From positions 1-52,496 of the forward strand of contig JAUXSK010000019.1 of NCBI GenBank assembly GCA_030679995.1: a stretch of 52,496 nucleotides of DNA. The letters are read 5' to 3'. This document shows, piece after piece, positions 1-52,496 of this stretch (within the stretch, counting starts at the first letter, position 1; each line of letters begins with the position of its first letter). The notes beneath the pieces are model-generated. The model made no database searches. It saw only the letters and a list, made by a program, of their open reading frames with translations, and was not told the origin of the DNA. The translations under genes and the position numbers were made by a program. The stretch is from Candidatus Moraniibacteriota bacterium (GTDB lineage: Bacteria; Patescibacteriota; Minisyncoccia; Moranbacterales; UBA2206).

Positions 1-74
1 GCAGCACCACCAACGAATCCTGCCACGCCAGCCAATCGCTGGATCTCAATTGGAAGGAAGTGAATCCGAATTAG
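1..74 (+). CDS. 3' end of a CDS entering from the left (…STTNESCHASQSLDLNWKEVNPN*)
   Basis: Open frame from the window edge to TAG at 72-74, followed by a terminator hairpin. Confidence 0.55.
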   Translation, partial: STTNESCHASQSLDLNWKEVNPN

Positions 75-102
75 AAAAAAACTTGTATTTTAGCTAAGCA
101 AA

Positions 103-129
103 AAAAGCCAGCCGCAAGAGCTGGCTTTT
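103..129 (+). terminator. Intrinsic terminator, potentially bidirectional
   Basis: AAAAGCCAGC-cgcaaga-GCTGGCTTTT hairpin. Confidence 0.75.
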
Positions 130-152
130 GGATTGTGGGAAGATTTTTTCTG

Positions 153-181
153 TTCCAAACAAATTGTTTTTATGGTATAAT
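153..181 (+). promoter_or_regulatory. Sigma70-type promoter for pilus cluster 1
   Basis: TTCCAA-17 nt-TATAAT with extended -10 TG (TGGTATAAT, 173-181). Confidence 0.6.
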
Positions 182-204
182 GCCAATAGAAAATAAAAAT
201 CAAA

Positions 205-1161
205 ATGCATATTGAAAATGATCTCAACTTAAAGAGACAAGCCGATAAATTAGGGGTAAGTATTTGGAGAACCCCGAGTTTTTTGTTTATCATAATAGGC
301 ATCGTCAATGCCGTGGCGATGGCGGTGACCTACTATATCTCCAAACAATATGACAGGCCGGAATTCTTGGTGGTGGCCGAAAGCGTGGTCGTCGCCTGCA
401 TCTTTTCAATCGGTAAATATATCATCGGACAGTTCGAAGAAATCGACGCTTTGAGCAAAATGAAGACTGAATTCGTTTCGGTGGCTTCCCATCAGTTGCG
501 TACCCCATTGTCGGCTATCCGCTGGGAAACAGAATTGATGCTCAGTAAGCTTGATCGCGGCCTGAACAAAAAACAACGCAAGAGCATCAGCACCATAAAT
601 TTATTAGCTACCAGAATGACGCGCCTGGTTAATGATCTTTTGGACGTGACCAGGATCGACCAGGGCAGGTTGATTTTAAAAAAGGAAAAAGTCGACATCG
701 CCAGGATAGTCACTGAGATATCCGGTGAGTTTTTGCCGTTGATCAAAGAGAAAAAGATGAAAGTCATATTCCAAAGCGTCCGCAAATGCAAGACGGACAG
801 ATGTAAACCTTTTGGCGTGCTATCGGACCAGGAAAAATTGAAATTGGTCGTAGAAAATCTTTTCAGTAACGCGATCAAATATACCGGCGCTTATGGCCTG
901 ATTGAAATAGACCTGTCAAAAAAGCGGGGATTTGTGGTTTTCAGTATCAGGGATAACGGTGTGGGCATACCGAAAGAACAGCAGGTCCAGGTTTTCAGCA
1001 AATTTTTCCGAAGTGACAATATCGTGAAATATCAGACGGAGGGAACCGGATTGGGTTTGTATATCGCTAAGAATATCATCGAACAATCCGGCGGTAGAAT
1101 GTGGTTCCATTCCCGGGAGCACACCGGTTCCATATTCAGCTTTTCGTTGCCGGCGGCATAA
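205..1161 (+). CDS. Membrane sensor histidine kinase (2 TM, HisKA and HATPase)
   Basis: H-box EFVSVASHQLRTPLSAI, N-box NLFSNAIKY, DNGVGIP, GTGLGL. Confidence 0.95.
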   Translation: MHIENDLNLKRQADKLGVSIWRTPSFLFIIIGIVNAVAMAVTYYISKQYDRPEFLVVAESVVVACIFSIGKYIIGQFEEIDALSKMKTEFVSVASHQLRTPLSAIRWETELMLSKLDRGLNKKQRKSISTINLLATRMTRLVNDLLDVTRIDQGRLILKKEKVDIARIVTEISGEFLPLIKEKKMKVIFQSVRKCKTDRCKPFGVLSDQEKLKLVVENLFSNAIKYTGAYGLIEIDLSKKRGFVVFSIRDNGVGIPKEQQVQVFSKFFRSDNIVKYQTEGTGLGLYIAKNIIEQSGGRMWFHSREHTGSIFSFSLPAA

Positions 1162-1180
1162 TTATTTTTTTATCATCTAT

Positions 1181-1558
1181 ATGAAAAAGAAGAAGATTTT
1201 GATTGTTGAAGACGAAAATTCACTGCATAACGCTTTGAAGGAATTCCTGCTGACTGAAAATTTCGACGTGATCAGTGCGGGTGATGGTGAATTGGCCGTC
1301 AAATTGGCTAAAAGTGAAAAACCGGATCTTATTTCGCTGGATATAATCCTGCCTAAGAAAGATGGTTTTGAAGTCCTGACCGAATTGCGGGAAGACGGAC
1401 GGACCAATAAAATCCCGATCATCCTGCTGACCAATCTGGAGAGGACCGAAGACATCGGCCGGGCTTTTGATTTGGGCGTGAGCACGTACCTCGTGAAGTC
1501 TAATTATAACCTGAAAGAAATCGCTGATAAAATAAAAGAAACGTTGAAATTGAAATGA
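1181..1558 (+). CDS. Single-domain response regulator (receiver only)
   Basis: ILIVEDE, LISLDIILPKKDG, LLTN, YLVK; no output domain. Confidence 0.93.
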   Translation: MKKKKILIVEDENSLHNALKEFLLTENFDVISAGDGELAVKLAKSEKPDLISLDIILPKKDGFEVLTELREDGRTNKIPIILLTNLERTEDIGRAFDLGVSTYLVKSNYNLKEIADKIKETLKLK

Positions 1559-3300
1559 GGATAGAAAACAAACAATTATATGAATTTATCAAGGACTCCG
1601 AGTTGATAAAAACCGAGGAGCTTGATTTGGCATATAATGATTCCCAGAACGGCAATAAACGTTTGGGTGAGATATTATTGGAAAAGAAGCTGGTCGATGA
1701 GGTCAAATTGCGGGAATTGTACGCATATATCCTGGGCGTGCCTTTCGTCGATTTATCCAAGGAAATCGTGCCGGCTGATATATTGCAAATCGTGCCAGAG
1801 CCGATCGCCAAGAAATATAAGATTGTGGCTTTCGAGAAAAATGCCCAGGAGCTTAAGTTGGCGATGCTAAATCCGGAGGACATCCAGACAGTCGATTTCA
1901 TCCGCAAAAAAACCGGCTTGAAAATCATAACCTGTCTGACTTCCGAGAACAGCATCAATGTGATTTTGAAACAATATGAAAAAAGCCTGAAGGCCGAGTT
2001 CGGCGATATAATCGAAAAGAATTCTTCGGAGGTGGGCGATGGCGAAGACGAGGATTTGGAAAAAGTGGCGCAAGGCCTGCCCATAATCCGGATAGTCGAT
2101 ACGCTGATCAAACATGCCATTTTGCAGGAAGCCAGTGATATCCATATCGAACCGGATGAAAAAGAGATCAGGGTGCGCTACCGTATCGACGGCATCCTGC
2201 ATGACGCGATGACTTTGCCCAAACAGATCAAGCATGGGATAATCGCCCGTATCAAAGTTTTGTCCAATCTCAAATTGGATGAACATCGGGTGCCGCAGGA
2301 CGGCCGGTTCAAAATCGAGAAGGAGGGTATGAAAATCTCCTTCCGGGTAAGCATTTTGCCGATATTCGATGGCGAGAAAATCGTAATGCGTCTTTTGAAT
2401 GAAAATTCCAAAGGTCTTACTTTGGAAAAGATGGGCCTGGGCGGATTCGGTTTGGAAATCGTGCATCGGCAGATCAAGAAGCCTAATGGGATGATTCTGG
2501 TGACCGGTCCGACCGGTTCGGGAAAAACGACGACTTTATACACGATTATGGATATTTTAAATACGCCGGAAGTCAATATCAGCACGGTCGAGGATCCGGT
2601 CGAATATCGGATGCCCAGAGTCAATCAAACCCAGATTTATACGAAAGTCGGTCTGACTTTCGCGGCCGGACTCAGGGCTCTTTTGCGTCAGGATCCCGAT
2701 ATCATAATGGTCGGGGAAATCCGCGATCAGGAAACGTTGGAGATGGCTATCCACGCCGCGTTGACCGGACATTTGGTCTTGTCGACGCTCCACACCAATA
2801 GCGCGGCGGCGACTTTGCCCAGGATTATCGATATGGGCGCCGAACCGTTTATGGTGGCTTCCACGGTGAATGTCATCATAGCCCAACGGCTGGTGCGCAA
2901 ATTATGCCAGGATTGTAAGAAAGAATATAAAATGACGGCTAAAGAGCTGGCGATATTAGGTGATAGTTACGATATAGCGTCGATTTTAGAGGTGATCAAG
3001 AAAAATGACAGCACCAAAGAGTTGATGTCCGGCAAAACTTCCTGGGAAGAGATAACGCTGTATAAATCCGTCGGGTGCGAACAGTGCGGCAATGAAGGTT
3101 ATCGGGGCAGAAACGGAATTTATGAGGTTTTGGAAGTGGATGCGGATATGGAAAAGATGATTTCACAGAAAGCGCCGACTGAAGAGGTGGAAAGGGCTGC
3201 CAAGAAAAAAGGGATGGTGACGATGGTGGAAGACGGTTTTATCAAGGCGGTCAATGGAATCACTTCGATTGAAGAAATTTTGAGAGTAACTAAAGAATAA
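1555..3300 (+). CDS. pilB: Type IV pilus extension ATPase, PilB/GspE family
   Basis: ASDIHIEP, Walker A GPTGSGKTT, LRQDPDIIMVGEIRD, His box STLHTN, CxxC…CxxC zinc site. Confidence 0.95.
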   Translation: MRIENKQLYEFIKDSELIKTEELDLAYNDSQNGNKRLGEILLEKKLVDEVKLRELYAYILGVPFVDLSKEIVPADILQIVPEPIAKKYKIVAFEKNAQELKLAMLNPEDIQTVDFIRKKTGLKIITCLTSENSINVILKQYEKSLKAEFGDIIEKNSSEVGDGEDEDLEKVAQGLPIIRIVDTLIKHAILQEASDIHIEPDEKEIRVRYRIDGILHDAMTLPKQIKHGIIARIKVLSNLKLDEHRVPQDGRFKIEKEGMKISFRVSILPIFDGEKIVMRLLNENSKGLTLEKMGLGGFGLEIVHRQIKKPNGMILVTGPTGSGKTTTLYTIMDILNTPEVNISTVEDPVEYRMPRVNQTQIYTKVGLTFAAGLRALLRQDPDIIMVGEIRDQETLEMAIHAALTGHLVLSTLHTNSAAATLPRIIDMGAEPFMVASTVNVIIAQRLVRKLCQDCKKEYKMTAKELAILGDSYDIASILEVIKKNDSTKELMSGKTSWEEITLYKSVGCEQCGNEGYRGRNGIYEVLEVDADMEKMISQKAPTEEVERAAKKKGMVTMVEDGFIKAVNGITSIEEILRVTKE

Positions 3301-3411
3301 TTTTAAATTATAAATTTTAAGTTTTAAATTAATTTTAAATTGTTAAATCGCTAAATTTTAAAACTCCAATTCCGGATTTATTTAAAATTTTAAATTTAGG
3401 ATTTAAAATTT
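3301..3411. repeat. AT-rich heptamer-like palindromic intergenic element
   Basis: Repeated TTTTAAA/AAATTTT units fill the pilB-pilC gap. Confidence 0.65.
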
Positions 3412-3417
3412 CCAATC

Positions 3418-4638
3418 ATGGACGTATTTTATACCGCGAAAGGTTTTTTTGGGGAAACCAAGAGCGGCGAGGCGAAAGTCAAGGATGAACGTGAGCTGGT
3501 CGACCAATTGCGGGCCGAAGGGTTCGTTTTGACGTCTGTCAAAGAATTGAAAAGTGAAGACGACCAAGATATCAAAATAAAATTTATGGACCGGTTCATC
3601 GGGATATCGGTGGCGGAAAAAATGATGTTCGCCAAAAATCTGAGCGTGATGATCTCTTCCGGGATGCCGCTGTCAAAATCATTGCAGAATATCAAGGCGC
3701 AAACCCAGAACAAGAAATTCATCAGCGTCCTTGATCATGTGAATAACGATATCCAGACCGGAGTCAGTTTCGCGGACAGCTTGGCGAAATTTCCCGGCAT
3801 CTTCGATGAACTTTTCGTCAATATGATCAGGGTCGGCGAGGTAAGTGGTAATTTGGAAGAGGTTTTGAATATTTTGGCGATGCAGCTGGAAAAAGACCAT
3901 GAACTCATCAAGAAAGTTACGGGCGCTCTGGTCTATCCAGCGGTCATCCTGGTCGCGATGGGCCTCATCGGTATCGTGATGATGGTCTATGTCGTGCCGC
4001 AGATAACCGGAGTATTCGAGGATTTGGACGCGACTTTGCCGGCTTCGACCCAGTTCATCATTTCTATGAGCGATTTGATCAGGAATTATTGGTATGCTTT
4101 GGTTTTCCTATTCCCACTGTTCGGCATTATGGTCAAATTTTTATCTACGACCCAGGTGGGCAAGAAGTTGGCCAGTCTTATCCTGATCAATCTTCCGGTA
4201 ATCAAGAACATAGTCATCAAGGTGAATTGCGCCAGGTTCGCGCGGATATACAGTTCCCTTTTGAAGAGCGGCGTTTCTGTCGTGGAATCTTTGAAAATAC
4301 TTTCAAAAACCCTGACCAATTTCTATTATCAGAACGCGCTGGCGCGCGCGGTGGTGGATGTCCAAAAGGGTGTCAATCTGAGCAAGATAATTTTTGCCGA
4401 GAGGAAGATTTTCCCTGTCTTGGTGCCGCAGATGATCGAAGTGGGCGAGGAAACCGGAAAAACCGAAGTGGTTTTGTCCAAGCTTGCCGAATTTTATGAG
4501 GCCGATGTCGACCAGATAACCAAAAACTTATCCTCTATAATCGAGCCGGTTTTGATGCTTCTGATCGGAAGCGTCGTCGGGTTTTTCGCGGTTTCCATCC
4601 TACAGCCGATGTATAGCGTGCTGGAGAATATCAAATAG
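3418..4638 (+). CDS. pilC: Type IV pilus platform protein, PilC/GspF family
   Basis: Two T2SSF repeats (GEVSGNL, GEETGK), C-terminal IIEPVLMLLIG…PMY. Confidence 0.95.
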   Translation: MDVFYTAKGFFGETKSGEAKVKDERELVDQLRAEGFVLTSVKELKSEDDQDIKIKFMDRFIGISVAEKMMFAKNLSVMISSGMPLSKSLQNIKAQTQNKKFISVLDHVNNDIQTGVSFADSLAKFPGIFDELFVNMIRVGEVSGNLEEVLNILAMQLEKDHELIKKVTGALVYPAVILVAMGLIGIVMMVYVVPQITGVFEDLDATLPASTQFIISMSDLIRNYWYALVFLFPLFGIMVKFLSTTQVGKKLASLILINLPVIKNIVIKVNCARFARIYSSLLKSGVSVVESLKILSKTLTNFYYQNALARAVVDVQKGVNLSKIIFAERKIFPVLVPQMIEVGEETGKTEVVLSKLAEFYEADVDQITKNLSSIIEPVLMLLIGSVVGFFAVSILQPMYSVLENIK

Positions 4639-4654
4639 AAATTTTAAAATCCAA

Positions 4655-6043
4655 ATGAAAATGAAAAAATTCCAAAAATTTTCCATAGCTTCAAATATGC
4701 CAGCATTCACCTTAGTCGAGGCTTTAGTGCTACTTTTCGTTTTTTCGGTGATTACCGTGACTTTCTATTCGGTCTTCACCCTGGGCGGCAGATATATTAT
4801 CGAATCGAAAAATCGTTTCGGGGCGGTGGCTTTGGCGAATGAAAAAATGGAGATAATCAGGAATCTCCAATATGACAATATCGGAATCGTGGGGGGGATA
4901 CCGAGCGGAAGCATACCGGCCGAAGAGGATGTTACGGAAAGCGGCCATACGTACCATGTCAAAACTTTCATCCAGTATGTGGATGACCCGTTTGATGGAA
5001 TCAGCCCGATAGATTTGGATTACAAACGGGTCAAGGTCACGATTTCTTGGAATGGAACGGGTGATGAAGATAGTAATGTTTTTTTAATAGCCAGATTTGT
5101 CCCGCCGGGCATAGAACAGAACCTGGCTGGCGGTACGCTTTCGGTGAATGTTATCGGCAGCGATGGAATCGGGGTCCCGCAGGCTTCGGTGCACATCGTC
5201 AATAGTGAAATATCTCCAGGAGTCAATTTGTCCGTGATGACGGATGATACCGGCAATTTGATGTTGCCGGGAGCCCAACAATCCATCCAAGGATATGACA
5301 TTACCGTTTCCAAAGACGGGTATGAAACGGTGGAGACGATCGATCCGGCCTCGGTCACTTATTCTATTATCGACACCCCAGCTTCAGTCGTTGAGAATAT
5401 GTTGAATGTGAAAAGCATCGTTGAGGATAAACTCATCAATTTGAAATTCCTGTCCGTCGATTATCTGGGCAATCCCTTGCCGAACGTCGCTTTCCATATG
5501 GAAGGCGGCAGGATTTTAGGTTATGATATGCTGCAATCCCCGGCGGCGCCTATATATAATCTGATTTCCGACAGTACGACGGATGAGAATGGCGAAGAAA
5601 ATTTCGAGAATATCAGCCCGAGCCAATTTTTCATTTCTGGTGTGGGGGCGGTAGAAGGATATACGCTGATCGGTTTGAATAATTTATCCAGTTTCGATCC
5701 TATTGGAAATAAATATGCGGTGTTGGTCGTTCCGGGCAATTCGCAGGAGGTTGCGATAAGATTCGCTAAGAATGACGACAATTCATTATTGGTCAACGTG
5801 CTTAAGGCGGCGGATGATGCGCCGTTGGCTGATGCATATGTGGAATTGACCAATGCGGACGGTTATAGCGAAAATTCGACAAGCTTGGTGGATGGAGTCG
5901 TTTTTTTCCCGGTTTCATCCAATCCACTTGTCGCGGGCACATACAATTTGAAGATAACGGCAGAGGGATATGAAGAATATTCCGGCACGGTGGCGATTGA
6001 CAAACTGACGACGCAGCAAATAAAATTAATCGCTGTCGAATAA
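4655..6043 (+). CDS. Large minor pilin with C-terminal beta-sandwich (carboxypeptidase-regulatory-like) repeats
   Basis: Prepilin motif AFTLVEALV plus hydrophobic helix; YKRVKVTISW; repeats such as YDITVSKDGY and YNLKITAEGY. Confidence 0.8.
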   Translation: MKMKKFQKFSIASNMPAFTLVEALVLLFVFSVITVTFYSVFTLGGRYIIESKNRFGAVALANEKMEIIRNLQYDNIGIVGGIPSGSIPAEEDVTESGHTYHVKTFIQYVDDPFDGISPIDLDYKRVKVTISWNGTGDEDSNVFLIARFVPPGIEQNLAGGTLSVNVIGSDGIGVPQASVHIVNSEISPGVNLSVMTDDTGNLMLPGAQQSIQGYDITVSKDGYETVETIDPASVTYSIIDTPASVVENMLNVKSIVEDKLINLKFLSVDYLGNPLPNVAFHMEGGRILGYDMLQSPAAPIYNLISDSTTDENGEENFENISPSQFFISGVGAVEGYTLIGLNNLSSFDPIGNKYAVLVVPGNSQEVAIRFAKNDDNSLLVNVLKAADDAPLADAYVELTNADGYSENSTSLVDGVVFFPVSSNPLVAGTYNLKITAEGYEEYSGTVAIDKLTTQQIKLIAVE

Positions 6044-6047
6044 AATT

Positions 6048-6686
6048 ATGGATAACAGGCAAAAAAAAGGATATTCCGGTATGACCATCATCGAAATGAT
6101 GGTCGCCATTTCAATTTTCACCATCGCCATAATGGGATTCACGCTGTTGTTCATACGCAGTTGGAATATGAATTCTTACACCATAGAAATGGGCCAGTCA
6201 GCCTACGCGGTTTCCCAAGGAGTCAATAATATGGTGGGTTATTTGCGTAAAGTGCGGCAAGCTGATGATGGTTCGTACCCGATCAAATCGGCCTCCGAAA
6301 ATGATTTGGTGGTTTTTTCCGATTATGATAAAGATGGCATCACGGAGAGGCTCCATTTCTATCTGCAGAGCGGGCAAATAATTATGGGCATAACGAAGCC
6401 GACGACCGGAATCCCCAAAACATATGTATCATACGACCAACAAACTAAGATTTTAGCTGAAAGGATCGTCAATGATGCCGATGAGCCGATTTTTTACTAT
6501 TATAATAAAGATTATCCTGGCGATACGGTAAACAATCCAGTAGCAATGCCGGTGGATGTTTCCAATATCAGGCTTGTTAGGATATCGTTGAAAATAAACA
6601 TCGATCCCAATCGGGCGCCGGACAATATCGAAACCCAGTCGTTCGTGGAACTGCGCAATTTGAACGATTATGATAGAATGAAATAA
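6048..6686 (+). CDS. Minor pilin, PilW/GspJ-like
   Basis: GMTIIEMMVAISIF class III signal; C-terminal VELRNL. Confidence 0.85.
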   Translation: MDNRQKKGYSGMTIIEMMVAISIFTIAIMGFTLLFIRSWNMNSYTIEMGQSAYAVSQGVNNMVGYLRKVRQADDGSYPIKSASENDLVVFSDYDKDGITERLHFYLQSGQIIMGITKPTTGIPKTYVSYDQQTKILAERIVNDADEPIFYYYNKDYPGDTVNNPVAMPVDVSNIRLVRISLKINIDPNRAPDNIETQSFVELRNLNDYDRMK

Positions 6687-6703
6687 AGGGAAAAATAAAA
6701 AAT

Positions 6704-8137
6704 ATGAAAAAAAATAAAAAAGGGTCAGCCTTGGCCTACGGGCTGATAATGATGGCCGTAGTCTCGATTATCTTGGTTTCGCTATTGCGGTATATCTCTT
6801 CGCAGATGAGGGCCAGTCTCAATCGGGGCGAAAAAGAACAAGCGTTCCAGGTCGCTGAGGCCGGTGTGTATTTTTATCGGTGGTATTTGGCGCATCAGGT
6901 TTCAGGGAAAACCGTCCAGCAAATAAAAACTTTTTGGGAAACAGGCGACCCATATGGCGTCGATGTCCCGTATGAAGCTGAATTTTTCGATCCGGAAGGC
7001 GGAGCTATCGGAAAATATCGGATCGAAGTCCAACCGCCAGAACCGGATTCGACTATCGTGATGGTGCGGTCAACCGGCTGGACATATAATGAACCTAATA
7101 TCCAAAGAGTGGTCCAGGCCAGATTCAGACGTCCGTCTTGGAGCGAATTTGCGGTAATCGCGAACGATGTTATGCGTTTCGGTGAAGATACCCAGGTTTT
7201 TGGTAAAGTGCATTCCAATGACGGAATCCGTTTTGACGGCGTGGCGCATAATATCGTGAGCAGCTCTATGGATAAATATGACGATCCCGACCACTCCGGT
7301 GGCGATGAATTCGGCGTGCATACCCATATCGCTCCGGTCGATCCGTTGCCTCCGAATCCGGTTCCGCAACGCGTGGATATTTTCCAGGCCGGACGGCAAT
7401 TTCCGTTGCCGACGGTCGATTTCAATGGATTGCTTGCGGATCTTAATAATATGAAAACCGAATCGAAAATCAGCGGCCATGGCTTATATTTCGATGAAAC
7501 CGGGCGTGGCAGGAAGATAATTCTTAAGAGCAATGATACTTTCGATATATGCACCGTGGAAACATATGATTCTACTTCACACAAAGTTTCCAAATATAAA
7601 AAGAAAAACAAAGGCGGGTCTTGCAGTTCCTGTAGCGATCCGGATTGTTTCCAGACGTATCCTATCCCGAATAACGGGGTGATTTTCGTCGAGAATAATA
7701 TTTGGGTGGAAGGTAGAATTGATAGCGCTAGGTTAACGATTGTCGCGGCTAATTTGATCGGCGGGACGAAACCTAATGTCTATATCGGCGAAGACAACCT
7801 ACTTTATACCAATTCAGATGGCAAGGATATCATCGGGCTGATCGCCCAACAAGATATAAGCGTCGTCAGGGACAGTTTGAATGATCTGACTGTCGATGCG
7901 GCGTTGTTAGCGCAATCCGGCCGGGTCGGACGCGATTATTACAGCTCCGTTTACAATAAGGATTCGATAACGGTCAACGGTTCGATCGCGACCAACTTGC
8001 GTTATGGGTTCGCCTATACGGACGGAACCGGATACCATACGCGCATCCTGAACTTCGACAATAACCTATTATATTATCCGCCACCGTATTTTCCGACCGG
8101 TACCGAGTATTCCATAGATCTTTGGGATGAATTATAA
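6704..8137 (+). CDS. PilX-like minor pilin or tip protein
   Basis: KKGSALAYGLI (no E5), QAFQVAEAGV motif, beta-rich C-terminus ending WDEL. Confidence 0.8.
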   Translation: MKKNKKGSALAYGLIMMAVVSIILVSLLRYISSQMRASLNRGEKEQAFQVAEAGVYFYRWYLAHQVSGKTVQQIKTFWETGDPYGVDVPYEAEFFDPEGGAIGKYRIEVQPPEPDSTIVMVRSTGWTYNEPNIQRVVQARFRRPSWSEFAVIANDVMRFGEDTQVFGKVHSNDGIRFDGVAHNIVSSSMDKYDDPDHSGGDEFGVHTHIAPVDPLPPNPVPQRVDIFQAGRQFPLPTVDFNGLLADLNNMKTESKISGHGLYFDETGRGRKIILKSNDTFDICTVETYDSTSHKVSKYKKKNKGGSCSSCSDPDCFQTYPIPNNGVIFVENNIWVEGRIDSARLTIVAANLIGGTKPNVYIGEDNLLYTNSDGKDIIGLIAQQDISVVRDSLNDLTVDAALLAQSGRVGRDYYSSVYNKDSITVNGSIATNLRYGFAYTDGTGYHTRILNFDNNLLYYPPPYFPTGTEYSIDLWDEL

Positions 8138-8199
8138 TGGATTAGAAAAACGCAACCCGTAAGATTTTTAAAAAGCCCTTAATTTCGATAGGCCAGGAT

Positions 8200-9282
8200 A
8201 TGAGTTTTTTGAATAAAAACATAATAAATTTAGAGCCGAGGATTTTCGGATTGGATCTGAGCGATCTTTCGGTTAAGGTTTTCCAATTGGAAAAAAATGG
8301 CAAAAGAGATGTGGTCCGTGGCTATGGTTCATTAGATATCCCGCCAGGTAATATAGAAGACGGACGGATAATCAACAGGGAACAGGTCGCCGTTGCGATA
8401 AAGACCTTGTTGAAATCACCTAGCGCTAAAAAAATAAATTCCAATAAAGTCATCTGTTCTTTGCCTGAGTCGAAAGCTTTCGTGCGGATAATCACGATTC
8501 CGAAGATGAGCGAAGAAGAAGCCCACGAAGCGGTGCGCTGGGAGATGGAGGCCAGTATGCCGATGCTGCTCAATGAGGTATATTTCGATTGGCAATTTTT
8601 GGATGACGATGATAGTAAGACCCAGAAAGTTTTGACGGCGGCGGTATCGCGCGAAGTCGTCGACGATTGGATGGAAGTTCTGGCTTTAGCCGGATTGGAT
8701 GTCTATGGGATGGAAATCGAATCGATGGCGACCATCCGGAGTTTGGTGAAAAACAACACCACTGAAGATGAAGCGGTGAGTTTGATTGTCGACTTGGGGG
8801 CTAGAAGGACCAGTTTCATAATCGCGGAAGGCATCGTCCCATATTTCACTTCCAGCATCCCGTTTTCATCGGAAGGTATAAACGATGCTATAATCAAAAC
8901 TTTGAATGTGAGCGATCAAGAAGCGGAAGAGGTCAAAATAAACAATGGGATCGAAAATAGGGATGAAGGTAATCCGATTTTCACGGCAGTCAGTCCATTG
9001 TTGGAGAACCTGGTGATGGAAATCACCAAGACGATGGATTTTTATGGGGAGATGTCCAAGCAATCCCAGGAAGTGAAAAGGATCATCCTGTGCGGAGGGG
9101 GGTCGAATATGAAGGGTATGGCTCAGTATTTGAATGAACGGATTAAGAAAGAAGTGGTTATGGGCGATCCTTGGATAAATTTGAATTTAGGAAACAGTTT
9201 ATCGGTAATAGATAGATCGGTGTCAGTGCGATATGTTACCGCCATCGGATTGGCGATCCGGTCATTAAATTATGGAAATTAA
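8200..9282 (+). CDS. pilM: Type IV pilus assembly protein PilM
   Basis: FGLDLSDLSVK, IVDLGA, LCGGGS, AIGLA actin-fold motifs. Confidence 0.93.
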   Translation: MSFLNKNIINLEPRIFGLDLSDLSVKVFQLEKNGKRDVVRGYGSLDIPPGNIEDGRIINREQVAVAIKTLLKSPSAKKINSNKVICSLPESKAFVRIITIPKMSEEEAHEAVRWEMEASMPMLLNEVYFDWQFLDDDDSKTQKVLTAAVSREVVDDWMEVLALAGLDVYGMEIESMATIRSLVKNNTTEDEAVSLIVDLGARRTSFIIAEGIVPYFTSSIPFSSEGINDAIIKTLNVSDQEAEEVKINNGIENRDEGNPIFTAVSPLLENLVMEITKTMDFYGEMSKQSQEVKRIILCGGGSNMKGMAQYLNERIKKEVVMGDPWINLNLGNSLSVIDRSVSVRYVTAIGLAIRSLNYGN

Positions 9283-9823
9283 ACTTAATCTGATTCCCGA
9301 AGGGAAAAAAAATGAAATAGCGCAATCAGGCAGATTGCGGCGTGTTTTGCGCTGGGAAATGAGTTTATCTTTCGTGCTGGTTATTTTTTTCGCGCTTATC
9401 CTCAGTTTGGATTATTTATTGCAAATCAATCTTGACGTGCAAGTAAATGAAACTGAGAGCGGGCAAAATAAGGCCCGTTATGAAAAAATTTCCGAATTGG
9501 ACAGTAATTTTAAGGAAATAAACGCCAAGGCTTCTTTTAACGAATCTATCCAAAACGACCAATTGTATTGGACGAAGATATTTAAAAAATTAAATGCCGC
9601 GACGCCGGACGGCATCAGTGTGGTTAAAATGGCCAATAAAAATTATAAGTTTTTACTTGCCGGAACGGCGGATACGCGGGATATTCTAGTGGCGATGAAA
9701 ACCAGTTTTTCCCAGGAACCTTGTTTTATGGATGTGAATTTGCCGCTTTCCAGCTTGGTTTCCAAGGAGAATGTCGATTTTCAAATAGAATTCAACATAA
9801 GAGAAGAATGTATAAAAAAATAA
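9272..9823 (+). CDS. pilN: PilN-like alignment protein
   Basis: IKLNLIP motif, TM helix and coiled coil; follows pilM. Confidence 0.8.
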   Translation: MEIKLNLIPEGKKNEIAQSGRLRRVLRWEMSLSFVLVIFFALILSLDYLLQINLDVQVNETESGQNKARYEKISELDSNFKEINAKASFNESIQNDQLYWTKIFKKLNAATPDGISVVKMANKNYKFLLAGTADTRDILVAMKTSFSQEPCFMDVNLPLSSLVSKENVDFQIEFNIREECIKK

Positions 9824-10492
9824 ATGAAGGAATTCTTAAGAAAAAATAAAATAAAACTGGCAGTAACTATATTTATGGTAGTGGTGTTAAGTTTCACCTA
9901 TTTTTTAGTTATGCCTGCGGTAGAGGGGATAATCGCCAGGGCGAACGATATCCAACAGAAAAAAATCGACAAGGAGTTGAATGAAAAAAAACTTTCTTCG
10001 GTCGCTGCGATGGAATCGGATTATGCCAAGGTTAAAGATAACGCTGATAAGTTCGATATCATAATAGAACAGTCGAAAGAGTTGGATTTTATCAAAGAAT
10101 TGGAGATTCTAGCGGAACAAACCGGCAATAAGATCGAATTCAAATTGCAAGATCTAGCAACTGCCAAACCGGTGGCTAAATCGAAAAATGGCGAGCTGGA
10201 CATTAAGAGCAAACTGGCATATTCCAATTTCCTTTCTATGCAGATCGCCCTGGAAGGCAATTATGCGGGTTTGTTGAATTTCATCAATAAGCTGGAAAAT
10301 TATAAAAAGTATGTCAACATCATTACGATAAGTTCCGAGAAAAGGACTATCGAATCCATCGCCAGTCCGGTTGTCAGACCCGCTCCAGCCACTCCCGATC
10401 CTTTTGCGGTAGCTGAACGGCCGCAGGAAAAAAAGCTGACAAAGGAAGTCATAAATAGCATTTTAGACGTGGTAGTCTATATAAAAAAATGA
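9824..10492 (+). CDS. pilO: PilO-like alignment protein
   Basis: N-terminal TM, coiled coil, GNYAGLLNFINKLE. Confidence 0.75.
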   Translation: MKEFLRKNKIKLAVTIFMVVVLSFTYFLVMPAVEGIIARANDIQQKKIDKELNEKKLSSVAAMESDYAKVKDNADKFDIIIEQSKELDFIKELEILAEQTGNKIEFKLQDLATAKPVAKSKNGELDIKSKLAYSNFLSMQIALEGNYAGLLNFINKLENYKKYVNIITISSEKRTIESIASPVVRPAPATPDPFAVAERPQEKKLTKEVINSILDVVVYIKK

Positions 10493-10818
10493 AAATCGGA
10501 TTAAAAAATATCCCATCCGGAATCGACTCTAAAAATGTTTTTAAAAAAACATCCGGCTTTGCCAATCGGCATGAATCATTTGTCGTCTTTTTGATATTTT
10601 CGGTTTTGTTCGCGTATGTCGGTTTCCTGTGGTATCGATACGCATATGATTACCGATGGAGCGAGGCCAAGAAACAAGAATATGTCAGCTCTAAAAATGA
10701 GTTGAATGATTTCAATAAGGTTAAGTTTGATAAGGTTCTGAGGGATATAAACTTCAGGCAGGAAGACTATCAAAAAAACATAGAGGTCGTCAAGGATATT
10801 TTCAGACTGAAGCAATAG
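10489..10818 (+). CDS. Hypothetical single-TM protein ending the pilus operon
   Basis: ATGA overlap with pilO; one TM helix. Confidence 0.7.
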   Translation: MKIGLKNIPSGIDSKNVFKKTSGFANRHESFVVFLIFSVLFAYVGFLWYRYAYDYRWSEAKKQEYVSSKNELNDFNKVKFDKVLRDINFRQEDYQKNIEVVKDIFRLKQ

Positions 10819-10842
10819 GTTTTTCTGAAAAAGCGTAAAGCA

Positions 10843-10870
10843 AAAAATCCTCCCGGAAGGGAGGATTTTT
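10843..10870. terminator. Bidirectional intrinsic terminator
   Basis: AAAAATCCTCCC-ggaa-GGGAGGATTTTT between the convergent pilus operon and tRNA cluster. Confidence 0.85.
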
Positions 10871-10875
10871 AGATT

Positions 10876-11034
10876 CGGTGCGCCCTGAGGGATTTTCGCG
10901 TCGTCCGCGGCGGACTCCTTGTCCTGGGCAGCGCTGGATGCTCGCTTGCTCACATCCATCGTCGTTTGTCTGTGCCGCGGCGGGCTTGCTTCACTCCTGC
11001 CCGTTCGAATTCCTCATGGAAAATTTAAAAAAAA
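10876..11034 (-). mobile_element. tRNA-Arg(UCG) 3'-linked element, copy A
   Basis: 10876-10894 duplicates 11035-11053 (19 bp of the tRNA 3' end); 11003-11016 is an inverted copy of the T arm (13/14); core about 90% identical to 16921-17040. Confidence 0.8.
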
Positions 11035-11037
11035 CGG

Positions 11038-11110
11038 TGCGCCCTGAGGGATTCGAACCCCCGGCCCTCTGGTTCGAAGCCAGATACTCTATCCACTGAG
11101 CTAAGGGCGC
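11038..11110 (-). tRNA. tRNA-Arg(UCG)
   Basis: Cloverleaf GCGCCCTTAGCTCAGTGGATAGAG…TCTGG-CTTCGAA-CCAGA…GGTTCGAATCCCTCAGGGCGCA. Confidence 0.95.
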
Positions 11111-11207
11111 AAACAATAAAAAAAATAGGCGGAACTTCCTGCCTGCCAGCAGGTATCCGTTGAGTTAAGGGTGCATAACTTTTGATTTTTTAAGAAATCT
11201 ACAGGGG

Positions 11208-11279
11208 GGCGATCACTGGGAATCGGACCCAGATACTCGGTACCACAAACCGATGTTCTACCACTGAACTATGATCGCC
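11208..11279 (-). tRNA. tRNA-His(GUG)
   Basis: G-1:C73 pair; anticodon arm TCGGT-TTGTGGT-ACCGA; T-loop TCCGATT. Confidence 0.93.
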
Positions 11280-11308
11280 ACTCTGGAGACTTCCCGTTCT
11301 CTTTCCTG

Positions 11309-11381
11309 TGCACCCACTAGGACTTGAACCTAGGACCATATCCTTAAGAGGGATCTGCTCTACCAACTGAGCTATGGGTGC
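11309..11381 (-). tRNA. tRNA-Lys(CUU)
   Basis: GCACCCATAGCTCAGTTGGTAGAGC…ATCC-CTCTTAA-GGAT…GGTTCAAGTCC. Confidence 0.95.
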
Positions 11382-11410
11382 AAAACTATAATTTTAAATT
11401 GCCGATTATG

Positions 11411-11483
11411 TGCGCCTGGCAGGAATCGAACCTGCGACCAATAGCTTAGAAGGCTACTGCTCTATCCACTGAGCTACAGGCGC
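11411..11483 (-). tRNA. tRNA-Arg(UCU)
   Basis: GCGCCTGTAGCTCAGTGGATAGAGC…TAGC-CTTCTAA-GCTA…GGTTCGATTCC. Confidence 0.95.
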
Positions 11484-11587
11484 AGATTTCAATGCTTAAA
11501 GGGCGCGATAAGAGTCAAAACATAAAATTGCCTAAAGGCAATATAGCCATCCTAGCAGGAAAAGCGCAATCAGTCAATATTTGCCGG

Positions 11588-12886
11588 CTAAGTCCGCTTA
11601 TTTTCTTTCAAATATTTCGACCATTCATTTTTTGACCAATCATCAGGTTTTTCAGTTAAGACTTGTCCGGGATGCGGGTATTTATTCGGTGAATCATAAC
11701 TGCTATTGAAGACGTCTTCCCGGATCAATTTGCCATCAGCATCAAATACTTGCTGGGAAAAGGTCGTTTTCATCGATCCGTCCGGTTTTCTTTCAAGAAT
11801 AGTCGGACCGATCACATCGGTCTTGCGGCCATCCGAAGTGCCGAAGAATCTGAATATTAATTCCGTTCCGACAATTTCAGTCTGGATCAGGATATGGCCG
11901 GGGGTGTTGTTAATGAAGCGCAAATCGGGCCGGGGCACATAGACTGTGGCATCCATACCTTGAGGATTGTAATACGAAACCGGATAGGCGTGATTACGGC
12001 GGGCGGTTATTTCAAGGCCGCCATAAATAGCGGCACGGAAAGCCGTGGTTGAAACTTGGCAGATTCCGCCGCCGAATTCCGGCTCGGTTTTGTCTTTTTT
12101 AATGACCAATTCCGGTAGATAGCCATGCTCGCCATCGACTTCACCTAATATTTTTACAAAAGAGAATTCTTCACCTGGCTTGATGAGTGTTCCGTTAAAA
12201 CGGTTGGTGGCGACTTTGATATTGAAGACGCGGTTCTTAGGGGAGCCACGAAAATTTGAGCGTCCCTCGCCGATAAGGGAAGTGATGCCGAGATTATCGA
12301 TAGAATCAGTTCTGACTTCCGGATTTTTCTGGATGTATGGCAAATCAAGGGTGTCGGATGCCCCTTTTTGTGCTAGATGGTTGGCTAGGATAGCGATGCT
12401 TTTTTCTTGGTCAAGTTCGATGCCAAGCTGACTTAGGGTAAAAACTGAGACCTTGCCATTCTCTATAGTCAATTTGGCATTGGTCGGTTCTATGTTCGCT
12501 TGCCTGGATAGATCTTCAATGAACCGTTTCGTTGATCCGGTATCCAAATAGAGGACTGAAGATTTTTGGATATGGTCTTGGTCTTTCAAACTTAGCGCCA
12601 GCGCGCATAGGATGGATTTTTCGTGCTGGCAGATATCCTTGTTTTCAATTTCGGAAACGTAGTCCGGGTTATAGGTGAGGACATTTTTTTCTTTGATCCA
12701 GCTGGAAAGCTCCGTCTTGGTCAGCGGATAGGTCTTAGTGCCGACTTTAAGCGTGAGTTCCTTGAATACGCCGTCAGTTTGGCTGGCAGAAGAAAACTTT
12801 CCCAAAGGGATTGTTTCGGCCAGAGCGGTGCTACTTCCGATAAGGAGTAGACAGCTAAAAATGATTGTTGTCAGAAGATTTAACAT
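11588..12886 (-). CDS. VanW-family secreted protein, probably with a peptidoglycan-binding region
   Basis: Signal peptide; GGGICQVSTTAFRAA, RRNHAYPVSYY, DLRFINNT. Confidence 0.9.
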   Translation of the reverse strand: MLNLLTTIIFSCLLLIGSSTALAETIPLGKFSSASQTDGVFKELTLKVGTKTYPLTKTELSSWIKEKNVLTYNPDYVSEIENKDICQHEKSILCALALSLKDQDHIQKSSVLYLDTGSTKRFIEDLSRQANIEPTNAKLTIENGKVSVFTLSQLGIELDQEKSIAILANHLAQKGASDTLDLPYIQKNPEVRTDSIDNLGITSLIGEGRSNFRGSPKNRVFNIKVATNRFNGTLIKPGEEFSFVKILGEVDGEHGYLPELVIKKDKTEPEFGGGICQVSTTAFRAAIYGGLEITARRNHAYPVSYYNPQGMDATVYVPRPDLRFINNTPGHILIQTEIVGTELIFRFFGTSDGRKTDVIGPTILERKPDGSMKTTFSQQVFDADGKLIREDVFNSSYDSPNKYPHPGQVLTEKPDDWSKNEWSKYLKENKRT

Positions 12887-12892
12887 AAGTTA

Positions 12893-12921
12893 AGAATAGC
12901 CTAAATTTGCTCTAAAATCAA
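12893..12921 (-). promoter_or_regulatory. Promoter of the VanW gene, probably leaderless
   Basis: TTGATT-17 nt-TATTCT, 6 nt before the ATG. Confidence 0.6.
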
Positions 12922-12937
12922 TACTTCCGGGATATGG

Positions 12938-12964
12938 AAAACGCCCCGCATATCGGGGCGTTTT
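12938..12964 (-). terminator. Terminator after the Hsp20 gene
   Basis: AAAACGCCCCG-catat-CGGGGCGTTTT. Confidence 0.8.
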
Positions 12965-12980
12965 GTCGCACTTTTCGGCT

Positions 12981-13505
12981 CTAGAAGCCGCGAACCTGGA
13001 TTTTTTTAGTCTTAGTATTGTCAGCTTTCGGCAGGCGGATAGTCAAAATTCCGTTTTTCATCGAAGCTTCCGCTTTGTCAGCCAGGACATCGATCGGTAA
13101 AATAACCGATCTGGAGAAACTTCCCCAGTAACATTCCTGGTAGTAATAATTTTCTTCACTGACCATTTCTTCATTCTTCCTTTCGCCACGGATACTGACC
13201 ATATCGCTGTTGATTGTCACATCCAAATCTTCCGGTTTGACGCCCGCTATAGTCGATTTGATGACGATATCATTGTCAGTTTGATAGACATCTATGGTGA
13301 GTTGTCCTTCACCGTCTTCACTGGAAGCCGGGCTTTCTTCCGGCATGGTCCTCCGGGTGGAAGAATTTATCAACATTTCCTCGGATTCTTCCTCTTCTTC
13401 ATAGATTTTAGCTAATGGCCTGATAGGGGTTTCAAATTCCTGATTTTCATCAATATTACTTGAACCGGTGAGTCTTTCCAAAAAAGATCGCTTCACTTTA
13501 ATCAT
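12981..13505 (-). CDS. Small heat-shock protein (Hsp20/alpha-crystallin)
   Basis: IDVYQTD…GVKPEDLDV…GSFSRSVILP…ASMKNGILTIRLPK. Confidence 0.93.
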   Translation of the reverse strand: MIKVKRSFLERLTGSSNIDENQEFETPIRPLAKIYEEEEESEEMLINSSTRRTMPEESPASSEDGEGQLTIDVYQTDNDIVIKSTIAGVKPEDLDVTINSDMVSIRGERKNEEMVSEENYYYQECYWGSFSRSVILPIDVLADKAEASMKNGILTIRLPKADNTKTKKIQVRGF

Positions 13506-13585
13506 TTTTTTGTGAATATTATTTTATTATCTGAAATAATTATAATCGAAGGCGCCATATTTTGCAAATGACAAAAATTCCGCGA

Positions 13586-14146
13586 TCAGACTTTTGTCCG
13601 GATGGATTTGCGGTTGAATGCGGCCAGCAAAAGGAAAGAAAATGCTAGCTCTGAATAAATTGCCACATAACCCAAACCATATATAACCGATAAATTATAA
13701 GCCAGATGCAGGGCGAAGGCGAGTCCGATGATTTTGATGGCCGGGATATTTTTTTTGAGCAATAGCGTGCCGATAATTCCGGCAGTAGCGATATGCAATA
13801 ATGGGGTGCCTAATAACCGGAAGCCAAGGAGGTCATCGTGGGATGGGAAAGTTTGGCTCAGGAAAAAAAGTATTTCAACCAAGGAGAAGCCTGCTCCGAA
13901 AACAAGCGCCATGGAAATTTTTGGCGGCTGGCTGCCAAGCGCGGAATATAATTTGACTAGCAGGATATATTTGGAAATCTCCTCAACCAAAACGACGATA
14001 AGCAAAAAGATCGTCATTCCGATAAAATAATCCACTGCGATGTCTTTTGAGGATACGACGTAATATGCATTCGACAGGATAAGTTCGATGCACAGCGCTC
14101 CCGAAGCGGCTAGTAAACCAAAGACAAGGGATTTGATGAATCGCAT
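13586..14146 (-). CDS. PrsW-family intramembrane metalloprotease-like protein
   Basis: Multi-TM with VEEISK, GAGFSLVE, HxxxxG and HxxYN motifs. Confidence 0.7.
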   Translation of the reverse strand: MRFIKSLVFGLLAASGALCIELILSNAYYVVSSKDIAVDYFIGMTIFLLIVVLVEEISKYILLVKLYSALGSQPPKISMALVFGAGFSLVEILFFLSQTFPSHDDLLGFRLLGTPLLHIATAGIIGTLLLKKNIPAIKIIGLAFALHLAYNLSVIYGLGYVAIYSELAFSFLLLAAFNRKSIRTKV

Positions 14147-14159
14147 ATTTTGTATTTTT

Positions 14160-15221
14160 TTATAACTTCAAATTAGCTTCGGTTGTAAGCTCTTTCCAAT
14201 TGGAAAACAGCGTATCGTTGAGGCCATTTTTTTGCTGCCTGAAAAAAGCGGCGGTAGCGACCATAGCCGCGTTATCCAATTGGAAGGAGGGATCCGGGAA
14301 AGAAAAGTCCGTGCCGGCAAGTTGTTGCGAAACGGCTTTGCCAAGCTGGATTTGCAACTGGGTGTTGGCACTGACTCCGCCGGCCAGTATGATAGTTTTC
14401 GGTTTGTGGATTTTTGCGGCCGCGACGGTTTTTGCCAGGAGGACGTCGATAACGGCTTGTTGGAATTCATAGGCGACTTGCCGGACGAATTTTTTATCAG
14501 CCAGCCGGGCTTGGTTTTTTTTCACAAGATAGAGGACGGATGTTTTGAGGCCGGAAAAAGAAAAATTAAAATTTTTGCTGGCGATCATCGGTCTGGGAAA
14601 ACTGATCGGAAAAAGGGATTTTTCCGGCTTGAATTCGTCCGCCAATTTTGAAATTATCGGTCCGCCCGGATAGCTAAGGCCTAGGATCCTGGCAACCTTA
14701 TCGAAGGCTTCGCCAGCGGCGTCATCTTGCGTTTCACCGATTATTTCATAATCCAAATGTTTTTTCATCAATACTAGCTGTGTGTGTCCGCCGGAAACGA
14801 CCAGGCAGAGGACAGGGAAAGCGATATCCCCAGGATCTTTAGCAATAAAATTGGCATAGATATGTCCTTCGATATGATGGATGCCCAGTAATGGTTTTTG
14901 CCAGGCGTAAGCGATAGTTTTGGCGGTGTTGGTGCCGATAAGAAGGGCGGGAATGAGTCCCGGGCCTTGGGTGACGGCGATAAGGTCAATGTTTTCCTTA
15001 CGGATGTCCGCTTCAGCCAGGCTGGCTTGTATGACCGGCAGGATATTGCGCAGATGCTCGCGTGCCGCCAGATTAGGCACTACGCCGCCCCATCGGGCGT
15101 GCAAGCGTATCTGGGAAGAGATAACATTGGATAACGGTTTGATAGAACCGCTTTTTTCATCTATTCTTATTATAGCGGCTGCGGTTTCATCGCAAGAAGT
15201 TTCTATTCCTAAGATATACAT
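14160..15221 (-). CDS. tsaD: tRNA N6-adenosine threonylcarbamoyltransferase
   Basis: ILGIETSCDET, GGVVP, HHIEGH, VSGGHT, DDAAGEAFDK, DNAAMV. Confidence 0.97.
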   Translation of the reverse strand: MYILGIETSCDETAAAIIRIDEKSGSIKPLSNVISSQIRLHARWGGVVPNLAAREHLRNILPVIQASLAEADIRKENIDLIAVTQGPGLIPALLIGTNTAKTIAYAWQKPLLGIHHIEGHIYANFIAKDPGDIAFPVLCLVVSGGHTQLVLMKKHLDYEIIGETQDDAAGEAFDKVARILGLSYPGGPIISKLADEFKPEKSLFPISFPRPMIASKNFNFSFSGLKTSVLYLVKKNQARLADKKFVRQVAYEFQQAVIDVLLAKTVAAAKIHKPKTIILAGGVSANTQLQIQLGKAVSQQLAGTDFSFPDPSFQLDNAAMVATAAFFRQQKNGLNDTLFSNWKELTTEANLKL

Positions 15222-15380
15222 ATTTTTTTTGCCTGATTCGGCGCAAGACGGATTATGGTATCATACATTGGTATTGTATGCGATTCTAGGATAATTCACA
15301 AATGAAATATTGGTTCTGATAATAAGTATTAATTGATAATCAGCGTGGAGGAAATCAGCAAAATAGGCGATTTTGAAGCT

Positions 15381-15977
15381 ATGGGAAAAGCGCAGGCCGG
15401 ATTGGATGATAACCAATTGGTCAAATTGATCCAAGCCGGAGAGGTGGATTTGTTTGCTGCGATTATCGAAAGATACCAAGGCAAGCTGTTCGCTTATCTT
15501 TATCGCTTGATCGGCAACCGGGAGGAAGCGGAAGATCTGTTGCAAAATGTTTTTATCAAGGCTTTTGAAAACATGCAAAGCTACGATGCGGAGCGGAAAT
15601 TTTCTTCCTGGATATATCGGATCGCCCACAATGAGGCGGTCAACTATATCAAGAGGAAGTCGCTGAAAAAATTCATTTCCTGGGAAGATATCACTTCGAC
15701 CAAAGATAAATTGGCGAGCAATAGCGCGGAAGACGGCGCCGACCATCTTTGGCTTCGGAAAGAGGCGATAGGGGAGGTTGATGAAGCCATCAATCGGCTG
15801 CCGATCAAATACAAACAGGTCCTGATATTGCGCTATTATTCGGAAAAATCATATGAGGAAATAAGCGAGATTTTGCAAAAACCGGTCAATACGGTCGGAA
15901 CATTGATTAACAGGGCTAAGAAAAAAATGGCGGAAGAAATGGAGAAATTGAACGACCGGAGCAATCCGCCAAGCTAG
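15381..15977 (+). CDS. ECF RNA polymerase sigma factor
   Basis: AEDLLQNVFIKA, FSSWIYRIAHN, SYEEISEIL…TVGTLINRAK; ATG at 15381 preferred over the TTG at 15333. Confidence 0.93.
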   Translation: MGKAQAGLDDNQLVKLIQAGEVDLFAAIIERYQGKLFAYLYRLIGNREEAEDLLQNVFIKAFENMQSYDAERKFSSWIYRIAHNEAVNYIKRKSLKKFISWEDITSTKDKLASNSAEDGADHLWLRKEAIGEVDEAINRLPIKYKQVLILRYYSEKSYEEISEILQKPVNTVGTLINRAKKKMAEEMEKLNDRSNPPS

Positions 15978-16021
15978 ATTTTTATCCAAACGGAAAGTAT
16001 ATCAATTAAGCGAGAAACAAG

Positions 16022-16681
16022 ATGAAACAGGAAATAATGCAGAAGATAAAGGAAAAAAAAATCCGGATGCGGCCCGCTTCCCTTTTTTTGGCTCAAAAAT
16101 TGGGGTTGGAAAGCGTTTTGGCGTTGTCGATTCTGGCTAGCGCTTTTTTATTGAGTACATTCCTGTATTTTTTGAAAAAAACCGGGGTTATGAAGTTTAT
16201 GGCGTTCGGCTGGCCGGGGCTGAAGATAATTTTACTGACATTGCCGTATGATTACATCATCCTTTTTATCATAACCATCGTATTGGCTAATTTCATAATC
16301 CATAAATTCGATTTGTCGCGCGGAATATGTATGGATTCCAATATAGCCGTCCTTGCCTTGCTGGCAGTTACGCTCCTTTTGGGTTCTTTTTTCGCGGTCG
16401 CCGGCGCAGAAGATGTTATGGGTGGATGGTTCAAGAAAACGATTCCGGGCGACATCGCCGTTTCAGGTCGGATTATCGAATCTTCCGGCAACCAAGTCGT
16501 AATCAGGGATTTTGACGGCTCCGTACGGATATTGAATTTTGACAGCCTGAAGGATATCGATAGCTCTCCGGACAGAAAAAAATATGAACAAAACAAAATT
16601 TTGCGGGCGGTCGGCAAGCGCGACGATGAGAATCGGGCCGAATTCCATGTTGAAATAGTCGAGTGTTGCGATGAGGATTAG
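16022..16681 (+). CDS. Membrane protein co-transcribed with the ECF sigma, candidate anti-sigma factor
   Basis: Several TM helices and a short soluble C-terminal domain; 44 bp downstream of the sigma gene. Confidence 0.7.
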   Translation: MKQEIMQKIKEKKIRMRPASLFLAQKLGLESVLALSILASAFLLSTFLYFLKKTGVMKFMAFGWPGLKIILLTLPYDYIILFIITIVLANFIIHKFDLSRGICMDSNIAVLALLAVTLLLGSFFAVAGAEDVMGGWFKKTIPGDIAVSGRIIESSGNQVVIRDFDGSVRILNFDSLKDIDSSPDRKKYEQNKILRAVGKRDDENRAEFHVEIVECCDED

Positions 16682-16796
16682 GTTTTTCGGTTTGATAGCA
16701 TGAATCGACATATAGGGTAATTTTCAGCGGTTTTCCAGCAGCCGCTTGATTTATTTTTAGTTTGTGTTATTATTTCTACTGTTATCAAAAAGACAT

Positions 16797-16874
16797 GCCG
16801 CCATCGTCTAGCCCGGTCAGGACGCCAGGTTTTCATCCTGGAAATCAGGGGTTCGAATCCCCTTGGCGGTACCA
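16797..16874 (+). tRNA. tRNA-Glu(UUC)
   Basis: GCCGCCATCGTCTAG…CCAGG-TTTTCAT-CCTGG…GTTCGAATCCCCTTGGCGGTACCA. Confidence 0.95.
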
Positions 16875-16908
16875 AAAAGAAAAGCTTCCCTTAACAGGAA
16901 GTTTTTTT

Positions 16909-17088
16909 GTCGTCAAGGGGATTCGAACGGGCAGAGGTGAGGCAAGCCGCCGCGGCGCAGACGAATGCCGATGGATGCGAGCAAGCGAGCGTTCAGCGCT
17001 GCCCAGGACAAGGAGTCCGCCGCGGACGACGCGAAAATCCCCTTGGCGGTACCAAAAAGAAAAGCTTCTCTTAACAGGAAGTTTTTTT
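16909..17088 (+). mobile_element. tRNA-Glu 3'-linked element, copy B
   Basis: 17036-17088 repeats 16856-16908 (tRNA 3' end plus terminator, 1 mismatch, 180 bp period); 16914-16928 is a perfect inverted copy of 16851-16865; core shared with copy A. Confidence 0.85.
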
Positions 17089-17147
17089 TGTCCGGATTAA
17101 GTGGTATAATCCGGAAAGATGGGCGGTTGGCGATTTGCTGGGGTCGA

Positions 17148-17176
17148 TTGACCTTTGCGCCAGAAAGTGGTATGCT
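17148..17176 (+). promoter_or_regulatory. Sigma70 promoter for the glycosyltransferase gene
   Basis: TTGACC-17 nt-TATGCT with extended -10 TG. Confidence 0.65.
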
Positions 17177-17194
17177 GTCCGATAAATCCTATAT

Positions 17195-18880
17195 ATGTTC
17201 AAATTTCCCGATCCAAAAACTATCGACCCGCAGGAGCGCAAAAAACAGCGCTTTTTTGAGGTTATTCCCGGGGCGATGACCTGGAGCACTTTCGCTTTGA
17301 TGATCGGTGTGTCCTGGTTTTTTCCGGTGGCGGCGGCTATCGCGATCATAGTTTTCGACGTCTATTTCATCTTGAAAATAATCTTCATCACTTACTATTC
17401 CCTGAAAGGCCATTTCAAGATGTTGGAAGGCAAGAAGACCGACTGGTGGGAGCGTTGCCAAAACATCGTCCATCCGGAAGAATATGCTTCGGATCTGGCA
17501 CTGCGCATCCAGGCGATGCGAACGTCTTTGAAAGAGATGCCGTTTTTCGACATCAGGAAAAGGTGGACGGTCAGGTCCAGGATAAAGAAAGAAAAAATAT
17601 TATTGAAAGAAGTGGAAAAGTTGGTTCCGATCGCTTCGGAAATTTGGGATTGGCGCTCCATCGTGCACGTGGTTTTTTTGCCGACAGCTAATGAGCCGGC
17701 GGAAATTATCGAACCGGCCATCCAATCTTTGGCGGATGCGAATTTTCCTAAGAGCCAGATGATCATCGTTTTAGGCACGGAGGAACGGGAGAGTCCGGAA
17801 ACGCGCTTGCCAAAGGTGGAATATCTGACCAAAAAATTCCAAGGAGTCTTCCGGGATTTTTTGGTGACTACGCATGAGGTGGCGGCCGGAGAGATGAGAT
17901 GCAAGGCGTCTAACGCGGCGTATGCCTCGAAAAAACTGATGGCCTATCTGGATGAAAGGCAAATCGATTACAAGAAAGTGATTTTTTCTAATTTCGATTG
18001 CGACAGCGTGGCCCATCCGGAATATTTTGCTGCGCTGACTTACGCTTATATCACGACACCCAAGCGGTTACAACGCGCCTATCAGCCGATCCCGGTCTAT
18101 CATAACACTCTGTGGGACACCAATGCGATCGTGCGGATGATCGTGACCGGTTCGTCCTTCTGGCATCTCTACCAGAGCACGCGCCGCGAGATGGTGACAT
18201 TCTCTTCACATAGCGAACCTTTCGACACTTTGGTCAAAGTCGGTTTCTGGCCGGTCAATATGATCAGTGAGGACTCGATCATCTATTGGAAATGCCTGTC
18301 GTATTTCGACGGCGACTATGAGGTCTATCCGATCCATCTGCCGATCTCATTGGACGCGGTGCTGGCGGAAACCTATTGGAAGACTATCAAAAACCAGTAC
18401 AAGCAGAACCGCCGCTGGGCGTATGGCATTGAAAATTTCCCGATTACGATGCGCGCGATTTGGCCGAATAAAAAAATCGCCCTGAAAACGAAATTGCGGA
18501 TTTCTTTCGAGATGTTGGAAGGCCACTATACTTGGGCAACGACCGCTTTCGTCCTGGCGTTCCTGGGGTGGCTGCCGCTGGCGTTGGGCGGGGAAATTTT
18601 CCGCACGAGCGTTTTGGCGCACAACCTGCCGTTGATCACGCAATACTTGATGCAGATTTCCTTGATGGGGATGTTCGTGTCCATCCCGTTATCGATGCTG
18701 TCGTTGCCGCCGAAACCGGAAAAATATCACTGGACCCGCTATTTCAATATGTTGTTCCAATATGTCCTGTTCCCGATCGTCGCGCTTTTTTCCGCTTTCC
18801 CGGCCATTGATTCGCAGACTCGGATAATGACCAAGAACTATTTCGGCGATTTCTGGGTCACGGAAAAAATCCGCAAGTAG
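17195..18880 (+). CDS. Membrane-bound GT2-family glycosyltransferase (processive synthase-like)
   Basis: KASN, DCD (DxD), ISED, QNRRW (QxxRW) motifs; N- and C-terminal TM helices. Confidence 0.9.
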   Translation: MFKFPDPKTIDPQERKKQRFFEVIPGAMTWSTFALMIGVSWFFPVAAAIAIIVFDVYFILKIIFITYYSLKGHFKMLEGKKTDWWERCQNIVHPEEYASDLALRIQAMRTSLKEMPFFDIRKRWTVRSRIKKEKILLKEVEKLVPIASEIWDWRSIVHVVFLPTANEPAEIIEPAIQSLADANFPKSQMIIVLGTEERESPETRLPKVEYLTKKFQGVFRDFLVTTHEVAAGEMRCKASNAAYASKKLMAYLDERQIDYKKVIFSNFDCDSVAHPEYFAALTYAYITTPKRLQRAYQPIPVYHNTLWDTNAIVRMIVTGSSFWHLYQSTRREMVTFSSHSEPFDTLVKVGFWPVNMISEDSIIYWKCLSYFDGDYEVYPIHLPISLDAVLAETYWKTIKNQYKQNRRWAYGIENFPITMRAIWPNKKIALKTKLRISFEMLEGHYTWATTAFVLAFLGWLPLALGGEIFRTSVLAHNLPLITQYLMQISLMGMFVSIPLSMLSLPPKPEKYHWTRYFNMLFQYVLFPIVALFSAFPAIDSQTRIMTKNYFGDFWVTEKIRK

Positions 18881-18913
18881 TTAAACGCATGCATTGGATT
18901 TTTAATTAACATT

Positions 18914-19438
18914 ATGGTCCTTAAGAGAAAATTTTATAACCGAGATACTCTGCAAACAGCCCAAGATTTATTAGGCTGTTTTTTAGTGCGCAAGATCGGC
19001 AGAAAAACCATCCGGGCGATGATAACCGATGTGGAAGCCTATGCCGGCGAGGATGACCTGGCAAGCCACGCTTCCAAGGGCCGGACGCCGCGGACGGAGA
19101 TGATGTACGGCCAGGCCGGTCACAGTTATATCTATCTGGTCTATGGGATGCATAATGTGATGAATATCGTGACGGAGAAAAAGGATTTTCCGGCGGCGGT
19201 GATGCTCAGGGGTGTGAAAATTGAAAACGTAGATTATAAAAAAACCGATGGCCCTGGCAAATTGTGTAAAGTATTGGAAATAGACCGCCAGCTGAACGGA
19301 TGCAATTTGACCAAGGGGGAGAAATTGTGGATTGAAAAAGGTGAAAAAATCAAAAAAGAAAATATCAAAACTGGCCGAAGGATCGGCATCGATTATGCCC
19401 GGCATTGCAAGCATTATTTGTGGCGGTTCTATTTTTAA
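18914..19438 (+). CDS. mpg: DNA-3-methyladenine glycosylase (MPG family)
   Basis: AQDLLG, EAY, ASH, YIYLVYGMH, GPGKLC, RIGI, WRF. Confidence 0.93.
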   Translation: MVLKRKFYNRDTLQTAQDLLGCFLVRKIGRKTIRAMITDVEAYAGEDDLASHASKGRTPRTEMMYGQAGHSYIYLVYGMHNVMNIVTEKKDFPAAVMLRGVKIENVDYKKTDGPGKLCKVLEIDRQLNGCNLTKGEKLWIEKGEKIKKENIKTGRRIGIDYARHCKHYLWRFYF

Positions 19439-19447
19439 AAAAATAGA

Positions 19448-19479
19448 GTGTCGCTTAACCGTTTAAGCGGCACCTTTTT
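19448..19479. terminator. Terminator between convergent mpg and recG
   Basis: GTGTCGCTTAA-ccgt-TTAAGCGGCAC followed by a T run. Confidence 0.7.
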
Positions 19480-21652
19480 ATTCCAAATGGATCTTTTCTT
19501 GGAATTTTTGCAGGGCCTGAGCGAGGAGCGGATGGTTTGCCAGTTCCGGGTCGGAGGACAGGATATTTTGCGCTTCGGCGCGGGCGAATTTGATGAGTTT
19601 TATGTTGGACAAGTGTTCCATCGCGATGTCGGGCAGGCCGGATTGGACGAGGCCGAAGAATTGCCCGGGACCGCGCAGTTCGAGGTCTTTTTGGGAAATC
19701 TCAAAACCGTCCGAAGTGTCTTCCATCGCTTGCAAGCGTTCCAAGGCTTTTTCCGTGTCGGAATTGGTGAATAGGAAGCAATAGGATTGGTGTTCTCCGC
19801 GTCCGACCCGTCCGCGGAACTGGTGCAGCTGCGACAGGCCGAAGCGGTCGGCGTCTTCGATGATAATCACTGACGCGTTGGGGATATCGATGCCGACTTC
19901 GACTACGGAAGTGGCGACGAGAACATCACTTTTTTTATTTTTAAAATCTTCCATCACAGCTTCTTTTTCTTTGGATTTCAATTTGCCATGCAAAAGTCCC
20001 AGACGCAGATCGGGAAAAATTTCTTCGGATAATCTTCGATGTTCGCTGGTTGCGGCCTTCAATTCGGTCAAAACTTTTGAATCTTCCACGAGAGGCAAAA
20101 TGACAAAAGCCTGCCTGCCGTTTTTAATTTCTTGGCGGATAAAATCATAGGCTTCTTGGCGGACTGTCGCGGGGATTATTTTAGTGATGATTTCTTTGCG
20201 GTTTTTAGGCATCTCGTCCAAAAGGGAAAGCTCCAAACTGCCGAACATCGCGATGGCTAAAGTCCTTGGAATGGGGGTGGCGGTCATCGTCAAAAGATGT
20301 GGGATAGTCTTTTTCTGGCCATCGCGGACGTCCATCGTTTCTTGTTGCAAATAAGCGCGTTGGGCCACGCCAAAACGGTGTTGCTCATCGATGATAATCA
20401 GCGCCAGATTTTTAAATTGGACGTCTTCCTGGATGATGGCGTGGGTTCCGATGATAATTTGCATGTTGCCGGACTTGATTTCATCCAGTAGCGCATTTCG
20501 AGATAATTTTGAATTTGGAATTTTGAATTTTGAATCATTTTTTAAATTAGAATTTTGAAAATTGGAGTCTGAGTCGAAACTCGAAACTCGAAACTCGAAA
20601 TTGTTAGCCAGCTTGTATGAATTAGTCAAAAGCGCAATGTTTATATTGTAATTTTCAAATATTTTACAAAAACTCTCAAAATGCTGGCGCGCCAAAACTT
20701 CTGTCGGCGCCATAATCGCCGTTTGGAAGCCGGCGCTGGCTGTTTGCAGGGAGGCGATGGCGGCCACCACGGTCTTGCCGGAACCGACGTCGCCGTTCAA
20801 GAGGCGGTTCATCGGTAGTGGATTTTCCAAATCTTTCAAAATTTCAAATGAAGCTTTGCGCTGGGCGTCAGTCAGTTTGAAAGGCAGTTTTTTGACGAAG
20901 CCTTGGATCAGTTTTTCGTCGAACTTGATCGGCGAAGCCGGGTTGTTTTCCCACTGGGTTTTGATTTGCAAGGTCCGCAACTGCACCAGAAACATTTCTT
21001 GGAAGGCGAACCTTTTCTGGGCGCGCAAAAGTTTTTCGCGGGATTCGGGAAAATGGATTTGGGAGAGGGCGGTGTAAATGTCATAGAGGTTCAATCTTTG
21101 CCGGAGATCATAGGGGAGGACATCCTCCATCTGCCGGGCGGTTTCCAAGAGCGGTTTTAGTTGCCAGCGGATCCATTTGGAGGTTATACCGCTGGTTTCG
21201 CTGTATATGGGAACGAGGCACCCAGTGTTAGTGGTTTCGCGGGCGGCTTTTTCCCAGGACGGGTTGGTCATCTGCAATGTCTTGCCGCGCAGGGTCATTT
21301 TGCCGCTCAGGCGCGCGAAAGTCCCTTCCCGCAAAGATTCCAGTACGAAGGGTTGATTGAACCAGATAGCCTTCAAGGGAGTTTTATTATCATCTTCGAT
21401 AGTCACTTCTGTAATCGTCATCTTGCGACGAGGGATCCGGGCTGATTTGGTTTTGGTCACGACGCCTTCGATGGTCACGGTCTGGTTGATATATTCCGGG
21501 GAAACTTTGACGGTCTGTGAAAAGTCATCATAACGGAAAGGGAAGTATGATAAAAGGTCTTCCACGGTGCGGAGTTCCAATTTGTCCAAAATCTTGTGGT
21601 ATTTCGGGAGGATTTTGGAAATATTTTTGAGCGGAGTTTTGAGGGTTAACAT
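19478..21652 (-). CDS. recG: ATP-dependent DNA helicase RecG carrying an in-frame repeat-derived insertion
   Basis: PMNRLLNGDVGSGKT, DEQHRFGV, MTATPIPRT, QLHQFRGRVGRG; start at ATG 21652 with TATACT 6 nt upstream. Confidence 0.96.
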   Translation of the reverse strand: MLTLKTPLKNISKILPKYHKILDKLELRTVEDLLSYFPFRYDDFSQTVKVSPEYINQTVTIEGVVTKTKSARIPRRKMTITEVTIEDDNKTPLKAIWFNQPFVLESLREGTFARLSGKMTLRGKTLQMTNPSWEKAARETTNTGCLVPIYSETSGITSKWIRWQLKPLLETARQMEDVLPYDLRQRLNLYDIYTALSQIHFPESREKLLRAQKRFAFQEMFLVQLRTLQIKTQWENNPASPIKFDEKLIQGFVKKLPFKLTDAQRKASFEILKDLENPLPMNRLLNGDVGSGKTVVAAIASLQTASAGFQTAIMAPTEVLARQHFESFCKIFENYNINIALLTNSYKLANNFEFRVSSFDSDSNFQNSNLKNDSKFKIPNSKLSRNALLDEIKSGNMQIIIGTHAIIQEDVQFKNLALIIIDEQHRFGVAQRAYLQQETMDVRDGQKKTIPHLLTMTATPIPRTLAIAMFGSLELSLLDEMPKNRKEIITKIIPATVRQEAYDFIRQEIKNGRQAFVILPLVEDSKVLTELKAATSEHRRLSEEIFPDLRLGLLHGKLKSKEKEAVMEDFKNKKSDVLVATSVVEVGIDIPNASVIIIEDADRFGLSQLHQFRGRVGRGEHQSYCFLFTNSDTEKALERLQAMEDTSDGFEISQKDLELRGPGQFFGLVQSGLPDIAMEHLSNIKLIKFARAEAQNILSSDPELANHPLLAQALQKFQEKIHLE
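20505..20602 (-). repeat. Heptamer palindromic element in frame in recG
   Basis: Three TCGAAAC plus one TCGAAAT, and TTTTGAA units; encodes NFEFRVSSFDSDSNFQNSNLKNDSKFKIPNSKL. Confidence 0.8.
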
Positions 21653-21718
21653 ATTTGCAGTATAGCTTATCCGGATTTCCGTAGCCAGTCCTGGGAAAAA
21701 ATCCCGTAATAAAAATAA

Positions 21719-21764
21719 GCCCATACCGCAACCGACATTGTCATTGTCGGTTCGCAGTATGGGC
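21719..21764 (-). terminator. Long hairpin terminator after the frameshifted gene
   Basis: GCCCATACCGCAACCGACA-7 nt-TGTCGGTTCGCAGTATGGGC, then TTATTTTT on the minus strand. Confidence 0.75.
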
Positions 21765-21784
21765 AGGACGGCGTTTGCGAAAAG

Positions 21785-22931
21785 TTATGGCGCAAGCACC
21801 TGGACCGGCCACAAGGTAGCCGGGATTTCGTAGTTGTGGATGAATTCGATTACCCGCAATGCATCATTTGTGTCGCGGACGAAAGACGCAATGTTATTGG
21901 AAGCCACCGGCTCGCCGTTTATGTAGGCGAGCCAATCCAGCAGATTAATTTCTGTTGTATACCAGCTGCCTGGGGAGTTTCCGGGCTGGATCACATCGAT
22001 CTCCTGGTCAAAGTATGTATTCCGCCAGTAACCGAGGCCGCGGAAATTGACGAAGTCCGGATTTTCCGGCAGGCAATTCGTCGAGTTAGGGATGGCTAAT
22101 ATCCGATTGAGGTACTGGACCAAATCAGCCGTAATGGTACCGGTCTTATCTGCTGCTGCGGCCAAGAAGAATCCGGCGAAAGTCAGGTCATCATTGGTCA
22201 GGGGTTCGGCTTCGATGCTGTTCGGAACCACTGGCAGCAGGAAACGGACCCTTGTCCCAAACTTGCCGTAATCGGTATCCGCGTCGAGAGTCGGATGTAG
22301 AGTAACTTCACCTCCGTGCTCATCCGCAACTGTTTCCGCTGTCTGTATATGGCCGTTCCGCATCAGGTATGAGTATAAGGCCAGATTTTCCAGTGGCGAG
22401 TCAATCGTTTTTTGGGTCACTTCCCCCGTTGCAGTGAGTGTCTCCAGTCGTAAACGTCCTGCAGCATCTACATCAATATGCCTGCAAAGCTTGATGAGGG
22501 AGATTACCTCGTCAAAGCTTGACTCCAAGACGCTGTCCGGCGAACGGGCCACGCTCAACCGACCGAAATCCACTTCGACGGGCACGTTGTCCACAGCTTC
22601 TATGACTCCGCACTCTTCATCGAGAAGCAGGAGATTGCCATCGGCATCCAGGGGTTGGAGACATCCTGCTGCGGAAAGGATGGGCACGCCATCCAGATTC
22701 CGCAAGACAACATAGAGATCGCCATAATCAGTGGATGCGCTGGGCTTTCCGCCGCCTTTGCCGCCTGAGGTGGTTGCTTTGCCACCCTTGGTTGTAGGGA
22801 CAGTCGTAACCGCAACTTCAGTCTTACCTCTCGCCTTTCCTCCTTTTTTTTTCGATGATATTTTTTGCCGCGACAGGCGCGGCAAGACACAGGACCAGAA
22901 GAACGCACAAATAAGGCAGTAGCTTTTTCAT
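21785..22931 (-). pseudogene. Secreted hypothetical protein gene split by a 1 nt frameshift in an A9 tract
   Basis: GGAGG SD, ATG at 22931, MKKLLPYLCVLLVLCLAAPVAA signal peptide; this frame stops after 35 codons; removing one A at 22844-22852 joins it to the 366 aa ORF. Confidence 0.75.
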
Positions 22932-23205
22932 TTTTTCCTCCACTTCAGTTATTTTTCAGTTAACATCCTCAGAAAAATCCCAACCAACAATCCGTCGTAA
23001 AATCACCTCCTTTTTGATGTAAGTTGATTACCTTTTTCGGTTAAACATCGTCTAACTGGATAATATTTTTTAAAGGACCGCGCTTAACTCCAGTATTAAT
23101 ATCAATCAGGAAACTGGTTTATTGCAAGTATAGCCTTTTTAATGGAATATTCAAGTAAAAATAAGTTGCGGAAAAGGATACTTTATCGCGGTGTAGCGCA
23201 AAACA

Positions 23206-23228
23206 AAAACAGGATAAAATCCTGTTTT
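23206..23228 (-). terminator. Weak terminator after tRNA-Ser(GCU)
   Basis: AAAACAGGAT-aaa-ATCCTGTTTT. Confidence 0.6.
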
Positions 23229-23233
23229 ATGAT

Positions 23234-23323
23234 TGGCGGAGAGGCAGGGATTTGAACCCTGGAACCCGGTTAGGAGTTAACACGTTAGCAGTGTGCCGCT
23301 TTCGACCACTCAGCCACCTCTCC
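23234..23323 (-). tRNA. tRNA-Ser(GCU)
   Basis: GGAGAGGTGGCTGAGTGGTCGAAAGC…CTGCTAA loop, long variable arm, encoded CCA. Confidence 0.93.
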
Positions 23324-23406
23324 AGACGTTGACCGTACTTTCCAGTACATTAGATAGGATAACAAACTATGCTTATTTTATCAAGTTTCGGGGCCTGACT
23401 AGCGGC

Positions 23407-23435
23407 TTGACTGGGAAATGCGCCCGTGATATGCT
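23407..23435 (+). promoter_or_regulatory. Sigma70 promoter upstream of the zinc-ribbon gene
   Basis: TTGACT-17 nt-TATGCT with extended -10 TG. Confidence 0.65.
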
Positions 23436-23555
23436 CCATTGCAGAGGTGATGATTTCGAAATAGTTTTATTTAGGAAATATAGATAAGCTAGGAGTAGGG
23501 TCACCATTTAATCCCGTGCAAAGCGGGATCTAGAAAGAGAGGTGACTACTACAAA

Positions 23556-23804
23556 ATGGCTTATCAAGATCAAGGAGCAAGGCCGCAGAGGCAGATGTTT
23601 GATGTTTCAGCGATGAATATCACCTGTTCAGAGTGCGGAGCTGCTATCAACGAACTACCGTTCGAACCGACCAAGAAAGAAGACGGGACATTGGGCAATC
23701 TTTTCTGTTACGAATGTAACAAGAAAAGAAACGCCAATAAACCGAGAAGGGGAGGATTCGGAGGTGGAAACAGAGGCGGATTCGGAGGCGGAAAGAGATT
23801 CTAA
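23556..23804 (+). CDS. Small zinc-ribbon protein (CxxC-x17-CxxC-like) with an RGG/Gly-rich tail
   Basis: RQMF…CSECG…LPFEP…FCYEC; tail RRGGFGGGNRGGFGGG; SD GAGGTG. Confidence 0.88.
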   Translation: MAYQDQGARPQRQMFDVSAMNITCSECGAAINELPFEPTKKEDGTLGNLFCYECNKKRNANKPRRGGFGGGNRGGFGGGKRF

Positions 23805-23826
23805 CTTGTCGAAAAACCTATGGATA

Positions 23827-23856
23827 AAAAAAGAACGGCTTTCAGCCGTTCTTTTT
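23827..23856. terminator. Bidirectional terminator
   Basis: AAAAAAGAACGGCT-ttc-AGCCGTTCTTTTTT. Confidence 0.85.
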
Positions 23857-23881
23857 TGTTGTCCTTCCCGTTTTTTTAGTG

Positions 23882-23954
23882 TGCGCTTAGCAGGAATCGA
23901 ACCTGCGACCTTCTGGACCGCAACCAGACGCTCTATCCACTGAGCTATAAGCGC
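23882..23954 (-). tRNA. tRNA-Arg(GCG)
   Basis: GCGCTTATAGCTCAGTGGATAGAGCG-TCTGG-TTGCGGT-CCAGA…GGTTCGATTCC. Confidence 0.93.
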
Positions 23955-23978
23955 TTTTTATCTAGCCAATATAGCTTA

Positions 23979-24581
23979 CTACATATGTAGAAATCTTTCA
24001 AATGCGTCCACGATATTCGGTTCTTGTTTGATTTCCTCGATATGGTCTAGTAAGATTTTGCGGATCGCTACCGGATCCTCATTGTGGATGGGGATATGGA
24101 CATAGGGCATAAGATAACTGTCCGTGCGCAGGCTGATGACCTTCAGCCCCTCGGCTTCGTAGAAAATCCAGAATGATTTTATAGCTTCGTATTTGAAAAT
24201 TTCATTGCCGGCGATAATCCCGTCGTAAGTTACCATAAAATCAAGGACGCGCGGGTCTTTGTTCATATAGATATAACCGACAACTCCGAACAGGACGAAG
24301 GTTATAGCCATAATGGGGCTGTTGGCGTAGATGGCATAGGCGATAAGGGCGATGAACAGCAAGGTGACATACAAAAATCTTCTTTTGTTTTGCTCATGGA
24401 CTTCGAATTCAGGCGCTCGCCAATGCGCCAAAACATCAGCGGAGTGTTCCGCGATCAGCTTTTCCTCCTCCGGCGCCGCTATTTTCTCCGCCACTTTTTT
24501 TGAATGCGAAAAAAAGCTATCTATTTTCTCCTCGCTTTTTTTGCCGTCCTTGATGTTTTCATCGAAATCACCTACATACAT
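23979..24581 (-). CDS. Hypothetical 2-TM protein with a C-terminal PH-like domain
   Basis: WRAPEF, two TM helices, YEAIKSFWI. Confidence 0.8.
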   Translation of the reverse strand: MYVGDFDENIKDGKKSEEKIDSFFSHSKKVAEKIAAPEEEKLIAEHSADVLAHWRAPEFEVHEQNKRRFLYVTLLFIALIAYAIYANSPIMAITFVLFGVVGYIYMNKDPRVLDFMVTYDGIIAGNEIFKYEAIKSFWIFYEAEGLKVISLRTDSYLMPYVHIPIHNEDPVAIRKILLDHIEEIKQEPNIVDAFERFLHM

Positions 24582-24754
24582 CCTTTTAATCCTAATGCTT
24601 TATGCCTCCCCATACTACCATATTTACAAATCCATTTCCAGATGGTAGGATGGATGGGTGAATCGGCGGCCTGAGCAGCGGGGTTTGAATCTGGGAAAAA
24701 CGGATTTCCACTTGCTGATAGGCATCTAAGGCGGAAAAAATACAAATCAATAAT

Positions 24755-24841
24755 GGAAGAGTGCCCGAGCGGTTTAAGGGAACAGTCTTGAAAACTGTCG
24801 TGGGTGAAAGTCCACCGAGAGTTCGAATCTCTCCTCTTCCT
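24755..24841 (+). tRNA. tRNA-Ser(UGA)
   Basis: GGAAGAGTGCCCGAGCGGTTTAAGGG-ACAGT-CTTGAAA-ACTGT, long variable arm, GTTCGAATC. Confidence 0.92.
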
Positions 24842-24843
24842 CA

Positions 24844-24927
24844 ATGAACAGCGTGAATGAGAAAGAGGAGAGATGAGAAGTTTATACTCGGGAGTGAAAC
24901 GGACAGGTAAATCTTTCCTCTTCCTCA
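24844..24927 (+). mobile_element. Short tRNA-Ser 3'-linked element, copy C (different core)
   Basis: 24858-24874 inverts 24827-24843 (16/17); 24910-24927 directly repeats 24826-24843 (17/18). Confidence 0.7.
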
Positions 24928-25076
24928 GACAAGGATCGGACGGAAATTGTTGCATAAATTGTTACATAACAGTTTATGCAACATCAGCCATCTGCTGGGA
25001 AAGTCCCGCCGCGTTTCCGGCGGTTGCCAGCGAGGGTCATCGCGATATTTTCCCGCTTTCAAACTGTGCCAGCGTT

Positions 25077-25487
25077 ATGGAATTTTTCAAGTTAACTTTG
25101 TTGCCGATTTTTTTAGCTGCCGGCGCCGGCATGGCCGGCAGTTTTTTGTGGTACGCGCTTTTCCTGAAAAAAGACGGCCGGACGGCCAAGGAAGAGCTGG
25201 CGGGGGAAAAGCCCGCCAAGAGCTGGAAGAGCCTTTCGCAAGCGTCTTTTCTGGCGAATTTTTTTTCTGCCGCCGCCGCCAGTATGCTCCTGGACATATT
25301 CCAAGCTAAGACTTTTTTCCAAGGATCAAAAATCGCTTTGGCGGTTTTTTTCTTCCTGACGGCCGTTTCCGGCATAAAAAAAGTGGTCATCGAAAACAAA
25401 TCGATGGAAAACTTTATGCTGGGAGCCGGGCATAACTTGGTGAATATCGGCATCATTTTTTCCATCCTGATTCTGGCTGGCCGGTAG
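25077..25487 (+). CDS. Small 4-TM membrane protein, DUF1761-like
   Basis: IFLAA…GSFLWYALF and four hydrophobic helices; ATG at 25077 chosen as start. Confidence 0.7.
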   Translation: MEFFKLTLLPIFLAAGAGMAGSFLWYALFLKKDGRTAKEELAGEKPAKSWKSLSQASFLANFFSAAAASMLLDIFQAKTFFQGSKIALAVFFFLTAVSGIKKVVIENKSMENFMLGAGHNLVNIGIIFSILILAGR

Positions 25488-25527
25488 CGTTCGCGCGTGA
25501 TATCTAAAAATTAATCCAATAAATCTT

Positions 25528-25950
25528 ATGAGTTGCCCATTTTGCAATCCGGAAACCATCGCCAAGCAGAAAATATTCGAGACGGAAAACGAATATGTTT
25601 TCTATAATCTGAGCCCGAAAACAAAAGGCCAATGCTTGGTCGTGCCAAAACGGCACGTGGAAGGCGTGCGGGAATTGGACGCGGAGGAATCAGCCAGTTT
25701 GATGCGGACGGTGGGATTCGTTTCGGAAAAACTGGACGGATATCTGCATCCGGCCGGTTTCAATTACGGTTTCAACGAGGGTTCCATCGCCGGCCAGACG
25801 GTCTTTCATCTGCATTTCCATATAATGCCGAGATATGTCGGCGACGGCGTGGAAGTTTCCCATATATTCCATCGTAAACCGGAAGACAAAATATTTATGA
25901 CGGATGAGGAAATGCGTCCGCTGGCTGAAGAATTCAGGGCTATATTTTAA
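25528..25950 (+). CDS. HIT-family nucleotide hydrolase
   Basis: CPFC, LVVPKRHV, AGQTVFHLHFHIMPR histidine triad. Confidence 0.93.
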   Translation: MSCPFCNPETIAKQKIFETENEYVFYNLSPKTKGQCLVVPKRHVEGVRELDAEESASLMRTVGFVSEKLDGYLHPAGFNYGFNEGSIAGQTVFHLHFHIMPRYVGDGVEVSHIFHRKPEDKIFMTDEEMRPLAEEFRAIF

Positions 25951-25954
25951 AAAT

Positions 25955-26680
25955 TCATTTGACTTCCTGTCTGGCTAGGACGGCGCCGAAAACTTTTTTG
26001 GCGCCGTTTCGTTTCAACTCTTTGGCGCATTCAAAAAGAGTGGCGCCGGTGGTGGCGATGTCATCGACCAGAAGGATGGTCTTATCTTTTATATCTCCAG
26101 GCTTGCCCGCAATGAAAGCGTTTTGCAGATTATCCAGACGTTCGGCGTATTTTTTGATTTTCATCTGGGGCGGGGTGTATCTTTTCCGGCGCAAGATATC
26201 CGTTCCGAGCGGGATTTCAAAACCGGGCGCCAGATTCCGGCTGATATGGCCGGCCAGCAGTTGCGATTGGTTGAAACCGCGCCAGCGCTGGCGCCGCGGA
26301 TGGAGCGGTATCGGGATGATTATGTCCGGAATAGGCAAGCGTGATTGCAAGATGGCCTCGGTGAGGATTTTCCCTAATGGGATATGCAGGTCTTCAATAA
26401 ACCGGTATTTATACAGATGCACCAATTTGCCAAGATGGTCATCTTTGTATTTGGCGGCGACGAGCAATCCGTCCAATGCGGAAGAAAATTTGCAATTCCG
26501 GCAGACGTGCCCGCTGTCAGTTATAGCGTCTTCGCATTCCGGACAAACTTGGACGGAGAGCGGTTCTATCCGGCGCAGGCAATCATCGCAAAGCCAAACG
26601 TCGTCGCGGCCGCAAGATACGCAGGATATGGGGAAGAGGGTGTCTAAAATAAAATCCTTTGTGTTTTGGAAGATATTCAA
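25955..26680 (-). CDS. comF: Competence protein ComF (double zinc ribbon plus PRTase)
   Basis: Four CxxC pairs, PIPLHPRRQRWRGFNQ, LLVDDIATTGAT. Confidence 0.93.
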   Translation of the reverse strand: MNIFQNTKDFILDTLFPISCVSCGRDDVWLCDDCLRRIEPLSVQVCPECEDAITDSGHVCRNCKFSSALDGLLVAAKYKDDHLGKLVHLYKYRFIEDLHIPLGKILTEAILQSRLPIPDIIIPIPLHPRRQRWRGFNQSQLLAGHISRNLAPGFEIPLGTDILRRKRYTPPQMKIKKYAERLDNLQNAFIAGKPGDIKDKTILLVDDIATTGATLFECAKELKRNGAKKVFGAVLARQEVK

Positions 26681-26745
26681 ATTTCAAATTTTAATATTTA
26701 GAATTTTGAATTTATTTATGATTTGCGATTTTGCATTTGTAATTT
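26676..26745. repeat. Half copy (one arm) of the AT-rich palindromic element
   Basis: GAATTTTGAATTTATTTATGATTTGCGATTTTGCATTTGTAATTT matches the right arms at 34247-34285, 45355-45398 and 49305-49349. Confidence 0.75.
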
Positions 26746-26746
26746 A

Positions 26747-29227
26747 TCAAGTAAGCTTGATCTCCCCTTTCCTCGCGTCCACATTGATCTTGCCATTTTT
26801 GACTTTGCCATACATTATCATCTCCGCGATCGGATTTTCCAATAATTCCTGGATGTTTTTGCGGACGAGGCGGGCACCTTGGTTGAAAGCGAGGCTTTTT
26901 CCGGCAATGAATTTAACGGTATCGTTTTTGAGCAGCAATTTGATTTTTTGTCCGGACAGGCGGGCGGCCAACCCTTCCAGTTCTTTCGCGGTTATCCGTT
27001 CTATTTCCGATTCGTTCAAAGCGTTGAACACTATGACGTGGTCCAGGCGGTTCAAAAGTTCGGGGCGCATTTTTTTCTCAAGATCCTTGAGGGCGCCGTC
27101 CTTGATCCGGTTGAATTTTTCGTGCAAGCCACCTTTCGTTTGTTCGGATTCGAAACCGACCTTGGAGGCGTTGGTGAATTCGGAGGTCCCGATGTTGGAA
27201 GTGAGGATAATAATGGTGTTTTTAAAATCGACGCGGGTGCCTTCGGCATCGGTCAGGATGCCGTCTTCCAAGATTTGCAGGAGGATGTTGAAAACATCGG
27301 GGTGGGCTTTTTCGATTTCATCCAGCAGGATGACTGAATATGGGTTCCGGCGTACCTTTTCCGTGAGCTTGCCTCCCTCGCCATAGCCGACATAGCCGGC
27401 GGGCGAACCGATAAGCGAAGCGACATTATGGCGCTCCATCAATTCGCTCATATCGATCCGGATGAGCGATTTGGGGCTGCCGAAAAATTCTTGCGCCAAG
27501 ACTTTGGCGGTCAGGGTTTTGCCGACGCCGGTCGGGCCGAGGAATAGGAATGATCCAATCGGGCGGTCCGGGTTACCGATGCCGGATTGCGAGCGCAAGA
27601 GGGCGCTGGAAAGTTTTTCGATAGCTTGCTGTTGGCCGATAACGTGCGAAGCGAGATTTTGCCGGATGTTTTTTATCCGCAGGTTTTTTTCCTGCAAGAT
27701 TTTTTCAACGGGGACTTTTGAAATCCTGGACACGGTTTTCGCGATGTCGGCCGCGGTTATTTCGACGGGGTTGTTTTTTTCTTCAACTGTTTGGTTTTGT
27801 CGCAGGAGCTTCAACTGTTCCGCGACCTTCTTTTCTTCGCCGCGCAAGCCGGTAGCTTTTTCGTAGTGTTCCTGCTCGACCAATTTTTCTTTTTTCGCAA
27901 GCAAGTCTGACTTCCGGTCTTCTAATTTCCTGATTTGGCGCAGCGTTTCGGAAAGCTTGCGGCGTGAGCGCAAATCGGAAGCGGTTTCATCAAGCACATC
28001 TATGGCTTTGTCTGGCAGGAACCGGTTTTGGATATAACGGATGCTCAATTCGACCGCCGCCGCGATGGCCGCGTCCGAGATGGCGGCATTGTGGAAAATT
28101 TCGTAATTTTTCCGGATACCGAAAAGTATTTTTTCAGTTTCAGCCCGGGTGGGTTCTTCGACGTGGACCGGTTGGAATCTCCGTTCAAGCGCTGCGTCTT
28201 TCTCGATATGTTTTTTGTATTCTTCAAAAGTCGTCGCGCCGATAATTTGCATATCGCCGCGGGCCAGGGCGGGCTTCAATATATTGGCCAGATCAAGTCC
28301 GCCAGGCATATTGCCGGCGCCGACGATAGAATGAAGCTCGTCGATAAAGAGGATGATATCCGGGCTTGCAGTCACTTCCTTGACGATTTCTTTCAGTCTG
28401 GACTCGAATTCCCCCCGGAAGCTGGTTCCGGCAATCAATTGTGCCACGTCCAGGCCCATTATTTTTTTGCGGTAGAGTGATTGGGGAACCTCGCCGGTAT
28501 TTATCTTTTGCGCCAGTCCGGAAACGATGGCGGTTTTCCCCACGCCCGCTTCGCCGATAAGGACAGGGTTGTTCTTGTTTTTCCTGCCTAAAATATTGAT
28601 TATCCGCTGGATCTCTTTTTCGCGGCCGATAACCGCTTCATTCCTTTTCCGGACTTCCTCGTTCTTATCGACGCAGAATTTGTCGACAAAGGGCGTGGTG
28701 GAGGATTTTTTGGCGGTCTTTTTTCTGAGGCCTATTTCCGGAATGTCGAAAATCTTGGGCAGGCCGGAGAGTTGGCTCGGATCGAAAAGTGCCATAATCG
28801 ATTTATGGATATCTTTAAGATCGGCGCCTGACAAAATTTTCATAATCGTTTCATCGCCGGAATTGATGATGGCATAGGTCAGGTGTTCCGTGCCGACATA
28901 CGGGTATTCGAATTCCTTGGCGATGCCGTAGGCGCGAGTGAAAGTTTTTTTGAGATTGTCGGAGATAGCAAGTCGGGAGTTTCCAGGATCGGTTGCCGTG
29001 GCCGCCAATCCGGGCAGGAGGCTATCGAAAGATTTTTTTTCGATCCCGAGGTCATTCAGGATATTGCTGCCCAGACTGCCCTTTTCCAAATAGATGGCAT
29101 AGAGCAGATGGAGATTGTCGAGTTTAGAATGTTTGGACTTTCGAGCTAATTGCTCAGCTTCAAGGAAAGCTTTTTTGGCGTGGTTGGTCAATTTGTGTCC
29201 GGCTAATTGATCGGTTGAATTTGGCAT
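26747..29227 (-). CDS. clpC: ATP-dependent Clp protease ATP-binding subunit, ClpC type
   Basis: Clp N repeats, [20 protein letters not shown]-like coil, [24 protein letters not shown]. Confidence 0.93.
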
Positions 29228-29378
29228 ATATTGGACTAAAGGATTATCCCTACCAGTTTATTTTTAAAACCAGCCTATGTCAAACCGCGCGGATCCGTCC
29301 TGAGTGGATGTGGCACGGTCCGCGGAAATCCGCTGGCGCGCATTGGGACGTGCGGTCCTCCGGATAATTTCCTGATGC

Positions 29379-29387
29379 TGTGGATAA
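29379..29387. promoter_or_regulatory. Perfect DnaA-box motif upstream of pilus cluster 2
   Basis: TGTGGATAA (reverse complement of TTATCCACA). Confidence 0.5.
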
Positions 29388-29517
29388 ATTCCCGATGCTG
29401 GGTATGGTTGTTTGCGATAAAATATGTTACAATAATATTGTGAATATTTTCCAAGAAAAAAATACCCCCGTAGCGGCCGGCGATAGCGGGGTTTCCATAA
29501 ATAAAAAATAAAAACAA

Positions 29518-30627
29518 ATGTTCGGATTAGGAGAAAAAAAATTCATCGGGATCGACGTAGGGACTTCCAATATAAAGATGGTCGAATTGAAAATCGGCAA
29601 GAACAAACCGGTCCTGTCGAATTATGCGCGCGTACGGATAAACGGCCTGATGGGGGATAATGATTTGAAAGCTTCCTATTTCGAAACCGTTTTGCCGGAA
29701 TACATACGCAGGATGGTCAAAATATCAGGTATGTCCGGGCGCAACGCATATTTTTCCATCCCGTCTTTCGGGGGTTTGATAACCCTCATCGAATTTCCCG
29801 ATATGTCAAAAGATGATCTTAACCAGGCTATCAAATTTGAAGCGCATAAATATATCCCAATTTCATTGGATGACGTCGTTTTGAGCTGGGATATCGTCGG
29901 CAAGAAAGATTCGAAAAAAACTTTGGTCAGTCAGGATAAGGACGCTCCTGCTGCTGTTTCCGTGCCGGAAGGCGCGGGCAACGGCAAAGTGCAAGTCTTA
30001 TTGGTGGCGGCTCCCAAAAACAAAGTCATCAAATATGAGAAGTTGGCCAGCAATACCGAGTTGCATTTGAAATCCATTGAAATAGAAAGTTTCTCCCTGG
30101 TCAGGGCTCTGATCGGCAACGACCAAGGCAATTTCGTTATCGTGGATATTGGATCGCGCATATGCAATATCATTCTGGTTGAAAAAGGCGTGATCAAAGC
30201 TAACCGCAATATCGATGCCGGCGGCCGGGATATCAGCAAGGTGATTGCCAAAAGTATGAATATAGACGATGAGCGGGCGGATAAGTTGAAAGTTTCTGGC
30301 AAAAATTTCCTGACTGGAGATTCCAGCATAACTTTTCCGGTAATTGATCTGATTGTCGGGGAAATTTCGCGGGTGATGAACGCGTATTACAAAACTGATT
30401 CGAAAGCGGCGGTCGATGGCATAATCCTTTCCGGAGGGACAGCCGGATTTTCCGGGCTGGATGGATATTTTTCCAAGGCGCTGGGTATCAAGACGATGAT
30501 CGGAAACCCCCTGGGCAGGATCGAATATGACAAGCGGCTCGAGCCGAAAGCCAAGGAACTTGGAAACCAATTTTCGGTAGCTATCGGCCTGGCCTTGAGC
30601 GGCGTCGATGATAATTTGAAAAAATAA
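29518..30627 (+). CDS. pilM: Type IV pilus assembly protein PilM, second copy
   Basis: IGIDVGTSNIK, EAHKYIP, IVDIGS, LSGGTA, AIGLAL. Confidence 0.93.
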   Translation: MFGLGEKKFIGIDVGTSNIKMVELKIGKNKPVLSNYARVRINGLMGDNDLKASYFETVLPEYIRRMVKISGMSGRNAYFSIPSFGGLITLIEFPDMSKDDLNQAIKFEAHKYIPISLDDVVLSWDIVGKKDSKKTLVSQDKDAPAAVSVPEGAGNGKVQVLLVAAPKNKVIKYEKLASNTELHLKSIEIESFSLVRALIGNDQGNFVIVDIGSRICNIILVEKGVIKANRNIDAGGRDISKVIAKSMNIDDERADKLKVSGKNFLTGDSSITFPVIDLIVGEISRVMNAYYKTDSKAAVDGIILSGGTAGFSGLDGYFSKALGIKTMIGNPLGRIEYDKRLEPKAKELGNQFSVAIGLALSGVDDNLKK

Positions 30628-30675
30628 TAAGGACATCTAAATAAATAAAATCCCGATTAACGGGAGAAAAAATAT

Positions 30676-31206
30676 ATGGTGAATATAAATCTGTCGACCA
30701 ACCAGTCGATGCCACAGGATAGCCAAAGAACTGCTGCGGCTAAAAGCGGAGTAGCGGTGGTTGAAATGATCCTGCTGATCGTGGCTGTCATCAGCGGCGG
30801 ACTGATGCTGTGGGTGAATAATCTCGATAATAAAGTGGTTGCCGTCGAAGCTTCGTATGCCGACAAGGAGGCCGGATTGATGGCGAATGTCAGGAATAAG
30901 GATATTGTTGATTTCCAAAACCGGCTTTCGCTTTCTGATGAGTTGGTAGATCAGAAAAACCTGACATTCGATGTCCTACAAGAGGTTGAGAGAAATCTTG
31001 TTTCCGGCGTTTATATCACCGCCTTTGAAGCTGACAAGGAAGCTAAGACACTCAAGCTGGAATGCGTCGCGGATAATTACGAAGCGGTGGCCAGGCAGGT
31101 CCTGGGCTTCAAAAGTTCGAATTATTTTTCCGAAGTGGTCGTAAAGAGCGCGAACATTTCAAATGAAGGAAAGGCTGTCTTTTCAATGGAGATAGGACTT
31201 AATTAA
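30676..31206 (+). CDS. pilN: PilN-like protein
   Basis: NINL motif, TM helix; follows pilM. Confidence 0.75.
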   Translation: MVNINLSTNQSMPQDSQRTAAAKSGVAVVEMILLIVAVISGGLMLWVNNLDNKVVAVEASYADKEAGLMANVRNKDIVDFQNRLSLSDELVDQKNLTFDVLQEVERNLVSGVYITAFEADKEAKTLKLECVADNYEAVARQVLGFKSSNYFSEVVVKSANISNEGKAVFSMEIGLN

Positions 31207-31246
31207 TTTTTTTAAAAGCGGCCCTTGATCGAGAGCCGGCAATATT

Positions 31247-32005
31247 ATGAAGCTAAAAATTTTGTTTACTCCGCTGATGCTGGTGATTATAATATATCTG
31301 GCTATTTGGGTGGCCATACCGGCTTATTCCGGCCCGGAGGGAGTCGTCGCGACTGGTAAAAAATTGCAAGGCGCCGAATTGAAATTGGCGGACATAAGTT
31401 TGAAAGAGGAAAACGCCGGGAGTCTGGTGGCGGCTTTGAACGATAGCAGCGAACAGCAGAAAATCCTTCTGCAATATCTGCCGGAAAAGAAGACCGATGA
31501 AGATGTGATCGCCAATCTGAATTCGATCGCATCCGGCGCGGGCGTATTTTTGTCCGGCGTGACAATGGATGATGAGAGTCCTGTTGCCGTTGTCCAACCT
31601 GAAGAGGCATTTGTGTTGGATGAGAATGGCAATGAAGTTCCGGTCGAGGTGGCGCCGAAAACCGTGGCAAAAAACTTCAAAGCGAGCGTGGCTTTGGTGG
31701 GTGATTATGAGAGATTGAGGCAGTTTATCGCGGATGTGTCCAGATTGAAACGTTTCAACGAGATAGTCTCGATGAAGATAACTAAAAATTCCGGTTCGGA
31801 CAATGGGGCGTTGCAGATGGATGCCGTCATCAGATTCAATTATCTTGACAAGACCGGTTCGATCGCAAGTATGAGCAATGAAGTTTTTTCGATGGGGATG
31901 TTCGATATGGGCGTTATCGACAAAATCAAAGCTAAGACAAATATGGATGTCTTCAAAGTTGAAGCTGGTTCGATTGGACGATCCAATCCATTTTCCGCTT
32001 CCTAA
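31247..32005 (+). CDS. pilO: PilO-like protein
   Basis: TM, YLP motif, GDYERLRQFI…LKR, C-terminal GRSNPF. Confidence 0.78.
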   Translation: MKLKILFTPLMLVIIIYLAIWVAIPAYSGPEGVVATGKKLQGAELKLADISLKEENAGSLVAALNDSSEQQKILLQYLPEKKTDEDVIANLNSIASGAGVFLSGVTMDDESPVAVVQPEEAFVLDENGNEVPVEVAPKTVAKNFKASVALVGDYERLRQFIADVSRLKRFNEIVSMKITKNSGSDNGALQMDAVIRFNYLDKTGSIASMSNEVFSMGMFDMGVIDKIKAKTNMDVFKVEAGSIGRSNPFSAS

Positions 32006-32036
32006 ATAATAAAAAACCGTTCAGCTTGTAGTTTCT

Positions 32037-33707
32037 ATGGATAACAATCTTGGCGTAAAAAACGATACCGCGGTGAAAAATGGCGATGGTATCGCAGAGA
32101 GGGCCGCTTCATTGAATATCGCTTATTTGGATAAGGCTCCGAAGGCTATCGATGGCCGGGCCATCAGGATAATTCCGGAAGAAGTCGCGAAGAAATACGG
32201 CTTCATCGTTTTTGATGCGGCTGGCGATACCATAAAAGTGGCGATGCTCAATCCGCAGGATATAGACGCTCTCAACACTTTGCGGTTCATCGCTGAGAAA
32301 GAAAAAAAGGAGATTTCCATTTATCTTGTTTCGGAGAATGTTTTCAAAGAGCTGTTCAGGTTCTATGTCGGTCCGGCTGATATCGTGAAAGAGGCGGTTA
32401 AATCGTTTGCGGAAGACAAAGGGTCTTTGGAAATTATCGAAAACGACGATGAGTCCGCGAAAGAGCAAAATTTGAAAGAAGCGCCGGTCGCGAAATTGGT
32501 CGAAGTTATCGTGAGCCATGCCATCGAAGGACACGCGAGCGATATCCACATCGAGCCGATGGAGCGCGATTTCCGCGTCAGGTTCCGCGTGGATGGAGTG
32601 TTGCATGTCAGTCTGATTATCCCCAAGGAAATCGGGCCGGTCGTGGTATCGCGGATAAAAATCCTTTCCAATCTGAAAATCGATGAAAAAAGAAAGCCGC
32701 AGGACGGACGTTTCCGGCTGATGCATAATGGCAATGCGATCGATTTCCGCGTTTCGACTTTGCCGGTCATCAATGGGGAAAAAGTCGTGATGAGGATTTT
32801 GGATAAGGATAAGGGCGTAAGCGACATCGAAACGATGGGCTTGATAGGGATGGGGTTGGATAATATGAAAGACGCCATAAAAGAAACTTACGGGATGATC
32901 CTGATGACCGGTCCGACCGGATCAGGAAAATCCACGACCTTGTACGCGATGTTGAAAATATTGAATAACGAAGAGCGGAATATCATCACCTTGGAAGATC
33001 CGATCGAATATGACATCGAAGGCTTGAACCAGAGCCAGATAAAACCGGAAATCGGCTACACTTTCGCTTCAGGCCTGCGGACGATTTTGCGCCAAGATCC
33101 GAATGTCATTATGGTCGGCGAGATCCGCGACGGCGAAACGGCCGAGCTGGCGGTGCATGCGGCGCTCACGGGACATTTGATGTTTTCGACGTTGCACACC
33201 AATACGGCCATCGGCGCCATTCCGCGGCTGGTCGATATGGGTATAGAACCGTTCCTGCTGTCCTCTTCCCTGCGGCTCGTGATGGCCCAGCGGTTGGTGC
33301 GGCGGATTTGTGAAAATTGTAAGGCTGAAATAGAAGTATCGGAAATATTAAAAAAGCAGATTATCAAAGAAGTCGAAAATATATCCAAAAGCGAGTTGGA
33401 GAGGTATGGCGTGGATCTGTCGGGAAAAATCAGCTTGTTCCGGGGCAAGGGCTGTGACGCTTGCAATGGGACCGGGCTTACTGGGCGGGTGGCGATTTTC
33501 GAAGTCGTGCGCGTGACGGATGCGATGCGCACGATTATCATCGAAAAAAGAGGCAGTGAAATCCTGTTGAACCAGGAGCGGGACAAGATGGGCTCCTTGA
33601 CGATCAGGCAGGATGGGATCTTGAAAGCTTTGAAAGGAGCTACGACATTTGAAGAAATCGAGCGAGTGACCGAGGGTAGCATCACGCTTGAAGAGGAGAA
33701 TGATTAG
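32037..33707 (+). CDS. pilB: Type IV pilus extension ATPase PilB, second copy
   Basis: ASDIHIEP, GPTGSGKST, LRQDPNVIMVGEIRD, STLHTN, CENC…CDAC. Confidence 0.95.
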   Translation: MDNNLGVKNDTAVKNGDGIAERAASLNIAYLDKAPKAIDGRAIRIIPEEVAKKYGFIVFDAAGDTIKVAMLNPQDIDALNTLRFIAEKEKKEISIYLVSENVFKELFRFYVGPADIVKEAVKSFAEDKGSLEIIENDDESAKEQNLKEAPVAKLVEVIVSHAIEGHASDIHIEPMERDFRVRFRVDGVLHVSLIIPKEIGPVVVSRIKILSNLKIDEKRKPQDGRFRLMHNGNAIDFRVSTLPVINGEKVVMRILDKDKGVSDIETMGLIGMGLDNMKDAIKETYGMILMTGPTGSGKSTTLYAMLKILNNEERNIITLEDPIEYDIEGLNQSQIKPEIGYTFASGLRTILRQDPNVIMVGEIRDGETAELAVHAALTGHLMFSTLHTNTAIGAIPRLVDMGIEPFLLSSSLRLVMAQRLVRRICENCKAEIEVSEILKKQIIKEVENISKSELERYGVDLSGKISLFRGKGCDACNGTGLTGRVAIFEVVRVTDAMRTIIIEKRGSEILLNQERDKMGSLTIRQDGILKALKGATTFEEIERVTEGSITLEEEND

Positions 33708-33737
33708 CAGGGCGTATAATTTTTAATTTTAGATAAT

Positions 33738-34148
33738 ATGGAAAAACAAACTATTCTGATCGTGGAGGATGACTCATTCGTGATGGACATCTATCAGACT
33801 AAATTATCGCTGGAAGGATTCGATGTCATAGCGGCCAATAACGGGATGGAGGCTTTGAAAAAATTGGAAAGCGGGGAGTGCGTCCCTGATCTTATCTTGC
33901 TGGATATCATAATGCCGTATGTGGACGGTTTGGAGGTTTTGAAGAAAATCAAGGCCAATGAAGAATTGCGGAAAATCCCGGTGATCTTGCTGACCAATCT
34001 CAGTCAGAAAGAGGAAATCGGACAAGGTTTCGTCCTGGGAGCCAAGGACTATCTTATCAAATCCCACTTTACCCCGTCGGAAGTTTTGGAAAAAATCCGG
34101 ATTTATTTGCCAAAAGAAGAAGTTAAAACAGAAGAAATTAAAAACTGA
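33738..34148 (+). CDS. Single-domain response regulator
   Basis: ILIVEDD, LILLDIIMP, LLTNL, YLIK. Confidence 0.93.
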   Translation: MEKQTILIVEDDSFVMDIYQTKLSLEGFDVIAANNGMEALKKLESGECVPDLILLDIIMPYVDGLEVLKKIKANEELRKIPVILLTNLSQKEEIGQGFVLGAKDYLIKSHFTPSEVLEKIRIYLPKEEVKTEEIKN

Positions 34149-34159
34149 TTTTAAAAAAC

Positions 34160-34285
34160 CAAAATACAAAGCATCGAATCCAGAATAAATTACAACAATC
34201 AAAATTTAAAATTCAAAACGATTTTGAATTTTGAAAATTGCAATTTCGAATTTATTTAGGATTTGTGATTTATAATTTGTAATTT
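34160..34285. repeat. Full copy of the AT-rich palindromic element
   Basis: Co-linear with 45273-45398; shares the 26 nt ATTTTGAATTTTGAAAATTGCAATTT. Confidence 0.85.
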
Positions 34286-34299
34286 CGCTTCATTATTTT

Positions 34300-35379
34300 A
34301 TGGGTACAGTGCATACCGAACAAAGGGTAAAAAATCTGATGCGGCTGGTGGCGCAACAGGGCGCTTCCGATTTGCATTTGGTGGTGGGGAGATATCCGAC
34401 GCTCAGGATCGACGGCCGGCTGTTTCCCGTGTCGCAAGACGCCGTGCTGACCCCGGCTGATACCCAGGCGATGAGCGATGTCATCATCGGTAACAACGAG
34501 GAAAACAAAAATAAATTCCTGGCGGACGGACAGATCGATTTGTCATATAACTTCGAAGACAAGGCGCGTTTCCGGGTGAATATATTTTTCCAGCAAGGCT
34601 ATGTAAGCGTGGCGATGCGTCTCATCCCGCGCGAGATCAGGAAATTGGACGAATTGAATATGCCGGAAGTGCTCTATGATTTCACTAAATTCACGCAAGG
34701 TCTGGTTCTCGTAGTCGGTCCGGTGGGGCACGGCAAGTCCACGACCTTGGCGGCGCTTATTAATGAGATAAATCATACGCAGGAGAAGCATATCGTGACT
34801 ATCGAGGATCCGATCGAATATATCTATGAGCAGGACAAATGCATCATCAACCAGCGGGAGGTTTTCCAAGATTCGAAATCATTCCAGACGGCTCTGAAAG
34901 CGGTTTTCCGCGAAGATGCCAATGTAGTTTTGGTCGGAGAGTTGCGTGATCTGGAAAGTATCAGTATCGCGATGACCGGCGCGGAAACGGGACACTTGAT
35001 TTTCGCCACTTTGCATACCAATGATTCCGCGCAGACCATCGACCGTATCATCGACGTTTTTCCGGCCCATCAGCAAAACCAGGTGCGGGCGCAATTGGCC
35101 AATACCCTGCTCGGCGTGATTTCGCAGAGATTGGTCCCGCGGGTAGATGGCGGTCGCGTGCCGGCGGTGGAGATAATGATAAAAAACCACGCTATTGAGA
35201 ATCTGATCCGGGAAGGCAAAGCCTATCAGATCGACAACAGCATCGAGACGAGCTCCGACCAGGGGATGGTCACGATGGACAAATCATTGTCGGAATTGAC
35301 CAGGCGGGGAATCATTTCCATCGACACAGCGCTGTCTTTCGCCAAGGAAAAAAATAATTTCCAAGCCCTGTTGCGTTAA
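34300..35379 (+). CDS. pilT: Pilus retraction ATPase PilT
   Basis: ASDLHL, RFRVN, GPVGHGKSTT, AETGHL, TLHT, AIENLIRE. Confidence 0.95.
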   Translation: MGTVHTEQRVKNLMRLVAQQGASDLHLVVGRYPTLRIDGRLFPVSQDAVLTPADTQAMSDVIIGNNEENKNKFLADGQIDLSYNFEDKARFRVNIFFQQGYVSVAMRLIPREIRKLDELNMPEVLYDFTKFTQGLVLVVGPVGHGKSTTLAALINEINHTQEKHIVTIEDPIEYIYEQDKCIINQREVFQDSKSFQTALKAVFREDANVVLVGELRDLESISIAMTGAETGHLIFATLHTNDSAQTIDRIIDVFPAHQQNQVRAQLANTLLGVISQRLVPRVDGGRVPAVEIMIKNHAIENLIREGKAYQIDNSIETSSDQGMVTMDKSLSELTRRGIISIDTALSFAKEKNNFQALLR

Positions 35380-35517
35380 TTCGATCCAGCCCTAGGATAT
35401 TTCGCTTTCTGGGTGTATAATAAAAACAAGAAAAAAACATAGTTTTAAAATAAACATAAAATGGAAACCTGGATCGGATGTCGCGCCTGAGGCGGAATCC
35501 GACAGGACAAAGAAAAA

Positions 35518-36729
35518 ATGAAATTTATTTTCAAAGCCAAGACCAAGGACGGGGAATTGAAAGAAGGAATCATCGACGCGGTGAGTAGCGAAGTGGCGGT
35601 TGAACTGTTGCAGAAAAACGCGCTCTTCCCGTTGTCGATCGCGACTGAGAAAGAAAAAAATTCTCTGGAAAAGACCTTTCTTCGATATTTCGACAAAGTC
35701 AATGACAAGGAATTGATGGTTTTCTTCCGCCAACTGTCGATTTTGATCGAGGCCAAGGTTCCGATCGTCGCTTCATTGACGGCCATCAAGGAGCAGATGG
35801 TCAACCGCTATTTCCAAAAGATAATCGGCGAAGTGGTGAATGATATCCAGGACGGCTTGCCGCTTTCGGACGCGTTGAAAAAACATAAACACATCTTTTC
35901 CAATCTGGCCATCAACATCGTCAAGGCCGGGGAAGTTTCGGGAAACCTGAAGAAGTCCGTGGAATATGTGGCCAATAATATCGAAAAAAATTATACGCTG
36001 ACCCAGCGCGTCAAGTCGGCGATGACCTATCCGGTCATCGTGATGATCGTGTTTTTCATAATCGCTTTCTTGGTTGTGGCTTTCATCATTCCCAAACTGA
36101 CGCTGATGATCAAGAGTATGGAAAACGTGGCGGTACCTTGGTATACCAGCGTGGTGATCGGAGTCAGTGATTTCATGGCGGCCTATTGGTGGGCGATCGC
36201 GATTATGATATTGGGAATCATCGGCAGTGTCATCTATTATATCAAGACCGAAGACGGATCTAGGGAATGGGATCGCATAAAGATCCGCTTGCCGATTTTC
36301 GGGACGATCTACCAATATCTGTACATCGCGCGTTTCGCGGACAACCTATCGGTGCTTTTGTCAGGTGGTATCCCGATTATTCAGGCTCTCAAAATCGTCA
36401 GTTCGGTCATTGGCAATACGGTTTATGAAGCGATTTTCCTGAAGGCGGCGGATGAAATCCGGATCGGCGGGGTGATGAGCGACGTTTTGCGCAAGTCTTC
36501 GCAGATTCCGCCAATCGTTTCACAGATGGTGAAGATTGGCGAGGAATCCGGGCAGATCGATCTGGTGTTGCAGCACGTGGCGAAGTTCTATGAGCAGGAA
36601 GCTTCAGATATGGCCAAAAACCTTTCTACTCTGATCGAGCCATTGTTGATGGTGTTGATCGGCGTGGCGGTGGCCTTCCTGGCTTTCTCAGTCATTATGC
36701 CGATTTATAATATCGCGGGACAATTTTAG
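35518..36729 (+). CDS. pilC: PilC/GspF platform protein, second copy
   Basis: FFRQLS, GEVSGNL, GEESGQ, LIEPLLM…MPIY. Confidence 0.95.
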   Translation: MKFIFKAKTKDGELKEGIIDAVSSEVAVELLQKNALFPLSIATEKEKNSLEKTFLRYFDKVNDKELMVFFRQLSILIEAKVPIVASLTAIKEQMVNRYFQKIIGEVVNDIQDGLPLSDALKKHKHIFSNLAINIVKAGEVSGNLKKSVEYVANNIEKNYTLTQRVKSAMTYPVIVMIVFFIIAFLVVAFIIPKLTLMIKSMENVAVPWYTSVVIGVSDFMAAYWWAIAIMILGIIGSVIYYIKTEDGSREWDRIKIRLPIFGTIYQYLYIARFADNLSVLLSGGIPIIQALKIVSSVIGNTVYEAIFLKAADEIRIGGVMSDVLRKSSQIPPIVSQMVKIGEESGQIDLVLQHVAKFYEQEASDMAKNLSTLIEPLLMVLIGVAVAFLAFSVIMPIYNIAGQF

Positions 36730-36750
36730 GGAATTTTAACGAGCAAAAAA

Positions 36751-37182
36751 ATGCAAACGAACGGGATGGCCGCATCTGCCGGCAAAAGAGGTTTCACGCT
36801 GATCGAACTTTTGATCGTAATCGCCATTATCGGAGTTTTGGCCTCGATCGTGCTGGTGGTAGCCAATGGTGCGAAAGAGCGGGCGATGCGCGCTTCGGCG
36901 CTGTCATCCGCTTCGAGTGTGATGGGCGAGCTTACTCTGTGCGCGGATGATGGAGGCGGGACGGACGGATCGGCCAGCGCGATCATCTGTACGGACGGCA
37001 CCGGAGGCAATGTCGCCTATGGCGGCCATAGCGCGGAGTGGCCGGATATCAGCCGGACGGGATGGATTTTTGTCGCCGCGGCGGAACTGCCTGTGTTGGA
37101 TACGACGACCTATTCCTACACCCTGACCAAAGCCGGACAAACCGATATCAATTGCAGTTTTAGCACGAAAGCCTGCCAATAG
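36751..37182 (+). CDS. Type IV pilin
   Basis: G|[18 protein letters not shown]; four Cys in the globular domain. Confidence 0.9.
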   Translation: MQTNGMAASAGKRGFTLIELLIVIAIIGVLASIVLVVANGAKERAMRASALSSASSVMGELTLCADDGGGTDGSASAIICTDGTGGNVAYGGHSAEWPDISRTGWIFVAAAELPVLDTTTYSYTLTKAGQTDINCSFSTKACQ

Positions 37183-37285
37183 GAAAAAGCCGCGTCAGCC
37201 GGCAGGAAAACAAAAAATTAAAAAGATATTTGGAAGTTTAAAGATAGATAAAAAATAAAAAAAACTAGAAAGGCAGGTGAAATAA

Positions 37286-37708
37286 ATGAAAAAATTTGAA
37301 AAAGGTTTTACCCTGATCGAACTCTTGATCGTAATCGCCATCATCGGTATTTTGGCGTCCATCGTTTTGGTGAGTTTGAATAACGCGAGAGTAAAGGCTA
37401 ACGCAGCAGCGTTCAAGGCGACCGTTTCCAGTTTACAACCAGCGGTAGTTTTGTGTTGCGATACTGCAACTAATACTTTTAACACAGGTGTTGACCCGGT
37501 TGCTACTGATGTGTGTAGTAGTCCAATTGGATCAATATTGCCACTGGCAGCTGATCTGAAGGTTGAAACAGGTGGTGTTACGTATGCAGTTGGTGCTGCT
37601 TGCGATCAGACAACCCCACAGCTTAATATTACCTTGGATGGTCCTGGGACTAACTGTACTGGCGCAACTGTAACCTCCGAAAGAGTAACTTTCCCTGCTG
37701 GATGCTAG
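37286..37708 (+). CDS. Type IV pilin, likely the major pilin
   Basis: G|[18 protein letters not shown]; SD-like AGGTG; T/A-ending codon bias; hairpin downstream. Confidence 0.92.
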
Positions 37709-37729
37709 TTCTGAATTGAAAGTTTTCTT

Positions 37730-37765
37730 GCTTGCCAATCTGACCGCCTAGGCGAAATTGGCAAG
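37730..37765 (+). terminator. Hairpin after the major pilin (partial terminator or mRNA stabiliser)
   Basis: GCTTGCCAAT…ATTGGCAAGC arms around CCGCCTAGGCG; weak U tail. Confidence 0.5.
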
Positions 37766-37806
37766 CGGATAAAATTTTTAATCATAACTTGTTTTATTTT
37801 AAAAAA

Positions 37807-38328
37807 ATGAGAAAAGATAATAGAAGAGGTTTCACCCTGATCGAACTTTTGATCGTAGTGGCTATCATTGGCATCCTGTCGAGTGTCATTCTGGTGAGTC
37901 TTACTAATTCCCGCAGAAGGTCGGACGGCGCGGCTTTCAAGACGACGATGTCCACGCTGAAGGGGGCAGTGGCTTTGTGTTGTGCCGATTCTACGAATGT
38001 TCTGCGGACGATCACTACCGCTACCGGCACCCAGACCGTGTGTGTGACTTCGACTGGCACTGCTGTCGGAACCAGCTATTTGCCGACGGCCACTGAGCTG
38101 AATTTGGGCACGGGTACCGCCAGATATGCCGGCAATATCGTCGGCTACAGATGTTCCAATGCAAATCCGATATTGAGGGTCCGCATAGCGAACGATTCAA
38201 AAAATCCGGCTTGCAGCATCACTGCCACCTCCGCGATTTATTATTATGTGGGTGCCAATGATATCTCCTATGGTATGACCGCGACGCCGACTGCCGCATC
38301 GATAAAGGGCTTTCCGCCAGGGTGCTAA
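37807..38328 (+). CDS. Type IV pilin, paralog of 37286-37708
   Basis: G|[14 protein letters not shown]; shared AAFKxT…AVxLCC and C-terminal FPxGC. Confidence 0.9.
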   Translation: MRKDNRRGFTLIELLIVVAIIGILSSVILVSLTNSRRRSDGAAFKTTMSTLKGAVALCCADSTNVLRTITTATGTQTVCVTSTGTAVGTSYLPTATELNLGTGTARYAGNIVGYRCSNANPILRVRIANDSKNPACSITATSAIYYYVGANDISYGMTATPTAASIKGFPPGC

Positions 38329-38419
38329 GCTGGGTATTGAAAATAAGTCCATAATTTTGATCCATACGAAAACCGTCCGCATCGGCTTGGCGGTTTTTGC
38401 GTGAAAGATAAAAAAATAT

Positions 38420-38785
38420 ATGAATCTGAAAATGAAACACATCATTTTGGCGCTGGCCAGCCTGGTTTTGCTGGGTGCGGTTTTCGTGGTGCCGGTGAAA
38501 ATCAATGGGAAGGATGACGCCAAGGATTTGTCCTTCGGTTATCCTTTCGCTTTCGTGGAACAGGATTTTTCGACCAAGTCCTTCATCAGTTTGCCGTGGT
38601 ACCAGAATTTTGAAATCAAACGGCCGGTCGCGGAATTTTCCTGGGTGAAATTCACCGCTTCGTTCGCCAGTTTTTTTCTGGGTCTGGAACTTGTGGTTTT
38701 CATCCTGGAGCTGGTCAAATGGCGCACCCGGGTTTTCTTCAGGAAAAGGAAGGAGCGCAAGGATTCCGAGCTGATTGCCGCTTGA
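38420..38785 (+). CDS. Hypothetical 2-TM membrane protein
   Basis: Two hydrophobic helices, FGYPFAF motif. Confidence 0.7.
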   Translation: MNLKMKHIILALASLVLLGAVFVVPVKINGKDDAKDLSFGYPFAFVEQDFSTKSFISLPWYQNFEIKRPVAEFSWVKFTASFASFFLGLELVVFILELVKWRTRVFFRKRKERKDSELIAA

Positions 38786-38813
38786 CGCCGGGCGGAAGAA
38801 ATTTATGATTCCG

Positions 38814-38822
38814 TGTGGATAA
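38814..38822. promoter_or_regulatory. Perfect DnaA-box motif upstream of pilD
   Basis: TGTGGATAA, 29 nt before the -10-like TAAGAT (TG-extended). Confidence 0.5.
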
Positions 38823-38918
38823 CTTTTTTCGCTTGTTTTTATTTTTTATGATAAGATATATCCAGGCGCGGCTTCCGTCAGCGCCGGATATAAACATAAA
38901 AATAATCGGTAATAATCT

Positions 38919-39719
38919 ATGATTTTTTTCATCTTTCTCGTCCTGGGTCTCATTGTCGGAAGTTTTTTGAACGTGGTGGTCTACCGTTTGCGCGTGGCGG
39001 AAACTTTGGTGGCGGACCGGTCGCATTGCCCGCATTGCAAGAATCTGATCGCTTGGTATGACAATATCCCCGTCCTGAGTTTCATTTTGCTTAAATTCCG
39101 TTGCCGCAGTTGCCGGGAAAAGATTTCCTGGCAATATCCGCTGGTGGAAATTTTCACCGGTTTGGTTTTCGCCCTCATCGGCCGCCGGTATTTTGATGCG
39201 GTCGACGTGTCAACTTGGGCGTCGACTATCTATTATTTGGGTATATCAAGTTTTCTGATTGTGATTTTTGTATATGATTTCCTGTATTTGGAAATCCCGG
39301 GCCTGGTCTTGTGGCCGGCGATCGGTTTCACGGTGGTTTTCAATCTGGTTTTTGATTGGGGGATGACCGGCTTTGGCAATGACGTCTTGAATCTAGCGAC
39401 CTATTCTGGCACATTGGGAGCAAGCACGGCTTTTCTGTTTTTTTTCCTATTAGTGGCGCTGAGCAAAGAAAAATGGATGGGGATGGGCGATGCATATTTG
39501 GTGATTTTATTGGGTTTTATCCTCGGTTGGCCGGAGATTCTTTTGGGGTTGATGCTGGCTTTTTCCTTGGGCGCGCTTTCAGGCATAGTCCTTATCCTTC
39601 TCAAGAAGAAAAAGATGGGCAGTCAGATCCCCTTCGCGCCATTTCTGGTGCTGGGATCGTTGATCGCGATGTTTTGGTATGCGCCGATAACGAATTGGTA
39701 TTTCGGATTGTTTTATTAG
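38919..39719 (+). CDS. pilD: Prepilin peptidase
   Basis: GSFLNVVVYRL, RSHCPHC, CRSC, QYPLVE, MGMGD, IPFAPFL. Confidence 0.96.
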   Translation: MIFFIFLVLGLIVGSFLNVVVYRLRVAETLVADRSHCPHCKNLIAWYDNIPVLSFILLKFRCRSCREKISWQYPLVEIFTGLVFALIGRRYFDAVDVSTWASTIYYLGISSFLIVIFVYDFLYLEIPGLVLWPAIGFTVVFNLVFDWGMTGFGNDVLNLATYSGTLGASTAFLFFFLLVALSKEKWMGMGDAYLVILLGFILGWPEILLGLMLAFSLGALSGIVLILLKKKKMGSQIPFAPFLVLGSLIAMFWYAPITNWYFGLFY

Positions 39720-39771
39720 GTATTTCAATTGAAATTTAAAATTGAAATTATTTTAGATATTTAACAAAGCT

Positions 39772-40275
39772 ATGTTTTTCAATAACAAACAATTTTACAA
39801 AGGCGTGACTTTTATGGAGTTATTGGTTGTCATCGCCATCATAGGCATTATGGGCAGCGTGGGCCTGGTGTCTTTGCAATCGTCCAAACTGGATGCGCGG
39901 CTTAAGGCGGCGCAGGGAGAATTGGTGGCGTCCATTAGGCTGGCGCAAAGCTATGCTTTGCAAGGAAAGACGCAGGACGGAGCAGCGCCGTGCGGCTATG
40001 GGTTCCGGTTCGCTTCACAAACCGACTACTCGATTTTTTACCGGACTCCCGATGCCGGAGGCTGCAATCCGGCTAGCCCGCGCCATAACGCGGAGAGTTT
40101 CGTTCTAAAGGACGGGGTTCAAATCGATCCGGCTGATGTCAATCAGGAAATCTATTTCACTGTTCCATTCGGCAATATATCCGGATCGGGCATCGGTGAT
40201 TTCGTCTTGACGCATCCGAACGCGGACAATAAGACGGTTACCGTGAATAACGTGGGAAATGTCGTTGAAAATTAA
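39772..40275 (+). CDS. Minor pilin, FimT/GspH-like
   Basis: GVTFMELLVVIAII; IRLAQSYA. Confidence 0.85.
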   Translation: MFFNNKQFYKGVTFMELLVVIAIIGIMGSVGLVSLQSSKLDARLKAAQGELVASIRLAQSYALQGKTQDGAAPCGYGFRFASQTDYSIFYRTPDAGGCNPASPRHNAESFVLKDGVQIDPADVNQEIYFTVPFGNISGSGIGDFVLTHPNADNKTVTVNNVGNVVEN

Positions 40276-40307
40276 TTCCGCTTTGCAAAGCGGAACTGAA
40301 TAAATAT

Positions 40308-40862
40308 ATGGAAAAAACAAATAAAAACGAAAAAACAACCCGGAAATATAAGGCTTTTTCCTTGATTGAGACTTTGTTCGCAATCCTCTTGATTACGACC
40401 GGCATATTGACCACGATGGGGCTGGTCGGCACCGGGATGGCGGTTTCGATAGACGCGCGCAACCAATTGATCGCAGTTGAATTGGCGCAGGAAGGCGTGG
40501 AATTGGCGCGCAATATCCGGGATAATAATTGGGAAAATAATGTCGGGACTTTCGACAGCATTACGGCTGGCGCCAATTGCCGGGTGGATAAGACCTATAA
40601 TTATCCGAATCCGATAGTTTGCAACGGGCAATATCGATTGTATCTCGACGGCAACGGTTTTTATACTCATAATTCCGCCGGGACGCCAACCCGTTTCTAT
40701 CGGAAGTTGGATATCGGCAACGGTACGGACAATAGGTCGGTCATAAGTATGGTGACTTGGGACAGTCGGGGAACATCGGCTCTTCCGAATGACGCGGCTG
40801 ATTGCGACACGGTCCATAAATGCGCCTATGCCGAAGTGGTATTGAGCCGGTGGGGAGAATAG
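40308..40862 (+). CDS. Minor pilin, PilV-like
   Basis: AFSLIETLFAI; LAQEGVELARNIRD. Confidence 0.85.
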   Translation: MEKTNKNEKTTRKYKAFSLIETLFAILLITTGILTTMGLVGTGMAVSIDARNQLIAVELAQEGVELARNIRDNNWENNVGTFDSITAGANCRVDKTYNYPNPIVCNGQYRLYLDGNGFYTHNSAGTPTRFYRKLDIGNGTDNRSVISMVTWDSRGTSALPNDAADCDTVHKCAYAEVVLSRWGE

Positions 40863-40901
40863 GCGGAATTTTTAAAAATTACAAAATTAATCCAAGAAAC
40901 T

Positions 40902-41495
40902 ATGTTTTCAAAAAACGGAAAAAATAAATACAAAGGTTTTTCGCTGATGGAAATGGTCGTGGCGATTTTCGTTTTTTCTTTGGTGATGACGACCGCCACG
41001 GCGGTTTTCATCAAGGTGGCCAGTGCGCGCAAGAAAGTCAAAACGATCCAGAAAGACGTGGAGGATGCGAGGTTCGCGATGGAGCAGATGGCCAAGACTT
41101 TGCGGACGAGCACGATAATGTACGTCAAACCGCTTGCAGGCGTCAGTCACTCACAGGATATACAAGTTTATGACAACTCGCAGGGAAGATGTGTCGAATA
41201 TAGGATTAGCAACCAAAAAATCCAATCCAGAACAGGCGCCTCCAGTGATTCGAATGATGATGGTAAGGTGGATAGTTGTTCTTTCGTGAATGTTCCATTT
41301 GGCGATATGGTAGGAGCGAATGTCGGCGACCTCAAGTTTGACGTGGTCAAATCGGATGGTTCTGCGAATAAAATCGGCAAAGTAACTATTTCCGCACAGA
41401 TTTGTTATGGCGGTTCAACCACATGCGCCGGATCAAGCGATATGGTCAGGATTCAAACGACCGTATCACTCAGGGATTATTGGGAAGTGAACTAA
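40902..41495 (+). CDS. Minor pilin, PilW/GspJ-like
   Basis: GFSLMEMVVAI; C-terminal IQTTVSLR. Confidence 0.85.
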   Translation: MFSKNGKNKYKGFSLMEMVVAIFVFSLVMTTATAVFIKVASARKKVKTIQKDVEDARFAMEQMAKTLRTSTIMYVKPLAGVSHSQDIQVYDNSQGRCVEYRISNQKIQSRTGASSDSNDDGKVDSCSFVNVPFGDMVGANVGDLKFDVVKSDGSANKIGKVTISAQICYGGSTTCAGSSDMVRIQTTVSLRDYWEVN

Positions 41496-41500
41496 TTGTG

Positions 41501-41582
41501 GAATTTTAAATTTCAAATTATAAATTTCAAAATCAATTTTAAATCTTATAATGTTTTAATCCATAATTGGCAACTAAAATTT
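41501..41582. repeat. Degenerate AT-rich heptamer element
   Basis: AATTTTAAATTTCAAATTATAAATTTCAAAATCAATTTTAAA in the intergenic gap. Confidence 0.55.
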
Positions 41583-42584
41583 ATGCGAACCAAAAACCAT
41601 CCCGCCTCCATCTTAGTTGTCACGATGATGATAATGGGCATCATCCTGGTCTCGGCCCTGAGTATCTCATTGGTTTCCATTCAGGAACGCAAAGCTTCGA
41701 TGGGCGCCAACAAATCCAACCAAGCTTACCAGATCGCCGATACCGGCATTGAGATGGTGATGGACGATATCGTCAGGGGGAATAAAGGCCAGGTCAGTGA
41801 TCTGACCGGCTGCCAATCAGATGGTTTGATTCACGGCACCGACTATACAGTCGAACTCAAAGACGCGGATGAAAACAAAATCGCCTGCAACTCCGCTACC
41901 GACATAGCCGAAGTGGTCCACATCAAATCCGTCGGTACCGCTTCCGGACAAGCCCAGAGATCGATCGAGGCAGCGGTGGCTGGTTGTGGCAACGATATTA
42001 TAAAAGATTCGATTACCTATGGCACGGTCCGTGGCGCTGACGGAAAATGTTGGCTGGACCGCAATTTGGGTGCTAGCCAGATAGCGACCACTTTTGATGA
42101 TACTGCGGCGTATGGTTGGCTCTTCCAGTGGGGCAGGGATGCTGATGGCCATCAAGAAATAAATAGCGGCACTGTTGCGGTGACGAGCGATTCTGATGAT
42201 CCTGGGATTGATAGCTTTATTTTGAATACGAGCGACTGGCGTGATCCGCAAAATGATGATTTATGGCAAGACTTAGAGGGCACCAATAATCCATGTCCGA
42301 GCGGTTTCCGTTTGCCGACTGAATCTGAGTGGGTTGCGCTGGTTGCGGCGGATAATATTACGGATTATACGACCGCCTTTGATTCTTCATTAAAATTGAC
42401 TGCGCCTGGCTTCCGCGATAGGGGTACCGGCGACATCCATGATCCTGACGAAGGAGGTTTTTATTGGTCGAGTACCGTATTCGGTGTTGATACTGAATTT
42501 CTCGAGTTCAAATCCAACTATGCCAATACGGGTGTCCGTGAAAAGCGTGCCAACGGTCTCTCCGTGCGTTGCATTAAAGATTGA
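41583..42584 (+). CDS. PilX-like minor pilin with a C-terminal FISUMP (Fib_succ_major)-type domain
   Basis: ASIL…AYQIADTGIE; WLDRNLGA, YGWLFQWGR, NPCPSGFRLPT, YWSST, GLSVRCIKD; ATG at 41583. Confidence 0.85.
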   Translation: MRTKNHPASILVVTMMIMGIILVSALSISLVSIQERKASMGANKSNQAYQIADTGIEMVMDDIVRGNKGQVSDLTGCQSDGLIHGTDYTVELKDADENKIACNSATDIAEVVHIKSVGTASGQAQRSIEAAVAGCGNDIIKDSITYGTVRGADGKCWLDRNLGASQIATTFDDTAAYGWLFQWGRDADGHQEINSGTVAVTSDSDDPGIDSFILNTSDWRDPQNDDLWQDLEGTNNPCPSGFRLPTESEWVALVAADNITDYTTAFDSSLKLTAPGFRDRGTGDIHDPDEGGFYWSSTVFGVDTEFLEFKSNYANTGVREKRANGLSVRCIKD

Positions 42585-42667
42585 TTTTTGGAACAATCCG
42601 GTTGATTCGATAAATTAGGGCTTAGCGGCTCTACTTGTCCAGCCAGGGATTTTTGTCGTGGATCGTG

Positions 42668-42676
42668 TGGTATAAT
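42668..42676 (+). promoter_or_regulatory. Extended -10 promoter of ligA, probably leaderless
   Basis: TGGTATAAT 6 nt before the ATG. Confidence 0.65.
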
Positions 42677-42679
42677 TGA

Positions 42680-44875
<2,196 letters not shown>

Positions 44876-44883
44876 AGCCGATG

Positions 44884-44969
44884 CGAAACTACAAAATTTA
44901 CACGAATCTACGAACGGTAAGAAATAGTTCAGAAGTTGTTCGTAGATTCGCACTATATTCGTAGATTCG
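44884..44969. repeat. TACGAA/TTCGTA-type multi-arm palindrome between ligA and gatC
   Basis: CGAATCTACGAAC (44903-44915) inverts GTTCGTAGATTCG (44938-44950); second TTCGTAGATTCG at 44958-44969. Confidence 0.75.
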
Positions 44970-44984
44970 AATCGGATCAAACAT

Positions 44985-45266
44985 ATGATAACCAAGGAAG
45001 AAGTCCAACACATCGCAGGTCTGGCTCGCATCGGGGTGGATGAAAAAGATTTGGATAAGTTCGCGGCTGATTTGTCGGCTGTTTTGGATTGGATAGAAGA
45101 ATTGAAGGAAGTGGAGGTGGAGGGTGTCGAACCGACCGCGCATATCACGGGGATGGAAAATCGGATGCGGGAAGACGCGCAAATCGATTTTGAAAACAAG
45201 AATGCGATAGTGGATTTGTTCCCGGAGAAGAAGGATAATTACGGAAAAGTTAAAAGTGTACTATAA
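44985..45266 (+). CDS. gatC: Asp/Glu-tRNA amidotransferase subunit C
   Basis: ITKEEVQHIAGLARI, VEPTAH, MRED; upstream of gatA. Confidence 0.95.
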   Translation: MITKEEVQHIAGLARIGVDEKDLDKFAADLSAVLDWIEELKEVEVEGVEPTAHITGMENRMREDAQIDFENKNAIVDLFPEKKDNYGKVKSVL

Positions 45267-45272
45267 AAAATA

Positions 45273-45398
45273 TAAAATCCAAAATCTCAAATTCCAAATA
45301 AATTACAATGACCAAAATCTAAAATTTAAAAACATTTTGAATTTTGAAAATTGCAATTTTGAATTTATTTGGAGCTTGTAATTTTGAATTTGTAATTT
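45273..45398. repeat. Full copy of the AT-rich palindromic element
   Basis: A-rich left arm and T-rich right arm; ends 1 nt before the gatA ATG. Confidence 0.88.
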
Positions 45399-45399
45399 A

Positions 45400-46851
45400 A
45401 TGATAAAAGATCTTCACAATAAATTAATAAACAAAGAAATCACCGCTGTCGCTTTGGCGGAGGAATATTTCGCGGCGATCGAAAAGAACGATAAGGATAT
45501 TTTCGCCTATCTGACCTTGACTAGGGATTTGGCTTTGGAACAGGCCAGGATGGTGGATGGAAAAATCGCGCGCGGGGAGGAAATCGGGATATTGGAAGGC
45601 ATTCCGGGCGTGGTCAAGGATAATCTATGCGTGGCAGGCGTGCGGACGACGGCGGCTTCGAAGATTCTGGACAACTATATCGCGCCGTATGATGCGACAG
45701 CGGTCGCCAGATTGAAAGAGGCGGGTGCGGTAATCCTAGGCAAGGCCAATATGGATGAATTCGCGATGGGATCTTCGACTGAACATAGCGCCTATGGTCC
45801 GACCAAAAATCCGGTTGATTTGGGGCGGGTTCCGGGCGGATCTTCCGGCGGTTCCGCGGCGGCGGTAGCGGCAGGCGAGGCTGTGTGGGCTCTTGGAACG
45901 GATACAGGCGGCTCGATCCGCCAGCCAGCGTCATTTTGCGGGGTAGTGGGTTTGAAACCGACCTATGGACGGGTTTCACGCTATGGCGCGATCGCGATGG
46001 CTTCTAGTCTGGACCAAATCGGTCCGATCACTAAGACCGTGGAGGACGCGGCGATCGTTTTAAGCGTGATTTCCGGTGAAGACAAAATGGATTCGACCAG
46101 CGCGCAAAGTCCGGCCAAAGATTATACTAAATTTCTGACCGGTTCGGTGGCGGGGATGAAAATCGGCGTCGTGAAAGGATACGCGGACAGTCTTGGGGAG
46201 GAGGCTAAAGCTTCCTTCGAAAAAGTCGTGGAGAAATATAAAGAATTGGGAGCGGAAATCCAAGAAATCGAATTGCCGAATGTGAAATATTCTTTGCCGG
46301 TTTACTATATCATTATGCCTTGCGAGGTGAGTTCCAATCTGGCTAGGTTCGACGGCGTCAAATATGGGATGCGGGCGGTTGATCATAAAAATACAGTTTT
46401 GGATTTCGAGCCGGAAAACCGGACATTGATTGAGACTTATCTTGATTCCAGACGATACGGTCTGGGTGCGGAAACGAAAAGGCGGATAATGCTCGGTACC
46501 TACGCGCTTTCCTCCGGTTATTATGACGCCTATTATTTGCGCGCGCAGAAAGTGCGGACGCTGATCAAAAGGGATTTTGAGAAGGCTTTTGAAGAGGTCG
46601 ATCTTATTTTGACGCCGACCACGCCGAGTCCAGCTTTCAAATTCGGAGAGAAATCGGCCGATCCGATCGAGATGTATTTGGAAGACGTTTTCACGATTAC
46701 CGCGAACATCGTCGGGGTGCCGGCCATCAGCGTGCCTGGTCCTCTCGTGGAGGTTGATGGCAAGCTGTTGCCGCAAGGTTTCCAATTGTCCGCGAAGTGG
46801 TTCGATGAGGAAAATCTGTTGCGGGCTGCGCATACCTATGAAATAAATTGA
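45400..46851 (+). CDS. gatA: Asp/Glu-tRNA amidotransferase subunit A
   Basis: NMDEFAMGSS, PGGSSGGSAAAV, GTDTGGSIRQPA, RIMLGTYALSSGYYDAYY. Confidence 0.97.
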   Translation: MIKDLHNKLINKEITAVALAEEYFAAIEKNDKDIFAYLTLTRDLALEQARMVDGKIARGEEIGILEGIPGVVKDNLCVAGVRTTAASKILDNYIAPYDATAVARLKEAGAVILGKANMDEFAMGSSTEHSAYGPTKNPVDLGRVPGGSSGGSAAAVAAGEAVWALGTDTGGSIRQPASFCGVVGLKPTYGRVSRYGAIAMASSLDQIGPITKTVEDAAIVLSVISGEDKMDSTSAQSPAKDYTKFLTGSVAGMKIGVVKGYADSLGEEAKASFEKVVEKYKELGAEIQEIELPNVKYSLPVYYIIMPCEVSSNLARFDGVKYGMRAVDHKNTVLDFEPENRTLIETYLDSRRYGLGAETKRRIMLGTYALSSGYYDAYYLRAQKVRTLIKRDFEKAFEEVDLILTPTTPSPAFKFGEKSADPIEMYLEDVFTITANIVGVPAISVPGPLVEVDGKLLPQGFQLSAKWFDEENLLRAAHTYEIN

Positions 46852-46906
46852 TTAAACCAGTCCGGCCGGACAGTCCGTTTGAGGCGGATCCGGGGGATAA
46901 ATAAAA

Positions 46907-47440
46907 ATGGATTTACAATCAATCATCATATTGTTGTATAACGACATAATCCGGTTCTATCATTCGAACTTGTTTTTGGTGCTAAAAGTCCTGCTGGGAA
47001 TTTATACCTTAGTCTTGTTTGTTGATATCGTCCTGCTTTTGGTCCAGAGAGGCATCCGCGGCAATATGCGGGAAATGTTCACGGGTATGGATGTGCCGGT
47101 GGAAATTACCAGCAAAAAGAAAAAAATGAAAGAAAAATGGGGAAAAATCAGGCAGCGGTTGGATAGTCCGAATGAAACGGAATATAAAGTGGCGATTATC
47201 GAGGCGGATGATATCATCGATGCCTTGGTAGCCGGCTTGGGTTATGCGGGAAAAAATTTCAGCGAACGCCTGGATAATATTCCGGACACGCAAATCGCCA
47301 ATATCGAAGGTATGCGGCAAGCCCACGAGGTGCGGAACAGGATCATTCACGATGATAAATTCACGCTCAGCCGGGAAGACGCGGACATCGCCCTGGGCCA
47401 ATATGAAGAACTTCTGAGACATTTCCAAGTGATAGATTGA
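46907..47440 (+). CDS. Hypothetical membrane-anchored helical protein
   Basis: N-terminal TM; KVAIIEAD…AHEVRNRIIHD. Confidence 0.8.
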   Translation: MDLQSIIILLYNDIIRFYHSNLFLVLKVLLGIYTLVLFVDIVLLLVQRGIRGNMREMFTGMDVPVEITSKKKKMKEKWGKIRQRLDSPNETEYKVAIIEADDIIDALVAGLGYAGKNFSERLDNIPDTQIANIEGMRQAHEVRNRIIHDDKFTLSREDADIALGQYEELLRHFQVID

Positions 47441-47465
47441 CATTTGGGAGCTGTTTGATTATAAT
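47437..47465 (+). promoter_or_regulatory. Consensus sigma70 promoter of the tRNA operon
   Basis: TTGACA-17 nt-TATAAT. Confidence 0.85.
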
Positions 47466-47548
47466 GACAAATAGTTTATGAATCGCTATAAGGCAGACAA
47501 TGGGTTATATTGGAAGTCAGGATGTGGTAAGGAGCGATTGAAAATTAT

Positions 47549-47620
47549 AGCGGGGTGGAGCAATGGCAGCTCGCGTGGCTCATAACCATGAGGTTGCAGG
47601 TTCGAATCCTGCCCCCGCAA
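47549..47620 (+). tRNA. Initiator tRNA-fMet(CAU)
   Basis: AGCGGGGTGGAGCA start, unpaired 1:72 (A:A), CGTGG-CTCATAA-CCATG. Confidence 0.9.
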
Positions 47621-47630
47621 CAAGACGGAT

Positions 47631-47694
47631 TAAATATTAAAAATAAAATATCAAATATTTTTTTGATTTTTAATTTTTGATATCTGATATGAAT
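47631..47694. repeat. AT-rich palindromic spacer between tRNAs
   Basis: A-rich then T-rich arms (AATATCAAA … TTTGATAT). Confidence 0.5.
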
Positions 47695-47695
47695 T

Positions 47696-47769
47696 GGCAG
47701 GGTAGCTCAGTTGGTTAGAGCACAGCACTCATAACGCTGAGGTCATGGGTTCGAATCTCATCCCTGCTA
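47696..47769 (+). tRNA. tRNA with CAU anticodon, likely elongator Met (Ile2 not excluded)
   Basis: GGCAGGGTAGCTCAGTTGGTTAGAGC, CAGCA-CTCATAA-CGCTG. Confidence 0.88.
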
Positions 47770-47908
47770 CAAAGCATATCAAAGGTCAAAATTTTTTGGA
47801 TGAATTGGAGGAATATTCAAAAATATTTGGGAAGAGTATCATAACATTGAAAAATAAAAATTAGCTTAGAATATTTGATGTTTTATTTTTAATATTTAAT
47901 ATGATTAC

Positions 47909-47982
47909 GGGGGCGTAGCTCAGTTGGTTAGAGCGACTGCCTGTCACGCAGTAGGTCACCGGTCCGAGTCCGGCCGTCCCCG
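47909..47982 (+). tRNA. tRNA-Asp(GUC)
   Basis: CTGC-CTGTCAC-GCAG, discriminator G, T-loop TCCGAGT. Confidence 0.93.
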
Positions 47983-48135
47983 CACAACGCTTTTAGCAGG
48001 CAATCCAATGCCTGCTTTTGCTTTTTTTATGGTGCATATTTACAAGGCGGATTATCTGTGCTAGGATGGAACATCGTAAGAACCTTTACGATATGGGTGG
48101 TATTTTTAATAATTTTTAGAAAAAAGGAGTTGCCA

Positions 48136-48444
48136 ATGGGGGAGAGCTTGGAAGATAATCCGCTTGATTGTCCCGTGCCTCTGGAAGATGTCGCAAAGGT
48201 GTGGAATGGCGCATCTTTGGAAAAAAAGAGGCATTTTTTGAGAACGATTTTAGAAACATTCTCAAACGCCAGGGTTGCGGATGATGGCCAGCGAATCGGG
48301 CTGGTTGAATTCAACCGCTTAGTCGAGGAAAAATTTTGTAAAATGCCCCAGAATATTCGGGGCTATGTCGTTTTAGCCTTCGACTCAGAAAGGAGAATTT
48401 TCAATTGCGGCCAAGCTAAAAAGGTGGCCGGAATCAGTGTTTGA
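48136..48444 (+). CDS. Hypothetical protein
   Basis: AAGGAG SD before ATG 48136; terminator follows. Confidence 0.6.
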   Translation: MGESLEDNPLDCPVPLEDVAKVWNGASLEKKRHFLRTILETFSNARVADDGQRIGLVEFNRLVEEKFCKMPQNIRGYVVLAFDSERRIFNCGQAKKVAGISV

Positions 48445-48458
48445 TACTATGCGCTAGC

Positions 48459-48501
48459 GAGGCCTTTGGGATGTGTCTATCCCGAGGGTCTCCTTTTTTT
48501 T
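48459..48501 (+). terminator. Intrinsic terminator
   Basis: GAGGCCTTTGGGAT…ATCCCGAGGGTCTC followed by a T run. Confidence 0.7.
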
Positions 48502-48603
48502 GCCTTATCTGAGCCTTTGCCAAAATATCCAGAATCAGCTATACTATGATTGTGGGATAAGGAAAAGCGGGACACTGCGTTCCTGTTGCTTATTTCGGCC
48601 TAA

Positions 48604-48763
48604 AAGCCTGTTCAAAATCTCCGTTTTCTGCTGCAAATTCCAAATTTCGGCTGCAAAACTTTCAGATTTCGTCAGGTTATCCCAGGATAGCCCTCCTCAA
48701 TCTTCAAGTTTTTCGCTCGAAATTTGAAATTTTCGCGACGAAAGAGAGATTCTGAACAGGCTC
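48604..48763. mobile_element. 160 bp MITE
   Basis: 18 bp terminal inverted repeats (16/18); TAA on both flanks (48601-48603 and 48764-48766); internally palindromic; no transposase. Confidence 0.8.
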
Positions 48764-48778
48764 TAAAATAAAAAAACA

Positions 48779-49150
48779 ATGACATTCCGAGATTACATCT
48801 GGGGAATATGGTTGGTAACCCTCTTGTCGCTGGTAGCTTTTGTTTTCGTAGTCAGGTTCGTCGATCCAGACTCAACGGGCATCGCCGGCAAGCTTCTTTT
48901 TTATCTGAGCTTGTTTTTTGTCGGCAGCGGGATTTTCAATCTGGTTTTGTTGCGGTTGCGCAAAGGAACATTGAATGCGGAAACCGCCTCTTCCAATATC
49001 GGCCTGAGCTTTCGCCAGGGGATGCTGCTCGCGCTTTTTATGATCGGACTGCTGGTCCTGCAAAGTTTCCGCGTATTGGTCTGGTGGGATGGCTTATTAT
49101 TGTTCGGGGGGATATTTCTCATAGAGCTGTATTTCGTATCAAAAGAATAA
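48779..49150 (+). CDS. Hypothetical 4-TM membrane protein
   Basis: Four hydrophobic helices, DP motif, SFRQG. Confidence 0.8.
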   Translation: MTFRDYIWGIWLVTLLSLVAFVFVVRFVDPDSTGIAGKLLFYLSLFFVGSGIFNLVLLRLRKGTLNAETASSNIGLSFRQGMLLALFMIGLLVLQSFRVLVWWDGLLLFGGIFLIELYFVSKE

Positions 49151-49181
49151 GAAATTTAAATAATCATAAACTTATTAAATC

Positions 49182-51464
<2,283 letters not shown>

Positions 51465-51466
51465 GG

Positions 51467-51505
51467 AAAATAAAGACGCGCCCGCGAGGCGCGTCTTTAT
51501 TTTTT
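51467..51505 (+). terminator. Terminator after gyrB
   Basis: AAAATAAAGACGCGCC-cgcga-GGCGCGTCTTTATTTT. Confidence 0.88.
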
Positions 51506-51518
51506 CTAGGATATCATA

Positions 51519-51547
51519 TTGTCCACGTATGGTTTAGGTGGTATAAT
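51519..51547 (+). promoter_or_regulatory. Promoter, probably leaderless
   Basis: TTGTCC-17 nt-TATAAT with TG extension, 6 nt before ATG 51554. Confidence 0.7.
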
Positions 51548-51553
51548 CAAGCT

Positions 51554-52285
51554 ATGAAAAAAATAAAAAACAAAAGGATATTTATTCTGATATTTTTTCT
51601 ATTGATACCGGTTTTCACGCGGGCGATGAGCAGTAATAATTATTCCATTGATTCTGACGTAATCGGATCTTTCGGCAGTCAAAGTTCATCGGATAATTTT
51701 TCCCTAGGCGATACGGGCGGCGAAGTGGGTACGGGCGGATCGGCTAGCACGACGTACGAAGTTTTGGCCGGTTTCTGGTCGAGCCTATCGGGCGGAACCA
51801 TTTCGATGGCTTGCCCGGATAGCGTGACGATGGGTCCGATCATAGGCGTCGGCCAATCCGATCTTTCGACTAACAGTATGACTTGCAATATAAAAACCGA
51901 TAGCGTGACCGGATATAAATTGGACTGGTTGGCCGGAAGCGCTACGATGAACAGCGGGTCGGATACGATCGCCGCCTATTCCCCATCCGTGGCGGATACA
52001 CCGGAAATTTGGTCGGTCGATGCCGCCAGTTCCGAATGGGGAGCGCATTTGGGCGCGGGCAGCACGACAGTTGATACGGATATGTGGGGCGCCGCCGATA
52101 CATATGCCGGCGGAAAATGGTTGGATATCGGCACGAGTCCGTTTATGGTCATCGATAGACATAGCGCCACTGATCCAACTGGAGATGAAGAAATAATCTT
52201 TTTCGGTTCTGAAATCGGCTCTAACAAATTCCAACCCTCCGGTTCATATTCAGTCAATGTGACGATGACGGCCACGATATTGTAG
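51554..52285 (+). CDS. Secreted Ser/Thr/Gly-rich beta-sandwich surface protein
   Basis: Signal peptide; MSSNNYSIDSD; C-terminal GSYSVNVTMTAT strand. Confidence 0.85.
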   Translation: MKKIKNKRIFILIFFLLIPVFTRAMSSNNYSIDSDVIGSFGSQSSSDNFSLGDTGGEVGTGGSASTTYEVLAGFWSSLSGGTISMACPDSVTMGPIIGVGQSDLSTNSMTCNIKTDSVTGYKLDWLAGSATMNSGSDTIAAYSPSVADTPEIWSVDAASSEWGAHLGAGSTTVDTDMWGAADTYAGGKWLDIGTSPFMVIDRHSATDPTGDEEIIFFGSEIGSNKFQPSGSYSVNVTMTATIL

Positions 52286-52286
52286 C

Positions 52287-52328
52287 TGTGGATAACTTCT
52301 TCCCGGATGGATTTTTTTGTGCTATAAT
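52287..52328 (+). promoter_or_regulatory. DnaA-box motif and extended -10 for the next transcription unit
   Basis: TGTGGATAA (52287-52295), then TGCTATAAT (52320-52328). Confidence 0.55.
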
Positions 52329-52496
52329 ATAATCATAGGATTGAAGATCGTCCGAATCTAAAAAAACCAAAACAAAACTCCGGGTGAAAAAAACGATCAA
52401 AAAAACAATTTCCCAATTGGCAGTTTCTTCAAACCGAAGGAGCGGATTTCTATCCGGTTCTTTTTTAATTTCCCCAATCAAAAATCTCATCCGAAA

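What the first reader, a model, noticed from the sequence alone, without database searches (positions are those of the whole stretch)
10876..17088. The same GC-rich core of about 120 bp sits behind two different tRNAs, with both ends tailored to the host tRNA
Seen: downstream of tRNA-Arg(UCG) (minus strand) and tRNA-Glu(UUC) (plus strand) is one core, about 90% identical by hand alignment. 16994-17041 equals the reverse complement of 10889-10936 over 48 bp. Both loci read tRNA, spacer, INVERTED copy of that tRNA's T-loop and 3' T-stem, core, DIRECT copy of that tRNA's 3' end starting at AATCC. The inverted copies are 16914-16928 (15/15 to Glu) and 11003-11016 (13/14 to Arg). The direct copies are 19 bp for Arg and 53 bp including the terminator for Glu. 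Known: integrases duplicate tRNA 3' ends, and E. coli tyrT has tRNA-linked repeats. Simple integration does not explain a host-specific inverted copy. Inference: a tRNA-targeting non-autonomous element whose ends are templated from the target, or an antisense arm in the pre-tRNA that competes with T-arm folding and affects maturation.
Basis: partly seen in the sequence, partly recalled or inferred. Interest (0 to 1): 0.85.

Follow-up and report, generated by a model that had tools for sequence, protein, structure and literature searches.

The report
Mobile RtT-like module behind tRNA genes
A small, GC-rich, tightly folded DNA/RNA module has copied itself behind many different tRNA genes of tiny groundwater bacteria, each time acquiring two arms that match the tRNA it sits behind, and it is built like the long-unexplained RtT repeats behind the tyrosine tRNA genes of E. 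coli.

Summary
The core is a real, strand-specific structured module of about 125 nt. It has 4 copies in this 0.99-Mb genome and was found in 21 of 71 genomes of the family and 43 of 151 sampled from the order. Of 99 complete units, 67 lie within 100 nt downstream of a same-strand tRNA, covering 13 isoacceptors.

Every unit reads: tRNA, spacer (usually a terminator), arm complementary to the host T-loop and 3' T-stem, core, then a direct copy of the tRNA from nt 58 to its 3' end. The arm holds the exact complement of the host's T-loop in 64 of 67 units (0 of 5000 shuffles). The two arms pair and close a fold with strong covariation (25 of 29 pairs).

Two congeners have precisely empty sites. 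Near-identical cores within one genome carry different, host-fitting arms. It is therefore a non-autonomous mobile module whose arms are re-made from the target.

No partner enzyme was found. The E. coli tyrT RtT repeats (Rfam RF00391) share the architecture but show no detectable homology. Whether it acts as RNA or as single-stranded DNA is open.

The parts
16797..16874 (+). tRNA-Glu(UUC), host gene of unit 1. Nt 58 to CCA (16856-16874) is direct-repeat copy D1.
   Evidence: ARAGORN; Rfam tRNA 63.4 bits; repeat limits
16875..16913 (+). Spacer with terminator-like hairpin (16885-16901) and T-run (16902-16908). 16875-16908 belongs to the long direct repeat.
   Evidence: Sequence; hairpin listed; repeat
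16914..16928 (+). Arm I: inverted copy (15 of 15) of tRNA-Glu nt 53-67 (T-loop, 3' T-stem and 2 nt of acceptor)
16929..17035 (+). GC-rich structured core. The covariance-model unit is 16918-17041 and includes the loop-derived parts of both arms.
   Evidence: (138.7 bits)
17036..17054 (+). D2: direct copy of tRNA-Glu nt 58 to CCA. It pairs with arm I to close the fold.
17055..17089 (+). Second copy of the terminator (hairpin 17065-17081, T-run 17082-17089), the end of the roughly 53-bp direct repeat
11036..11110 (-). tRNA-Arg(UCG), host gene of unit 2. Its 3' part together with base 11035 (11035-11053) is D1.
11017..11034 (-). AT-rich spacer, absent from the empty sites of two congeners
11003..11016 (-). 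Arm I: inverted copy (13 of 14) of tRNA-Arg T-loop and 3' T-stem
10895..11002 (-). Structured core of unit 2 (covariance-model unit 10889-11013, 127.2 bits)
10876..10894 (-). D2: direct copy of tRNA-Arg nt 58 to the 3' end (19 bp exact)
10842..10870 (-). Host terminator of the tRNA cluster. In the empty sites of the congeners it follows the tRNA directly.

Best explanation
This is a non-autonomous, mobile, tRNA-linked structured module, built like the RtT repeats of the E. coli tyrT locus. One unit is a spacer (usually a terminator), an arm I, a core of about 105 nt and a junction motif (GCGRA). The unit is followed by a second copy (D2) of the host tRNA from T-loop nt 58 to its 3' end, so the tRNA itself stays intact.

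Shown:
- The unit is gained and lost at tRNA loci.
- It moves between different tRNA species within a genome.
- It forms tandem arrays.
- D2 and arm I match the tRNA it sits behind.
- I and D2 pair and close a four-helix fold that is conserved by compensatory changes. The fold exists only on the tRNA-sense strand, because many G-U (G-T) pairs would be mismatches on the other strand.

Inferred:
- The module works in single-stranded form.
[quoted passage not shown] The arm-D2 helix would give it a tRNA-like 3' end.
- New copies arise by a copying or recombination event anchored in the T-loop. That event duplicates the host's own 3' segment and re-templates the arm from the host T-arm, either at insertion or soon after by correction between the closely spaced inverted repeats.

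No element-encoded enzyme exists, and none in the genome was associated with the unit. Host replication, repair or tRNA-processing functions are therefore the presumed machinery.
For: Distribution:
- 4 copies in G000.
- 21 of 71 family genomes, 1-6 copies each.
- 43 of 151 genomes sampled from the order, up to 19 copies.
- Outside the order, only 2 genomes of one other family in a 151-genome sample of the phylum (4 of 151 matched in all, the other two being G000 and G040 of the order itself).

Insertion polymorphism: the tRNA-Arg(UCG) locus of both congeners lacks exactly spacer, arm, core and one repeat copy.

Linkage to tRNAs: of 99 complete units, 77 have a same-strand tRNA upstream in the fetched locus. 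67 are within 100 nt, 6 at 101-300 nt (mostly second units of arrays), 1 at 301-1000 nt and 3 beyond 1 kb. The other 22 have none in the locus. Thirteen isoacceptors serve as hosts.

Arm tracking:
- Arm I holds the exact complement of the host's own 7-nt T-loop in 64 of 67 units. For hosts with a non-consensus loop the figure is 22 of 24. No shuffle of 5000 reached this.
- The longest exact run against the own host averages 12.4 nt, against 8.2 nt for other hosts' tRNAs. For D2 the values are 14.1 and 6.0.

Fast re-tailoring: within G111 and G000, units on different tRNAs have cores 90-92% identical but arms only 10 of 16 identical. Each arm fits its own host at 14-16 of 16.

Structure (113 units):
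- 94.4% of cells are paired, against 25-42% when the partner is slid.
- 25 of 29 pairs show changes on both sides.
- 0 of 500 shuffles reach any measure.
- G-U pairs are frequent, for example 57, 32 and 13 sequences at three pairs.
- The sense strand folds better than shuffles (z -2.6 as RNA, -3.0 and -2.3 as DNA). The antisense strand does not (z -1.3, -1.0, -1.5).

E. coli precedent: the four RtT units at tyrT/tyrV show the same layout. Each has a spacer, an arm 86% complementary over 22 nt to the tRNA-Tyr T-arm, a core, and a copy of the tRNA 3' end. The Rfam consensus closes with the helix between arm and 3' copy and leaves a single-stranded tail ending in CCA.

Other: tandem arrays and independent double insertions occur at one tRNA. 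An sRNA gene between two terminators, expressed by read-through, has a precedent in E. coli rrn operons (PMC8144298, abstract start only).
Against: - No RNA data exist for these organisms, so expression is untested.
- 66 of 95 units have a T5+ run within 60 nt upstream. The upstream profile is A-tract, hairpin, T-tract ending 10-25 nt before the arm, with no conserved -10 box. That fits a module shielded from tRNA transcription and favours a DNA-level role.
- Neither model finds the other family. RF00391 gives no hit at E up to 10 in 6 units tested. My model and HMMs give no significant hit on the E. coli locus. The likeness to RtT is therefore architectural only.
- No machinery was identified. 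G000 has no RVT_1 and no IS110 transposase. Serine recombinase, G2P-type Rep and Y1 transposase are not associated with the unit.
- Exceptions to arm matching exist: 3 of 67 units. In one unit (L147) the arm fits a related tRNA's loop while D2 fits the host. In one G111 unit the arm fits the host but D2 nt 59 does not.
- Many arrays end in a truncated unit (repeat, spacer, partial arm), which no simple model predicts.
- The loci analysed were chosen because they held a hit, the A5 alignment is fitted to the model, and related genomes are not independent.
Confidence: 0.6

Rival explanations
1. The module acts purely at the DNA level. It would be the folded single-strand attachment site of a non-autonomous integrative element. 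In single-stranded DNA, the arm and the junction-plus-D segment pair and imitate the double-stranded T-arm of the target tRNA gene. A host recombinase or a nicking enzyme then joins a small circle (D, spacer, arm, core) into the T-loop, as CTX phage does at dif and integron cassettes do with attC (both recalled, not tested here). The element supplies a new 3' end and terminator for the tRNA.
For: - The fold is strand-specific with G-T-compatible pairs and has a good DNA-fold z-score on the sense strand only.
- A terminator sits at a fixed short distance before almost every unit, as if carried by the element, and no conserved promoter is seen.
- Spacers are homologous between units at different loci and genera.
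- The left limit of the direct repeat is always T-loop nt 58.
- Different units sit in tandem at one tRNA.
Against: - No dedicated recombinase was found. Copy-rich genomes have only 1-3 tyrosine recombinase matches and G000 has 2.
- If the circle supplied D1, a jump to another tRNA species would make a chimeric, dead tRNA. Yet D1 always fits its tRNA, while in L147 and the G008 Tyr unit it is the arm that looks donor-like.
- The two window copies lie in opposite orientation on one replichore, since GC skew stays positive throughout. Orientation therefore follows the tRNA, not the replication fork.
- No free or viral copy was found in two IMG/VR motif scans or in the phage and plasmid collections.
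Confidence: 0.25
2. The unit is a host-serving cis-regulator. The arm would be an antisense segment that pairs with the T-arm of the upstream tRNA in read-through transcripts and so controls its folding, processing or decay. D2 would act as the competing partner.
For: - The arm is complementary to the whole T-loop, including nt 54-57, which are absent from D2. It follows rare loop variants (22 of 24).
- The arm and the tRNA lie 20-65 nt apart on one strand.
Against: - Congeners do without the unit at the same tRNA.
- Distribution is patchy.
- Decayed copies exist, such as the AT-enriched, 3'-truncated G000 Gly copy.
- Only 4 of the 39 tRNAs in G000 carry a unit.
- A terminator usually lies between tRNA and arm.
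- In arrays, inner units have no tRNA of their own.
Confidence: 0.1
3. The units are scars (attR ends) left by tRNA-integrating genomic islands after their genes were deleted.
For: - The direct repeats start in the T-loop and run to the tRNA 3' end, as at tRNA att sites.
- In G002:C2 and G018:C3 a large serine recombinase island (5 kb and 8.5 kb) lies between the tRNA and the unit. The G167:C11 unit is preceded by the same island-end motif and terminator.
Against: - The islands end in their own conserved motif plus a degenerate tRNA-like segment. That end is also present in three islands that have no core.
- The closest integrase homologues (52-59% identity) are in genomes without any core hit.
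- The integrase is present in 12 of 21 core-positive and 33 of 50 core-negative family genomes.
- A scar would not keep a covarying fold or re-tailor an inverted arm.
Confidence: 0.04

Closest known systems
RtT RNA and the 178-bp tRNA-linked repeats of the E. coli tyrT/tyrV locus (Rfam RF00391)
   Same: - It lies directly 3' of a tRNA gene on the same strand.
- Each unit has a spacer, an arm complementary to the host tRNA's T-arm (19 of 22 nt in E. coli), a structured GC-rich core of about 100 nt, and a copy of the tRNA from the T-loop to the 3' end.
- The consensus fold is closed by the arm pairing with that copy, leaving the acceptor 3' strand single-stranded.
- Units are tandemly repeated.
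   Different: - There is no detectable sequence or covariance-model homology in either direction.
- In E. coli the arm's loop part has diverged, and a direct T-stem/T-loop half follows the arm.
- E. coli units sit only at tRNA-Tyr, whereas here 13 isoacceptors are used with clear gain and loss.
- Here a terminator usually precedes the unit.
- That RtT is released from the tyrT transcript and linked to the stringent response comes from a passage of 10.1101/2024.07.17.603846 and from recall.
tRNA-integrating genomic islands and prophages (att duplication of the tRNA 3' end), including the large serine recombinase islands of these same genomes
   Same: They target the 3' part of tRNA genes, keep the tRNA intact, produce a direct repeat of the tRNA 3' end, and pile up in tandem at one tRNA.
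   Different: The unit has no integrase, is only about 125-190 nt long, carries a host-matched inverted arm and has a conserved fold. It shows no association with the integrases present.
Folded single-strand recombination sites: integron attC and CTX-phage attP(+) (recalled knowledge)
   Same: These are strand-specific imperfect hairpins whose stem imitates the recombination target. Structure is conserved more than sequence.
   Different: Those sites are simple hairpins served by IntI or XerCD at attI or dif. Here the stem encloses a conserved multi-helix core, the target is a tRNA T-loop, and no such recombinase was linked to it. Only Xer-like genes were found.
REP/REPIN and other MITE-like non-autonomous repeats (recalled knowledge)
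   Same: They are short, structured, multi-copy, non-coding, patchily distributed and dependent on functions encoded elsewhere.
   Different: MITEs have fixed terminal repeats and fixed target duplications. Here the terminal arms are different in every host and are copies of the target. Y1 (RAYT/IS200-type) genes are present in 87 of 151 order genomes without association, for example in 17 of 19 genomes of a family with no core.
Guide-directed homing of Tn7-CRISPR (type V-K) elements to tRNA genes (10.1101/2021.02.06.429022; title and start of abstract only)
   Same: The element carries a short segment that matches the tRNA gene next to which it inserts.
   Different: Those are large transposons with Cas12k and Tns proteins. 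Nothing of that kind lies in or near these units.

Membership tests
Rfam RF00391 (RtT RNA) | Match to the family covariance model at or above its gathering score (45 bits) | tested here: not met
   No RF00391 match at E up to 10 in the window Glu unit or in 5 further loci holding units. The four E. coli units score 133-138 bits.
Rfam RF00391 (RtT RNA) | Lies directly downstream of a tRNA gene on the same strand and ends in a copy of that tRNA's 3' end | tested here: met
   (67 of 99 units within 100 nt of a same-strand tRNA; D2 run mean 14.1 nt)
Rfam RF00391 (RtT RNA) | Closing helix between a 5' arm and the T-stem part of the 3' tRNA copy, with the acceptor 3' strand left unpaired | tested here: met
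   Helix 1 and 2 (95.7% and 96.4% paired, changes on both sides in 4 of 4 pairs of helix 1). Compare the RtT consensus.
Rfam RF00391 (RtT RNA) | Released as a discrete RNA from the tRNA operon transcript | not testable with these tools
   No RNA run holds the stretch.
Integrase-borne tRNA island (att scar) | Integrase or island genes between the repeats, or association with an integrase across genomes | tested here: not met
   There is no ORF inside the units. Integrase occurs in 12 of 21 core-positive and 33 of 50 core-negative genomes. The island end motif occurs without the core.
Integrase-borne tRNA island (att scar) | Direct repeat of the tRNA 3' part flanking the insert | tested here: met
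   (19 bp and about 53 bp)
MITE / IS-derived miniature element | Conserved terminal inverted repeats shared by all copies | tested here: not met
   Only the T-loop-derived part is shared. The rest of the arms differs with the host.
MITE / IS-derived miniature element | Cognate transposase in the genome or clade | tested here: inconclusive
   G000 has one weak Y1_Tnp match (27.5 bits), no IS110 and no RVT_1. Y1_Tnp is not associated across the order. Other transposase families were not searched.
Integron attC | Integron integrase nearby, or several extra tyrosine recombinases | tested here: not met
   1-3 PF00589 matches in five copy-rich genomes, none next to the arrays listed. G000 has 2.
Integron attC | R''/L''...L'/R' box pattern with extrahelical bases | not tested
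   No attC model was available.
Any other curated RNA family (ribozymes, tmRNA, Y RNA and so on) | Rfam match | tested here: not met
   Only tRNAs pass gathering in the window. Nothing over the core at E up to 10.

The most novel reading that the evidence does not exclude
These units, and with them the E. coli RtT repeats, are a hitherto unrecognised class of protein-less mobile element. The arm acts as a guide that base-pairs with the T-arm of any tRNA gene or transcript. Insertion is primed or recombined at T-loop nt 57/58 by host enzymes, so that the element copies the host's own 3' end and rewrites its guide from the target at each jump. This would be a self-retargeting parasite of tRNA genes in minimal genomes.
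Probability: 0.2. Interest if true: 0.9.

Novelty: new variant of a known kind. Interest (0 to 1): 0.72.

Why it matters
The RtT repeats behind E. coli tyrT have been known since the 1970s (recalled) without an accepted origin or function.

This work shows the same architecture in a very distant lineage. Record titles of motif hits name Candidatus Moranbacteria, Parcubacteria and Patescibacteria. In that lineage the module is plainly mobile, uses 13 tRNA species, reaches 19 copies in a 1.2-Mb genome, and re-tailors both arms to each host. An isolated E. coli curiosity thus becomes a class with many natural 'experiments'.

The class makes two old questions testable: how tRNA-linked repeats arise, and what the folded unit does. 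It also matters for annotation. These units break assemblies of small genomes at tRNA loci (contig ends). They create pseudo-tRNA 3' ends that could be taken for att sites of islands.

Tried and rejected
Coding reading: reverse-strand ORFs run through the core. Copies differ by indels of 1, 5, 8 and about 20 nt, so no frame is kept. Rejected.

Known RNA families: Rfam at gathering score and at E up to 10 gave nothing on the core.

Autonomous long version: the loci with ORFs between tRNA and unit (G002:C2, G018:C3, G002:C4, G167:C11) are best read as separate islands or cargo beside a unit.

Partner enzymes. None of these tracks the unit:
- RVT_1: none in G000.
- IS110 transposase: none in G000.
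- G2P-type Rep: 25 of 151 order genomes. That is 8 of 43 core-positive and 17 of 108 core-negative.
- Y1_Tnp: 87 of 151 order genomes, not associated.
- Large serine recombinase: 45 of 71 family genomes, not associated.
- Tyrosine recombinases: only 1-3 per copy-rich genome.

Free or viral copies: two IMG/VR motif scans gave 4 stretches each, none confirmed by the model. There was no match in the phage or plasmid collections. I used only its record titles.

Expression: no RNA holder is listed for the stretch.

Reads: only Logan contigs were available. No contig spans the Glu unit, and the joints listed lie in the tRNA cluster and come from other organisms or repeats.

Promoter search: no conserved -10 box at a fixed distance. 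The simple scans found no promoter before either window unit.

Replication-strand rule: rejected on n = 2, because the two window units lie in opposite orientation on one replichore.

Homology to RtT: model R1 with filters off and nhmmer with two HMMs found nothing significant on the E. coli locus. By eye, the segment just before the junction in the short-hairpin variants (for example L019) looks very like the same place in the tyrT-tyrV spacer unit. I did not test this and treat it as anecdotal.

Tree of cores: 67 rows, 124 columns, quick method, 30 of 64 forks open. It needs at least 44 host changes and is too weakly resolved to date or order the jumps.

Literature: six searches and passages of two preprints turned up no description of such units in Patescibacteria.

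Full report
**What is in the window.**

ARAGORN and Rfam place tRNA-Glu(UUC) at 16797-16874 (+) and tRNA-Arg(UCG) at 11036-11110 (-).
- 48 of 48 identity between 16994-17041 and the reverse complement of 10889-10936.
- A 15 of 15 inverted copy of the tRNA-Glu T-loop and 3' T-stem at 16914-16928.
- A 13 of 14 inverted copy for tRNA-Arg at 11003-11016.
- A 19-bp exact direct repeat for Arg.
- A direct repeat of about 53 bp for Glu (33 exact, then one mismatch and one extra T) that includes the terminator.

The two units are 90.4% identical. Their GC content is 0.66-0.69 in a window of 0.46. On the tRNA-sense strand both loci read: tRNA (its nt 58 to 3' end is D1), spacer, arm I, core, D2.

**More copies in this genome.**

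The genome is G000, 993,898 bases in 31 contigs and 99% complete. It holds two more copies:
- One lies behind tRNA-Glu(CUC) on C26. It is 96% identical to the Glu(UUC) unit and has a 37-bp direct repeat.
- One decayed, AT-enriched, 3'-truncated copy lies behind tRNA-Gly(UCC) on C24.

Of the 39 tRNAs found in G000, only the three with intact units have a second exact copy of their last 16 nt.

**Distribution.**

I built a covariance model (R1, 124 positions) from 21 units.
- It finds the unit in 21 of 71 genomes of the family, with 1-6 copies each.
- It finds it in 43 of 151 genomes sampled from the order. One family has it in 17 of 20 genomes, and one genome has 19 copies.
- In a sample of 151 genomes of the phylum it matched 4: G000, one further genome of the same order, and two genomes of one other family.

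Record titles of exact-motif hits in the species-genome collection name Candidatus Moranbacteria/Moraniibacteriota, the Parcubacteria group and the Patescibacteria group. That scan also holds chance hits in GC-rich genomes. The runs that hold the window are groundwater metagenomes.

**Linkage to tRNAs and matching of the arms.**

I gathered 92 loci that held hits and found 99 units complete at both ends.
- 77 have a same-strand tRNA upstream within the fetched locus. The distances are 67 within 100 nt, 6 at 101-300 nt, 1 at 301-1000 nt and 3 beyond 1 kb.
- 22 have none in the locus. These sit at contig starts, as inner units of arrays, or behind inserted islands.
- The 67 close hosts are 13 isoacceptors: Glu-UUC 19, Gln-UUG 9, Tyr 7, Gln-CUG 7, Glu-CUC 6, Pro 5, Arg-UCG 4, two each of Gly-UCC, Gly-GCC, Lys-UUU and Trp, and one each of Ser-GCU and Ser-CGA.

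Arm I holds the exact complement of the host's own 7-nt T-loop in 64 of 67 units. Among the 24 hosts whose loop is not the commonest one (five variant loops), 22 arms carry the exact complement and only 1 carries the common version. No shuffle of 5000 reached this.

The arm follows the host at loop nt 54-57, which D2 does not contain. It is therefore a copy of the complementary strand of the tRNA gene from about nt 53 to nt 65-71, not merely a partner for D2. D2 starts at nt 58 or 59 in all loop variants.

**It is gained, lost and moved.**

- At the tRNA-Arg(UCG) locus both congeners (G001, G002) have the tRNA followed directly by the terminator. In G000 that terminator follows D2. G000 differs by exactly spacer, arm, core and one repeat copy.
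- Within single genomes, units behind different tRNA species have nearly the same core but different arms. In G111 (Tyr, Glu-CUC, Glu-UUC) and G000 (Glu, Arg) the cores are 90-92% identical. The 16-nt arms are 10 of 16 identical, and each fits its own host at 14-16 of 16 against 10-12 of 16 for the other host.
- At about 9% divergence one expects 1-2 differences in 16 nt, not 6. The arms must therefore be re-made from the host, at insertion or soon after.
- Two cases point to how. In L147 D2 fits the host loop but the arm fits the loop of a related Glu tRNA. The G008 Tyr unit has an arm that still resembles the Glu-type arm of its nearest relatives. So D2 is host-derived at once, while the arm can lag.
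- A tree of cores (67 rows, weakly resolved) needs at least 44 host changes.

**Structure.**

On 113 units aligned to the model, one search gives:
- 94.4% of cells form standard pairs, against 25-42% when partners are slid.
- 25 of 29 pairs have changes on both sides.
- 0 of 500 shuffles reach any of the five measures.

The alignment is fitted to the model and the sequences are related. The size of the effect, and the many distinct pair types, are not explained by that.

The fold has these parts:
- A closing helix between arm I and the junction plus the start of D2.
- A second helix (GGGCAG with CTGCCC, replaced by GGGTGG with CCACCC in some units).
- Two variable hairpins and one conserved internal hairpin.
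- Invariant single-stranded joints.

G-U pairs are common (57, 32, 13 and 12 sequences at four pairs), so the fold exists only on the tRNA-sense strand. Single-sequence folds agree. The sense strand gives z -2.6 as RNA and -3.0 and -2.3 as DNA. The antisense strand gives -1.3, -1.0 and -1.5. No Rfam family matches the core.

**Surroundings of a unit.**

The 60 nt upstream show an A-tract, a hairpin and a T-tract ending 10-25 nt before the arm. 66 of 95 units have a run of five or more T there, and no -10 box sits at a fixed distance. Spacers differ between lineages but are homologous between units at different loci and even in different families. The spacer therefore travels with the unit.

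Arrays are common outside the window's family:
- Identical tandem units (L122, L133).
- Different units one after another at one tRNA (L127).
- Five diverged units in a row with shortened D segments (L120).

Many arrays end in a truncated unit that keeps repeat, spacer and part of the arm. The long repeats of the two G000 Glu loci are of this kind. No model I considered predicts this neatly.

**Long versions.**

In G002:C2 a 5-kb island lies between tRNA-Gln(UUG) and a unit. It encodes a large serine recombinase (Resolvase, Recombinase and zinc-ribbon domains), a G2P-type Rep and a ClpP-like protease. In G018:C3 an 8.5-kb island with another serine recombinase does the same at tRNA-Gly.

These islands are separate elements:
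- They end in their own conserved 12-nt motif followed by a degenerate tRNA-like segment. Three islands without any core end the same way.
- The nearest integrase relatives are in genomes without a core.
- Integrase presence does not track the core: 12 of 21 core-positive against 33 of 50 core-negative family genomes.

**No partner enzyme.**

- G000 lacks RVT_1 and IS110 transposase matches.
- G000 has two tyrosine recombinases, one serine recombinase island with a Rep and one weak Y1_Tnp match.
- Across the order sample, Rep is present in 8 of 43 core-positive and 17 of 108 core-negative genomes.
- Y1_Tnp is present in 87 of 151 order genomes. That includes 17 of 19 genomes in a family with no core and 9 of 20 in the family where 17 of 20 have the core.
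- Five copy-rich genomes have 1-3 tyrosine recombinase matches each.

**The known relative in kind.**

I fetched the E. coli K-12 tyrT/tyrV region. Its four RtT units (Rfam RF00391, 133-138 bits) each hold:
- A spacer of about 60 nt.
- An arm 86% complementary over 22 nt to the tRNA-Tyr T-arm.
- A GC-rich structured core.
- A copy of the tRNA from the T-loop to CCA.

The Rfam consensus is closed by the helix between that arm and the 3' copy, and it leaves the acceptor 3' strand and CCA unpaired. This is the frame of the units studied here.

Homology is not detectable. RF00391 does not match six units at E up to 10, and neither R1 nor two HMMs match the E. coli units.

A preprint passage states that rtT RNA is involved in processing of the tyrT transcript and probably in the stringent response (10.1101/2024.07.17.603846, passages). 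The original RtT papers are recalled, not read. An E. coli paper reports sRNA genes between the two terminators of rrn operons that are expressed by read-through (PMC8144298, start of abstract). A terminator before a unit therefore does not exclude its transcription.

**Reading.**

Shown:
- A non-coding, structured, strand-specific module that is inserted behind tRNA genes.
- Duplication of the host's 3' segment from T-loop nt 58.
- A host-matched complementary arm.
- Movement between tRNA species and amplification in tandem.

Inferred:
- It acts in single-stranded form.
- By analogy with RtT I favour an RNA made by read-through, whose arm-D2 helix gives it a tRNA-like end.
- Propagation is by an event anchored in the T-loop that copies host sequence, with the arm corrected against the nearby T-arm.

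The main rival is a purely DNA-level role as a folded single-strand attachment site. The terminators and the lack of a promoter speak for it. The lack of any recombinase, and the fact that D1 always fits its tRNA, speak against a circle that brings its own D. I cannot decide between RNA and DNA with the data at hand. The scar and regulator readings are less likely for the reasons given under the rivals.

**Limits.**

- All genomes are metagenome bins. Units sit at contig ends in several of them, so copy numbers are lower bounds.
- The loci analysed were chosen by hits.
- Related genomes are not independent samples.
- No expression data exist.

Noticed in passing
G000:C26:34277-35800 (L079), L069 558-2081, L101 595-2208, L104, L106, L107: A family of large serine recombinases (about 500-540 aa) sits convergent to tRNA genes (Gln-UUG, Gly-UCC, Arg-UCG). 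The open frame runs antisense into the tRNA 3' end. The islands carry a G2P-type Rep and end in a conserved 12-nt motif plus a degenerate tRNA-like segment. Serine, not tyrosine, integrases seem to be the usual tRNA-site integrases of this clade (45 of 71 family genomes have a homologue).
   Followed up: partly
L004 1474-1493 (G000:C24 about 6879); G000 C2:29231, C12:12770, C14:42509, C22:4473; inside units of G001 (L030), G027 (L032), G016 (L022), G167 (L121): A 20-bp GC-rich perfect palindrome (CCTGCCTRCCGGYAGGCAGG) occurs 5 times exactly in G000 (9 times with up to 3 mismatches). It is inserted at different places inside several units, so it is a second, tiny dispersed hairpin repeat. G000 also has one weak Y1_Tnp (RAYT/IS200-like) match of 231 aa at C21:112235-112459.
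   Followed up: partly
L010 about 1340-1375 (G001:C19), upstream of tRNA-Glu(CUC): A partial 5' copy of tRNA-Glu(CUC), from the anticodon arm to the first bases of the T-loop, lies about 35 nt upstream of the intact gene. It breaks off in the T-loop, a second kind of rearrangement anchored there.
   Followed up: no
L015, L031, L032, L053, L062, L156, L159 (tRNA-Glu and tRNA-Gly of several genomes): Seven host tRNAs have the T-loop TCCGATT, that is C at the position of the normally invariant U55. Others have TTCGAGT, TTCGACT or TTCAAAT. These are unusual T-loops for bacteria.
   Followed up: no
L121 (G167:C11:24500-34600): Five units on one strand are separated by blocks of 1-3 mostly same-strand ORFs, almost all without Pfam match (one aldose-epimerase-like). 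There is no tRNA within 10 kb. It looks like a cassette-array-like pile-up of inserts at former tRNA-Gly 3' ends.
   Followed up: partly
L119 700-4400 (G002:C6): G002 has 3.6 kb of extra genes (a 387-aa protein with no family assigned, and others not searched against Pfam) between the tRNA-Glu(UUC) unit and the downstream gene, which in G000 follows directly. The insert starts right after a truncated arm.
   Followed up: no
L019 about 540-577 and L311 about 3385-3420 (minus strand): By eye, the segment just before the junction to D2 looks very similar between the short-hairpin Moranbacteria units and the E. coli tyrT-tyrV RtT unit, although profile searches find no homology. I did not test whether this is shared descent or convergence.
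   Followed up: partly
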